64,000 nt of DNA, taken from contig OX597814.1 in assembly GCA_951406725.2 (NCBI GenBank), positions 169,694,001 to 169,758,000 of the forward strand, written 5' to 3'. Positions 1 to 64,000 of this stretch are shown here, piece by piece. Position 1 is the stretch's first letter; each line of letters begins with the position of its first letter. The notes below the pieces were generated by a model that had not been told where the DNA came from, searched no databases, and saw nothing but the letters and a program-made list of their open reading frames with translations. Source of the DNA: Octopus vulgaris (taxonomy: Eukaryota). The position numbers and the translations under genes were made by a program.

Positions 1-81
1 ACCTTTGTATGGTATTTATTCCCATGCTGGCCACTTGATAATATCGATATTTAAATATTGATATTATCCTTATTTATAAAA

Positions 82-112
<31 letters not shown>

Positions 113-117
113 TATAT

Positions 118-470
118 AATACAAAATAAGAAAATGGAGAAATACATCGAAATCAAATATCAATTACCAGATAATACTCAATCACATACTTTATTAAACC
201 ACCACATAAGAAACTATAAGGTTAAACATAATAATGTAGGGTAAAACAGTGTACATGAAGGAGTGTACATAAAATAGTAATGTTATACAATAAGTAGAAT
301 ACGTATAATAGAAAATAAATATAAGTACACATAAATATAAATATAGACTATATGTTACAGCTGTTTCGGCCATGTAGATAAGCATGTCTCGTTTAACTTA
401 TATTAGCCATTTATGCAGTATATTGGATATATGTTATCCCATGGAGGGTTGAATTTACAACCCCTATCTC
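118..470 (-). mobile_element. Penelope-like terminal (pLTR) fragment in (TA)n
   Basis: Inverted homolog of 4027-4336. Carries GAAA-CAGCTG-TA (3' half of a minimal hammerhead) and ends in (TA)n. Confidence 0.55.
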
Positions 471-477
471 AATTTGT

Positions 478-937
478 ATCATCATCATCATCATCGTTTA
501 ACGTCCGTTCTCCATGCTAGCATGGGTTGGACGGTTCGACCGGGGATCTGGGAAACCAGAAGGCTGCACCAGGCTCCAGTCTTATCTGGCAATGTTTCTA
601 CAGCTGGATGCCCTTCCTAACGCCAACCACTCCGTGAGTGTAGTGGGTGCTTTTTACGTGCCACCTGCACAGGTGCCAGGCGAGGCTGGCAACGGCCACG
701 GTCGGACTGGTGTATTTTATGTGCCACCGGCACGGAAGCCAGTCGAGGCGCCGCTAGCATCGGCCACGAGTCGAATAGTGCTTTTTACGTACCACCAGAC
801 CAGGGATCCTGGCTGGTTCAATTCGATTTCGATTTCGCTTGCCCTAACATGTCTTCGCAAGCAAAGGGGGTTGGCATGGGTGCCTGTCGTACGGTTGGAT
901 TGGGGTATTTTACGTGCCACCGGCACGGAAGCCAGTG
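478..937 (-). mobile_element. SINE module A with (GAT)n tail and internal GTGCC-nnn-GGCAC repeats
   Basis: Same sequence recurs at about 1505-1693(+), 20703-21150(-), 26467-26724(+), 37972-38318(-), 38933-39222(-), 43140-43380(-), 43598-43796(+), 44115-44384(+), 51169-51650(-) and 61544-61800(+). Shared core GGTTGGCGTTAGGAAGGGCATCCAGC. Confidence 0.85.
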
Positions 938-1004
<67 letters not shown>

Positions 1005-1057
1005 CGAAACGTCACTACAAAGCAGTGTGTAAGTATAAGCAGAATTAGTTAAGAGGA

Positions 1058-1446
1058 AATATGTTTGTCACATATCTCAACTGCAAAAAGACAAATACAC
1101 TGCAGTTACTGTGGGGGGAAAAATCTCTCTTATAGTAAAAAGGTTTAAAAACACCTGTTTATTCAGTGTCACCATCCATTAGGAATCCTAGACATCGATG
1201 TTTCGAGTTTTTGACTCTTGTCAATGAGATACACCTAAGAGAGACAACTCTGAACGAACTTGATAAAGGTGTAGCTTTATTTATAATTCAGTAAAAAAAA
1301 AATCGAAACATTGATGTCTGGGATTCTTAATAGTTGGCAATACTGAACAAACCGATGTTTTCACACCTTTTTACCATAAGGGAGATTTTTTCTCCCTGGT
1401 AACTGCAATGTATTTGCCTTTTAACAGTTTAAATATGTCACAAACA
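1058..1446. repeat. Fold-back pair of Penelope-like termini with degenerate hammerhead
   Basis: 1058-1206 is the diverged reverse complement of about 1300-1446. Both arms contain GAAACATYGATGTC. Confidence 0.7.
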
Positions 1447-1455
1447 CACACACAC

Positions 1456-1509
<54 letters not shown>

Positions 1510-1662
1510 AAACACCCACTACACTCACGGAGTGGTTGGCGTTAGGAAGGGCATCCAGCCGTAGATACACTGCCAAATCTGACTGGGCCTGATGAAGCCT
1601 TCCGGCTTCACAGACTCCAGTTAAACCGTCCAACCCATGCTAGCATGGAAAACGGACGCTAA

Positions 1663-1694
<32 letters not shown>

Positions 1695-1709
1695 ATATAT
1701 ATATATGTA

Positions 1710-1931
1710 CAGTAATCCCGCTACTATTTCAAGTGTTACATTCCAAAATGCCCCACAATAGGTGAAAATCCACGAAATAGAAACAGTACTGTACAGTATT
1801 TTTTTTTTATTATTCTTATAATTTGTATATATTTATTTTATTATAAATGCAAAACAACACCACAGAGGAATCAACATAAGCTTAAATAATAAACCACAAT
1901 CAGTGAACTGCAATATAGTGAGGGATTACTC
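1710..1931. mobile_element. Tigger/Tc1-mariner-type MITE
   Basis: TIRs CAGTAATCCC...GGGATTACT(C) flanked by TA. Partial inverted copy at 4622-4757. Confidence 0.7.
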
Positions 1932-1951
1932 TATATATATATATATATATA

Positions 1952-3965
1952 CAGGGATACCTCAGCTTAAGTCATTTTGACTTAAGTCATTCTGAAAGAT
2001 ATGTCAGTTCTCAAAAATAATACATGGAAAAATAAAAATCAAGTTAAGTCGTTTTGGCTCAACTTTACATCAGTCTGCCAATAATATTAGAAGTATAAAA
2101 ACACTAAAACATATTAAATGCACTTAAAATCATGTTACAATAAGATAAGAATAAAAGCATATAAAATATATAAAAGATATATAGCTTTATTACCAAGACT
2201 ATCAGATTTTGTTATATCCCACTAATCACAATGCACTTCCTTGCCTAGTTGTAGATTATGAATGATGCCACCCTGCAGGCTAAGCAGATAGGGCAATATT
2301 CTTCCTGAATGGAATGCCAATAATATTAGAATTATAAAAACACTAAAACACATTAAATGCACATAAAATCATGTTACAATAAATAAGAATAAAAGTATAT
2401 AAAATCATATTAAAATGCAGTAAATGCTAAAATATACACCATAAGGTAGCGCAGCCTAGTTCACTAAAGCATGAAATCAGCTGTGTCGTCTTTCAAAGCT
2501 CATATTGCACTGGTGGTTCCAAAATCTATCATTAGGCATTGTCACGATTCTCGCTATTGTTTTGAATTTGGATTTGTTTACATCCATTTATTGTTTAGAT
2601 TCTCTCATTTACATTCATTTGTAACTTTAATTTTTGCCCTCCATGCCTCCTAAGAAAAGTCCCAGTGAAAGTGCTAAGCATCATGTTATAACACTAAAGA
2701 ATAAGTTGTCGATGACAAAATGTCATGAAAAAGATGAAAAATTTGTAGCAATCGCACAATCTTTTGGGGTGAGTCGGACAACTGTATCAATGATTGTGCA
2801 TAATAAGGACAAGATCTTAACACATATCACATCTGAAGCCCCAAGGATGAAGAATACTGTCATCAGCAAGAAAAGAAGCAAAATTTTTGAAGAAATGGAA
2901 AGTCTTCTATCTATTTGGATCAATAGGCAAATCATCAGAAAGCCACTCTTAGTCCAGAAATCACTCAGGAGAAAGCGTTGTCCTTGTTTGAGGACCTGAA
3001 GAAAAAATACCCAGATGCAAAAGATGTAGAGTTCAAAGCAAGTCAAGGATGGTTTATGAGATTTAAAAACCAGAGAAATTATCACTTCCTAATCCCTTTC
3101 ATTACTGTATTTATTTTGAGATGCTCTGTATTTCAGTTTCTTTAAATATAACAAAGAATTTAGTAAAATAGTTTAGTCATCATTCAGCTAGTGTTAGGAA
3201 CATAAATTGTGACTAAGGTTGGTGGAAGATTTTAATTCAAAACTTATGAAAACAAGATATTTGTACTCAGAGCCAGAGGTGGTTTCAGCCGGGTTGGTAA
3301 CAAAAGGGTTAAGAAGCAAGGTGAAAGCACATCAGCTGACGAACATGCAGCAGCAGAATTTCCTGCAACATTGAAGATCATCAAAGAAAACAAGCAACAA
3401 AATAGAGAAGAAGAGCAAGTTGAACCTGAGCCATGCCACTTCATTAAGAAAAATGCAGCTAGCATTTACACACATCGAAAAAGGTCTTCATATGTTCAAA
3501 GTTATGGATTCAAATGCTCAATGCTTTTCCAAGATTATGAGGGCTTGTCACGATGCCTTTGGTCCTTATGAAGTAATCATTGAAAATAGAAGACAGTTCA
3601 AGGCACTCTCGACCAGTACTTTAAATGCATTGAGCGACAACAAGAACTGCCAGAATCAGCTGTTGATGCTGAAGTTGACAATCCTAGCCATCTACATCAA
3701 CAATGTAAACACCTCCGAATTTTACGTATTGCTAAATTTAAAAGACCTTATATTTTTTTTTTATTTTATTATAAAATAATAATTATTTGTTTGTAAGCTT
3801 AAAATAGGTCTTTATTAACTGTGTCATATTGTAAATGCATTCATAAATAACGTACAGCACTGGGGAATGGCTATTAGCAATGTAAACACGACCAAATTGT
3901 ACATGTTGGTAAATTTAAAATATATATATATTTTTTTAATGCATTACAAAATAATAATAATATTA
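1952..3965 (+). mobile_element. Tigger/pogo DNA transposon, frameshifted, DDE domain deleted
   Basis: TA|CAGGGATACCTC left end. ORF 2634-2999 is a CENP-B-type HTH (IAQSFGVSRTTVSMI), continuing by frameshift as QEKALSLF..FKASQGWFMRFK and GESTSADEHAA, with a C-terminal piece at 3420-3620. Confidence 0.85.
3093..3308. mobile_element. piggyBac-like MITE inserted in the Tigger ORF
   Basis: CCCTTT...AAAGGG|TTAA ends. Second copy at 19984-20181 has TTAA on both sides. Confidence 0.75.
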
Positions 3966-4026
3966 AATAATATGTTAATATGTATACATATGTATACATG
4001 TATGTGTGTATCTATATATTGACCAA

Positions 4027-4336
4027 CCATAAAGGGCTAATATTGGTAAAATGAGACATAATTATCGACATGGCCGAAACAGCTGTAAGATCTAATTTAT
4101 ACTTATATTTATATTTACTTGTATTTATATTCTCTTTTATATATATTCTACTTATTATACAACATTACTCTTTTATGTACACTTTTTATGTACATTCCTT
4201 TATGTACACTGATTTGTCCTGCTTTTTATATTTACCCCTACAGTCTCTTATGTGGTGGTTTAATAAAGTATGTGATTGAGTATTATCTGGTAATTGATAT
4301 TTGATTTCGATGTATTTCTCCATTTTCTTATCTTGT
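4027..4336 (+). mobile_element. Penelope-like terminal fragment
   Basis: Homolog of 118-415. GGCCGAAACAGCTGTAA at about 4072-4088; runs into (TA)n. Confidence 0.55.
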
Positions 4337-4459
4337 ATATATATATATATATATATGCATATATATATATATATACATATATACACATATATATATATAC
4401 ATATATATATATACGTGTGTGTATATATACACACACACACATATATATATATATATACG

Positions 4460-4500
<41 letters not shown>

Positions 4501-5777
4501 CAAAATGGGACAACAAAACATCCAGATACACGATACAAAGAAAACAAAGATAGGTCATTCGAATTTTCTTTCCTCCGTCAAGTACCAGATTATCTTCGCA
4601 ATTTCATGTATATATGTATATACTGTAATCCCTCGCCATATCGTGGTTCACCTATCACAGTTCATTAGTTAAGCTTATGTCAATTCCTCTGTGGTGTTGT
4701 TTTGCATTTATAATAAAATAAATATATATAATTATAAAAATAATTTTAAAAATATACTCCACCTCGCTCTTGTTGATCATCTCCACACACTTCTCCACCG
4801 CAAAATCCACATCGATCGATGGGTATAGGGATACCACATCCATGCTACCCACCATACATCCTGTCAGGTCGCAAGTGTTGTTACAGTCATTGATCCTGCT
4901 GAGATCTTCCATGCTGTCACAAAAATCAGGTGACATCCGGATTATAGGGCGTATGATCATTGAGAGGAAGTAGGAGATCCTGTAGTTGCTAGTAATATTC
5001 GCTCTACAGACTGGTCTTGTTGGTGTTCCTGCTACAGGGTCAGTAGTTACTTTATGGTCCTTGCGAAGTCCATACAGTGTCAGGATATCGTTGTTCCAGG
5101 CTTGGAAATTATTAGCTGTGCGTTTCTGGGGTCTTAGAACAATTGTCCACATCATCATATGGGCGTTGAGGACCTTTTCTCTCTCCTCATGCGCCTGTAA
5201 AGTTGTTACTTTCGTATTGGCAATATGAGGTTACATTGCCTGGATGTAGTTCGGTAAGCTGTCTATAATAACATCCTGCCGGACTTATCTGTGGGAAGGC
5301 ATACCACCTCTCTGTTCCTTGTGCACTGAATGAGCTTACATAGGCCACAAGTAGGTTTAATCCCGAGTTGTTGGGCCTCTGTCTTATTCTGTCTCTGTCT
5401 CTTAGTGTATAGTTCTAAAATCTGTCTAAGTTTGGTCCTAGCTATAGGAACTGCGTTTCCATATGGTCATTAGTATGTCTTGGGATGCAGCCCCTTTTGT
5501 TAAAGGGTAATGTTGTCGGGTAAATCTGGCTCATGTAAGATTTGTCACATATGTTGAAGAATTGAGTGTCAAAGGGGTGGGTATACATCGCTACCACTAT
5601 TTCTGTCGTTACTGTTCCCATCATCAACCCCACTACTATTATCACCATTATTGCCACCATTACCACTATCATCATCACCACTACTACTACTATTACTATC
5701 ACCACCACAACTATCACTACTACCATCATTACTACTTCTACTGTTACCACCACCACCACTACTACTACCACCACCAT

Positions 5778-6185
5778 GGATCTTTTCGGTTTGAACGGCA
5801 GTTTTTTTCTAGCGGTGCCATATGAAATTGTCACCCATAATTATGACCCTAGTATCGATCTATTGCATTTCTATCTGTTTTAGGGTTAGGGGTGGGGGAA
5901 AGGTATCTTTTTTTCTTCACAAATGTAAATAAACCCAATCTGTTTCTTAAACGAGGGACATATTCATACGATACAGAATGTTTTTTACCTCAATAGACGT
6001 CATTGATTGGTTGAAATTGCAGAAATTGAAGAAAAAAAACAACAAATATCTTACAAAGTATAGAATTTTCTCAATAAAGCCAAGAGAAAAAAATGTTTTA
6101 TAAACACATTCTACCAGTATAGGAAGTTTAAAATTTTTTAGTTACCTAAAAATTTTGTTAAAAACTGTTCAAACCGAAAATATCC
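5778..6185 (+). mobile_element. MITE of the GGATC-TIR family (about 400 bp)
   Basis: TIR GGATCTTTTCGGTTTGAAC; six family members in the window. Confidence 0.85.
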
Positions 6186-6859
6186 CACCACCACAACCAC
6201 TACTATTACTACTACTACTACTACTACCACTATTGCTATTACTGTTATTCCTACCACTGCCATTATTGCTATCATTCTGATTAATCGCTAGTGATATTCT
6301 CATTGTTCTTGTTTCTGGTGTTTGTGTTGTTCGTATTAGTTTTGGTTCTTACGTCTGTCTGTTGGTCCCTGCCATTCCCTCTGTTGTGGTTGTTATATTT
6401 GTTCCTACCAGTAGTGTTTTCTGTTTCAAGTCTACTGACTCCCTGTCCAAGAATTCTGTTGCATTCAACTTTATTCTACATCGTGACCCCCATTGACACA
6501 ACTTTTATTCGTGTCCTTGTGACTATGGTTATCTGTGTGTGTGTTTGTGTGTCCGTTCCCCCTATAATTGTTGTTGTTGCTGTTGTATAAGATTTTTTCT
6601 GTTTGTTTTTGTATTTGTATCTGTTGCTTGTGTTCATGCATTCATTTTTGCTGTTGTTGTTGTTGCTGCTGCTATTGGGGTTGTAGCTGTTCGTGTTGTT
6701 TTTGTTGCTACGGTTGTTGTTGCTGCGGTTATAGTTGTACGTGTTGTTGTCGTCTGTGTTGTTATTGTTGTTGTCGTTGTACATCTTTAAATTCCAACGT
6801 ATTTTTGTGAACGACTTTTCAATCTCAGATAGGCATTGGATGGTATTCACCTTATTATG

Positions 6860-7080
6860 AGCTGGCAGAATCGTTAGCACGCCGGACGAAATGCGTAGCC
6901 GTATTTCGTCTGCCGTTACGTTCTGAGTTCAAATTACGCCGAGGTCGACTTTGCCTTTCATCCTCTCGGGGTCGATAAATAAAGTACCAATGTCGCACTG
7001 GGTCGATGTAATCGACTTAATCCCTTTGTCTGCCCTTGTTTGTCCCCTCTATGTTTAGCCCCTTGAGGGCAATAAAGAAA
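6860..7080 (+). mobile_element. tRNA-derived SINE B
   Basis: A-box-like TGGCAGAATCG, B-box-like GAGTTCAAAT, core GTCGACTTTGCCTTTCATCC..GGGGTCGATAAA, AAAGAAAT tail. Other copies at about 15781-16001(-), 28318-28545(-), 30275-30465(-), 40725-40910(-), 47815-48035(-), 56020-56240(-) and 62273-62380(+). Confidence 0.85.
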
Positions 7081-7269
7081 TATATATATCGCATATCTTG
7101 GTGGTAGTTGAAGTATCGATATTTCGTCCGGGTCCGTTGTTATTCCCCCATAGATGTTCGCTTCATAGTCCTTGCTGAATTCTGATGGTAGTGGGACATC
7201 TGCCATAATAATTCCCTTTATTGTATCTGGATACCTCTGTTTCTCTTCTTTTGCGAGTTTATAATGTTG

Positions 7270-7663
7270 AGATCTTTTCGGTTTGAACGGCAGCTTTTAA
7301 CATAATTTCTAGGTAACTAAACACTTTTAAACTTCGTATACTGGTAGAATGTGTTTATAAAACATCTTTTTCTCTTGGCTTTATTGAGAAAATTCTATAC
7401 TTTGTAAGATATTTGTTGTTTTTTTTCTTCAATTTCTGCAATTTCAACCAATCACTGACGTCTATTGAGGTAAAAAAAAAACATTCTGTGCCGTATGAAT
7501 ATGTCCCTCGTTTAAGAAACAGATTGGGCTTATTTACATGTGTGAAGAAAAAAGATACCCTTCTCCCCCACCCTAAAACATTGAAATGCAATAGATCGAT
7601 ACTAGGGTCGTAATTATGGGTGACAATTTCATATGACACCGCTAGAAAAAACCGAAAAGTTCC
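7270..7663 (-). mobile_element. GGATC-TIR MITE
   Basis: 8-bp TSD TAATGTTG/TTATGTTG; opposite orientation to 5778-6185. Confidence 0.85.
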
Positions 7664-8182
7664 TTATGTTGTTTATGTTTAACCACAACAATTTCTTTTT
7701 AAAGTGTCTATTGCACTGGTGTATAAATATGTTTGTTCTCTACATGTATTTACCCATAAGTGTGGTTCTCTCTGTGCGTGTAGTGATGTTTCTAATTTCT
7801 CTTCATAATATGCGTTTGCGTTTTTCTTGCTCACTTAGTTCTTTGTATATTTTGTTTTTAATATTCACCATCAGCGTTCTGGGGTTGGAGAAGAGGAACC
7901 TGCCACAGAAAGAGTATGTGAAACGTTGGAAGGATGTGATGACGTTGGTGGGTGTTAGTAATCCAGCTTAATCATCAAAGAAAGGAAAAAATTAGTTGCT
8001 GGGCATTATAGGCTGCCGGGTTCAAATTTGGAACCTGCACTTTTCCCCTTTTTCGTTTTAACATATGTTATGTTTTCTATTTTTATTAAAAAAAAACGCA
8101 CAAAAGTTCTCGTTGTAAAGGCAAAAGTAAGCCAATGATTCGTTTAAAGGCAAAAGTAAGCCAAGTTTTCGTTTATGTCATA

Positions 8183-8485
8183 CTAGCAGTATTGCCCGGC
8201 GTTGCTCGGATTTGTAAGGGAAATAACTATATAAGCATTTTTAGAGAGTTACTTCCCTTATATAATAGCAAAAAAAGTGCATTAAAAATGGGGAAAAATT
8301 ATGGTAAATTTTTTTTAAGTCGTAGACTCATCATAGACGCGCGCTAATACCCAGAAGGGCTCGATATGAATGACGACTATAAGATACCCGCTTTTGGTTA
8401 AACTGCACCGCAAAATGTGGGAGTAGTTAGGAATCTAAATCGTAGGAGACAGACACTCACACAACTTCACTTTTATATATAAAGA
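8183..8485 (-). mobile_element. Non-autonomous Helitron
   Basis: On the minus strand reads A|TCTTTATATATAAAA...CCGAGCAACGCCGGG hairpin...CTAG|T; no TSD. Confidence 0.85.
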
Positions 8486-8780
8486 TTACAACTAAATTTT
8501 TAAGGCTCATTCGAACTCATATAACATTCTTTGTATTTGTCTGTCTTGTTATGTCCCTATCTAAGATCGCATGATTATAATAAAGATTTAAAGCTTTTCA
8601 GCTTGGCCTTTGCTGAGATCAAGCCGTTCAACGTTGAATGTGACTGTTAATGCATATTTTGGAGGAGACACATAGTTTAATAAACTGAAGCTGTTGAGTC
8701 GTCACGGTTTTCCGTAGGCAACTGAATACAGTTGTCCTTCAGCGTCTTGCTAGCCTGGCTATGGCTCACGTTGTTACGTT

Positions 8781-9082
8781 TATATATTTGTTTTGCAAGA
8801 TTTTTGATGTGAAATCGTGTGTTGAAACAGATATTGTTGTATTTTGGAATGGTCATTTTGTAAGTTTAGCCAATAAAAACACACAGGAGTGTGACGAAAG
8901 AACTCTGGCCGAAATAAGATTAAGATTAATGTAAAAAATAAATAACGCTGAAGCAAAGTAACACCAAATATATAGTGCGTGTGTTTTATTGGCTAAACTA
9001 GCAACATGACCATTCCTAAATACAACAATATCTGTTTCAACACATAATTTCACATCAAAAATTTTGCAAAACAAATATATAT
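8781..9082. repeat. Fold-back pair (about 105-bp arms), Penelope-terminus-like
   Basis: 8781-8885 is the reverse complement of 8977-9082; both outer ends run into TATATA. Confidence 0.8.
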
Positions 9083-9139
9083 ATATATATGTGAGTGTAT
9101 GTATATCTATTTATACATATATGTGTGTACATGTATATA

Positions 9140-9179
<40 letters not shown>

Positions 9180-9917
9180 TATATATACATGTATATGTAT
9201 ATAACTATATATATATACATGTATATGTATATAACTATATATATGTATATGTATATAACTATATATACATACATGTATATACCACTTATATGTGTGTGTG
9301 TATACACACACTCACACACACAGCCATGTAGTTACATTCAAAGCCAGATTAGCAAATAACTGATGCCTTAAGCCATAACCCAGCATTGTCTGACTGACAA
9401 GACATGAATGTGAAATAATAGATTAAATATTCATTTGTCTTCCAGGCCATCCTCCAGGCCAGATCCCACAACTCTATTAAATATAACCTGTTTTTGGTTT
9501 TGTTTTTGATTTTCATTTGTCAATCTTTATTTATTTAACACTAAATAGCTGTAAGCAATATTAGCAAATTATTAACTGAATAGTCTACCTGTGCTGTCAA
9601 TAATGATAGTCATATGTGTTTATCTTGCTTAAAATATATTGAAAAGGATAATAAAATTTAGTTAAAATACAGAAAACTATACCTATTTTTAAATACAGAT
9701 ATTTACATTTAATGAGACTTTATATTGAATGATCTATATAAGAAAACATTATTTATTTATTACAATTATTATTATTCCTTCGTAACATAGTGTAGGTTAA
9801 AATGCACTGGAGTCTTTAGTTATCTGTCAAGTCACAACAAGGACCCAGAGAGATAATACTTTCCTTAAGATGTGCACTGTGCCCAACAAGGCTGCTTTTT
9901 GCAAGACAATAACCTTG

Positions 9918-10320
9918 GGATCTTTTCGGTTTGAACGGCAGTTTTTTCTAGCGGTGTCATATGAAATTGTCACCCATAATTATGACCCTAGTATCGATCT
10001 ATTGCATCTCAATCTGTTTTAGGGTTAGGGTTAGTTAGGGTATCTTTTTTTCTTCACAAATGTAAATAAACCCAATCTGTTTCTTAAACGAAGGACATAT
10101 TCATACGGCACAGAATGTTTTTTTTTTACCTCAATAGACGTCATTGATTGGTTGAAATTGCAGAAAAAAAACAACAAATATCTTACAAAGTATAGAATTT
10201 TCTCAATAAAGCCAAGAGAAAAAGATGTTTTATAAACACATTGTACCAGTATACGAAGTTTAAAATTTTTTCGTTACCTAGAAATTATGTTAAAAACTGC
10301 CGTTCAAACCGAAAAGATCC
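9918..10320 (+). mobile_element. GGATC-TIR MITE
   Basis: Intact TIRs; 8-bp TSD TAACCTTG/CAACCTTG. Confidence 0.9.
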
Positions 10321-10516
10321 CAACCTTGCATTTTTCATACTTTGTGAGAGTAAGCAAATAGGAAATAACAGTTGATACTCAAGGACAAAAATCGTGCTAC
10401 ACAGTGTAATAGCATGCAGAATATTGAGCTAAAAATTACTTGGGATGTTAAAGAAGTTGAAGGTTGCCTATGGGACTCAAATCCACATCTGCGTTTGAAA
10501 TGTTGCATTCATATAT

Positions 10517-10728
10517 GTTTCTTTATTACCCACAAGGGGCTAAACACAGAGGGGACAAACAAGGACAAACGATTTAAGTCGATTACATCGACCCCAGTGC
10601 GTAACTGGTACTTAATTTATCGACCCAGAAAGGATGAAAGGCAAAGACGACCTCGGCGGAATTTGAACTCAGAACGTTAGGGCTACACATTTAGCCCGGC
10701 GTGCTAACGGTTCTACCAGCTCGCCGCC
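10517..10728 (-). mobile_element. tRNA-derived SINE B with TSD
   Basis: Flanked by direct repeat TGTTGCATTCAT (10501-10512 and 10729-10740). Confidence 0.9.
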
Positions 10729-11490
10729 TGTTGCATTCATGTAATAGTTAGAACGTTTGTCACGTTCACTGAAGAGGAGGGTCGGGCAGCCTTTGACTGC
10801 TTTGCATCAAAATGGTTTTTTAACACAAAATGTTTCATGTTATTACTTTTAGCTTTATCAACTTCAAGCTTCATTGCAAACAAAAACTAAAGAGGTTATT
10901 TCAGTTGTCTCCAAGTTTCTAAATTTATATAAACTATGCACTATAAAGGATTTTTAGATGTCGGTTTTTTAATTCTTTAAATTATGCATTGCACCATATA
11001 AAATTCAGCCAAAATTAGTCCAATTATGGGTTTATCAACCACAAGACCCTGAATTTTACAAGTTCTGAATGAAGTGAAAAAATGCATAACAGATGTATAT
11101 ACGTGAGTGTATAAGTATGTATGTATGTATGTATACTGCACACATACACTATTCAAAACGTGTGTTTCTATATTTGTATCTAACATTTAAGATTCAAAAT
11201 CTCTGTACAAAACAATATTAAAATGAATAATGTAGCTCACACACACACACACAATATGGTGGTGCACAAAACGTTTTTAAACCAGAAAAGAAGTTATTAG
11301 ATATTTAATTTTAATTTAATTCTTTGAATTAGCTGATGTAACAGAGACGTAATATTACTCTAACAGCAGCTGCGGGTTAACATTGTTGATTGTAAAAAGA
11401 ATATTATTAAAATTGGTTCGATAGGATGTGCGTATATATACCGTTGCTTCTAGTCTTACTTCTATCAGAGAAAAGGCATCAACGAGAAAA

Positions 11491-11885
11491 TCTTTATATA
11501 TAAAAGAGAGGTTGTTTGCTGTCTGTCTCCTTCGATTTAGATTCCTAACTACTCCCACATTTTGCAGTGCAGTTTAACCAAAACCGGGTATCTTATAGTC
11601 GTGATTCATATCGAGCCCTTCTGAGTATTAGCGCGCGTCTACGATGAGTACGATTTTTAAAAAAATTTACCATCAATTTTTCCCATTTTTTAATGCATTT
11701 TTGGCATATATAAGGGAAGTAACTCTCTAAAAATTTATTATTAAATCTCAGAACGTAAAAAGCTACAGTAACACCCCCCCCTTTTGGTTAGCCATATTGA
11801 GATGGCTATTATACTTTACATCTCTAAAAATGCTTATATAGTTATTTCCCTTACAAACCCGAGCAACGCCGGGCGATACTGCTAG
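11491..11885 (+). mobile_element. Non-autonomous Helitron
   Basis: A|TC start, CCCGAGCAACGCCGGG hairpin, CTAG|T end. Confidence 0.9.
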
Positions 11886-12316
11886 TAATTACATAAAAAT
11901 CAACGGTGGAAATGTTTTCTTCTCTGAGGAAACACATACATTTGCTTAATCTACACACGTGATATAACTGTCCGGTCTGTACCATACGTATAATTATATC
12001 AAATAAGTTAATTTTAATTGGAAGAAACTTAACTAATGAAAATTAACAAAACATTTCCATCAATGCATTTATTAAATATTTATTTATAAACAAGAAGAAA
12101 ATTGAAAAAAATGATGATTTACATTCGCTGGACACTCGTGACCCTATCCCCCTGCATTTCCGTCACTGTATTAAAATAAAATTTTATTAAAATTAGCCAT
12201 TTTAATTAATATTACATAAAGATACACGACGTCATGTGAAAGACATTTATTATTATATGCTTTTAAAAAAACCAAAACATTCTTTTAATTGATGTCATTG
12301 AAATTTTATTGTGAAA

Positions 12317-12829
12317 CTAGCAGTATCGCCCGGCGTTGCTCGGGTTTGTAAGGGAAATAACTATATAAGCATTTTTAGAGAGTTACTTCCCTTATGGATG
12401 CCAATTCGGGCTTTCTTAGCCATTTCTGTTTTGGTGTCTTCAAGCCATGAAGTCGTTGTTCTAAAAGAACGCTGGTCTCCTTGACAACGCTTTACGACGT
12501 TGATTTCCTTACACTCTTTTCCCCACAGCTTCACGAGGGAGGGAAGAAGGGGGAGAAGCAAACAGGTGCAGGTGTGACCATGGACGCCAACTCCGCCGCC
12601 ATCGACACACGAAAAATTGTGCATTAAAATGGAATAAAAAATGATGTTAAATTATTTTTAAAATCGTAGACTCATCGTAGACGCGCGCTAATACTCAGAC
12701 GGGCTCGATATGAATCACGACTATAAGATATCCGAATTTGGTTAAACTGCACCGCAAAATGTGGGAGTAGTTAGGAATCTAAATCGAAGGAGACAGACAC
12801 TCACACAACTACAGTTTTATATATATAGA
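12317..12829 (-). mobile_element. Non-autonomous Helitron with extra internal segment
   Basis: Same termini as 11491-11885, plus an additional GC-rich segment at about 12395-12615. Confidence 0.9.
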
Positions 12830-12944
12830 TTTCAATGAAGGAGCTTTTGGTTTTATTTTATTATTTTATTATTTTTTTTTTTCGTTTATCATTCGTTAAA
12901 TTTAACACTGCGATTTCAGCAGATGATCCAGCTTTACAAACAAA

Positions 12945-13070
12945 AGCTGCTGATTGGTTTAAATTTGAAACCAATCTGCCGTTTGATTGGCCAAAATACT
13001 GAACGACGTCTTTATAATAGAAATACTGGTGATATTATTTCAGATGCTGAGAGTTCGCCATGTCTGGCGG
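12945..13070. promoter_or_regulatory. Candidate NF-Y/CHR promoter module
   Basis: ATTGG at 12953 and 12986, CCAAT at 12971, TTTAAA/TTTGAA at 12958-12969, YY1-like CGCCATGT near 13056, CpG-retaining context. Confidence 0.35.
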
Positions 13071-13516
13071 ATGTTATTTTGCATTCGTCATTCTAACCCT
13101 AACTATTTAGGGTTATAATGTTGTTTTTCGAGGATTTGTTTTCAATATTAGCAACAACAAAAAAACGTCCTTTGGTGTATTCTCAGTTGTTTCACCCTTC
13201 GTATGAAGAATCTATCTATACTTTGCTTCTTTCTTTGATAAATGTTTTGAGTCGCGACAGTGAAGGGGTTCGCTCCGAAGCTGACGCACCTTACTTTATC
13301 AATAAATAGACCATAGATGTAAGGTTCAGATTCCATACAACATTAAAGTTGCTAACCCAGATGAAATCTCTATTGTTACAAGTAATCTCTAGGGAAAAAT
13401 GGTGTTAGCGACATTCCTTTTTTTTTTTTTTTTTTTTGTTCCTCTACTTCACCGAAATTTACTTATTCTTTTCATTTGTTGCATTATTTTCCTATATTAT
13501 TTTAGTATGGTTTGCA

Positions 13517-13746
13517 GGTACTACATGAGAACAATGGTCCCGGTTCGCTAGTCATGACTAGTCGATCCTCACTTTGTGTTTTTGTGTTATTTACTTAGTT
13601 TAAAAATTATTTACTTTGTGTTTTATTTATTTTGTTTAACAAACATTATTTTGTGTTTTATTTACTTCGCTAGGTAGTTGTAGGATCGACTAGGTAGCGC
13701 GACTCAGCGAATGCAAGCACCGGGACCACTGTTCTCAAGTAGTACC
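13517..13746. mobile_element. Merlin-like MITE
   Basis: 28-bp TIRs GGTACTACATGAGAACAATGGTCCCGGT / ACCGGGACCACTGTTCTCAAGTAGTACC; 9-bp TSD TGGTTTGCA/TCGTTTGCA. Confidence 0.8.
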
Positions 13747-13881
13747 TCGTTTGCATGTGTTATCCTTTCATTTTCATGCATGTCCCAAAATTAATACAAA
13801 TTTTCACTATTTTTAAGGCTGACACCGAGTGACAAAACGAGGTTTGAGTTTCTTTTATAACATGGCTGTTTTTATCTTTAA

Positions 13882-14252
13882 CTAAGCAGTATCGCCCGGC
13901 GTTGCTCGGGTTTGTTTCGACCCTTTAGGAATTTTTGAAAAGCAAAAATTTTGCATTATGTAGCTTGTTTTTCTCTTATAGTGAACATTTTTCTGGTTGA
14001 AATACACCGAAAAATGGCGACACAGCAGTCCAAAACATCGTAAAAAATAGGAATTTTCATAGAAAAAAAGCACCATTTTGATGTAAATGGTCCGATTTGA
14101 ATTTTTTCTTTTACGGAAGGAAGAGCAAGCCTTCTTCTATCATACTCTCAATTTTGGTCAACTTGCGCCGCAGGGTCACGGAGGAGATAGTGTTAGTTGA
14201 AGGCTACCAAACCTGCCATACGCAGACAACTTCAGCTTTATATATAGAGAGA
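13882..14252 (-). mobile_element. Non-autonomous Helitron, second subfamily
   Basis: Same 3' hairpin and a similar 5' TC..TATATAAA end, but a different interior. Confidence 0.8.
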
Positions 14253-15619
14253 TTAATGGCCCTTTTACCTTTGTGGTCACCGAGGACTGCTTGACGAGAA
14301 TTATCCTCATAGAAGACTTCACTAAAAGACAATCAAACCGCTTCAGACAGGGTTGTGTTGGTATTAAGCTAGGCGACTCTTTAGATAGAAAGCAACAATT
14401 GTTTTTAATCACGCATTTATAATTAAGAGGAATTTTATTAATTTAAAATGCCATTAATACGATTTTCTTAGTGTTTTAGTAGATTAACTGATAATTGAAA
14501 CCATTCCCGTATGGGAAAATTATATGCCCCCCCCTTCACTTTTAGTATTCACCTGTTTGATACAAGGAGAATAACGAGTGTGTATAAAGTATATACGCAC
14601 TTGTATATGGATATGTGTGTATAATACATAATTTTACTTTCTCCCATAATATTCAATATATTAGACTACCATACACCTCAATTATACGCACATTACTGCC
14701 TTTCTCTCCAACATACCTTTGTATTAAATGTCATTAAATATATGTTGTACATAGCTTATGTGATTATATATATCTCAATACACCTACATTTTTTTTTTTT
14801 TTTTACCGCATCCCAGAAGTGAAAGTAATTCGTCAATGTATGCACTACGGAGTTCAAAATTCTTGATTAATCTATATATCGAGAATTTTGTATGGATGCG
14901 TGGGCGAATATAATTCCGGCTGTCCTTTATCTAGAATGTTCGGAAAATGAAATATTTAAATTACGTCAGTCTTTTACGACTCGATGTGTTTCTGCTGGAA
15001 TTAAACCACCAGGTTCATATTTGAGGCAGTTGACGGGAAGTGTTGTGGGGGTTCGTATTTAATTTTAAAATAAATTTATAAATTGGAATATCCGAATTTA
15101 CACGGATATATATAAACGTACGAGCATATGTTTGTTGTAAGTTGTATATATGTGGCCATAAGTGGTTCTATTTATCTATCTTTCTGTCTAATTTCTATCT
15201 ATCTACACACACAGGCACTTACAAATGTATATAATATAGAGAGAGGTATTTTCTAGAAATCAATGAATCAGAAAAAAACACACTTATTGGTTAATTAAGT
15301 GGATAGATAAAATAATATAAAATAGAATATTCTCAAGTATACATATATGTATATACAGGTGCAACATGGATTTTCTGAAACCTTTGGCTCCAAAGCCATT
15401 CCAGATTACTAATTTTTACCAAACCAGGGGTGGTTACACTCTAAATTAAACAAATATTAAATTTCCTTAAATTATTTTATGAAATACAAGAACCTGTACA
15501 TAAGTATAAATTATACAAGTTCATAAATACTGTATTGTGTCAGTTAAGCCTGGCGAACACTGGATGTTTTTATTTCTGATCATAAATTAGTGCGACCTGT
15601 GTGTTGGTAGGTCTTTTAC

Positions 15620-16160
15620 TTGTCTGTCAGTTGACTGCGGCCATGCTGGAGCACCATCTTAAATGTTTTTTTTAGTCGCAGAAATCGACTCCAGGACTTA
15701 TTCTTCGTAAGCCTAGTCGGTCTGTTTTGCCAAAGCGTTACGACACATAAAAACACATGACAGGCTTCTTTCAGTTTCTTATTTCTTTATTACCCGCAAG
15801 GGGCTAAACAGAGAGAGGACAGACAAAGGGATTAAGTCGATTACATTGACCCCAGTGCGTATCTGGTACTTGATTTATCGACCCCGAAAGGAGGAAAGGC
15901 AAAGTCGACCTCTGCGGAATTTGAACTCAGAACGTAACGGCAGACGAAATACGGCTGTGCATTTCGCCCGACGTGCTAACGTTTCTGCCAGCTTGCCGTC
16001 TTAGGCTTCTTTCAGTTTCCGTCTCCCAAATCCACTCACAAGGCTTTGGTCAGCCCGAGGTTATAGTAGAGGACATTTGTCCAAAGTGCCACGCAGTGGG
16101 ACTGAACCTGGAATCATTAGGTTGGGAAACTAGCTCTTTACCACACAACCATGCCTGCAA
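15620..16160 (-). mobile_element. SINE C interrupted by SINE B
   Basis: The inner SINE is flanked by duplicated AGGCTTCTTTCAGTTTC from the host SINE. Confidence 0.8.
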
Positions 16161-16289
16161 CAAAACAGGAAATTGGAAATTTTTATTATTTATTTATCAT
16201 TTCATATGTTTCATTTGCCTTTAGGAATTACAAAGTTTTATATGTTAGATAGACATGGAAGGTATTTCCAATTAGAAATTAGATGATGT

Positions 16290-16525
16290 GTGTGTGTGAC
16301 CAGATTAGAAGCACCAAAGAAAACGAATGACACCATCTCTACCAAGAAGAAATCTTCCCAGGTGTAGTGGAAACAATGGCTAACAGGAAAGTGAGACACG
16401 ACCATCAAGGAGCCTGGGCAAGCTGGGACAGTATACAGCAGAACACCACTTGCTCAGATCCTCAGGTGGGCTTACATCCTGTGCATCAGATTTCTTCTTA
16501 TCGGGGCTGTCTACAATACTTTACT
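16290..16525 (+). mobile_element. HERO/NeSL-like non-LTR retrotransposon fragment
   Basis: QGAWASWD followed by frameshifted IRFLLIGAVYNTL resembles the QG.W..W...FL..A.YD.LP region preceding the CCHC/RLE domain. Confidence 0.5.
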
Positions 16526-16953
16526 AAGCTTAACCCTTCAGCATTTAAACCGGCCATATCCAGCCCAAATATTCTACCTGTTTTATGTTCAAACTGGCCA
16601 GTCACAGTGTGTTTGTCGTCCCACCATCGCTTGACAACCAATGTTGGTGTGTTTACGTTTCCGTAACTTAGCGGTTCGGCAAGAGAACGACAGAATAAGT
16701 ACTAGGCTTACAAAGAATAAGTCCTGAGGTTGATTTATTCGACTAAAGGCGGTGATCCAGCTTGGCCGAAGTCAAATGACTGAAACAAGTAAAGGAATAC
16801 ACACACACACACACACACGGTTTTGCGCGCGCGCGTTTACATAGCCATGCACACAAGTCATTCCTTCACATTGTCAAAGGGAGATAATCGAGGTTTTAGA
16901 ACCGCTTGATGTAGCTTGATGTATTCCTTACCAACTTTATGTTTTCGCCCTAG

Positions 16954-17631
16954 GGATCTTTTCGGTTTGAACGGCAGTTTTTTAAAATAATTTCTATGTA
17001 ACTAAACATTTTTAAACTTCGTATACTGGTAGAATGTGTTTATAAAACATCTTTTTCTCTTGGCTTTCTTGAGAAAATTCTGTAGTTTGTAAGATATTTT
17101 CTTCAATTTTGGTAATTTCAACCAATCAATGATGTCTATTGAGGTGAAAACATTATCTGCCGTGAAATATGATTGGGTTTATTTACATTTGTGAAGAAAA
17201 AAAGACACCCTTCTCCCCCACCCCTAACCCTAAAACGGATTGAAATGCAATAGATCGATACTAGGGTCATAATTATGGGTGGACACTAAAGAGGGAACGA
17301 TTTTGTTATCCAGCTCTGTTTACGAGTGACCCATCAGTTTATGGCCACAGGGTATCTTTTTTCTCATAAAAAAACAGGGACATTTTCATATGACGCCGCT
17401 ATAAAATGTTACAGCAGAAATCGTTTTTACCTCAATAGACGTCATTGATTGGTTGAAATTGCCGAAATGCAAGAAATTAAAGACCAAATATCTTACAAAC
17501 TATAGAATTTTCTCAAGAAAGCCAAGAGAAAAAGATGTTTTATAAACACATTCTACCAGTATATGAAGTTTAAAATTTTTTAGTTACATAGAAATTATTT
17601 TAAAAAACTGCTGTTCAAACCGAAAAGATCC
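16954..17631. mobile_element. Long fold-back member of the GGATC-TIR MITE family
   Basis: Inverted arms of about 190 bp; perfect 8-bp TSD CGCCCTAG (16946-16953 and 17632-17639). Confidence 0.9.
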
Positions 17632-17993
17632 CGCCCTAGCTCTGTATGACTAGCAGAAGCTGGAGTAGAATTCATCATTTTAAACGACAGCTGAACTGTC
17701 TATCAAGCTGAATAACTTTATTAGCGTGCTGTGGCTCTTCAAGTGAAATAATTTTACCTATGACAAACCGAGATCCTGTCTTTCTGACAGTGCAATAAAA
17801 GGGACACACCCAATGTTCCTAGCAGTTAGAATTGATATAGAACTACATGGTTACAAAACAAACGTCTTACCTGCACAAGCTTATCTGTACCATTAGCATC
17901 CCCCAAACTGGATAAGAGGTCAAAAGTTCTTGAAAGAATAAACGGTTCCATCTTAGAAAATATAACGTTAATGTGAGGTCATTCCCTACACTG

Positions 17994-18300
17994 GGATCTT
18001 TTCGGTTTGAACGGCAGTTTTTACTAGCGGTGTCATATGAAATTGTCCCTCATAATTATGACCCTAGTATCGATCTATTGCATTTCAATCTCTTTTAGGG
18101 GTGGGGGAAGGGTATCAAACCCAATCTGTTTCTTAAACGAGGGACATATTCATACGGCACAGAATGTTTTTTACCCCAATAGACGTCACTGATTGGTAGA
18201 AATTGAAGAAAAAAAAACAAAATGTAAGATTACAAACTATAGAATTTTCTCAATAAAGCCAAGAGAAAAAGATGCTTTATAAACACATTCTACCAGTATA
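17994..18300 (+). mobile_element. GGATC-TIR MITE, truncated
   Basis: Left TIR and interior match 9918-10320; right end missing. Confidence 0.8.
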
Positions 18301-19319
18301 ATGTGTGCATCTCTGATCATGAGCAAGAGTAGTGGGGGAGCATCATAGCCATGTGTTGAGAGGGATTCTTTGGGGTTTGAATAAATGTAACAAGCAAAGT
18401 TTGAAGTAAATATTAGCCATTTTTCATACTTTCTTGAGGTAAGTAAATAAGAAATAACAGTTGCTACCCAAGAACAAAAATCATGCTACAGTGTGTTATA
18501 ACATCATAATAAAGAAATGCTAGAAATAGCAATCAAATCCCCTTCAAACAACATTATACTATTTCATAAAAGCGCACATTTGATAATTTCGTCCAAAATA
18601 TACTATTCTAAAAGAAAAGATTGTATGGAATAGTCTTTGACTATCGGTCTGACTGCTTTATCAGAGCTGTCTTGGAGCACATAAGATTAGTCCTAGTTAT
18701 TTCTGTTTAGCTCCAGGCCAGACATGATTGGGCTGACTTATGCTCAAGTGTGTTCTATCCATGCCATATCTCATCTTTCTTTTTTCTTTTACGTACAGGC
18801 TTGGATGCATGGTAAGAAATATGGTTCTGAGTCATGTCTGATTGTAGGGGACTTCTACTTAGTGCTGGGCCAACCAAAACCTTGTGAATGAATTTGGTTG
18901 ATGGAAACTGAAAGAAACTTGTCATATGTCTATATATATACATACACGCATCTGCGTGTGTGTGTGCATGCGTATATATATATATATATACATACAGGGT
19001 GGCTTAAAAGTAGGTTTACAATTATCATGTAGGCACTTTAAAGTTCTTTCAAAACATTTTATTACATTTAAATTTCTATCTTACAAACTGAAATAGGGAT
19101 CCTGACAAAATTAACTAAATTAGCATAGAATAATGGTTTCATATTTTTTTTATAATTAAGATCTAAACTGTTATTATATGAATGCAAAAGAGATAGTTGA
19201 ATACCTGCAACCTACTTTGTTTGACTAAAAGGCGGTGCTCCAGCATGGCCACAGTCAAATGACTGAAAAAAGTAAAAGAGAAAGAGAGTAAAGAGATTAT
19301 TATTATTATTATTTTCTCT

Positions 19320-20480
19320 TCCTCTTTATCACAGGTTTTGTTGGAGCTCCTGGAGTATTGCATGCATATCAACTATATAGCATATATGGTGCCCCTTGTC
19401 CAACACTACCTGGTCTGGTCTGTTATGCTCTAGCACATGATCTGTTCGGATTGGGAAATCCCAGAGGATTTTGCTAGTCTCCAACTTCAGCACTCTCTGC
19501 AGTTTGTGCAAATACCATGTTATGCCTCTCTCTAGTCCCCACTTTACGCAGTTTCCAATGTAGCACTTTCACTACCTGCATGTCACCACAACTTGTAGTA
19601 GTTTTAGGCAAGTCTAGGGCATTCGTTCGTGATATAGGCAATGGTTTCATCCACTCTATTGGAGATGCAGCACAGGAGATACACTTCCTCATTCCTAAGG
19701 TTGACCTTCCAGTTTGTGGCCAAAGCTTGGTCTTGCGCTGCCAGTATAGTTCTCTCAGTTTCTTATTTTGGCATTCCTTTCATCAGCCAATACCATCTAT
19801 TTTTTTCCAGCAACTTCTTTTGTGGCTGCATGGAATTGAGTGTGTACTCCATTATTGCATAATTCCTCTTCATGTCCTTTTTGTACTTCTTTTGTTTTTT
19901 CCTTTTTTCTCTGCTCTCAATATTCCCTCGTTCCCAACTGTCACTAGCAAGGATTCCTTACTTTGGGTTAGGTATCTCATTAACCCTTTCGTTACTGTAT
20001 TTATTTTGTGATTTTAAATATAACAAAGAATTTAGTAAAATAGCTTTGTTATCATTAAGCTAATGCTAGGAACATAAATTGTGACTAAGGTTTGGTGGAA
20101 GATTTTAATTCAAAACTTATGAAAACAAGACACTTGTACTCAGAGCCAGAGCCAGTTTCAGCTGAGTTGGTATTAAAAGGGTTAAGCTCTCAAGTTCAAT
20201 ACGTATGCAGTCTTCCACACTTATCAGCCCCCTTCCTCCATTTGCTCTCTTCATCAGTGTCTGCACATGGATGTTGGGCTTCATACATCGTTAGGAGCTT
20301 TCTTGACTTCCTATCCATCTCCTTTAGCTCCTCCTCTGTCCACTTCAGGATTCCAGTGCCATACTGAACTACTGCAACTGCACATGAGTTTATTGCTGAA
20401 ATTATGTTTCTGGCATTCAGCTTTGAAGCCAATATTTTTCTCACTCACTTCAGGCACTCTGTTTTTGTCTTTCCCTTCAT
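19320..20480 (-). mobile_element. R4/Dong-like RLE non-LTR retrotransposon fragment
   Basis: LNARNIISAINSCAVAVVQYGTGILKW, VLHWKL and KILWDFPIRTDHVLEHNRPDQVVLDK..YIVD; interrupted by the TTAA MITE at 19984-20181. Confidence 0.85.
19984..20181. mobile_element. piggyBac-like MITE
   Basis: TTAA|CCCTTT...AAAGGG|TTAA. Confidence 0.85.
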
Positions 20481-21205
20481 ATCATTTTGTTTGACTTCGT
20501 CTGCCTCAAGAATTTCCAGGTATTTATAGCTGGACTGAAAAGGAAAATAAAAGGAATGTTAATGGTGAATGGTGATACTAGCAGTAGTGATGATGCTAGC
20601 TTTTTTGTTGGTAGGCTATTTCTTTGTTGTTTGTAGTGACAGTGACAACATTGCTGAATGGCCAACTCTTGCATTAAGGTGCTTGTATTAAATTATATGC
20701 TATCATCATCATCATCATCGTTTAACATCCGCTTTCCATGCTAGCATGGGTTGGACAATTTGACTGAGGACTGGCGAACCAGATGGCTGCACCAGACTCC
20801 AATCTAATCTGGCAGAGTTTCTACAGCTTGATGCTCTTCCTAACGCCAATCACTCCGAGAGTGTAGTGGGTGCTTTTACATGCCATCAGCATGAGGGCCA
20901 GTCAGGCAGTACTGGCAATGGCCATGCTCAAATGGTGTTTTTTACATGTCACCTGCACAGAAGCCAGTCCAGCGGCACTCGAAACAACCTCACAGTAAGA
21001 CAACGCTAGTAGCTATCACGCTTGAATGGTGCTTTTTATGTTCCACTGGCATGGAAGCCAGTTAGCTGCTCTGGCAACGATCACGCTCGGATGGTCCGCT
21101 TAGCGCTCAACTCGCATGGATGCCAGTCATCAAATTTGACTTTGATTTCGATTTCATTTTTAAATTTCAGTCTACAAAGATATATAGTGCTTGTCCTCAA
21201 CTCTT

Positions 21206-21460
21206 AAACTTTCTGCTCTTTTATAACACACCAGACTCAGGAGTCTACAAAGAGAATAAATGAATAAATAGATAAGTAAATAAATAAATAAATAGTGATG
21301 CTAACCCTTTCATACATCTACAGTAAATCATTTGTCATAGGTCCATCATTATCATGATCATCAACACCACTGCAATCACTACCACCACCTAACACCATCC
21401 TCACCACCATCATTACCATCATCATCACCATCACCCACCACAACCACCACCACCAATATA
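21206..21460 (+). repeat. Diverged direct duplicate of 24771-25030
   Basis: Shared TTTCTGCTCTTTTATA..GCTAACC..TCATACATCTA..TCATTATCATGATCA followed by (CAC/CAT)n. Confidence 0.75.
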
Positions 21461-22029
21461 AGTCTGCTCAAAAACTTCAGTGCCTTAATGCAAATAGATT
21501 TCCTATCATGACCAGCTGCTGAATATGTGGAGGAAGTCACTGCTTTCCTCAAATGATATATCTTCAGACTTCAAATTCAGGGTTGTGCACCAACAAAATG
21601 TTTATCTCTTGCAAACTGGCCATAAAAGACTGTTTAAAGAATTATTTCTTTTGCATCTGAGCCACATGAATGCACTAGAAAAGCAGATATCTCATTAGTA
21701 AAGCTTGTATACCACAGATTCTAATAGAGCAAGATAGGACATGTCCTAGCATAAATCTTCTTCCTGAAACTGTTCAACTAGAACATCACTATTAAAACTC
21801 ATACATATCTCTTTCAGCCAAGATTTGTGACAGTTTGATAGCACATCCAACCAATGGCTTCACCTATGAATGCTTTAATTTTAATTTTCATTCAAACCCT
21901 AACATTCTTCTGAAAAGAAGATGCAAATGGTGTGCAATAAATTGAGCTGCAGTTTTTCTTAAATATAATACCAAAGTGTGCATGAGGAATGAATTAATTT
22001 ATATGTATGTATGTATGTTAAAACTAACG

Positions 22030-22950
22030 TAGGCAAGAAAAGAAATTCCTCCCTCTTCTAGATAAGCATTTCCCAGTAAACCACAAATACAGGAAGAGTT
22101 TTAACAGATGCTTGATAAAAATACAATACAACTGCTGTCCCAATATCAATAACATAATCACTTACAAGCATCACTAAGAGCTCACTCTCAGTTATACTGT
22201 CAAGGCCCTGAAGCTTACTCACTTGACCAAGCATGTATGATAAACTCGTCATATATGAGGCAGAAGTCACAGCAATGCTTCAAGATAACCTAACTATACA
22301 GAAAAATTACATTGGGTTATATGAAAGCAATTTTAAAAGATGCTATGTAAGCCATCTATCTTCTTTCCAGCACAACAACAAAAGTAAAGCCACAAAGTTG
22401 GCTAGCCATGTATGGGGTTTGAAGATCATGTATAATCAAATATATAATCAGAGAAATTCATGTTATTTTTAATAGATCTAAGAAATGTAAATAATGCATT
22501 GCTGAAAGATCACATATACTTTTCAGATCTAAGAATTCTACTATGTTTTTGAATTCTAGATCTGAAATTTTCAGCAAATGCAAACACAAGAACAAATTTC
22601 ATTTGGCAAACTAGAGGATTGAGCAGATTCTTTCACAGACTTAGGTCCCTCCTCCTTTGACAATTAGCTTAATTATGGCTTTATGATTAAAGGGGACATA
22701 ACTCTGATTTTTCTTTCCTCTTCTTTGCACCAGCATCCTTTTCTGTAATTTGAATAGACCATGTTCCCAGAAACTGGAAATTGCTTGGAGACACAAGGTG
22801 GGTTATTAAAACCTGCCTCGACCTGAGTCTCTAAAGCAAGATACAATTAGTTGTTTGCAAATTATACTCTATACATTAAATGATACTTATCTCTTACTTG
22901 ATGGAGTACTTTTTATGTTGGTCTTACCTTCATGAAACAGTAAACTACAC
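22030..22950 (+). mobile_element. Penelope-like (Naiad-type) GIY-YIG endonuclease remnant and 3' end
   Basis: HFPVNHKYRKSFN..YNCCPN, VIYEAEV..YIGL..FKRCYVSHLSSF..TKLASHVWGLK (ORF 22233-22472), and LNSRSEIFSKCKHKNKF ending near 22614. Confidence 0.85.
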
Positions 22951-23132
22951 ACACACACACACACACACATACATCAGTGCATGTGTATACATTTGTGCTG
23001 TTCCTACAGCACAAGGAATATTTTATTCCTATTTGTAGCAATGCAGGTTTCTCAGTATTCTTAGTCACATTTAGTGATGATCAAATTAATTTTATATATA
23101 TGCATATATATATATATATGTATATATATATA

Positions 23133-23431
23133 TCATCATCATCATTGTTTAGCGTCCGTTTTCCGTGCTAGCACGGGTTGGACGGTTCGACCGGGGTCTG
23201 CACCAGGCTCCAGTCTGATCTGGCAGTGTTTCTACAGCTGGATGCCCTTCCTAACACCAACCACACCCACTACACTCGCAGAGTGGTTGGCGTTAGGAAG
23301 GGCATCAAGCTGTAGAAGCACTGCCAGATCAGACTGGAGCCTGGTGCAGCCCCTGGCTTCCCAGACCCCGGTTGAACCGTCCAACCCGTGCTAGCGCGGA
23401 AAACGGATGCTAAACGATGATGATGATGATG

Positions 23432-23432
<1 letters not shown>
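23133..23432. repeat. Fold-back of two SINE A halves
   Basis: (CAT)n..AACC at 23133-23262 is followed directly by its reverse complement ending in (GAT)n. Confidence 0.8.
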
Positions 23433-23467
<35 letters not shown>

Positions 23468-23499
23468 GTATATATATATGCATATATATATATATATGT

Positions 23500-23654
23500 A
23501 AATATATATATATATATTATTAAAGTTGCAAAAATATCACAAAAAAAACTGCTACTCGTTTCTGTTCATCGGACTGTTGTTATGTAGCATATTACTCTAC
23601 CTTTGGTATTCAAGTACTATTTTCCCCCTTGTTTTGCATTTATGTGCTTACTCA

Positions 23655-23704
<50 letters not shown>

Positions 23705-24062
23705 CATATATACATACACATATGATATAAGAATATAGAAACATTGAGAGAACATCTATTAATTCGTTTTTGGAGTGGTTGAAACTTGAAGCAGAAAAAG
23801 TTAGAAATAATACTATGTAAATACTGTATTAAAAATTCATGGCAAAGGTTCTACTATTGGACCAAAGTGATCCTTTAAATTTCTCTATCCATTTTAGAAG
23901 AAACTTCATTCATACAAGCAAGAATTTATGTTGTTGGTGCCATAAGAATATATATACACACACACACATCTGTCTGTCTGTCCCGCTTTCTGAATATCTG
24001 TCTGTCTATTTCTCTCTCTCTTTCTCTTTATATATATATATGTACGTGTGTATGTATATATG

Positions 24063-24118
<56 letters not shown>

Positions 24119-24275
24119 TGAGTAAGCACATAAATGCAAAACAAGGGGGGAAAATAGTACTTGAATACCAAAGGTAGAGTAATATGCTACATAACAACAG
24201 TCCGATGAACAGAAACGAGTAGCAGTTTTTTTTGTGATATTTTTGCAACTTTAATAATATATATATATATTTACA
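23500..24275. repeat. Near-perfect inverted duplication of a Penelope-like terminus
   Basis: 23520-23720 matches the reverse complement of about 24050-24256, differing by one base in a C/G run within the non-microsatellite part. Confidence 0.9.
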
Positions 24276-25476
24276 TATATATATATTTATATGTATGCAT
24301 GTACTTATGTATGTATAAATGTATGTATTATATATGTTTGTATGTATTATGTATGCATGCATGTATGTATGCATGTATGTTTGTATGTATGCATACACAT
24401 ATGACATACATTCCTGCACCTATCATACCAAATAATCCAAATGCACAAGATTTCTATTGTGGTTCAGTCTCGAAGCAGGAAATTTTAATTAAAATCTAGA
24501 AATGACTTCCTTAATTTTGCTTGTATTGAATACATTTTAACCCTTTAGTGTTCAGATTGGTCTGGCAAATGTAATGTCTATTTATTCACAATGCTTTGAA
24601 TTTATCATGAATTATCTCATAACTTCAAAATTTCAATGATGTGAGTGTTTACTTTTAGAATGACACTGTAGGGTTAGTGTAAAAGAGTAATTAATCATAT
24701 AGATTAATGCCATGAATTGTGGTCCATAATGTGATACATATGTTAAACCCTTAACGATAGTTAAATCAGTATTTCTGCTCTTTTATAGCATGCCAGGCTC
24801 AGAGGTCTGTAAAGGGAATAAATGAATGTATGAATGAATGAATGAATAAATAAAAATAAAAATAAATATTGGTGCTAACCTTTCATACATCTAGAATAAA
24901 TCATTTATCACAGGTTCGTCATTATCATGATCACCACCACCACCCATCACCCTTCATCCCCATCACCACCACCACACCACTACCACCACTACCATACCAC
25001 CATAACCACCACCACCATCATCATCATTATTAGTATCATTGTTTTAATGACCATTTTCCCATATGTGCATGGGTTGGATGGGGCTAATTCGAGCAGATTT
25101 TTTTAATAGCTGGATGCCATTCCTGTCACCAACCCTCATCTGTTTCCAAGTGAGGTGATATTTTCCTTTGGTTTAACAGGTTTCCATTGAAGACTGAAAA
25201 TGAACGAGACTGCGCCTATGATAGCGACAAGCCACTTACAACTATCATGAAATGTGAAGACAAAGGTATTCCATTGGTTATGATGGTGAAGATTCCAGTT
25301 AATCTAACCAATGGAATAGCCTGTTTGTAAAAGTATTTGCATGGGACTGAGTACTCCACAAACACAACTACCCTTAACTTAGTCCTCAGGGAGATTCAGT
25401 GTGACACAGAATGTGATAAGGCTAGCCCTTTGAATTACAGGTACAACTCATTTTTGCTAGCTGAGTGGACTTTTTT

Positions 25477-25828
25477 TTTTTTACTTGTTTCAGTCCTTTG
25501 ACTGCGGCCATGCTGGAGCACCGCCTTTAATCGAGCAACTCAACCCCAGGACTTATTCTTTGTAAGCCCAGTACTTATTCTATCAGTCCTTTTTGCTGAA
25601 CCGCTAAGTGACAGGGACATAAACACACCAGCATCGATTGTCAAGCAATGCTAGGGGGACTAACACAGACACACATATATATATACATACATACGACGGG
25701 CTTCTTTCAGTTTCCGTCTACCAAATCCACTCACAAGGCTTTGGTTGGCCCGAGGCTATAGTAGAAGACTGAACCCGGAACCATGTGGTTGGTAAACAAG
25801 CTACTTACCACACAGCCACTCCTACGCT
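25477..25828 (-). mobile_element. tRNA-derived SINE C
   Basis: Reverse complement of 60655-61077. Other copies or parts at 16600-16797, 26800-27012, 46095-46258 and 54390-54632. Confidence 0.85.
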
Positions 25829-25977
25829 TGGAGCAATGTGAAATATAGTGTCTTGCTTAAGGACTTTATGCGCTGCTGGGAATTGAACTCACGACCTTAC
25901 AAGCTCTAGAAATTGTTCTTATGGATACTGCTCCCATTCTAAGGAAAACACTATCAACCTGAGAATATCTGATTCTT

Positions 25978-26205
25978 TTAACTCTTTAACATTAAAATTA
26001 TTCTGTCACATGTAATGCTTATTTATTCACATTGTTTTGAATTAGTCATGCATTATCTTATAGCTTTGATATTTTGATGAAGCCATTGTTTATTCATAGA
26101 ATAACATTGTCAGGTAGGTGTGAGAGTCCAGATCTGGCTGGTTTGAGCATACAACAGATAGATTATTTGAGCCAGATGTGGCCAGTTTAAATACTAAAGG
26201 GTTAA
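25978..26205. mobile_element. piggyBac-like MITE, second family
   Basis: TTAA|CTCTTTA...TAAAGGG|TTAA. Partial copies at about 16529-16600, 24537-24690, 42970-43135, 46468-46627 and 55420-55615. Confidence 0.75.
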
Positions 26206-26232
26206 ACTCTTTTTAAGATTGCAAATAATATA

Positions 26233-26397
26233 GGTATAGGAGTGGCTGTGTGGTAAGTAGCCTGCTTACCAACCACATGGTTCCAGGTTCAGTCCCACTA
26301 CATGACACCTTGGGCAAGTGTCTTCTACTATAGCCTCGGGCTGACCAAAGCCTTGTGAGCGGATTTAGTAGACGGAAACTGAAGGAAGCCCGTTGTA

Positions 26398-26469
<72 letters not shown>

Positions 26470-26724
26470 CCAGTGGCACGTAAAAAGCACCATCCGATCG
26501 TGGCCGTTTGCCAGACTCGTCTGGCACCTGTGCCGGTGGCACGTAAAAAGCACCCACTACACTCATGGAGTGGTTGGCGTTAGGAAGGGCATCCAGCCGT
26601 AGAAACATTGCCAGATCAGACTGGGCCTGGTGCAGCCTTCTGGCTTCCCAGACCCCAGTTGCACCGTCCAACCCATGCCAGCATGGAAAGCAGACGCTAA
26701 ACAATGATGATGATGATGATGATG
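26233..26724 (+). mobile_element. Composite SINE: C-type tRNA head, (TA)n, module A
   Basis: A-box TGGCTGTGTGG and B-box GGTTCAGTCCC head, then (TA)n, then module A in the same orientation. Confidence 0.75.
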
Positions 26725-27396
26725 AATGTTCTGTATTCTAGAGCTGTGTGAAAATAGTTGTTCAGATCATCGTTGTTGCCATCATCACTGATATATATAT
26801 GTGTGTGTGTGTGTATATGTTTGTCCCTCCAACATTGCTTGACAACCGATGCTGGTGTGTTTACGTCCCCGCAACTTAGCGGTTCGGCAAAAAGACTGAT
26901 AGAATAAGAACTAGGCTTACAAAGAATAAGTCCTGGGTTGATTTGCTCGACTAAAGGCGGTGCTCCAGCATGGCTACAGTCAAATGACTGAAACAAGTAA
27001 AAGAGTAAAAGAATACAAAACTTTAAACTTTTAACCCATTTCCACCTGTTGCCACACCTTTCACTCCATCTTAAAAACCAGTCACACATTTCCATATTCT
27101 CTAGCCAAGTTAATGGAAAAGAGATTATTTCAGGTATTGGTCAGAGCTGGTAATTATTCTTTTGTGGTCATGTGAAGTTCTTGTCCATTTTCAGAAAGGG
27201 AGAGGCATGTAATTGGCTACCTTGAAATTTCGTAAATGAATTTCTTGACAAGACAGTGGTGTCTCTAATGAAATACCTCTCACACGTTATTTCATTGTCT
27301 TGGAACTGACGTATGTTCAGCAATTCTTTCTGGTTCACCATGCTAGCAATATTGTTGTTTAAATTTTGGTTATAACCACATATATGGTGCTACTAA

Positions 27397-27981
27397 GGGC
27401 GGCAAGATGGCAGAAACATTAGCACGCCAGGCGAAATGCATAGCTGTATTTCGTCTGCTGTTACGTTCTGAGTTCAAATTCCGCCGAGGTCGACTTTGCC
27501 TTTCATTTTTTTGGGGTCGATAAATTAAGTACCAGTTACGCACTGGGGTCGATGTAATCGACTTAATCCCTTTGTCTGTCCTTGTTTGTTCCCTCTGTGT
27601 TTAGCCCCTTGTGGATAGTAAAGAAATAGGTATTTCGTCTGCTGCTACGTTCTGAGTTCAAATTCCGCCGAGGTCGACTTTGCCTTTCATCCTTTTGGGG
27701 TCCATAAATTAAGTACTAGTTACGCACTGGGGTCGATGTAATCGACTTAATCCGTTTGTCTGTCCTTATTTGTCCTCTCTGTGTTTAGCCCCTTGTGGGT
27801 GGTAAAGAAATAGGTATTTCGCCTGCCCCTACATTCTGAGTTCAACTTCCACCGAGGTCGACTTTGCCTTTCATCCTTTCGGGGTAGCTAAATTAAGTAC
27901 CAGTTACGCACTGGGGTCAACATAATCGACTTGCTCTGTTTGTCCCCTCTGTGTTTAGCCCCTTGTGGGTAGTAAAGAAAT
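27397..27981 (+). mobile_element. Tandem trimer of SINE B within one TSD
   Basis: Three units; ATATATGGTGCTACT at 27380-27394 and 27982-27996. Confidence 0.9.
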
Positions 27982-28984
27982 ATATATGGTGCTACTTATT
28001 TCAAGGCATTGACTTGATGCTCATTTGATATCAGAAATTATGATGTTTCTCTCATTCTCTTCTTCCCCCTCTCTCTCTCTCCTTTCCTCTCACTGTCTCT
28101 CTCTCTCTCTCTCTGTTTATGTGTGGGGTCATATTTCTCTTTATGTGTGTGATGAGAAGGGAAGTATTTATATCAATCATGTTCAATTAATAAATTGTAA
28201 CATCTTTCTCTCTTTCCCTTGCTCTCGCTCTCTCTCTCTCTCTTTCTCTCTCTGTATGTGTATATTTCTGTGCATGCATGTGTGTGTGTTTGTTTTCTGT
28301 GCCAAAAACTATTGCCTATTTCTTTATTACCCACAAGGGGCTAAACACAGAGGGGACAAACAAGGACAGACATAGGTATTAAGTCGATTACATCGACCCC
28401 AGTGCGTAACTGGTACTTAATTTATCGACCCCGAAAGGATGAAAGGCAAAGTCAACCTCGGCGGAATTTGAACTCACAACGTAACGCAGACGAAATACCG
28501 CTAAGCACTTCGCCTGGCATACTAACGTTTCTGCCAGCTCGCTGCCAAAAACTATTGCCACCAAACAGTTGCCCCCACATCATCTCATTCCAGTGTTTAA
28601 ATGTCTATTTTAATAAATGTCTCTCTCTATGTAACTGTCATTTCCTTTCTCTATTTATCCTTTCTTTAAATCTATTAAATTTTGGTGAGATGTATATATA
28701 TTGCCATATTGTTGTCAAAGCCTTCACACACCATAATCTCAGTGGACTCCCCCCCCCCCCGCCGTTGCTTATTGTTTGATGAAGAGGAAATTTTTTTTCC
28801 TTTTCAAAATGTAAAAGTTTTTTTCACCCTCTAAACAACAGATGAAACTGGAAACATCTCACTTTTCTATGTAATAGGCCTACACAAATATGGCACGCAC
28901 ACAATATATTCAATTTGGGAATTTATCCTGTATTTTTTTTCAGAAACTCATGAACTACCAAAAGCACACCTGAAGTAATTCCAA

Positions 28985-29021
28985 TAACAATAACAATAAT
29001 AATAACAACAACAACAACAAC

Positions 29022-29053
<32 letters not shown>

Positions 29054-29365
29054 TGATGATGATGATGATGATGACGATGATGATGATGACGACGACGATG
29101 ATGACTACGATGATGATGATGACGATGATAATGATGATGATGATGATGACGACGACGACGATGATGACGATGATGATGACGACGACGATGATGATGATGA
29201 TGACAATGATGACGATGATGATAATGATGATGACAATGATGATGATGATGACGACTACGATGATGATGATGATGACAATGATGATGATGATGATGACGAC
29301 GATGATGACGATGATGATAATGACGATGATGATGATGATGACGACGATGATGATAATAATAACAA
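28985..29365. repeat. Compound (AAT)(AAC)(GAT/GAC)n microsatellite
   Basis: Directly visible; produces the poly-M and poly-H artefact ORFs. Confidence 0.95.
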
Positions 29366-29499
29366 TTGAGGGTTCTAAGCACTTAAAAGACTACTGAAAA
29401 CTTGTGGATATCTAAGGTTACAGGAGGTAACCTACTACCCACATAAATCCTACCAGGAATAAGACCGAACCTAAGCCACACCAAAAATAATAATAATAA

Positions 29500-29914
29500 G
29501 GATCTTTTCGGTTTGAACGGCAGTTTTTTAAAATAATTTCCACGTAACTAAACAGTTAAACTTCGTATACTGGTAAAATGTGTTTTACCAGTACACATTC
29601 TTCTCTTGGCTTTATTGAGAAAATTCTATAGTTTGTAAGATATTTGTTTTTTTCTTCAATTTCTGCAATTTTAACCAATCACTGACGTCTATTGAGGTAA
29701 AAAAAAAACACATTCTGTGCCGTATGAATATGTCCCTCGTTTAAGAAACAGATTTGGTTTATTTACATTTGTGAAGAAAAAAAGATACCCTTCCCCTTAA
29801 CCCTAACCCCAAAACAGATTGAAATGCAATAGATCGATACTAGGGTCATAATTATAGGTGACAATTTCATATGACACCGCTAGAAAAAAACTGCCGTTCA
29901 AACCGAAAAGATCC
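29500..29914 (-). mobile_element. GGATC-TIR MITE in (AAT)n
   Basis: Intact TIRs with AATAATAA on both sides. Confidence 0.9.
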
Positions 29915-30919
29915 AATAATAATAATATTATTAATAGTAGTAGTAGTTGTAGTAATGACATTCAATAAGTGTATTGAGCTCTTGCTTCGTTTACATACGT
30001 CTGTTTTTGCGCCCACCATGTATGTGATTTGTTGTGACATAACGACCATCCAAGGCCAGTTCACTACCCTTAATGCAGGCAGTTTCGGACGTACTGGGTG
30101 GGAAACCTTCGCCTTGATTGGCTTTAGCTTCATTCTTGCTGTTAATTCCTTCTTTGTGCTGCATCATGATTTCGTGAGTCATTTGTGGGGCTCCCACAAA
30201 AGTTGTTATTGAGATTCCATCTCTCTCTTTATTTGTATATACACGTGCACATGTATGTACATACACACATATATATTTCTTTATTGCCCTCAAGGGGCTA
30301 AACACAGAGGGGACAAACAAGGACAGACAAAGGTATTAAGTTGATTACATCGACTCCAGTGCGTAACTGGTACTTAATTTATCGACCCCTAAAGGATGAA
30401 AGGCAAAGTCGACCTCAGCGGAATTTGAACTCAGAACTTAACGGCTACGCATTTCGCCCGGCGCATAGTCTATAACTAATCAGTCCTCTGCCATCATTCT
30501 TTCTTTTCATATACAGTCTGTTTACGTTTGCAGTTAACACTTAATACTATATTTTGCGCTCCCTGCATGAATGGCAGTTCAGGGGTCATTCTCAACTAAT
30601 TTTTAGTTCCTTTACTGGTCATTTCAAGTGCTCATCTCTGGTTTTGTAGCCGTCTTGACAGTAGGAGAAAGAGAAGCATCTTACTGAATAGACTAAATTC
30701 TACAGGTCTGTAAGATGGTAAGGAGATCAGCAGTAGGCATTCCTGTGCCATAAGGAGACAAAAGAGACCTCACACCCTTGGGGTCAGCAAAGGTCAAATT
30801 TGTTTTACTACTACTATCGATCAATGAGAGTGCTGACTTTGGTCTTGAAAAGAACCAGTTCACCTTGTTCTATTTTTAATTACTAATAGGAAAAAATAAT
30901 ATATATATATCTTTGATAG

Positions 30920-31093
30920 ATCGCTAGCCACTAAATCTTTTTCTATTTTCTCTCCTTGTTTATTTCTGTGTTCCTTTCTGTCAAGGAGCTAGAAACGTAA
31001 AAGACTTTCTCACTTCCTGAATGTTAAACTAATACATCTTTTTGTTGTTTACACACCCATCTTTGCCTTTTGTTTTTTTTTTTTTTTTGTAAA

Positions 31094-31098
<5 letters not shown>
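30920..31098 (+). mobile_element. Short Penelope-terminus-like repeat
   Basis: CTTT-CTGTCAA-GGAGCTA-GAAACGTA-AAAG hammerhead-like relic at 30974-31003, set between (TA)n tracts. Confidence 0.4.
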
Positions 31099-31127
<29 letters not shown>

Positions 31128-31133
31128 TATATA

Positions 31134-32721
31134 TAGTGGTGGTGGTGGGGGGAATAAATATTCGTACACGTCAAAATTCTTTATTTATTTAATTTCTAAT
31201 GAACATAAATGGGATATACTAATACTATATTTGCATACACATGCATAAACTAAGAATATGCAAAAGAAAGTAATTAAGTATAGTAACTAAGGAATTTATA
31301 TTCAATTATAAATATTTAGGAGTGAAAAAAGTATTCGTGCAGAACATAAATAACTGATAATTCTGATTTAATACTTCGTAGTATAACCATTATTCAGTTC
31401 CACTTCAACCAATCTCTTCTTGTAGTTATTAATCAATGACTTGCATGTTTCTTTAGGAATTTTTTCCCATTCTTCTTGACAAATTTTCTTCAAATCTGCA
31501 ATGCACGTTGGGGCTCTTGAATGAATTCTAATTTTCAAATAATGCCACAAATTTTCAATGGGGTTCAAGTCAGGTGACTGGCTTGGCCATTCTAATAATT
31601 TTATATTGTGATCGACAATCCATTTTTCGGTAGACTTCGCCGTGTGCTTTGGGATCGTTATCCTGTTGTAAAACCCACCCTTCACAAAGCTGGAGCTTTT
31701 CTACAGAGTCTCATAAATCATTGTTCAAAATATTTTGGTACATCTCTGCATTCATTCTACCATCTATCACATGTAAATTGCCAGTACCATTTGCAGAGAA
31801 ACACTCCCCACATCATGATGTTGCCACCTCCAAACTTTACGGTAGGAATTGTGTTTTTCGGCGAATAGGCGAATTTCGTCCAAACAATTCAATTTTCGAC
31901 TCGTCTGTCCATAGAACATTTTCCCAGAATGTATCAGATTTATCTTTATGTTCATAAACAATGCCAAATGTCAAACAGGCATCTCTATGCCTTTTGGTCA
32001 ACAGCGGAATTTTTCTAGGAGAGCGTGACTTCAGTTCATTTCTATGAAGTTCATTGCTGATTGTTCGTAGTGTAACACTAGTTCTTGAAGCTAACAAATC
32101 TTCTTGCAACTCCTTTCTGTTGATCATTGCGTTTTTTTCGATTCTTCGCTTCATTTTCCTTAAAGATCTAGGGGAAATCTTGCATGGTGCATCGGATCTT
32201 ATTCTGTTTTCAACAGTTCCCGATTTTTTTTATATCTTTGAATAAATGAAGATATGGTAGAAAATGGAATACAAAGGGTCTCTGATATCTTCCTGTAACT
32301 TTTACCTCCTTTCCACTGTTCAATAATTAAGTTTTTCACTGAATTTGTGAGTTCTTTACCTTTCGCCATTATTGCGATACTACTTTATGTTGTCTCAATG
32401 CTGAATGAAGAAGCTAGTGTTTTGACACTTAAAAATGACAAGTGATAAGATTATTGGAACAAATGAGAAAGTTCTAGTAAAAAAAATTATTTTAAGAGTA
32501 TTTTGTGGCATAGAAAATCATAAATTTATTCTGTAAGAATACTTTTTTCACCCCTAAATATTTATAAATTCATTAGTTACTATAATTTATTAGTTTCTTT
32601 TGCATATTCTTAGTTTATGCATGTGTATGCATATACAGTATTGGTATATCCCATTTATGTTCATTAGAAATTAAATAAATAAAGAATTTTGACATGTACG
32701 AACATTTATTTCCCCCCACTG
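31134..32721 (-). mobile_element. Full-length Tc1 (IR/DR type) transposon
   Basis: TIRs of about 215 bp ((C/T)AGTG...CACTG) with TA flanks; paired direct repeats GGAATAAATATTCGTACA and GAAAAAAGTATTCGTGCA in the left TIR. Confidence 0.95.
31368..32369 (-). pseudogene. Tc1 transposase (DD34E-type), frameshifted
   Basis: MAKGKELT start, [27 protein letters not shown] and WPSQSPDLNPIENLW, split across several frames. Confidence 0.92.
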
Positions 32722-32940
32722 TATATATATATATATATACTTTTTGATAGTTTAAAAAAAAATTAAAAGTTAAAAAATTTATAAATTTTAAATTTTAAAA
32801 ATATATAAAAATTTATAAATATAAACAATTTTAAATTTTATATTTTTTGTATATTATATTAATTATATTTTTTTTAATGTTTTGGTTCATGTTTTCCATT
32901 GTTTGATTTGCCTAATAGTGGTTTTATCTCTAATTTAATT

Positions 32941-33555
32941 TGCACGTAAAAAGCACCATCCGTTTGTGGCCGTTGCCAGCCTCGCCTGGCCCCCCGTGCC
33001 AGTGGCACGTAAAAAGTGCCATCTGATCATGGCCGTTTGCCAGCCTCGTCTGGCACCTGTGCTGGTGGCACATAAAAAGCACCCACTACACTCACGGAGT
33101 GGTTGGCGTTAGGAAGGGCATCCAGCCGTAGAAACATTGCCAGACCAGTTGAACTGTCCAACAACCCATGCTAGCATGGAAAGCGGATGCTAAACGATGA
33201 TGATGATGATGATCATCATCATCATCATTTAGCGTCCGTTTTCCATGCTAGCATGGGTTGGACGGTTTAACTGGGGTCTGTGAAGCCGGAAGGCTTCATC
33301 AGGCCCAGTCAGATTTGGCAGTGTTTCTACGGCTGGATGCCCTTCCTAACATCAACCACTCCGTGAGTGTAGTGGGTGCTTTTTACATGTCACCTGCACA
33401 GGTGCCAGACAGTGCTGGCAAACGGCCACGAACGGATGGTGTTTTTACGTACCACTGGCACGGGGGCCAGGCGAGGCTGGCAACGGACACGAACGGATGG
33501 TGCTTTTACGTGCTACCGGCACGGGGCCAGGCGAGGCTGGCAACAGACACGGATG
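32941..33555. mobile_element. Tail-to-tail inverted pair of SINE A
   Basis: Plus copy 32941-33213 and minus copy 33214-33555 meet at (GAT)n(CAT)n. Confidence 0.85.
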
Positions 33556-33714
33556 ATGATATATACTGATGTTCACGTCGCTGAATTTTTGAATTTCTGA
33601 TATTTTAAAAAACTTTTCTTTTCTTTTTATAAGTTTTACTGTGGTTTACAGTTTTTGTAATTGCACAGTTTTTATATATTAGCAGGTACTTCCCTCCTTA
33701 ATTTTTTTAATTTT

Positions 33715-35392
33715 TAGAGGCATCTTCCAAGGTGACTTATTTTCTCTGTAACTTTTTGTAATTGCACTAACACCCTTAACAATGACACTTATGAAAGTTA
33801 AGATGGGTTACTGATGTGGGAAGAAAGGCCCATCATCGAACCATCTTCTGTTTATGGATGACCTGAAATTGTTTGGGAAATCTGAAAAACAGATACATTC
33901 CTTAACCAAAACAGTCCAAAAGTGCTGTAGTGACATCAGTATGGAATTTGGGATTACCAAACGCTCAGTACTTAATATGAAAAGAGGGAAGAAAGCAGCC
34001 TACAGAGGATTGTGGTTACCATCAGGAGAGACCATGCATGAACCCGATGGTAGTGGGTATAGATATTTAGGGATTTTGGAGCTGGATGACATTCTACACA
34101 AATAAATGAAAGTCAAGGTCAGCAAGGCGTATCAAAAAAAGATTAAGATGGCGTTGAAATCCAGCCTGAATGCCAAAAATTTGATTACCGCAATGAATAG
34201 CTAGGTACTTGTGGTGGTCAGATATAGTGCATCCATTTTCAAATGGACTAAGGAGGGTAGAAGGATGTGAAAGTTGATGATACTGCATGGGGCGCTACAC
34301 CCTAAACAAACATAAATAGACTGTGTATGTAAAGAAAGAATGGTGGCAGAGGACTAATTAGTGTAGACCATTGTATAAGAAGTGAAAGGAGAACGCTTGC
34401 CGAGTATTTGATAAATAGTGATGAAGATCTGCTGCAATATGCAGTGAAAGATATAGGTGTGAACGCAGATGAAATGATGGGCAAGGAAGAGTTTAACCAA
34501 AGAACTGAGGAGAAGAGAAAAGAAGACCTTCTTGAAATGAGAATGCATGGACAGTTTGAAAGGAATACACAAGACGTTAAGGATGATACAGAATCGTGGG
34601 CATGGCTTAAGCGAGGTGATTTGAAGCATACCACCGAAAGCCTGATCATTACTCCACAAGACCAGGCTCTCACTACCAATTCAGTGAAGTATAGCATCTA
34701 TAAAATTTCTGACACCCAGAAATGCAGACTCTGTGGAAAGGGTGTGGAAAATGTGACCCACTTGGTAAGCTGATGTGAGAGCCTTGCACAAAAAGAATAC
34801 AGACGCCACCATGATAAAGTGTGTGTGTATCTTCATTGGCTTTTATGTCGTAAATACCAATATGAAGTAACAGAAAACTGGTATGAGCATGTGCCAAGTA
34901 AAGTTATGCAGGAAGATGGAAAAGTATGGGACTATGTAGGGAGAAGTATGGGACTATGATTGTCAGATGGATCGTGTACTTGAACACTGTTGGCCGGATA
35001 TTGTCATATTGAATAAGAGAGACAAATAGTGTCAGATCATTTATGTATCCATACCAAATGACATGAATGTGGTGAGTAAAAAGGTTGAAAAAATCACCAA
35101 GTACTCTGAATTGAAAGTGGAAATGGCAAGACTGTGTGGAATGCAAGAGGATAATGTAAAAGTGATACCAGTGGTGTTCAGAGCTTCGGGCTCAATCCTA
35201 TTGAAACTTCAAAGCTTCTTAAAGCAACTGGAAATCCCATGCAAGATTGATGTCTTGCAAAAAGCAGCCTTATTGGGCACAGCGCACATCTTAAGGAAAG
35301 TATTATCTGTCTGAGGTCCTTGTTGTGACTAAAGACTCTGGTGCATTTTTACCTACACTGTGTTATGAAGGAATAATAATAATAATAATAAT
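33715..35392 (+). mobile_element. R4/Dong-like non-LTR retrotransposon, 5'-truncated
   Basis: GIFQGD, HLLFMDDLKLF, YRYLGILE, CRLCGKGVENVTHLVS*C (CCHC), PDIVI, KITKYSEL, LQKAALLGTAHILRKVL, then a (TAA)n tail. Confidence 0.92.
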
Positions 35393-35699
35393 TGTTTCTT
35401 TATTGGCTGCCAGGGCTGAACACAAAACATAGAGGACAATACACAGACAAGGGACAGTAAGGTTAAACATGTAAACAGCCAACAAACACAACGATTAACA
35501 AAGAGATTAGATCAACAATATGCTTCCCCAATAGGGGGAGTGCCACCATAAGGTGACCAATGAGGCCTCACGCACTTTGGGCCCCTTAACACAAATGGCT
35601 ACTCAGGAAGGCACCCTTTCTTCACCTTTCATTGTAGCCTATAGGCTCACACTTAGAGTAGGCCAGGCAGTGGCTATCATGGCTTTTGAATGCCCTGAT

Positions 35700-36203
35700 G
35701 CATTACCAGGCAGTGACTCTCATGGCTTCTGATCTTAATTGATTGAAAATACATGTCTTGTGTTGGTGTAAAAGATGAGCAAATATTCTGCTCAATACTA
35801 CAGATTTGCTTGTCAATTGTTTGATCTTAACCATTTGAGCATGTCTCTTAGAGGCTGACAATATGTGCATCTCTGATCACATGCAGAAGTAGTGGGGGGG
35901 GGGCATCATGGAGTTTGAATATTTTACCTCTGGAAACATGGGTGTTTTGTTCATCATCCTTAAACAAACTTTATTCAGGAACCTAAAGAAAATTTTAACT
36001 AGACCCCACCTGCAAGGCGCTGTGCTGTATATCTTGATATGAGATCACCATGTCATACACATATAGTTGTGATGCATGTGCCAGGTGTACCCTTACCAGA
36101 AGGGTAGTCATAATGGGTGTATTGGGCTTTGAATATTTGTACCTCAGAGTCATCTTGATGGCATGCACTACTCTCACTCAATAATAATAATAATAATAAT
36201 AAT
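35700..36203 (+). repeat. Dispersed (TAA)n-tailed retroposon repeat of about 500 bp
   Basis: Second copy at 36588-37140, inverted partial at 40440-40680, fragment at 18300-18382; non-coding. Confidence 0.75.
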
Positions 36204-36224
36204 GGGGACAAAGGCATTGGAGGG

Positions 36225-36562
36225 GATGATTCATACCCAGTACACACACAAGGATAAAATTTAATTTGATAAATATATTCTCAGACGAATTCATATTTCA
36301 ATAAAATGACATCAAGAGTTATTTCCCATTTATCATTTATGCATATATAGCAAAGAAAAAAAAAACATTTTGATTCACCTGTCTGCCAATTTTGAAGATA
36401 TTGAAACCAAAATAGTGAATTTGAGCCACCCACTCAATGAGTATTTCTGCCAAATTTGGTGAAAATCCGTTCAGCGGTTTTCCAGTTATTTTGCTAACAC
36501 AGACAAACAGACAAAGACGAGCAACAACAATACCCTGCTTTCACTTACACATGCAGGGAAAA
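36225..36562 (+). mobile_element. Possible non-autonomous Helentron (DINE-1-like)
   Basis: AAATTTGGTGAAAATCC, (CAGACAAA)2, ACAATACC and terminal hairpin CCCTGC..GCAGGG followed by an A-run. Confidence 0.4.
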
Positions 36563-37465
36563 TAATAATAATAATAATAATAATATATTGATCTTAACTG
36601 ATTGGAAGTGTTATCATGTGCATTGTTTTGTCTTGGTATAAAAGATGGACTACAGCAAATATTCTGCTCAATCTCACAGATTTGCTTATCAGTTGTTTGA
36701 CCTTAACCAGTTGAGCATGTCCCTTAGTGGCTGACAATATGTGCATCTCTGATCATGAGCAGAAGTAGTGGGGGAGCATCATAGCCATGTGTTGAGAAGG
36801 ATTCTTTGGGCTTTGAATAATTCACCTCTGGAAACATGGGTGTTTTGTTCAACATCTTTAAACAACCCTTATTCAGGGACCTTTTGAGCAAGATGGGTTA
36901 CTTGATCAGAAGAAAATTCTAACTGGGACCCACCTGCAAGGTCATGTGCTGTTTATCTTGATATGAGATCACCACGTTGTGCGTGTATGGTTGTGATGGA
37001 TGTGCCTAGTGTACCCTTATCAGACGGGTAGTCATGATGGTTATACTAGGCTTCGTATATTTTACCCCAGTGTCACTTTGATGGCATGCACTGCTCTTTC
37101 ACTCAATAATAATAATAATAATAATAATAATCATAATAATTTTTAATGAACCACTAGTGTAATTTGTTTTTTTTTTCTGCTCTTACAACAGGGTTTACAG
37201 TTCTAGAATAGCTTTGTGGTCCTTAGGGATCAAGAGGACTTGCATTCTCATACTCACACTGAACCACTAAGATGATGATGATCAATGTCATGACTGGTGC
37301 TTTCTAACTGTCTCCTTTGTGTTGCATCTCCACAATATTCTGTGATAGCTTGTTGTCTTGTCCCATCTTTAAGCTTAAAGACTAAGCAAGCACTCCAGTA
37401 TTCCTTATTCAAGTTAATGGAACAGTTATCAAGTCATACATCAGTTAGCCCTTTCTTATGACTTA

Positions 37466-37965
37466 TCATCATCATCATCATTATTCGACTGTGGTCGAGA
37501 CAATGGAATTTACCATGCTACGCCAGACTTCATGGTCCATCATAGCATTACAGAGGTCCTGTTGCTGGATGCCTGTATCCCTGGAGATTATATCAGGGTA
37601 GGAGAGTGTGCGCCCTCTGGTATTGCGAGTAGATGGCTTCCAGAGGAGAAGAGTAGAAATTGCCTCGTTTTCATCTCTACAACAATGTCCAGCAAACTGG
37701 ACTCTCCTACCTCTCACAAGAGATGACACAGGTGGTAGTTTCCCATATATTTGCATTTTGGTTGGATGACGCTTCCATGAGAGATTTTGAGCTCTCATAA
37801 GGAGGCGAGTGTAGGTTCTATCCAACCGCCTCTCAAGCTTCTTTGATAATGTCCAGGTTTCTGAGCCATATAGTAGAATTGGTTTGACTGTAGCTTTGAA
37901 GATTTCAAGTTTGAAGTCTCTACTTAGATTTGATGACCAGATCTTATGCATGTCATTACAGGCTA
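37466..37965 (-). mobile_element. RTE-clade LINE 3' end
   Basis: ILLYGSETWTL..RLDRTYTRLL..RRVQFAGHCCR (ORF 37481-37999), followed by a (GAT)n tail. Confidence 0.88.
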
Positions 37966-39337
37966 CCCTTTCATCATCATCATCATCATCGTTTAACATC
38001 CGTTCTCCATGCTAGCATGGGTTGGACGGTTCGACCGGGGATCTGGGAGGCCAGAAGGCTGCACCAGGCTGCAGTCTTATCTGGCAATGTTTCTACAGCT
38101 GGATGCCCTTCCTAACGCCAACCACTCCGTGAGTGTAGTGGGTGCTTTTTACGTGCCACCTGCACAGGTGCCAGGCGAGGCTGGCATCGGCCACGGTCGG
38201 ATTGGTGCATTTTACATGCCACCGGCACAGAAGCCAGTCGAGGCAGCACTGGCTTTGGCCACGATTCGGATGGTGCTTTTTATGTGCCACCGGCACGGAA
38301 GCCAGTCAAGGCGGCGCTTAGAAAATCTTTTCCAGATGATATTTGTAATCAGAAACCATGTTTAGGGGCTTATGACTACTCTTTTGCCAGAATATGATAC
38401 ACATCCCCCATTTCTTAGGATGGGGTGGGGTGGGGAGAATGGAGTCATTTTCCTCCTTGCCATTTTCTGGATGTTTTGACAAAAAAAAAAAATGCTATCT
38501 CTTGTGGAATACCTCTTCTGTATCTGTTTCCTTTCTGGAAGTTGTTTCTTTATTGCTATCAGAAAAAGTGTAATTTTTAATTTTTTAAAGTGTAAATGTC
38601 AGTTAAGACTTCATGTTCAAATGTATTCATTTATTTTTTGTCTCTCTATTCTTTTATCAAACTTCTTGCAGGCATATCAATAGCCATCAAGCTTGTGGCT
38701 ACCCATAAGCAGAAGCCATCTTGCATAGCCAGTAAACAAATGTTTGTACAAATTTAAAAATACAAAAACCTCCTAGGACAAACTTTATATTTCATCTCCA
38801 AGCCAAAAATATACAACAAAGAAAAGCTTCTTTTCATTCAGCAAATGTGGTAAAATCCAGTTCTTCTTCAAATCTGTGTTACAGGCATACCTACATCAAT
38901 AATAATAATGATAATAATGATGATGACGACGATCATCATCATCATCATTGTTTAACGTCCACTTTCCATGCTGGCATGGTTTGGATGGTTTGACTGAGGA
39001 CTGGCGAGCCAGATGGCTGCACCAGGCTCCAATCTCACCTGGCGCAGTTTCTACAGCTTGATGCCCTTCCTAACGTCAACCACTCCAAGAGTGTAGTGGG
39101 TGCTTTTATGTGCCACCGGCATGAGGGCCAGTCAGGTGGTACTGGTGATGGCCATGCTCAAATGGTGTTTTTTATGTGCCAGCTGCACAGGAGCCAGTCC
39201 AGCGGTGATGGTAACGACCTTGAAAACAACAAATTTCCAGCAATTAAAAGAAATCAGAAGCACTGTTCTAAGCAAAAAAGTACAAAGCACATCTGAGAAG
39301 CAATTATATTGTGTACTCAAATCTTCAAGTACTAAAG

Positions 39338-39385
<48 letters not shown>

Positions 39386-39429
39386 GTGATGATGTTGATG
39401 ATGGTGGTGGTGGTGGTGGTGGTCGGTGT

Positions 39430-39750
39430 CGTCAATGAAGAGGAAATTTCAAAGCTTGTGGTCAATGAAGAGAGTAGATGTGATACCAATAGCAATTGGT
39501 GCACTTGGAAGTATCAGCACTCTACTAAACAACATGGCTGAAAAAGATTGGTGCAAATCTGAAGGTAGAACATCTATAAGAATTATCATTGCTTGGAACT
39601 GCACGAATTCTTTGCAGGGTTCTTGAAGCATGGCCAGTAAACAAGTGCCACCTTAGTCTGCTGGCTGTGGACAGCTGATACTTTCCAACATAGCTAGCGA
39701 AATAAGCTGTGAGTTTTCATCACATAATAATAATAATAACAACAACAATA
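39430..39750 (+). mobile_element. R4/Dong-like 3' end
   Basis: LWSMKRVDVIPIAIGALG, frameshifted LLGTARILCRVL, (TAA)n tail. Confidence 0.8.
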
Positions 39751-39778
39751 TTATTTTCTACTCTAGGCACAAGGCCCT

Positions 39779-40420
39779 AAATCGCATCTCTTTAGTGCTT
39801 CTTGTGGGATGTTGTCAGGACCAGTTTGTTTTCTTTCTTTTTTCAAGTTACTTGTAGCTCTTTCTATTTCTTGTTTTGTGAAGTCTCCATCCTCAATTTA
39901 CAAACCATCAATTATCTTTGCTAATTCTTCATTTTCTGTTTCACTGTCAACTTCTGGATCCTTCCCAAATAAGTTGTAGAAGTGAGCGTATCACTTCTTG
40001 ATTCTCTCGTCCTTTAGTTTCCCTTAGATGATTCCCTGCTTTACAGCTTTGGAACCAGTGATGGATGGTTGTTATATGAGGATGCATAGAATGGCACTCA
40101 ATGTCTCCTGGAAGAGTCATACAACAAACACCAACTTATATCAGGTACGACCAAAAGTAACATTGAAGATACAGCATAGAAGGATGAGGCTAGCTGGACA
40201 CCACATCAGACACACCGATGAAATTGCTAACAAGCTAGTGCTCTGGCAACCAAAAGAAGGAAGAACCAAAAGAGGAAGGAGGAAGACAACCTATATCAAC
40301 AACTTGCTGGAGGATACTGGTATGGAGGGGAGTACAGGAGCTGAGGACTGTGATGGAAGATCGGGATGAGTGGGGAAAACTTGTGGAAACAGTCTTGGGG
40401 CATCCTGAGGGCCAACCTAT
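39779..40420. mobile_element. RTE-clade LINE with inverted 5' segment
   Basis: Minus 39779-40027 encodes GDFTKQEIEKA and GPDNIPQEALK. Plus 40046-40420 encodes MDGCYMRM..RRMRLAGHHIRH..LVLWQP..RGR. Confidence 0.75.
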
Positions 40421-40677
40421 ATAAATAAATAGATAGATAGATATTATTATTATTATTATTATTATTACTTTTGAGTGGCGCAGCGCATGCCACCAAAGTG
40501 ACACTGGGGTATAAATATACAAGTCCAGTATACCCACTACACCTGCTCATAATCAGAGATGCACATGTCGTCAACCACTAAGGGACATGCTCAACTGGTT
40601 AAGGTCAAGCAACTGACAAGCAAATCTGTGGTACTGAGTAGAATATTTGCTGTAGTCTGTCTTTTATACCAAGACTA

Positions 40678-40725
<48 letters not shown>

Positions 40726-41011
40726 TTCTACTCTAGGCACAAAGCTCAAAAGTTCTGGGGAGGGGGCTAGTTGATTAGATCCACCCCTGTATTCAACTGG
40801 TACTTAATTTATCGACCCCGAAAGGATGAAAGGCAAAGTCCACTCCAGTGGAATTTGAACTCAAAACGTAAAGACAGACGAAATACTACTAAGCATTTCA
40901 CCCAGCGTGTTCTTTAAAATGCTAAGAATTTCTTCTCCCTCAGTTATCAGAAATAATATCTTATTTAAATATTATTCTATTATTCTTCTATCTTCGAAAT
41001 ACACCTCTGTC

Positions 41012-41045
<34 letters not shown>

Positions 41046-41640
41046 ATGCGCTTTCTCTCTCTATTTTTCTCTCTCCTTCCCTCTCTTTCTCCCTGAAATA
41101 TATTGTTTAAACAATATCTGTTCTCTATTGACCAACTGTTACATATATGCCTGCTTAGAAATGAATTTCTATCTCTGTTCCCCACTTGATCACCTGTTCT
41201 CTCTTTCTCTCTCTTTCTCTCTCTCTCTCGTGTAACGGCTCTTATTTTACATGTGGAATTTGGTATGATCAATTATGGCAACTCACATGAAGATATATTC
41301 CTCATCTCTCAGGGAAGCCAAAATGAGTGGACTCAGTTTAAGCAAAATAACAATAATTATTATACAGAGTAACCCTGAACCTAATGATGGCCTTGAACAG
41401 TCGGTGGTGAAACAACATTAATCACATGACAATTGCTTTTCTAGAATTTCTATAAATTGTTGGAGAATGAAGACAATCCAAAGACATACCATTCAGTTAA
41501 CAATACTTTAATCAAAGAAATATGTTATTTAAACCATGAGTTGGCACCACTACATACATACATACATACATACATACATACATACCATAGATACATACAT
41601 ACACATACATAGATCCATCCATCCATCCATCCATCCATCC

Positions 41641-41685
<45 letters not shown>

Positions 41686-43829
41686 CATCATTACTCTTTA
41701 ACATCTGTATTCTATGCTGGCATGAGTTGGCTGACTGGACAGAATTCAGTGGGGCAGAAAATTGCATCATGCTCCAATGTCTGCTCTGGAATGCTTTCCA
41801 TGGCTGGATACCCTTCCTATTGCCAACCCCTTCACAGACTGTACAGGGTGCTATTTTTTCATGACACTAAATTACTATCATGACAAAGAGAAAGCCCCCT
41901 CCCTCCTTTTCAACTTAATGGGTTTGTGGTAGATAGGTTGGTGGTTTAAAGTTAACAAAAGAAAAATACCAAGGTTCTACTAAGAAGGAAGACAGACAGG
42001 ACACTACACCCTCCAGGAAAGTGGCCCTGGTCGATAGGTAGAAAATGTGTAAATATTGGTTAGAGCAGTGGACTCGCGGTCGAGGGATCGCAGGTTCGAA
42101 TCTCAGACCGGGCAATGTGTGTGTTTACGAGTGAAACACCTAAGCTCCACGCGGCTCTGGCAGAAGGTAATGGCGAACTTCTGCTGACTCTTTTGCCACA
42201 ACATTCTCTCCCTCTTTCCTCCTGCATCTTGCAGATCACCTGTGACAGACCAGTGTCCCATCCAGGTGGGAACCTATACGCCAAGGAAACCGGAGAAACT
42301 GGCCCTTATGAGCTAGGTATGGCTCGGGAAGGAACAAACAAACATACCCCTGACTGAGACAAAACTTGAGACCATGTGGTTGCATAACAAATTTCTTAAC
42401 AACACAGCCATGTAAGTGCTTGTAATGTATTTGTGTTTTACAAAATATTTTATGGGGGAAAAAGAAAACAAATCCTTAAAATCATTGTTAAAGTGTTGTT
42501 TCAAAAAAAATTTTTAAGACTTTAACGATATATTTTAAAACAAATAATCCCTGTAAAGAGAAAACTAAATAACAAAGCATTTTATGAATTTTATTTAAAC
42601 ACTTATGAATGTCAATGGTTTTAAAAGACAATTGAAAAATAACAATTTATAAATATTATTGCACTTCATAAACAACATGAAAAAACAAGAATTAATATCT
42701 AACTTTATTTATAAATTATGTATCTTGAACATTTATAAAACCAAATATACAAAGAACACATATATACACAAGGGAAGGAAAATAAATATTTTATTTTTAA
42801 TGAAACTATCACTGTTATGTCACTGAAGCCAGATACAGTGAAACTTCAATAAATTCTATTCTTAAGGAAGAAGGGTATCTGTTTCAGTTTGCTGTCTGAA
42901 GGCAAGAGTTAATCAATAATGTATACATGCACAGTATGGGAATTATATACTATGTACACTGAATGAGATTAACATTAACACCTTGGCATTTATCAAGCCC
43001 AAATGGTCAACCTATTTTATGTTAAAAAGGCCTGATCCAGCCTTTCACACTTACACTACAATGTCATTCTAAAAATAAGCAATTACATCATTGAAATCTC
43101 AAAGTTATGAGATAATGCATGATTAATTAAAAGCAATCATTATCGTCATTTAACGTCCATTTTCCATGCTGGCATGGGTTGGATGGTTTGACAGGAACTG
43201 GCTAGCTGGGGAACTGTCCAGACTCCAATTGTCTGTTGTGGCATGGTTTCGCTGACTGGATACCCCTTCTAATGCCAACCACTTTACAGAGTGTACTGAA
43301 TGCTTATACGTGCCACCAGCACGAATGAGTTTATGCAACACTAGCAGAGGTACATTTTATGTGGCACTAGCACCTGTAAGGGACAAACCTGTGTGTATGG
43401 ATAACAAACAGGCTTGTCCTTTACAGTTGCTGGTGTCATATAAAATGCACTCATGCCAGTCATACATAAACACACTCAGAGACATTACCTTTGGCAGGGC
43501 TATCTGAATGCTAAAAGGTAAAGGAATTTACAGGAAATACTGTAAACATCATATAACTATATAAAACATATAAATATATTTTAATGAACTTATTTAGCCT
43601 GACTGGCCCCCGTGCTGGTTGCACGTAAAAGCACCCACTATACTCTTGGAGTTGTTGGCATTAGGAAGGGCATCCAGCTGTAGAAACTCTGCCAGATCAA
43701 GATTGGAGCTTGATGTAGCCATCTGGTTTGCCAGCCCTCAGTCAAATCGTCCAACCCATGCTAGCATGGAAAGCTGACGTTAAATGATGATGATGATAAA
43801 AATTAAAAAGTTAATACTATATGCTGTTA

Positions 43830-44690
43830 ATCCTATTCACTTGTGCCACATGAGGATGAGCTTGATGTGGTGGATTTGGTAGTTGAGCTAGAGGCCATGA
43901 CATGTTTTTAGGAGATAGTACAGCTATGGTGCTCTTTATGTCCTGCTTGTAGGAGTCTGAGCTGAACTAAAGAAGATCTGAGTCTGTTGGTGGTCCATCA
44001 ATATCATCAGTGGGTTCCACAGCTGTAATAATGTTGGCATGAACTGACTTGAAGAAAGAATTGAGTTTCAGTTGTTTACTTCTCTGATGCTACTTTTTGA
44101 TAATGATCATTACCATCATCGCCTCACTGGCACCTGTGCCGGTGGCATGTGTAAAAGATTCGAGTGAGGTCATTGCTAGTACCACCTGACTGGCTCCATA
44201 CTGGTGGCACGTAAAAGCACCCACTACACTCTCGGAGTGGTTGGCATTAGTAAGGGCATCCAGCTGTAGAAACTCTGCCAGATCAAGATTGGAACCTGGT
44301 GCAGCCATCTGGTTCGCCAGCTCTCAGTCAAATCGTCCAACCCATGCTAGCATGGAAAGTGGATGTTAAACGATGATGATGATGAAGTTCTGATAGGACT
44401 CTAATATGCTGATAATTTTGTTGAATATCACTTTCTGTTTACAAGCCATAGGATGAAATAATGTTATCAAGAGGTTCTCATATAATAGATAGTTTCGGTC
44501 TCTTGAACAATGTTTCCCTGTTTTTGTCATTCTCAATTACAAGAATTTCATTTGCCATCTCTTTTCCTGTTACCACTTTGATATCCAAATCATCCTTGGT
44601 GAAAATAATAATAGGAATCAAAACGATCAAGGCTTTTGGAGTTTTGTAAGTTTTGTGGTAACCCAAGCATTTGCATCACTTGTGCTCAGG
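43830..44690 (-). mobile_element. Probable Tigger/pogo C-terminal remnant split by SINE A
   Basis: Degenerate frame ending SKQLKLNSFFK, resembling the KQ..I..FF terminus of pogo/Tigger transposases. Confidence 0.35.
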
Positions 44691-44709
44691 AAACAGGTTT
44701 ATTATCTTA

Positions 44710-45103
44710 CTAGCAGTATCGCCCGGCGATGCTCGGGTTTGTAAGGGAAATAACTATATAAGCATTTTTAGAGATGTAAAGTATAATAGCCATCTCAATA
44801 TGGCTAACCACAAAGGGGGTGTTACTGTAGCTTTTTACGTTCTGAGATTTAATAATACATTTTTAGAGAGTTACTTCCCTTATATAATAGCAAAAAAATG
44901 CATTAAAAATGGGGAAAAATGATGGTAATTTTTTTTTTAAATCATAGACTCATCGTAGACGCGCGCTAATACCCAGAAGGGCTCGATAAGAATCACGACT
45001 ATAAGATACCCACTTTTGGTTACACTGCACCACAAAATGTGGGAGTAGTTAGGAATCTAAATCCTAGGAGACAGACACACAACTTCACTTTTATATATAA
45101 AGA
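44710..45103 (-). mobile_element. Non-autonomous Helitron
   Basis: Reverse complement of the 11491-11885 type; A|TC...CTAG|T. Confidence 0.9.
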
Positions 45104-48072
45104 TTACCTACCAATAAGGCAAATATTGCAAGTCAGGTAGATTTTCGTTTTCAAAAAAAATCAGATTAGTTAGGAACACAACCTTGAAAGAGGTGGAATT
45201 AACCAGTAGAGCATTCAAGGGTTCAGAGAGCTGAGGAGGCGCCCTATAAATATTTAATGATACTCTTCTTCAAAAAGCATTCTTTAGGTGTTTCCTTTGT
45301 CCCTTTTACTCAGACATAAATTTTTCTGGTGAAGTGAACATATCATTCTATCTTATGAAGGGGTGAGTGATAATACCAAATGACAGGGTTGTCAGGTATG
45401 TCCAAATCTGATTTATAGAGCTAAAATATTTAGATTTTAATCACATATACAAAACTAAAAATGAACAATTGCATCTCGTTTTAGTTACGTATTTTCAACT
45501 GAAATTTAAATCAATTGGTTTTCCAAAGTTGTCCAAATTATGTTTCGTTTCAGGCTCCCATGCAAATTCAGGTTGAAATTTCAGGTATGAAAAACTCTGT
45601 ATATAAACTATCCTTCATAAAGCTAAAATGACTGGTTCATTGATTATATTTACTTATCTATTTTCATTTCATCGCAAAGCAGAAAAAAGAAAGGACAATA
45701 CATTACAATATAAACTACTGGCATTTCACAAGAGTTATATTAAGGCCAAAATAACCATGATGCTCAAATCAAAAAAAAAGTAGTGTATTTAATTTTCATT
45801 TTAGATTTTTGATTTTTAAAGTACATTTTTTCTGTTTAGAGAAAGGATGATTTTTACGAGCGAAAATTGGCATTTATGACTGAAAAATGAGATTGACTGG
45901 TGACAAATTTTTAGACCAGATTTATGTTATATGAAACATAATCTTATGGACACTCATCAGTTACTCCTTGGATTTATGATATTGAGGCTGGTGTTACTAA
46001 AGCTACAGGAAAAAAAAATTCATTTTACCTAATCAATGTAAGAAATTGCTGAACATTAATAGGTTGGGCTTTTTGTCAAAAAGTTTTTAACATAGGTGTA
46101 GGTGCGGCTGTGTGGTAAGTAGCTTACTTACGAACCACATGGTTCCGGGTTCAGTCCCACTGCATGGCACCTTAGGCAAGTGTCTTCTATTATAGCCTTG
46201 GGCCGACCAAAGCCTTGTGAGTGGATTTGGTAGACGGGAACTGAAAGAAGCCTGTCATATATATGTATATATAAACGGCAGTGCATCAGCATGGCCACCA
46301 CTATGATCTGAAACTACAGCAAAAAAAACCCCCTTTTTTTCATTCATTTCGATGCTCAGCAGTCTAGTGTTTATTATATGATCATCACAGAAGTAGATTA
46401 TTATTACCACCAAGTTCCGCCTGACTGGCACCTGTGCCGGTGACACATAAAAAGCACCATTCGAGCATTGAATTAATCAAGCTTTATCTCATAGTATGGA
46501 GATTTCGATGATGTGATTATTTATTTTTAGAATGATATCATAGTGTATGTGTGAGAGGTCAGATTTGGTTGGCTTAAACATAAGACAAAGCAGAATATAT
46601 GGGCCAGTTATAATGCTGAAGAGTTAAATGATCATGAGTATTTGTAAAACATAGAGAGCATGTATAATAGTAATGCAAGTGCTAACTTTTGAACATATTT
46701 ACCTATTATGGTACCCAAGATACAGAGGTCAAAAATTTGAAATTAAATGTCATGTACAAACAGCATGTCACTGCAATATTTGATTGGTGGATTACCAAAT
46801 TAATCTGAAGCAAGATACAGGAAAGGGACCGTAGTGTGAAAGGTTTAGTTACATCAAATATAATGCATGAGTTTCATATTATTAAACTCACACATTTTAT
46901 TTGATATAACTTAACTTTTAATAAATTTAAGATGGTTTTCAACTTTTTTAACATGATAACACCATTGAGGTAAAAAAGATATTAAAATAAAAATAAATAC
47001 ACCCTTTTAAAGCCTAGCCAGGCTCATGGGCCTGGTTTCCTGGTTTCTATGGCGTATGTGTTCCCCAGCTGGATGGGATGCCAGTCCATTGCAGTGTTAC
47101 TCATTTTTGCCAGCTGAATGGACCGGAGCAACATGAAAGAAATGTTTTGCTCAAGAACACAACGCGTCGCCCGGCCCAGGAATCGAAACCACAATCTTAT
47201 GACCATGATGCTGACACCCTAACCACTAAGTCATGTGCCTCCACAAAAGAGATATTGCATGGATGTAAATGCTAATTGGTTTTTAAATTCTGGATGGGGC
47301 AAAAATTTCATTAATTTTTTGCAGGATCTGGTATTTGTCAAATTGGTTCTAATGGAGTAAACCTAATAAGGACAAAACCTATTTTAAGTTAGCTGGAAAG
47401 AAGTCATGATTCTATCAAGTACATTGCACCCGTTGTAAGATGTTGGTGCACAAAGGATGAATTGAGATCACAGGCAAGATGATAAGAATTTCTATGTAGC
47501 AGATATATAAGAGTAAGCAGTATAAGCATTCATGTTAAAAAATTATTCAAATGCTTGAAAGGCTTCCTAGAAGTTGACAGCTTCTGTTCATAGGTCACCT
47601 AATTATCAATCGAAGTTGGGTCTCCCAAAGGCATAAAAGCCAGAGTATGAACAGGGTAGAAAGCGTTCAGGGAACTATTACATCTGCCTGTAATAAAGGA
47701 GATCTCTTCTGTTTAATGGTTGTGAATGAAGTGCAGCTTTACGCTAACAAAGCAACAGTGCTGAGTGCAGAGGATAAGTGAAGCTTGGAAAGAAAAGAGA
47801 ACAGATATAATCTTTTTTACAATAAAAGTATTAGGCCTGAAATTAAAATTTTTTTTCAAGGGTCTAATCGATTACATTGCACCCAGTACTCAATTGATAC
47901 ATATTTCACTAACCCCCAAAATAGGAAAGGTGAAGTTGTCCTTGGCAGAATTTGAACTCAGAATGTAGAGATGGAAGAAATGCAGTTAAGCCTTTTGTTC
48001 AGTGTGTTAACAATTCTGCTTGCTCACCACCTTGAAGAGAGTGTTAATAAACAATAGTAAGGGTAAAGGTGG

Positions 48073-48855
48073 TGGAGGCACGTGGCTTAGTGGTTAGGGT
48101 GTTAGCATCATGATCGTAAAATTGCGGTTTTGATTCTTGGACCAGGCGACATGTTTTGTTCTTGATCAAAATACTTCATTTCACATTGCTCCAGTCCACT
48201 CAGCTGACAAAAATGAATAACGCTGTGATGGACTGGCATCCCTTCCAGCTGGGGAACACATATGCCATTGAAACTGGGAAACCGGGCCCATGAGTCTAGC
48301 AAGGTTTTAAAAGGGCGCCTTTATTATTTATGTGGAGGCGCAGGCCTTAGTGGTTAGGGTGTCAGCATCATGATCATAAAATTGTGGTTTTGATTCCTGG
48401 ACCAGGCAACGTGTTGTGTTCTTGAGCAAAAGACTTTATTTTACGTTGCTCCAGTCCACTCAGCTGGCAAAAATGAGTAACACTGTGATGGACTGGCGTC
48501 CTGTCCAGCTGGGAAACACATATGCCATAGAAACCGGGAAACCAGGCCCATGAGCCTGGCTAGGCTTTAAAAGGGCACATTTATTTATTTATTAATGGTA
48601 AAGGTAAGGTAAAGTTACTTTCTCAAGTCATACTGACTCAAAAGGTCTGGTTTCCCTGTTTTATGTCATATATATTCCCCGCCTGGATGGGACACAGGTC
48701 TGATGCAGGGTTACTAATTTTTGCCACCTGAGTGAACTGGAGCAATGTGAGATGAAGAATTTGCTCAAGAACACAATGCACCACCTGGTCCAGGAATCGA
48801 AACCACAATCTTACGGTCATGAGTCTAACAGCCCTAACCACTAAGCCACATGCAT
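48073..48855. mobile_element. SINE D cluster: plus-strand tandem dimer and an inverted copy
   Basis: A-box TGGCTTAGTGG and B-box-like GGTTT(C/T)GATTCC. Units at 48073-48325, 48333-48590 and 48625-48855(-). Related copies at 47000-47245(-), 42055-42345, 51880-52210 and 54635-54800. Confidence 0.85.
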
Positions 48856-48953
48856 TGACTAATAAACAATGAAGCACAAATGAGCTGAGAAGAGAACAGA
48901 ATATAAGAGAAATTGACTGAAGCAAGCCAGAGAGGAGACTGCACTGGTTTATA

Positions 48954-49519
48954 TTGGGTTGTCCGGAAAGTTCATGCCAATTTATAGTAGCTTACTTTTC
49001 AACTTATTTTAGAACATGGTTGAGTCCATGAAATAGGATTTGACTACACCTCCATTTAGAGCATGGTTTAGGATATCTTTTCGTGGAAGAAGGTTTATGT
49101 TCCTATAACCTGTGTTAATTCTGTAACCCTTTAAAATGGAAGATAGGAAAGTTCATTTTCGGCACTTGATGCTTTGGGAACAAGACAAAAATTGCTGCAG
49201 CTTGGCTGGGATGTGTAACTCCACCCTCCATATTCACCAGATATTGCTCCTTCGGATTTCCACTTATTCAGGTCTCTGTAGAATAGTCTAAATGGTAAAA
49301 ATTTCAATTCCTTGGATGATATAAAAAGATACCTTGATGAATTCTTTGCCATGAAACTACCTCAATTCTGGGAATTGGGTATTTTCAAGTTAAAGGAAAG
49401 ATGGAGACGCATTGTGCAACAAAATGGTTCATATTTGGTTGATTAAAAATGTAATGGCAAGTATTTATTGACCTTTTTCTTTCCTTTAAAAATCAGCATG
49501 AACTTTCCGGACAATCCAA
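48954..49519 (+). mobile_element. Internally deleted mariner
   Basis: TA|TTGGGTTGTCCGGAAAGTTCATGC TIRs; HPPYSPDIAPSDFHLFRSL motif at about 49222-49280. Confidence 0.92.
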
Positions 49520-51649
49520 TACATGTGATGCATATGAAGGAAGACTGGTAAAGGCTGATCACAAGATGCTGAAGGAGATAATGATGGATTGCAACAAGTG
49601 GTGGTGATGGTAATGATGTTTATGATTATGATGATGATGATAGCAATAGTACTAGCGATGGTTCTGGTGGTGTTGATGTTGAGATAGGTGGAAGATGACG
49701 ATGGTGATTTTAAAAATGGGGCATGATGATAATACAGATGGTGATGATAGAGGTGGTGGTGTTTTGGCTGTGATGCATAGAAATTGTGATAAAGTGATGA
49801 TATTTTTTTATAGTTCTAAGATGTTAGTTGTGGAGTTGGGAATCCTCAAACCACAAAGCTAGGATAATAATGGTTGGGTTGTCAGAAAACATTCATATCC
49901 ACATCTTGCAAGCCAACATACACCTGCATGCACACAGATAATGAAAACACAGCACAGAGAGAAGAGGAGGAAAGCTAAGGAGAATGAAAAAATTAAAGCA
50001 AAACAAACAAATGCAAATATGCACAATCCCCTCATCAATTGTCAAGCAAACATCATCACTATTTCAACACCTTTCTGTTCTAACGATCTTGCTCAATCTG
50101 GCAGTGTCAGCAACATGAGTTAGTGGGGTAATAGACAAGTGATCATAGAAAATGAACAAAGACAGGAAAAATTTTTTAAACAAGGAGAGTAATGGAAAAA
50201 AAAAAGTAGTCTTTTGACCAAATGGTAAATTAAGATGAGTTGTGGGGAGAATGAGAAAAAATATAAAACAAATGCATATACATACATACACATGAAAATG
50301 TCTTTTGGCATAACAACAAAATGAAGACAAGTGTGAAGCAATGTTTAGAGAAAAGACAGAGCATCTATCAGTATCAAGAAAAAAAAATGAATGAATGAAA
50401 CAAGCCAAGAGCAGAGAAAAATGGTGACTGACCAGTTCGAAAGTCAGTTTAAGAAAAAAGGTTAGCAGCAAGAGAAATAGGAAGTGGGAGGAGGAAGGCT
50501 TGTGGTGTCTTGTAGGCAAATAGAGAAGGAAAGAGTAACAGGTGAGTTGAAAGAAAGAGAGAGAGAATGTAAGTGAAAAAGAGAGAGATAAAGAGAAGAG
50601 GCAGGGAGAGAGAGTGCTACTGAAGAGACAATCAAACCAAGGGAGGAAAGAGAGGAAAAAAGAGAGAGACAAATAGAAAGCTGCAAGATTGGAAAGTGGG
50701 TTAAATGGATAGATAGAAAGAGAGATAGAAGGATACAATGATAGAAAGCTAGGAAGATATAGACAATGATAGAAATGTGTGTGGATATATGTCTTCTATT
50801 GTTGGAATGTGGCCATGCTGGGATGCTTTAGTTAAACAAATCAAACCCAGTACTTATTTTTAAGTATGATTCTTGTTCTGTGAGTTTCTTCTGCTGAGTC
50901 ATTAAGTTATGGGGATATAAACAAACCAACACCAGTTGGTAACAGAACAGGAAAACACAGACACAAACGTGCATACACACACACACATGCACACTTACAC
51001 ATGTGGTTGCTTTCACTGAAGAAATGGACAATGTGATCAAAAGACCCCAGTTTCACAAAGTCCCCTTGCACCAGTGAATCATATTTGTTAAGAACGCACA
51101 ACACTTTTTGGGAAGAAATGTTCTTTGATAATGAATAACAACAGCTGTCAGATACATGCATATATCTGCATCATCATCATCATCATCATCATCATCGTTT
51201 AGCGTCTGTTTTCCATGCTGGCAAGGGTTGGACGGTATGACTGATGTCTATAGAGTCAGTGGCTGCACTTGGCTCCAATCTGTTTCTGCAGCTGGATGTG
51301 CTTCCTAACGCCAACCACTCCGAGAATGTTGTGGGTGCTTTTTATGTGCCACCAGCACAGGAGCCAGTCTGGTGGGTCTGGCATCAATGACGTTCAAATA
51401 GTGCTTTTTATGTACCACCAGCACAGGGGCCAGTCAGCGGGTACTGGCATCGGCCACATTCAGATGGTGCTTTTTACATGCCACCGGCACGGGAGCCAGT
51501 CACAGAGTGCTGGAATTGGCCACGTTCAGATGGTGCATTTTATGTGCCACTTGTATGGGAGCCAGTCAGGGGGCACTGGCCACAGCTACGATATTGGCTT
51601 TACTTGACTCAACAGGTCTTCTCAAGCATATCATATTGCCCGATGCATC

Positions 51650-51880
51650 AGAGGTACTCTTAACTTTGGAGAGATTCCATCAACCATGCCTTAGAATAAT
51701 CTTAAATATCAAACAGTGGTCTCTTGCAAACCAGACATGGTTGTTCTTTGGCAAGCGAACACATCCAATTTTGAAATGCACTTCATACACAAACACTTTT
51801 CAGCCTGAAAATATTTGTAACTATTGCAGTAGAGTCTGTTTGCTCAAAGCCAGATTTGCTCATCATATGAAATGTGAAGA
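51650..51880 (+). mobile_element. RTE/BovB-like C-terminal fragment
   Basis: CNYCSRVCLLKARFAHHMKC terminal zinc-finger-like motif (ORF 51507-51899). Confidence 0.45.
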
Positions 51881-52385
51881 TGCATGGCTCAGTGGTTAGA
51901 GCATCGGGCTCACAATCATAAGATAGTGAGTTCAATTCTCAGACTGGATTATGTGTTGTGTTCTTGAGCAAGACACTTTATTTCACATTGCTCCAGTTCA
52001 TTCAGCTGTAGAAATGAGTTGCGACGTCACTGGTGCTAAGCTGCATTGGCCTCTGCCTTTCCTTTGGATAACACTGGTGGCATGCAGAGAGGAGGTTGGC
52101 ATGCATGGGTGAATGTTGGTCTTCCATATACATCCTTACCTGGACTTGTGTCTCGGAAGGTAACTTTCTAGGTGCAATCCCATGGTCATTCACGACCAAA
52201 GAGAGTCTTTACTTCATGACATCTCATGATGACATTTGCAAATAGAAGAGAAGGCCTTCTTCTTTAAAGAAGTGGCAATCACCAAATATATTTGACAGGC
52301 ATAATAATTACGAATTTGAATAAGAAAAAAATGTTATATTTGAAGCAAGTGGGATAATTATAAAGATTGAAAAAGGCAGTTGAAT

Positions 52386-52495
52386 GGCAGCCAATCATTT
52401 TATAGTATCTAATATTCATTGAGGAAATGGTATATGTTTTGAAATGTAATCAACAGTATTGTTGCCTGGCAACCAACCAGATTTAGGTCCCGCCA
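52386..52495. promoter_or_regulatory. Candidate RFX X-box plus NF-Y module
   Basis: GCAGCCAATCA (CCAAT at 52391) and GTTGCCTGGCAAC (52461-52473) in non-repetitive-looking sequence. Confidence 0.35.
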
Positions 52496-53053
52496 TTGAA
52501 CCTCTTCGTTTTGTTTTTTTTTCTGTTTCTCTTTTGCCCACCCCTACCCCTGTTTCAAATGACTGTTTATAATGTTTAATAAAATTTATATTAAAATCCT
52601 AACTAATGATATAAATATATACAGAGAGCGATACTATTAAATACATGCATGTATTTAATAGTATATACACACATGAACACACACAAAAAAAAAAAAATGA
52701 GAAAAAATGCAGTAATAACAAGACTGTGATTGTATATTCTGTTAGGCAATAATATTATTAATGTGTGAGCACAGTAACTGACAGTTCATGTCTTCAGATT
52801 TTCAGGAAATGCTCCCAGATATTAAATGACTCATTTAACGTGGCTTTTAGCCATAGTATATAAAGCAACAACGAAGTAGCATTGGTAATGTTGAAAGTAG
52901 TTTTATAAGCAGAATTATGAACCTAGTTTCAATACAGTAATCATCTCAGATTTATTTTCTTCTAACTTTTAAAAGCCTTAGGATCGGTTTCTTAATATTG
53001 ATTTGGTTCGAAATTCTGCAACATATAACAACAGCTGATGTTGTTATTGTTGC

Positions 53054-53093
<40 letters not shown>

Positions 53094-53320
53094 CTGTTAG
53101 TGTTGTTATGAATGTTTTGAGAGATAAATTACTAGGTTTGATAATTGATTTAAACATTTTTTTTCCATTTTTTAAAAAATTATTTATATATATATATATA
53201 TAAACAACTACAGATCAATATATATATATATACTGATACAACAGTAATAAATCAACAACTTAAGTAAATATATAGTAAAGATGATGATGATGATGAAGAT
53301 AAAGATGTCTGTTATTCTTA

Positions 53321-53456
53321 CATCATCATCATCATCTTTATCGTCATTGTTCCCTTTGTTGTTGTTGTCATCGTCTTCGTCATCATCATCATCATCTTTA
53401 TCGTCATTGTTCCCTTTGTTGTTGTCGTCATCGTTTTCGTCATCATCATCATCATC
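53321..53456. repeat. 60-bp tandem duplication of a compound microsatellite
   Basis: 53321-53380 and 53381-53440 are near-identical. Confidence 0.9.
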
Positions 53457-53658
53457 AGCAGCAGCAGCACCACCACCATTGCTGCTGCTGGAAGTGCTGT
53501 TGTTATTGTTACATTGCATTTTATATGCATTTATTTGTAAACAAATTTCTGTTTTGAGGCAAATTCAGTTGATTTCAAGGAGAAATTTTCAAGAATTGCT
53601 ATGGGGAAAACATGTAAAGGAAAATAACAAAGAAATGAACGCACACACACACACATAT

Positions 53659-53711
<53 letters not shown>

Positions 53712-53776
53712 AATCGTCCTGCCCATGCTACCATGGAAAGCGGATGTTAAGCGATGATGATGATGATGATGATGAC

Positions 53777-53854
<78 letters not shown>

Positions 53855-54802
53855 ACATATATCAAAATATCCCCCATAGAAATGTAATATGGTTACAATG
53901 GCTATGGAATTGGATGTTGTGCATTTGTAGTAACCTTCTTTTAAGAAACGGTATGATTAAAAGACCAAACTGTTGCAGAGGTAGCTATGGGAACAAGTGT
54001 ATTCGGTCTTTTACTCTTTCACAAAGCCCAGTAATGAAAGAGGCCTCTGTGTAGTGGCTTAACCTGCTAGAAATAGCAGCCAAACCTTCCTCGAACCACA
54101 CTCTACCATATTAAAAAGGGACGATGTACCTTAGCTGATGTTGTCCTGGATATGTTGTTTATTAGAAAAATATATGATGGCCACTGTCAGAATGCCTATG
54201 GTCATAATTCTGGTCAATCAAGGTTGATCAGTGAGCTAAATATTAATAACAAGGGAGGCTTCTACAGAGTTAATCACAGTAATTGTTTCTAAGATAAGAA
54301 CAAAGCTTGAAATTTTGTTTGAGGAGAATAGTCTAGTATATATATATTAACTCATTTACTTGAAGGTGTCAGGGACATTGAAGGTGCTCTCTTTTACTTG
54401 TTTCAGTCATTTGACAGCGGCCATGCTGGAGCACCGCCTTTAGTCGAGAAAATCGACCCCAGGACTTATTCTTTTGTAAGCCTAGTACTTATTCTATCAG
54501 TCTCTTTTGCTGAACCGCTAAGTTACGGGGACATAAACACACCAGCATCGTTTGTCAAATGACATTGGGGAGACAAACACAGACTATGCAGTTGGTAAGC
54601 AAGCTACTTACCACACAGCCACTCCTGCACCTAACAGTTAGTATGTTGGATTCATGATCATAAGATTACAGTCTCTATCCTTGGATGGGTGATGCATTGT
54701 CTTCTTGAGTAAAACATTTCATTTCATGATGCTCCAGTCCACTGAGCTGGTAAAAATGAGTAACCCAGCGATGGACTGACATCCTATCCAGGGAGGAATA
54801 TA

Positions 54803-55039
54803 TGGAGTTGGCCAAAAGTCACCTGACAGTAAATCAAAAACCATTTAATTCCAAGATTTATATATGTTTAACAACTGAATGAGACTTCACTAATTAACAG
54901 ACAACTGTTGAAAAAAACGGTGATTTTAACTCACAGTATTCAATTATTAAACATTCATAATTGGAATGAATAAATGAAACTGAATATTAAGTGTTTACAG
55001 AATTTTGATTTACTGTCGGGTGACTTTTGGCCAACCCTG
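54803..55039. mobile_element. Tc1/mariner-type MITE inserted in SINE D
   Basis: TIRs of about 37 bp GTTGGCCAAAAGTCACCYGACAGTAAATCAAAA with TA flanks. Confidence 0.88.
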
Positions 55040-55099
55040 TATATGCCAGCCCTATGCTCCTTGTGGAGTAATGTGAATTAGACCTTTTGCATTCAGATT

Positions 55100-55425
55100 A
55101 AAATAATAATAATGAAATTATTGTATACAGTGCTCAGGTGCACCACAACTTGTCAAAGGTGCGTATAAACTATATGCAGTAATGTACAAATGTCTGGAAA
55201 GTGAACAGTGTATGAGTCAGATAGATGCTTGCGTGTGTATGGAGGGGAGAAAATCAAGTGTAGTGTTGGTGAATCTCAGGAAGCATGGAAGTTTTGAAGG
55301 ATGCAGTGCTCTGACAACTAACAACTGAAAGTCATGGGAGCTGTGATGTTTTCTGACTTTGTAAACATGTTCACGGGTGTTAGACAGGTGGAGTTTGAAA
55401 AGGTGCTCAGAGCTATTGTTGGTAA
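55100..55425 (-). mobile_element. CR1/L2-like LINE 3' end
   Basis: LFKLHLSNTREHVYKVRK (TRGH..KL-like motif) followed by a UTR and an (ATT)n tail. Confidence 0.6.
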
Positions 55426-56243
55426 TCTGCCAAATGCAATGTTTATGCATTCACATTGTTTTTAATTAAAAATTCATCTTCTCATAGCCTTGGGATTTAA
55501 ATGATGTGATTGCTTATATTTAGAATAACATTGTATGGTAGGTGTGAGAGGCTAGATCTGGCTTCCTTGAACATAAAACAGACGAAATATTTGGACTAGA
55601 TGTGGCTGTTTAAATGAAGATACTATATTTTATCAACCCCAGAAGATGAAATGCATAGTTGACTTTAGTAGAAATGAACTCAGAACATAAGGAGCTGGAA
55701 AAATTACTGCAAAGTAATTCTTTTTTCTGACAATCTAATAACTTTGCCAATTTTCTGATTTCTCACAAAGGTCCAAGGTCCAAGGTCCAAGGTCACAAAC
55801 TTTAGAGTAGATTTGAAGACAACTGATTAATTGGTTGTAAAATAATTACTTTGTTTGACTTGTAACCATTTTATTGATTCTGGAATGATGAAAGATAAAG
55901 TCAATATCCTGGGATTTGAACTCTGAAAGTAAAAAGGTGTGATTAAATACCGTAAAGCAATTTACACAGTGCTTTGCTAATTCACTGTTATAACAACAAC
56001 AATAACAACAACAGCAATAATAATAATGGTTTCAAATTTTGGTACAGGGCCAACAGTTTTGAAGTGGGGGATAAGTTGATTACATCGACCCCAATACTTG
56101 ACTGGTACTTATTTTATCAACCTCGAAAGGACAAAAGGAAAAATTCCCCTCAGTAGAATTTGAACTCTGTATGTAAAGTCATGAAATGGTGCTAAATATT
56201 TTGTCTGGTGTGCTAATAGTTCTGTAATTTCACTGCCTTATGA

Positions 56244-56298
<55 letters not shown>

Positions 56299-56299
<1 letters not shown>

Positions 56300-56880
56300 G
56301 TATCTCAAAAGGCATGGTAGATCTGCACAATATATTCACTGGCTAATTTGCAAAAACCTGGATCTGCCCCATTATAAAAACTGGTGGGAACGCAAACCAC
56401 CTCCAGCACTTAAAAATGATCACATCTCACCCCTCTGGAACTTCACCATTCAAACTGACAGAAAGATAGATGCAAAAAGGCCGACATTATATTGAAAGAC
56501 TTCAGACAAAAATCATGCCTCCTCATTGATATGACTGTCCCAATCAATATAAATGTATTTGTCAATACCTACCAAAAACTGAGCAAGTATAAAGATCTTG
56601 AAATAGAAATTGGCAAAATGTGGAATCTGAAGACTAAAACTATACCTGTTGTCATAGGTGCCCTAGGAATGATAGCAAAAGGAGCTGATTGCTACCTAGC
56701 TCAGATACCAGGAAACCCCAAAATGGCAGAAATTCAAAAGATAGTGCTTATGGGAACTGCCCATATCCTACATAAAATACTGTCTATGTAATCTCAAATT
56801 TTAAAACAAACTTATAATTTTCTTATGTGTTCTTAAACATTTTCTAGAACAATACTATGTACAAAACCAAATATTATTGT
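56299..56880 (+). mobile_element. R4/Dong-like RLE domain, 5'-truncated at (TAA)n
   Basis: LWNFTIQTDRK..RP, CLLIDMTVP, KLSKYKDLEIEI..WNLK..IPVVIGALG..IQKIVLMGTAHIL. Confidence 0.88.
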
Positions 56881-58690
56881 CACTGCTATTTACTGTCGTC
56901 TTTATTACAACTGCATGCCTCTGGCCACTTTGTATAGCTATCCACAATGATTAGATAGTATGCACCATTCACTGGGCCAGTGTAGTCGATATGTATCCTG
57001 GATCATGGGCTTTCAGTCTTTGTGCATAGACCTATTTTGTCTGAGAGTACTTGCAGAAACATTTTTTAAAACTTACTCTTCAGACGAATTATTTTTAGAG
57101 GGACAACCATTTGTGTTTGTACAATAGAAATTTATGGGGAGGTCCCATAAATTGACTAATTCTAACCAGTTGGTACCCAACAGATTTGTTGCATTTTTAA
57201 CGATGAAGACTTTCTTTCGCCTTGCATGTTTTCCCTTTAAATGTGACATTAGTCCACATTTCACCCATGGAATTTAACTTGTCTCCCATCACGCTACGAG
57301 CAGATTTTACTGTTTTTCTCAACATAGGTTTCTCTATTTTCTTCCATATGTCTATATTTATTATTGAAATATCACTTCCAGTATCCAAATGAAGTTTAAT
57401 ATGTATTCCATTTGTTTTTATTCGTACAAATTTTCTTATTTGGGTGTCAGTTTCTGTTTCTGCTGAGAGCACTCAAAGATTTTTAACATTTGACCTTCGT
57501 AATTTTGTTATACAGTGTGAACTCTTGTGACCAATTCTTTTGCAACTGTAAGATTTTTGATTTTTAAATGGACAATCTTTTCTGAAATGTATGCACCTCA
57601 CATCCATAACGTGGATTAGGATGTGACGCTCTTTTTTTGTTGTACTTTACTGGTCAGCATATCTGTATTTTTGAGGAATCCTTTTCTTGAATTCTTTCTA
57701 CATCATGTTTCTGGTTTACAATCCTTTGGCATTCTTCTGCCAAGGATTGTAAGGTTAGAACTTGGTTTGCTTATTATGATTTAGAAAGAATTCTTGCCTG
57801 AATTTCTATATCTTCACTTACTGAAAGGCCTTGTACGAAAATAAGACAAGAAATCTCAGGGGTAAGTTCTTTGAGTTCAAAACTTTTACACATCTTGTTG
57901 ACTGTTCCTCCATATGTGATAAAATTCTCATTCTCTTTTTTCTTTATATTCCATCACTTCATTCTAGTGTTAAATAGAGACGTTTTATCACTGAGTATGT
58001 TAGATAGTAATTCTATTGTTTCTTTAAAACAAATTTCATTGGGTTTTGGGGTGATGTGAATTTTTGCAATAACAATCTCACTTTTTGTTTATCCGACCAG
58101 GATTTGTAATCTTGCTTAAAAATCTCATACCTTCTGTAGTACAATGCAAAAGTTATACCCTCCTCTAGGTTATGACTGAATTCATTAACCGAGTTCAAAA
58201 CTCCATCTGGTGAACACAAACTACCTCATATTTTTGACTTGTTTGAATATAGCTCCAATAATTGTTGTTGTTGTAGCTCTTGCTATAATAGTTGGTTCTA
58301 CAACTCCTGTTGCTGCTCTTGTTGCTTTTGCAACTGTATCATGGAAGCTAATAGGTCTTCCATTATTTAACAAGTTGTATCACAAACAAATTGTTAAATA
58401 ACCTACATGAGCTTCGAAGCCCTCGTCATCAGCTGTTGTAGTGTAATTTATTACGTACAATACATAAGATAACCAGACAACAGTAAAAACAATGTTATGA
58501 ACTAACAAATCTCTTTACAAACCAACAATCAGTATTCCTTCTGAAATAATCAACTGACACCATCCAACTTCACTGCAAACTAACACAAACTTCACTTGAC
58601 TCTCAAATCTGAACATACTTGGATCATTACTATTTATACTTTACTCAGACCAGTCTATCTTTCACAAGGGAATGTCATAACTCTCATCAC
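56880..58690 (-). mobile_element. Gypsy-type LTR retrotransposon remnant, RT deleted
   Basis: LTR end ...ACAACA at 58434, PBS-like TGATGACGAGG (58421-58431), gag FALYYRRYE..KVRLLLQK, degenerate CCHC knuckles, protease LDTGSDISII..NLLG, integrase SRIHIDYTGP..LIIVDSYTKWPE. Confidence 0.88.
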
Positions 58691-60582
58691 ATCAAAGGTG
58701 AACTTGACTCTGCTAACTTCTTAGATGTTACATTGGAGATTAAAAAGGGAATTTATAAACCCTTTAATAAACCAAATGAAAACATAAAATATAAAGATAT
58801 TGGAAGTAATCATCCCATATCAGTAACAAATTCACTTATACATAACATTTCATAAAGAATAAACAAATTGTCAGCCAATGAGAATATTTTTAAACTTAAT
58901 GACAACTACTATAAATGATAAAATTAAGTTTAATAAGTCAAATATTGAATCGGATTTAAATAGTAATTTTAATATTGCAGACCTAAAATCTAGTACTATA
59001 AACAAATCTACTTAGAACAAATGTAGTAATGGAGATTTAAAATAGTCAAGTTGATAAAATAACAAGAGTAGGTGATTTTAGTAGCGAGAATAAAAAAGGT
59101 GAACAATTATGTTTATAACAAAAGGAAAAATCATAAGATTGTTGATAACCAGGTTAAAAATTCTTGCACAGCTAATGGAAATGTGGATGTAGTATTCTCT
59201 AATAAAATCTCAGATTCTTTTAATATAAAATTGCCTAAAAGTTAAAAGTAAAATAAATGGATCAAAATCAGAGAATACTTACTCCTTTGAAATCAGATAT
59301 AAAGGTCAAAATTATGATGTTAACTCGAAGAATACTTTATGGTTAATCGTTCCATTTGGAAAACAGGTCAATTACAATTTTTCCAAATTGTTTAATATAG
59401 CAATTGAAAAATATTTTCCAAGAAACTACAGATATTACAAAATTTTTAATTAGCACAAGATTAGATTGGGTTATTGGCTTAGTCGTAAGGTTGCACAAAT
59501 TATAGCAACACTTAATATTAAGATAATATCGAAATTTCAAAAAAGTGATTACAATCAGAATAGCATAATAAATTCTAAGCATGATAACATCAAACAGAAT
59601 AAAGAAACTCAAATAGAAGGAAGCACAAAAAAAATTTAAATGTGATGGAAAGGGAAACAACCCAATTTAACATAAATAATAACATCAAATTGAATTAAAG
59701 TTCAGCTAGAACTAGAACAAAGATAATCTTATCTAAAGGAGTAAATAGTAATAGAGAACTTGATGGAAATGAATTTAATTCTACAATGAATGATCAAATT
59801 GAAACTAAATCTGACAGAAATATAAAAGGCTATCTTTGCAATTGTTCTAAATGGGAATCCTGTTATATGAAAAATATGTGTAAAACTAAAAATGTAATAT
59901 ATGGATGTATAGTTATATCTGAGGGTAAGGAATTCATTTACATCAGTGGGACATCATTAATTTTCAAGAGACTTGTAAATCATTTTTTAGTTCATTTAAG
60001 GACAAAAATAAAAGGTTCAAATGAGTCGTATCAAATTAATCTGGTCTTTCAAGGATAGTAACTATATGATTTTCCGCGAGTTAATTTGTACAACAAAACC
60101 ATACAGACCTGGAACCAATAGTTGTGACCTATGTTTGGAAGAATTTTACAAGATTTTCACATCCAAGGGTAATGTAATAAATTCTAGACAGGACCAAGCA
60201 TTGAGATGCTTGCACATGAGCAAATTTACATTTTCCAAATATGAGTAATTACTATTCAAACTATACAAGGTTTTGAGATGATGGACTGAAAATGATTATT
60301 CAATAAGAATTTGAAATAGAGATTGTTTGCATCATCTGACTTAACAGACAACTCTACATTACACAACACTAAGTGTATAAAAGAAAATCATTAAACGGCC
60401 ATACTGAGGGATATCAAGTTAAGACCCTGAAGAGACTGCACCATTTTATAGTAGTGTTGCAATTGGAATGATTACTAATCGGTGCAATTGAAACATGTTG
60501 GTCTTAATAGACAGTATATAATTATAGAATTAAAGGTAATGCTATTGCTACTTCAGAGTAATTCTTATTTTTAATATTGTCT
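58690..60582 (+). mobile_element. Penelope-like (Naiad-type) element, 5'-truncated
   Basis: RT thumb NFLDVTL..YKPFNKPN..SNHP; CNC..C..C + VIY..YIS + CDLCLEE..INSR..RCLH GIY-YIG region (59786-60248); hammerhead in the 3' region; ends in (TA)n. Confidence 0.9.
60419..60507 (+). ncRNA. Minimal type I hammerhead ribozyme
   Basis: Stem I TTAAGACC/GGTCTTAA, core CTGAAGA (60427-60433), stem II GACTGCACC/GGTGCAATT, GAAA (60490-60493), palindromic stem III ACATGT, cleavage triplet GTT. Confidence 0.8.
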
Positions 60583-60654
60583 ATATATATATACACATGC
60601 ACACATATATATGTATGTATGTATAAAAGTATACACATAAAAGTATATGCATTA

Positions 60655-60816
60655 CAGAAGTGGCTGTGTGGTAAGTAGCTTGCTTACCAACCACATGGTA
60701 CCAGGTTAAGCCTGACCGTGTGGCACCTTGGGCAAGTGTCTTCTAGTATAGTCTCAGGCCAATCAAAGCCTTGTGAGTGGAGTTGGTAGATGGAAACTGG
60801 AAGAAGCTCATCGTAA

Positions 60817-60858
<42 letters not shown>

Positions 60859-61077
60859 ATATATATGTTTGTGTGTCCGTGTTTGTCCCCCCAACATCGC
60901 TTGACAACTGATGCTGGTGTGTTTATGTCCCCGTAACTTAGCAGTTCGGCAAACGAGGCTGATAGAATAAGTACTAGGCTTACAAAGAATAAGCTCTGGG
61001 GTCGATTTGCTCGACTAAAGGTAGTGCTCCAGCATGGCTACAGTCAAATGACTGAAACAGGTAAAAGAGTAAAAGAA
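60655..61077 (+). mobile_element. Full-length tRNA-derived SINE C
   Basis: TGGCTGTGTGG head, internal (TA)n, 3' GCTCCAGCATGGC..AAATGACTGAAACA and (GTAAAAGA)2 tail. Confidence 0.88.
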
Positions 61078-61139
61078 TCTTGTGTATCTTATCATCATCA
61101 TAATTTTAACATTCACTTTTACATGCTCATATAGGTTGG

Positions 61140-62236
61140 ATAGTTTTTGTCGAGGCACATTTGAAACAGAATTGAGGAAATATTAATAACCACCTAGCCT
61201 ACAAACTCTGCCTCCATACAACAGGAAGGTTAGAATTTCTAAATATTAATCAAATTGCTCATAGAACAATGAACCTCTAGGGAGAAACATATAGAACAAC
61301 AACTTTTGCACCTACTCACATCCTTTTGTGAACACCAAAATACAAGATAACAAATTGCCATGCTAAGAACTCCTTGACATAGCAGACTAATAACCCTCAC
61401 CTTCCAAATACAAACAAGCAATATCCTAAATAACAACAAGTAAAGACTCTGACTGGCCAAAACATATTTACATTCTTTTGTAGACCTTTAAAAATTCCAC
61501 TACAAATATGTTAAGACACCCAATTACGAGGTTTCTAAAAACCTAGTGCCGGTGGCACGTAAAAAGCACCAACCGATCGTGGCCGTTGCCAGCCTCCCCT
61601 GGTACCTGTGCTGGTGGCACGTAAAAAGCACCCACTACACTCATGGAGTGGTTGGTGATAGGAAGGGCATCCAGCTGTAGAAACACTGCCAGATCAGACT
61701 GGAGCCTGGTGCAACCTCCTGGCTTCCCAGACCCCGGTCGAACCGTCCAACCCATGCTAGCATGGAAAACGGACGTTAAACAATGATGATGATGATGATG
61801 GGCTAAACAATGAACCCTTTCACCTTTACATTATCAAAGCAAAGGATTAAATCCAATAAAACCAAAATTAACTGAAACTACTGGCATATACTAGACCTAC
61901 CTACATCCTATTTGTGAACAACTAAAAAAAAAACAATCCCAATAACTGAAGTGGAGACACCTAAACATACATACCTGCTAACAAAGTTCTACATAGATGA
62001 ATAAATTCTAAATATTAACACAACTACAAAAATTAATTAAAAAAAACACCTCTATACCACAACCCACCCTACAACCCAATTTCCTCTCCACTCAAACCCA
62101 CATACCCAAGGAAGATTTTAACTCTAACAGAGACTATACAAAGCCAACACTAACTTCAAAGCATTGCACTCTGATGATAGGTTAACTGGTCAAAACTTTG
62201 AAGTCACTGTCAATAATAAGCTTGTTTAAGAATAAT
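61140..62236 (+). mobile_element. Highly decayed Penelope-like element with hammerhead relic, split by SINE A
   Basis: A/C-rich decayed coding-like tract, CTGATGA..AAAACTTTGAAGTC at 62171-62205, AATAAA and a (TA)n end. Confidence 0.45.
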
Positions 62237-62380
62237 AAATATATATATATATATATATGATATATAATATATTTACATTCTGAGTTCAAATTCTGCCAAG
62301 GTCGACTTTGCCTTTCATCCTATTGGGGATGATAAATTAAGTACCAGTTGTGTACAGGGATCGATCTAATTGAGTGGCCT

Positions 62381-62416
<36 letters not shown>

Positions 62417-62442
62417 GCACAAACACACACACACACATATAC

Positions 62443-62481
<39 letters not shown>

Positions 62482-62867
62482 CTGAAATGCGTTTTTACCG
62501 CTTGGATCACTTTCAATGCCACTACATCCCGTCCGATTCGTTCCAAAATTTACATGGACATGTAGAATGAGGCGACGATGCTCGGTGGCTGCCTTAGAAA
62601 TCCCTATCTTAAAAGGTGTGGTTGCTAGGGGCCATCTTCCTCACTCACGCTATTTCCTCCAGTACCCTCTCACTCCTCTTCATGTATAACTTTGACAGTT
62701 CCACTACCGTTATTTAAAGTATCTGTCACTCTCGCTATTTCCTCTCTTTTTCACTCACTCTGTTTCTTACCTTCCCATCACATCGGCTTTCTTTTATGTA
62801 TCTGTCTGTCACCAACAACACATGAGCATGATAACAAATATTATGAATCAGATATTCTTGCATTCAT

Positions 62868-62914
62868 TTATATGTGTGTGTGTGTGTGTTCTATATATAA
62901 ATATGTATATATAA

Positions 62915-62945
<31 letters not shown>

Positions 62946-63208
62946 TCTATATATAAATATGTATATATAATGTATGTGTGTGTGTGTGTGTTCTATATAT
63001 AAATATGTATATAAAATGTATGTGTGTGTGTATGTGTTCTATATATAAATATGTATATATAATATATGTATGTGTGTGTGTGTGTGTTCTCTATATAAAT
63101 ATGTATATATAATGTATGTGTGTGTGTGTTCTATATATAAATATGTATATATAATGTATGTGTGTGTGTGTGTTCTATATATAAATATGTATATATAATG
63201 TATATATA
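62868..63208. repeat. Minisatellite (GT)n-TCTATATATAAATATGTATATATAATGTAT, about 7 units
   Basis: Directly visible. Confidence 0.92.
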
Positions 63209-63757
63209 CAAAGTGTATATATCTGTATTTATGTATATTAAACTTTTTCATACTTTTTCATAGTTATATATATTTTTAAACAAATTATAAATATAAGTTA
63301 ATAATTTTTATTTTCAATTTAAATAATTTAAATTTTTCAATTTTATATTTTCTATATTTTCTATATTATATTTTTTCTTTTTTGTTTTTGTTTTTGGTTT
63401 TTCTCTGTTTGATTTGCCTATTAGTGGTTTTATCTCTAATTTAATTTATACAGATATATATCTCATTTGTATACATTTGTATATATAATGCGTACACACA
63501 CACACATATATATACACACATATATATATATATATAATGTGTGCCTTACGTAGTTGGTCGATTCAGCTGAAAATATGCACACCTATGTTAAAAGTGCTGG
63601 CAAGATTGCATGACAACTATTTTTTTTCCTCATCTTATAAAATGTGGCCCCAGTAGACCCGAATGAAATCGGGTTATATTAACCAAATTGTGAAAAGGGG
63701 TCTAAATGGGGCTGGAAGGGGATTAAAATTTTAAGGAGCGGGTGTTTAGGAATTCTC

Positions 63758-64000
63758 TGTTACATCAAGCTAAAAAATTTGCACCAGCCTTTTAATCATC
63801 AATGTGTTGCTGTCCATGATAAAGAAGTTTTGAATGCTTGCCATGGTGAGTCTACTGTCGTGAGAAAGAATCACTTCAAAACTTGGTGTTTACGAATTTT
63901 CTTTTACATCAAGTTCAAAATTTTATGCCAGCCGTTAAACTGTCAATACGTTGCTGTCCGTCGTTAAGAAATGCCAGCCATGGTGACTCTACTATCCTCA
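63758..64000. repeat. Diverged tandem repeat with period about 144 bp
   Basis: TTACATCAAG at 63760 and 63904; GTTGCTGTCC and GCCATGGTGA.TCTACT are repeated. Confidence 0.7.

What the first reader, a model, noticed from the sequence alone, without database searches (positions are those of the whole stretch)
60419..60507. Nearly intact hammerhead ribozyme behind a Naiad-type Penelope endonuclease
Seen: a perfect 8-bp stem I, core CTGAAGA, stem II (7 Watson-Crick pairs, one G-U, one mismatch) extended by a further imperfect hairpin (TAGTAGTGTTGCAA/TTGGAATGATTACTA), GAAA, a self-complementary ACATGT stem III and a GTT triplet, about 170 nt after the GIY-YIG stop. The two departures from the canonical fold (T60489, T60499) each precede a G, as expected from CpG decay of a G10.1-C11.1 pair and a GUC site. 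Known: Penelope pLTRs carry minimal type I hammerheads with a palindromic stem III that work as dimers. Inference: a self-cleaving RNA with an unusually long stem II (about 56 nt) that may still cut any plus-strand transcript crossing it.
Basis: partly seen in the sequence, partly recalled or inferred. Interest (0 to 1): 0.75.

Follow-up and report, generated by a model that had tools for sequence, protein, structure and literature searches.

The report
Long-armed hammerhead in Hydra-clade retroelements
This is a real hammerhead (self-cutting RNA) motif at the tail of a broken jumping gene of the known Hydra group: its two odd letters are normal for that group, its one unusual feature is an arm two to four times longer than in published animal relatives, and this damaged, isolated copy likely cuts poorly if at all.

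Summary
The type I hammerhead at 60419-60507 is real: only hit of a structural descriptor in the window, 0 hits in 150 shuffles. The element is not a Naiad but a 5'-truncated, decayed Hydra-clade Penelope-like element (RT before a C-terminal endonuclease; RWK, DKT, CxCX5C, CxxC, CxH). T60489 and T60499 are not CpG decay: of 40 family copies 0 have C at 11.1 and 1 at 17, while true CpGs keep CG in 8-24; U11.1 and GUU are common in published Hydra hammerheads. The ACATGT stem III is a 2-nt deletion from the family's 8-nt near-palindrome. What stands: a 56-59 nt stem II arm, fixed in length across seven families whose endonucleases are about 45-55% identical to this one, against 12-26 nt in 25 published Hydra families (a 53-nt arm is published for a plant element). 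Likely mechanism: dimer-dependent, possibly protein-assisted RNA processing during past transposition; cleavage untested. This copy has no partner within 64 kb. The scan noted long-stem-II hammerheads before, in this genome and another. New variant of a known kind; modest interest.

The parts
58695..60582 (+). 5'-truncated, decayed copy of a Hydra-clade Penelope-like retroelement (family A of this report)
   Evidence: Homology to other genomic copies starts at about 58695 and ends at 60581-60582 before TA-rich repeats; K2P 0.083 from the family majority, many stops
58697..58915 (+). End of the reverse transcriptase (RT7 FLDV motif, thumb), broken by stops
   Evidence: matches Hydra rows of Fig. 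S7 of PMC8557442 by eye
59837..59863 (+). CxCX5C linker (CNC-SKWES-C), diagnostic of the Hydra clade
   Evidence: ORF 59699-60058; definition in PMC8557442 section 11
59894..60248 (+). C-terminal GIY-YIG endonuclease, frameshifted; CxxC (CDLC) before the conserved E, CxH (CLH) after the conserved N; stop 60246-60248
   Evidence: no Pfam match for these pieces
60419..60426 (+). Hammerhead stem I, 5' strand; the inner GACC is shared by all seven families
60427..60433 (+). Catalytic box C3-A9, intact
60434..60489 (+). Long stem II arm (56 nt): base helix 60434-60443/60480-60489, middle helix 60449-60453/60473-60477, tip hairpin 60456-60469; copy-specific changes at 60443 and 60469 (true CpG decay), 60455 and 60466
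60490..60499 (+). Box G12-A15, stem III (2 nt shorter than the family's 8-nt near-palindrome), U16.1 and U17; predicted cut after 60499
60500..60507 (+). Hammerhead stem I, 3' strand; the inner GGTC is shared by all seven families
60508..60582 (+). Element tail; in some other copies followed by further element sequence and, in one, by the ORF (pseudo-LTR arrangement); here followed by TA-rich repeats

Best explanation
This is the type I hammerhead motif at the 3' end of a dead, 5'-truncated Hydra-clade Penelope-like retrotransposon copy, carrying a 56-nt stem II arm typical of its lineage, and in the active element it likely cut the element's own RNA as a dimer joined through the self-complementary stem III, while this copy likely cuts poorly if at all. 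Shown: fold, position, clade, family-level U11.1 and GUU, arm length in seven families, decay of this copy. Inferred: two motifs in a tandem (pseudo-LTR) transcript pair through the 8-nt stem III palindrome and cleave after position 17, possibly helped by the element's own protein as in the anole element; the long arm is a stable, tolerated or selected extension that does not disturb the core.
For: Clade: RT before endonuclease, RWK and ADKT/ADKS in longer copies L232, L233, L243, CxCX5C, CxxC and CxH, all listed for Hydra in PMC8557442; TA repeats at the 3' end. Ribozyme conserved: identity between seven family majorities 0.93 (stem I plus 5' box) and 0.88 (3' box to stem I) against 0.57 upstream and 0.63 in the tail. 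U11.1 in 17 of 25 and U17 in 10 of 25 published Hydra families, both together with G10.1 in Hydra-1_Obim and Penelope-17_HM (my count of File S2). A U-U mismatch at the base of helix II still cleaves in an axolotl ribozyme, better as a dimer (PMC7229834). Stem III is an 8-nt self-complement in all seven families, -6.0 to -10.3 kcal/mol as a duplex, while its monomer hairpin has probability 0-0.28; one family swaps A-U for G-C in it (AU 44, GC 5 of 56). Arm 56-59 nt in all seven; of 30 loci picked only on the 3' half, 18 have 55-60 nt, 1 is a miscall at 43, 11 lack a callable 5' box, none has a short arm. Arm folds below shuffles in all seven (z -1.8 to -6.8). Decay: 6 differences from the family majority in the ribozyme, duplex only -4.6 kcal/mol, no second copy in 64 kb.
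Against: No cleavage data of any kind. Covariation is modest: score 0.197 against 0.179 +/- 0.007 in shuffles (3 of 500, a level the tool says related sequences can reach without structure), and pairs changed on both sides (13) are not above shuffles (15.3; 469 of 500); the GACC/GGUC stem I never covaries between families. RNAalifold finds no consensus structure on the decayed copies. The centre of the stem III palindrome is a CpG, so its variants can arise by decay alone. 5' ends of truncated copies are not enriched at the predicted cut (1 of 107 pieces at +1; 2 of 30 loci). In two family majorities (D, G) stem I is not predicted with 40 nt of flank, and in F stem II is disfavoured. The distal arm is no more conserved in sequence than the flanks (0.61), and in family E does not fold better than shuffles (z +0.43).
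Confidence: 0.75

Rival explanations
1. One reading: a canonical G10.1-C11.1, GUC hammerhead of a Naiad element that lost two CpGs after insertion.
For: Both T's precede a G. Some related subfamilies do carry C11.1 (about a tenth of the 100 rows listed; CG or CA in 7 of 191 copies), so a deeper ancestor may have had it.
Against: Family A: C at 11.1 in 0 of 40, at 17 in 1 of 40; true CpGs keep CG in 8-24 of 40. Position 17 is A or U in all seven family majorities; C in 2 of 191 copies by the dinucleotide count. Domain order and motifs are Hydra, not Naiad.
Confidence: 0.02
2. The long arm makes the ribozyme competent as a monomer: a stable stem II stacks on a 2-bp stem III with a tetraloop, so single copies, including ones crossed by host transcripts, cleave at a low rate.
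For: Stem II is highly populated in most families (0.9-1.0 in B, C, D, E). An axolotl ribozyme with a 2-bp helix III and tetraloop cleaves 22% in 1 h as a monomer (PMC7229834); longer helix II raises rates in viral type I motifs (PMC13725137).
Against: Monomer stem III probability 0-0.28; palindromy is kept through the loop centre; the window copy has only a 2-nt loop and the weak family A base (G-U, A-U, C-A).
Confidence: 0.15
3. Family A's motif was already nearly dead as a catalyst when it spread; it is carried along, or kept as a folded protein-binding element, and cleavage is not needed for insertion.
For: Family A has the weakest stem II base (pairing probability 0.17, 0.18, 0 for the first three pairs) and a GUU site (recalled to be slower than GUC or GUA; my searches gave no rates). 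In the anole element, catalytic mutants did not impair insertion in vitro and uncleaved RNA was the main template (PMC11167929). No breakpoint excess at the cut.
Against: All catalytic letters are kept in all seven family majorities, with one extra nucleotide in family C, while flanks diverged; GUU and U11.1 recur in many Hydra families.
Confidence: 0.15

Closest known systems
Hammerheads of Hydra-clade Penelope-like elements, e.g. Hydra-1_Obim, Hydra-1_Crog, Penelope-17_HM (PMC8557442; passages, section 11 and supplement parts 1, 2, 58 read)
   Same: C-terminal GIY-YIG with CxCX5C, CxxC, CxH; RWK and DKT; TA-repeat insertion; type I hammerhead near the 3' end; frequent U11.1, non-G-C first pair of stem II and GUU or GUA site; short self-complementary stem III.
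   Different: Stem II region is 56-59 nt here against 12-26 nt in the 25 listed Hydra families. The ribozyme sequence differs from Hydra-1_Obim and four exact motif searches of that supplement found nothing, so these are other families. Family A also has asparagine-rich inserts in its ORF.
Minimal hammerheads of metazoan Penelope pLTRs (PMC4209133; parts 1-2 of 4 of the main text read, supplements not)
   Same: Type I, short stem I (4-5 bp shared), longer than usual helix II, palindromic 15.2-16.2, proposed dimer, low in vitro activity.
   Different: Published helix II is 6-8 bp with a highly conserved G10.1-C11.1 pair; here the base is 10-12 bp with a variable first pair (G-U, A-U, A-A, A-G) and a further 30-35 nt extension.
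PLE-X1_sMoe hammerhead of a spike moss (File S2 of PMC8557442, marked as deviating)
   Same: Penelope-like element hammerhead with a long stem II region (53 nt by my count): a precedent for length.
   Different: Plant, endonuclease-less element; unrelated sequence; one family, no conserved-length series shown.
Naiad elements (PMC8557442)
   Same: Penelope-like, TA-repeat preference, present in cephalopods.
   Different: N-terminal endonuclease, DKA, CCHH, no canonical hammerhead reported; the first three are not met or not seen here.

Membership tests
Type I hammerhead ribozyme | Core C3-U4-G5-A6-N7-G8-A9, G12-A13-A14, A15.1-U16.1, H17 | tested here: met
   kept in seven family majorities, family C with one extra nucleotide in the 5' box
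Type I hammerhead ribozyme | Three helices, open at stem I | tested here: met
   Stem I and II predicted; pairing 74% of cells against 22-45% in slid controls; stem III only as an intermolecular duplex in this copy
Type I hammerhead ribozyme | Covariation of the helices | tested here: inconclusive
   A few family-level swaps (10.2-11.2 AU/GU/GC; stem III AU/GC); overall counts near the shuffled control
Type I hammerhead ribozyme | Self-cleavage after H17 | not testable with these tools
   No raw RNA reads listed; breakpoints not enriched
Rfam hammerhead families | Covariance-model match | tested here: not met
   No hammerhead row at E up to 10 (150 of 175 rows shown); the long arm is the likely cause (inference)
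Hydra clade of Penelope-like elements | [quoted passage not shown] | tested here: met
Hydra clade of Penelope-like elements | RWK and DKT motifs | tested here: met
   RWK in L232 and L233, ADKT in L232, ADKS in L243, among 17 loci scanned, most of them truncated; absent from the truncated window copy
Hydra clade of Penelope-like elements | CxCX5C linker; CxxC and CxH around the conserved E and N; no CCHH | tested here: met
   absence of CCHH judged by eye
Hydra clade of Penelope-like elements | Insertion into (TA)n | tested here: met
   TA-rich repeats follow the window copy and many of the 30 loci
Hydra clade of Penelope-like elements | Placement in an RT-EN tree with named Hydra proteins | not tested
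   Reference proteins were only read in a supplement and compared by eye
Naiad clade | N-terminal endonuclease before RT | tested here: not met
   Endonuclease is 3' of RT and ends the ORF
Naiad clade | DKA motif | tested here: not met
   DKT/DKS found
Non-LTR retrozyme | Non-coding tandem repeats, each with a hammerhead | tested here: not met
   Single motif behind coding remains; no second copy in the window

The most novel reading that the evidence does not exclude
The 56-59 nt arm is a selected module, not slack: it gates cleavage, either as the docking site of the element's RT-endonuclease protein or as a switch, since its inner GUUGCA strand (60456-60461) can replace the 5' strand of the stem II base by pairing with 60483-60488, and the inner UGCA is kept in all seven families although its hairpin partner differs between them. 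These would be regulated hammerheads that standard descriptors and Rfam miss.
Probability: 0.2. Interest if true: 0.6.

Novelty: new variant of a known kind. Interest (0 to 1): 0.3.

Why it matters
For this locus, little: it is one decayed copy among hundreds. For the lineage, it shows that Hydra-clade hammerheads can carry a long arm of fixed length that Rfam does not detect, so counts of such ribozymes in animal genomes are likely too low. What Penelope hammerheads do is still open; seven natural families that share the core but differ in first pair, cut triplet, stem III strength and arm fold give a ready series for testing dimer dependence and protein assistance.

Tried and rejected
CpG decay at 60489 and 60499: rejected by column counts. 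Naiad: rejected by domain order and motifs. Rfam searches: no hammerhead. RNAalifold on 56 copies: empty structure. Genomic sign of cleavage: 5' breakpoints spread out, no peak at the cut (the peak at -80 is an artefact of cross-family matches starting at the conserved core; samples are biased towards copies covering the queries; an exact 30-nt tail pattern found only 11 copies). Expression: no RNA holder listed; contigs of three guessed-RNA runs gave only short tail pieces or nothing and cannot show ends; no evidence either way. Kissing-loop role for the tip hairpin: loop is self-complementary in A and B only, not pursued. Pfam on the broken ORF pieces: no match to the element. Rates for GUU sites: none found. 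The paper on dimer-cleaving Penelope hammerhead variants (PMC5785218) is not held; it and unseen supplements of PMC4209133 may list long-arm variants. Literature searches for a described long-arm animal Penelope hammerhead found none, within the held library only.

Full report
Observation. The letters are as described: 8-bp stem I (60419-60426/60500-60507), CTGAAGA, a 56-nt stem II arm, GAAA, ACATGT, GTT, 171 nt behind a stop at 60248. The bare core boxes are chance-level in a 64-kb window, but a descriptor that also asks for stems fires only here and 0 times in 150 shuffled windows. Rfam shows no hammerhead.

Host element. The window lies in a 2.8-Gb animal genome (earlier AI notes call it octopus-like, which I did not test). 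The motif ends a copy that starts at about 58695, inside the last RT motif, runs through a frameshifted GIY-YIG endonuclease and stops at 60582 before TA-rich repeats. It is 8.3% (K2P) from the majority of 94 overlapping pieces and full of stops. The order RT then endonuclease excludes Naiad, whose endonuclease is N-terminal (PMC8557442, passages). The same paper defines Hydra by RWK, DKT, a CxCX5C linker, CxxC and CxH around the conserved E and N, no CCHH, and (TA)n targets (section 11). The window has CNC-SKWES-C, CDLC and CLH; longer copies have RWK and ADKT/ADKS; the thumb-to-linker stretch resembles the Hydra rows of Fig. S7 by eye. No tree was built.

The two T's. I aligned 40 copies of this family (A) (a few truncated or mis-joined rows were left in). 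Position 11.1 is T in 34, C in 0; position 17 is T in 38, C in 1. Five true CpG sites keep CG in 8-24 of 40 and show both TG and CA. So U11.1 and GUU were the state of the spreading element. In File S2 of PMC8557442 (my count of 25 Hydra families) U11.1 occurs in 17 and U17 in 10, C17 in only 4; Hydra-1_Obim has the same G10.1-U11.1 plus GUU. Against a flat dismissal: some related subfamilies carry C11.1, so a deeper ancestor may have. The real CpG losses of this copy are at 60443 and 60469. The ACATGT palindrome is a 2-nt deletion from the family's ACATGTGT (2 of 40 copies have it).

Related families. The endonuclease tail found 10,244 candidates, 150 scored. Weaker hits (45-55% identity; 40 fetched) and four further DNA searches gave 191 distinct ribozyme copies in seven families. 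All share GACC/GGTC, both core boxes (family C has one extra nucleotide) and an arm of 56-59 nt; the first pair of stem II is G-U, A-U, A-A or A-G and position 17 is U or A. The distance from stop to core varies from about 180 to over 400 nt, so length changes were common outside the arm. Identity between family majorities is 0.88-0.93 in the core, 0.68-0.74 in the stem II base, 0.61 in the distal arm and 0.57-0.63 in flanks. A 23-place pattern for the 3' half has 344 exact matches and 0 in the reversed control; of its first 30 loci, 18 have a 55-60 nt arm, 1 is a miscall, 11 have no callable 5' box, none is short. All families are old: median 9-19% from their majority, both boxes intact in 94 of 191 copies.

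Structure. On the 8 best-kept copies per family (56 of 191), 74% of cells pair against 22-45% in slid controls; the covariation score is 0.197 against 0.179 in shuffles (3 of 500), but pairs changed on both sides are not above shuffles. Family-level swaps are few: 10.2-11.2 (AU 27, GU 15, GC 10), one C-G to G-C in family C, one A-U to G-C in stem III of family F. RNAalifold returns nothing. The arm folds below shuffles in all seven majorities (z -1.8 to -6.8), its distal part in six. The tip hairpin changes partner: the inner UGCA pairs with the adjacent strand in A, B, D, G and with a distal strand in C, E, F.

Mechanism. Published work proposes that metazoan Penelope hammerheads cleave as dimers through a palindromic stem III, slowly (PMC4209133, parts 1-2 of 4; review PMC6765202, passages). 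In the anole element cleavage needed the element's protein and was dispensable for insertion in vitro (PMC11167929, passages). A U-U mismatch at the base of helix II is compatible with cleavage (PMC7229834, passages). Here stem III is an 8-nt self-complement in every family (-6.0 to -10.3 kcal/mol) with low monomer probability, which fits the dimer model; tandem and inverted partial copies exist. This is inference: nothing was cleaved, and truncation points are not enriched at the cut. For the window copy the duplex is -4.6 kcal/mol, the tip hairpin is damaged, and no partner lies within 64 kb; whether it is transcribed is unknown.

Comparison and novelty. It works like a Penelope pLTR hammerhead and is a Hydra-clade member by every motif tested. 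The difference is the arm: 56-59 nt against 12-26 nt in 25 published Hydra families; 'long helix II' elsewhere means 6-8 bp (PMC13725137, passages; PMC4209133). A 53-nt arm is listed for a spike-moss element, so length has a precedent. Six literature searches found no description of a long-arm series in animals; PMC5785218 could not be read and may hold such variants; a retrozyme preprint (10.64898/2026.07.22.740005, part 1 of 5) and PMC7151607 (passages) added nothing decisive. The scan's own notes report long-stem-II Hydra hammerheads in this genome and in others; I count them as leads, not support.

Verdict. New variant of a known kind; interest 0.3.

Noticed in passing
window 60456-60469 and 60434-60443/60480-60489: The tip hairpin of the arm resembles the base of stem II in sequence, as if the arm grew by a nested duplication; its 5' strand could also pair with the 3' strand of the base (6 bp).
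   Followed up: partly
window 60530-60570; tails of families C-G: A hairpin-forming stretch lies 3' of the predicted cut; families C-G share a GGATGT...TCTCC motif there.
   Followed up: no
family C loci, e.g. L064:591-683 (-), L065:599-689 (-): The 5' box reads CTTGATGA in the family majority: an extra nucleotide or a U3 variant fixed in a whole family.
   Followed up: no
window 58900-59230 and 59540-59830: Asparagine- and lysine-rich low-complexity stretches interrupt the family A ORF between thumb and linker; not seen in the Hydra rows of Fig. S7 read here.
   Followed up: no
window 57073-58225 (-): Broken remains of an LTR-retrotransposon-like element (aspartyl protease, DUF7083); the Penelope copy abuts a separate repeat that ends at 58694.
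   Followed up: no
window 56244-56791 (+): Fragment that looks like the C-terminal restriction-like endonuclease of a non-LTR retrotransposon (recalled resemblance; no Pfam match above threshold).
   Followed up: no
window 60655-61078 and 61540-61790: Dispersed SINE-like repeats flanked by microsatellites; the first matches several fetched loci.
   Followed up: no
L203, L230: Two family A pieces begin at the position matching 60501, one base past the predicted cut, joined to other parts of the element; not enriched over background.
   Followed up: yes
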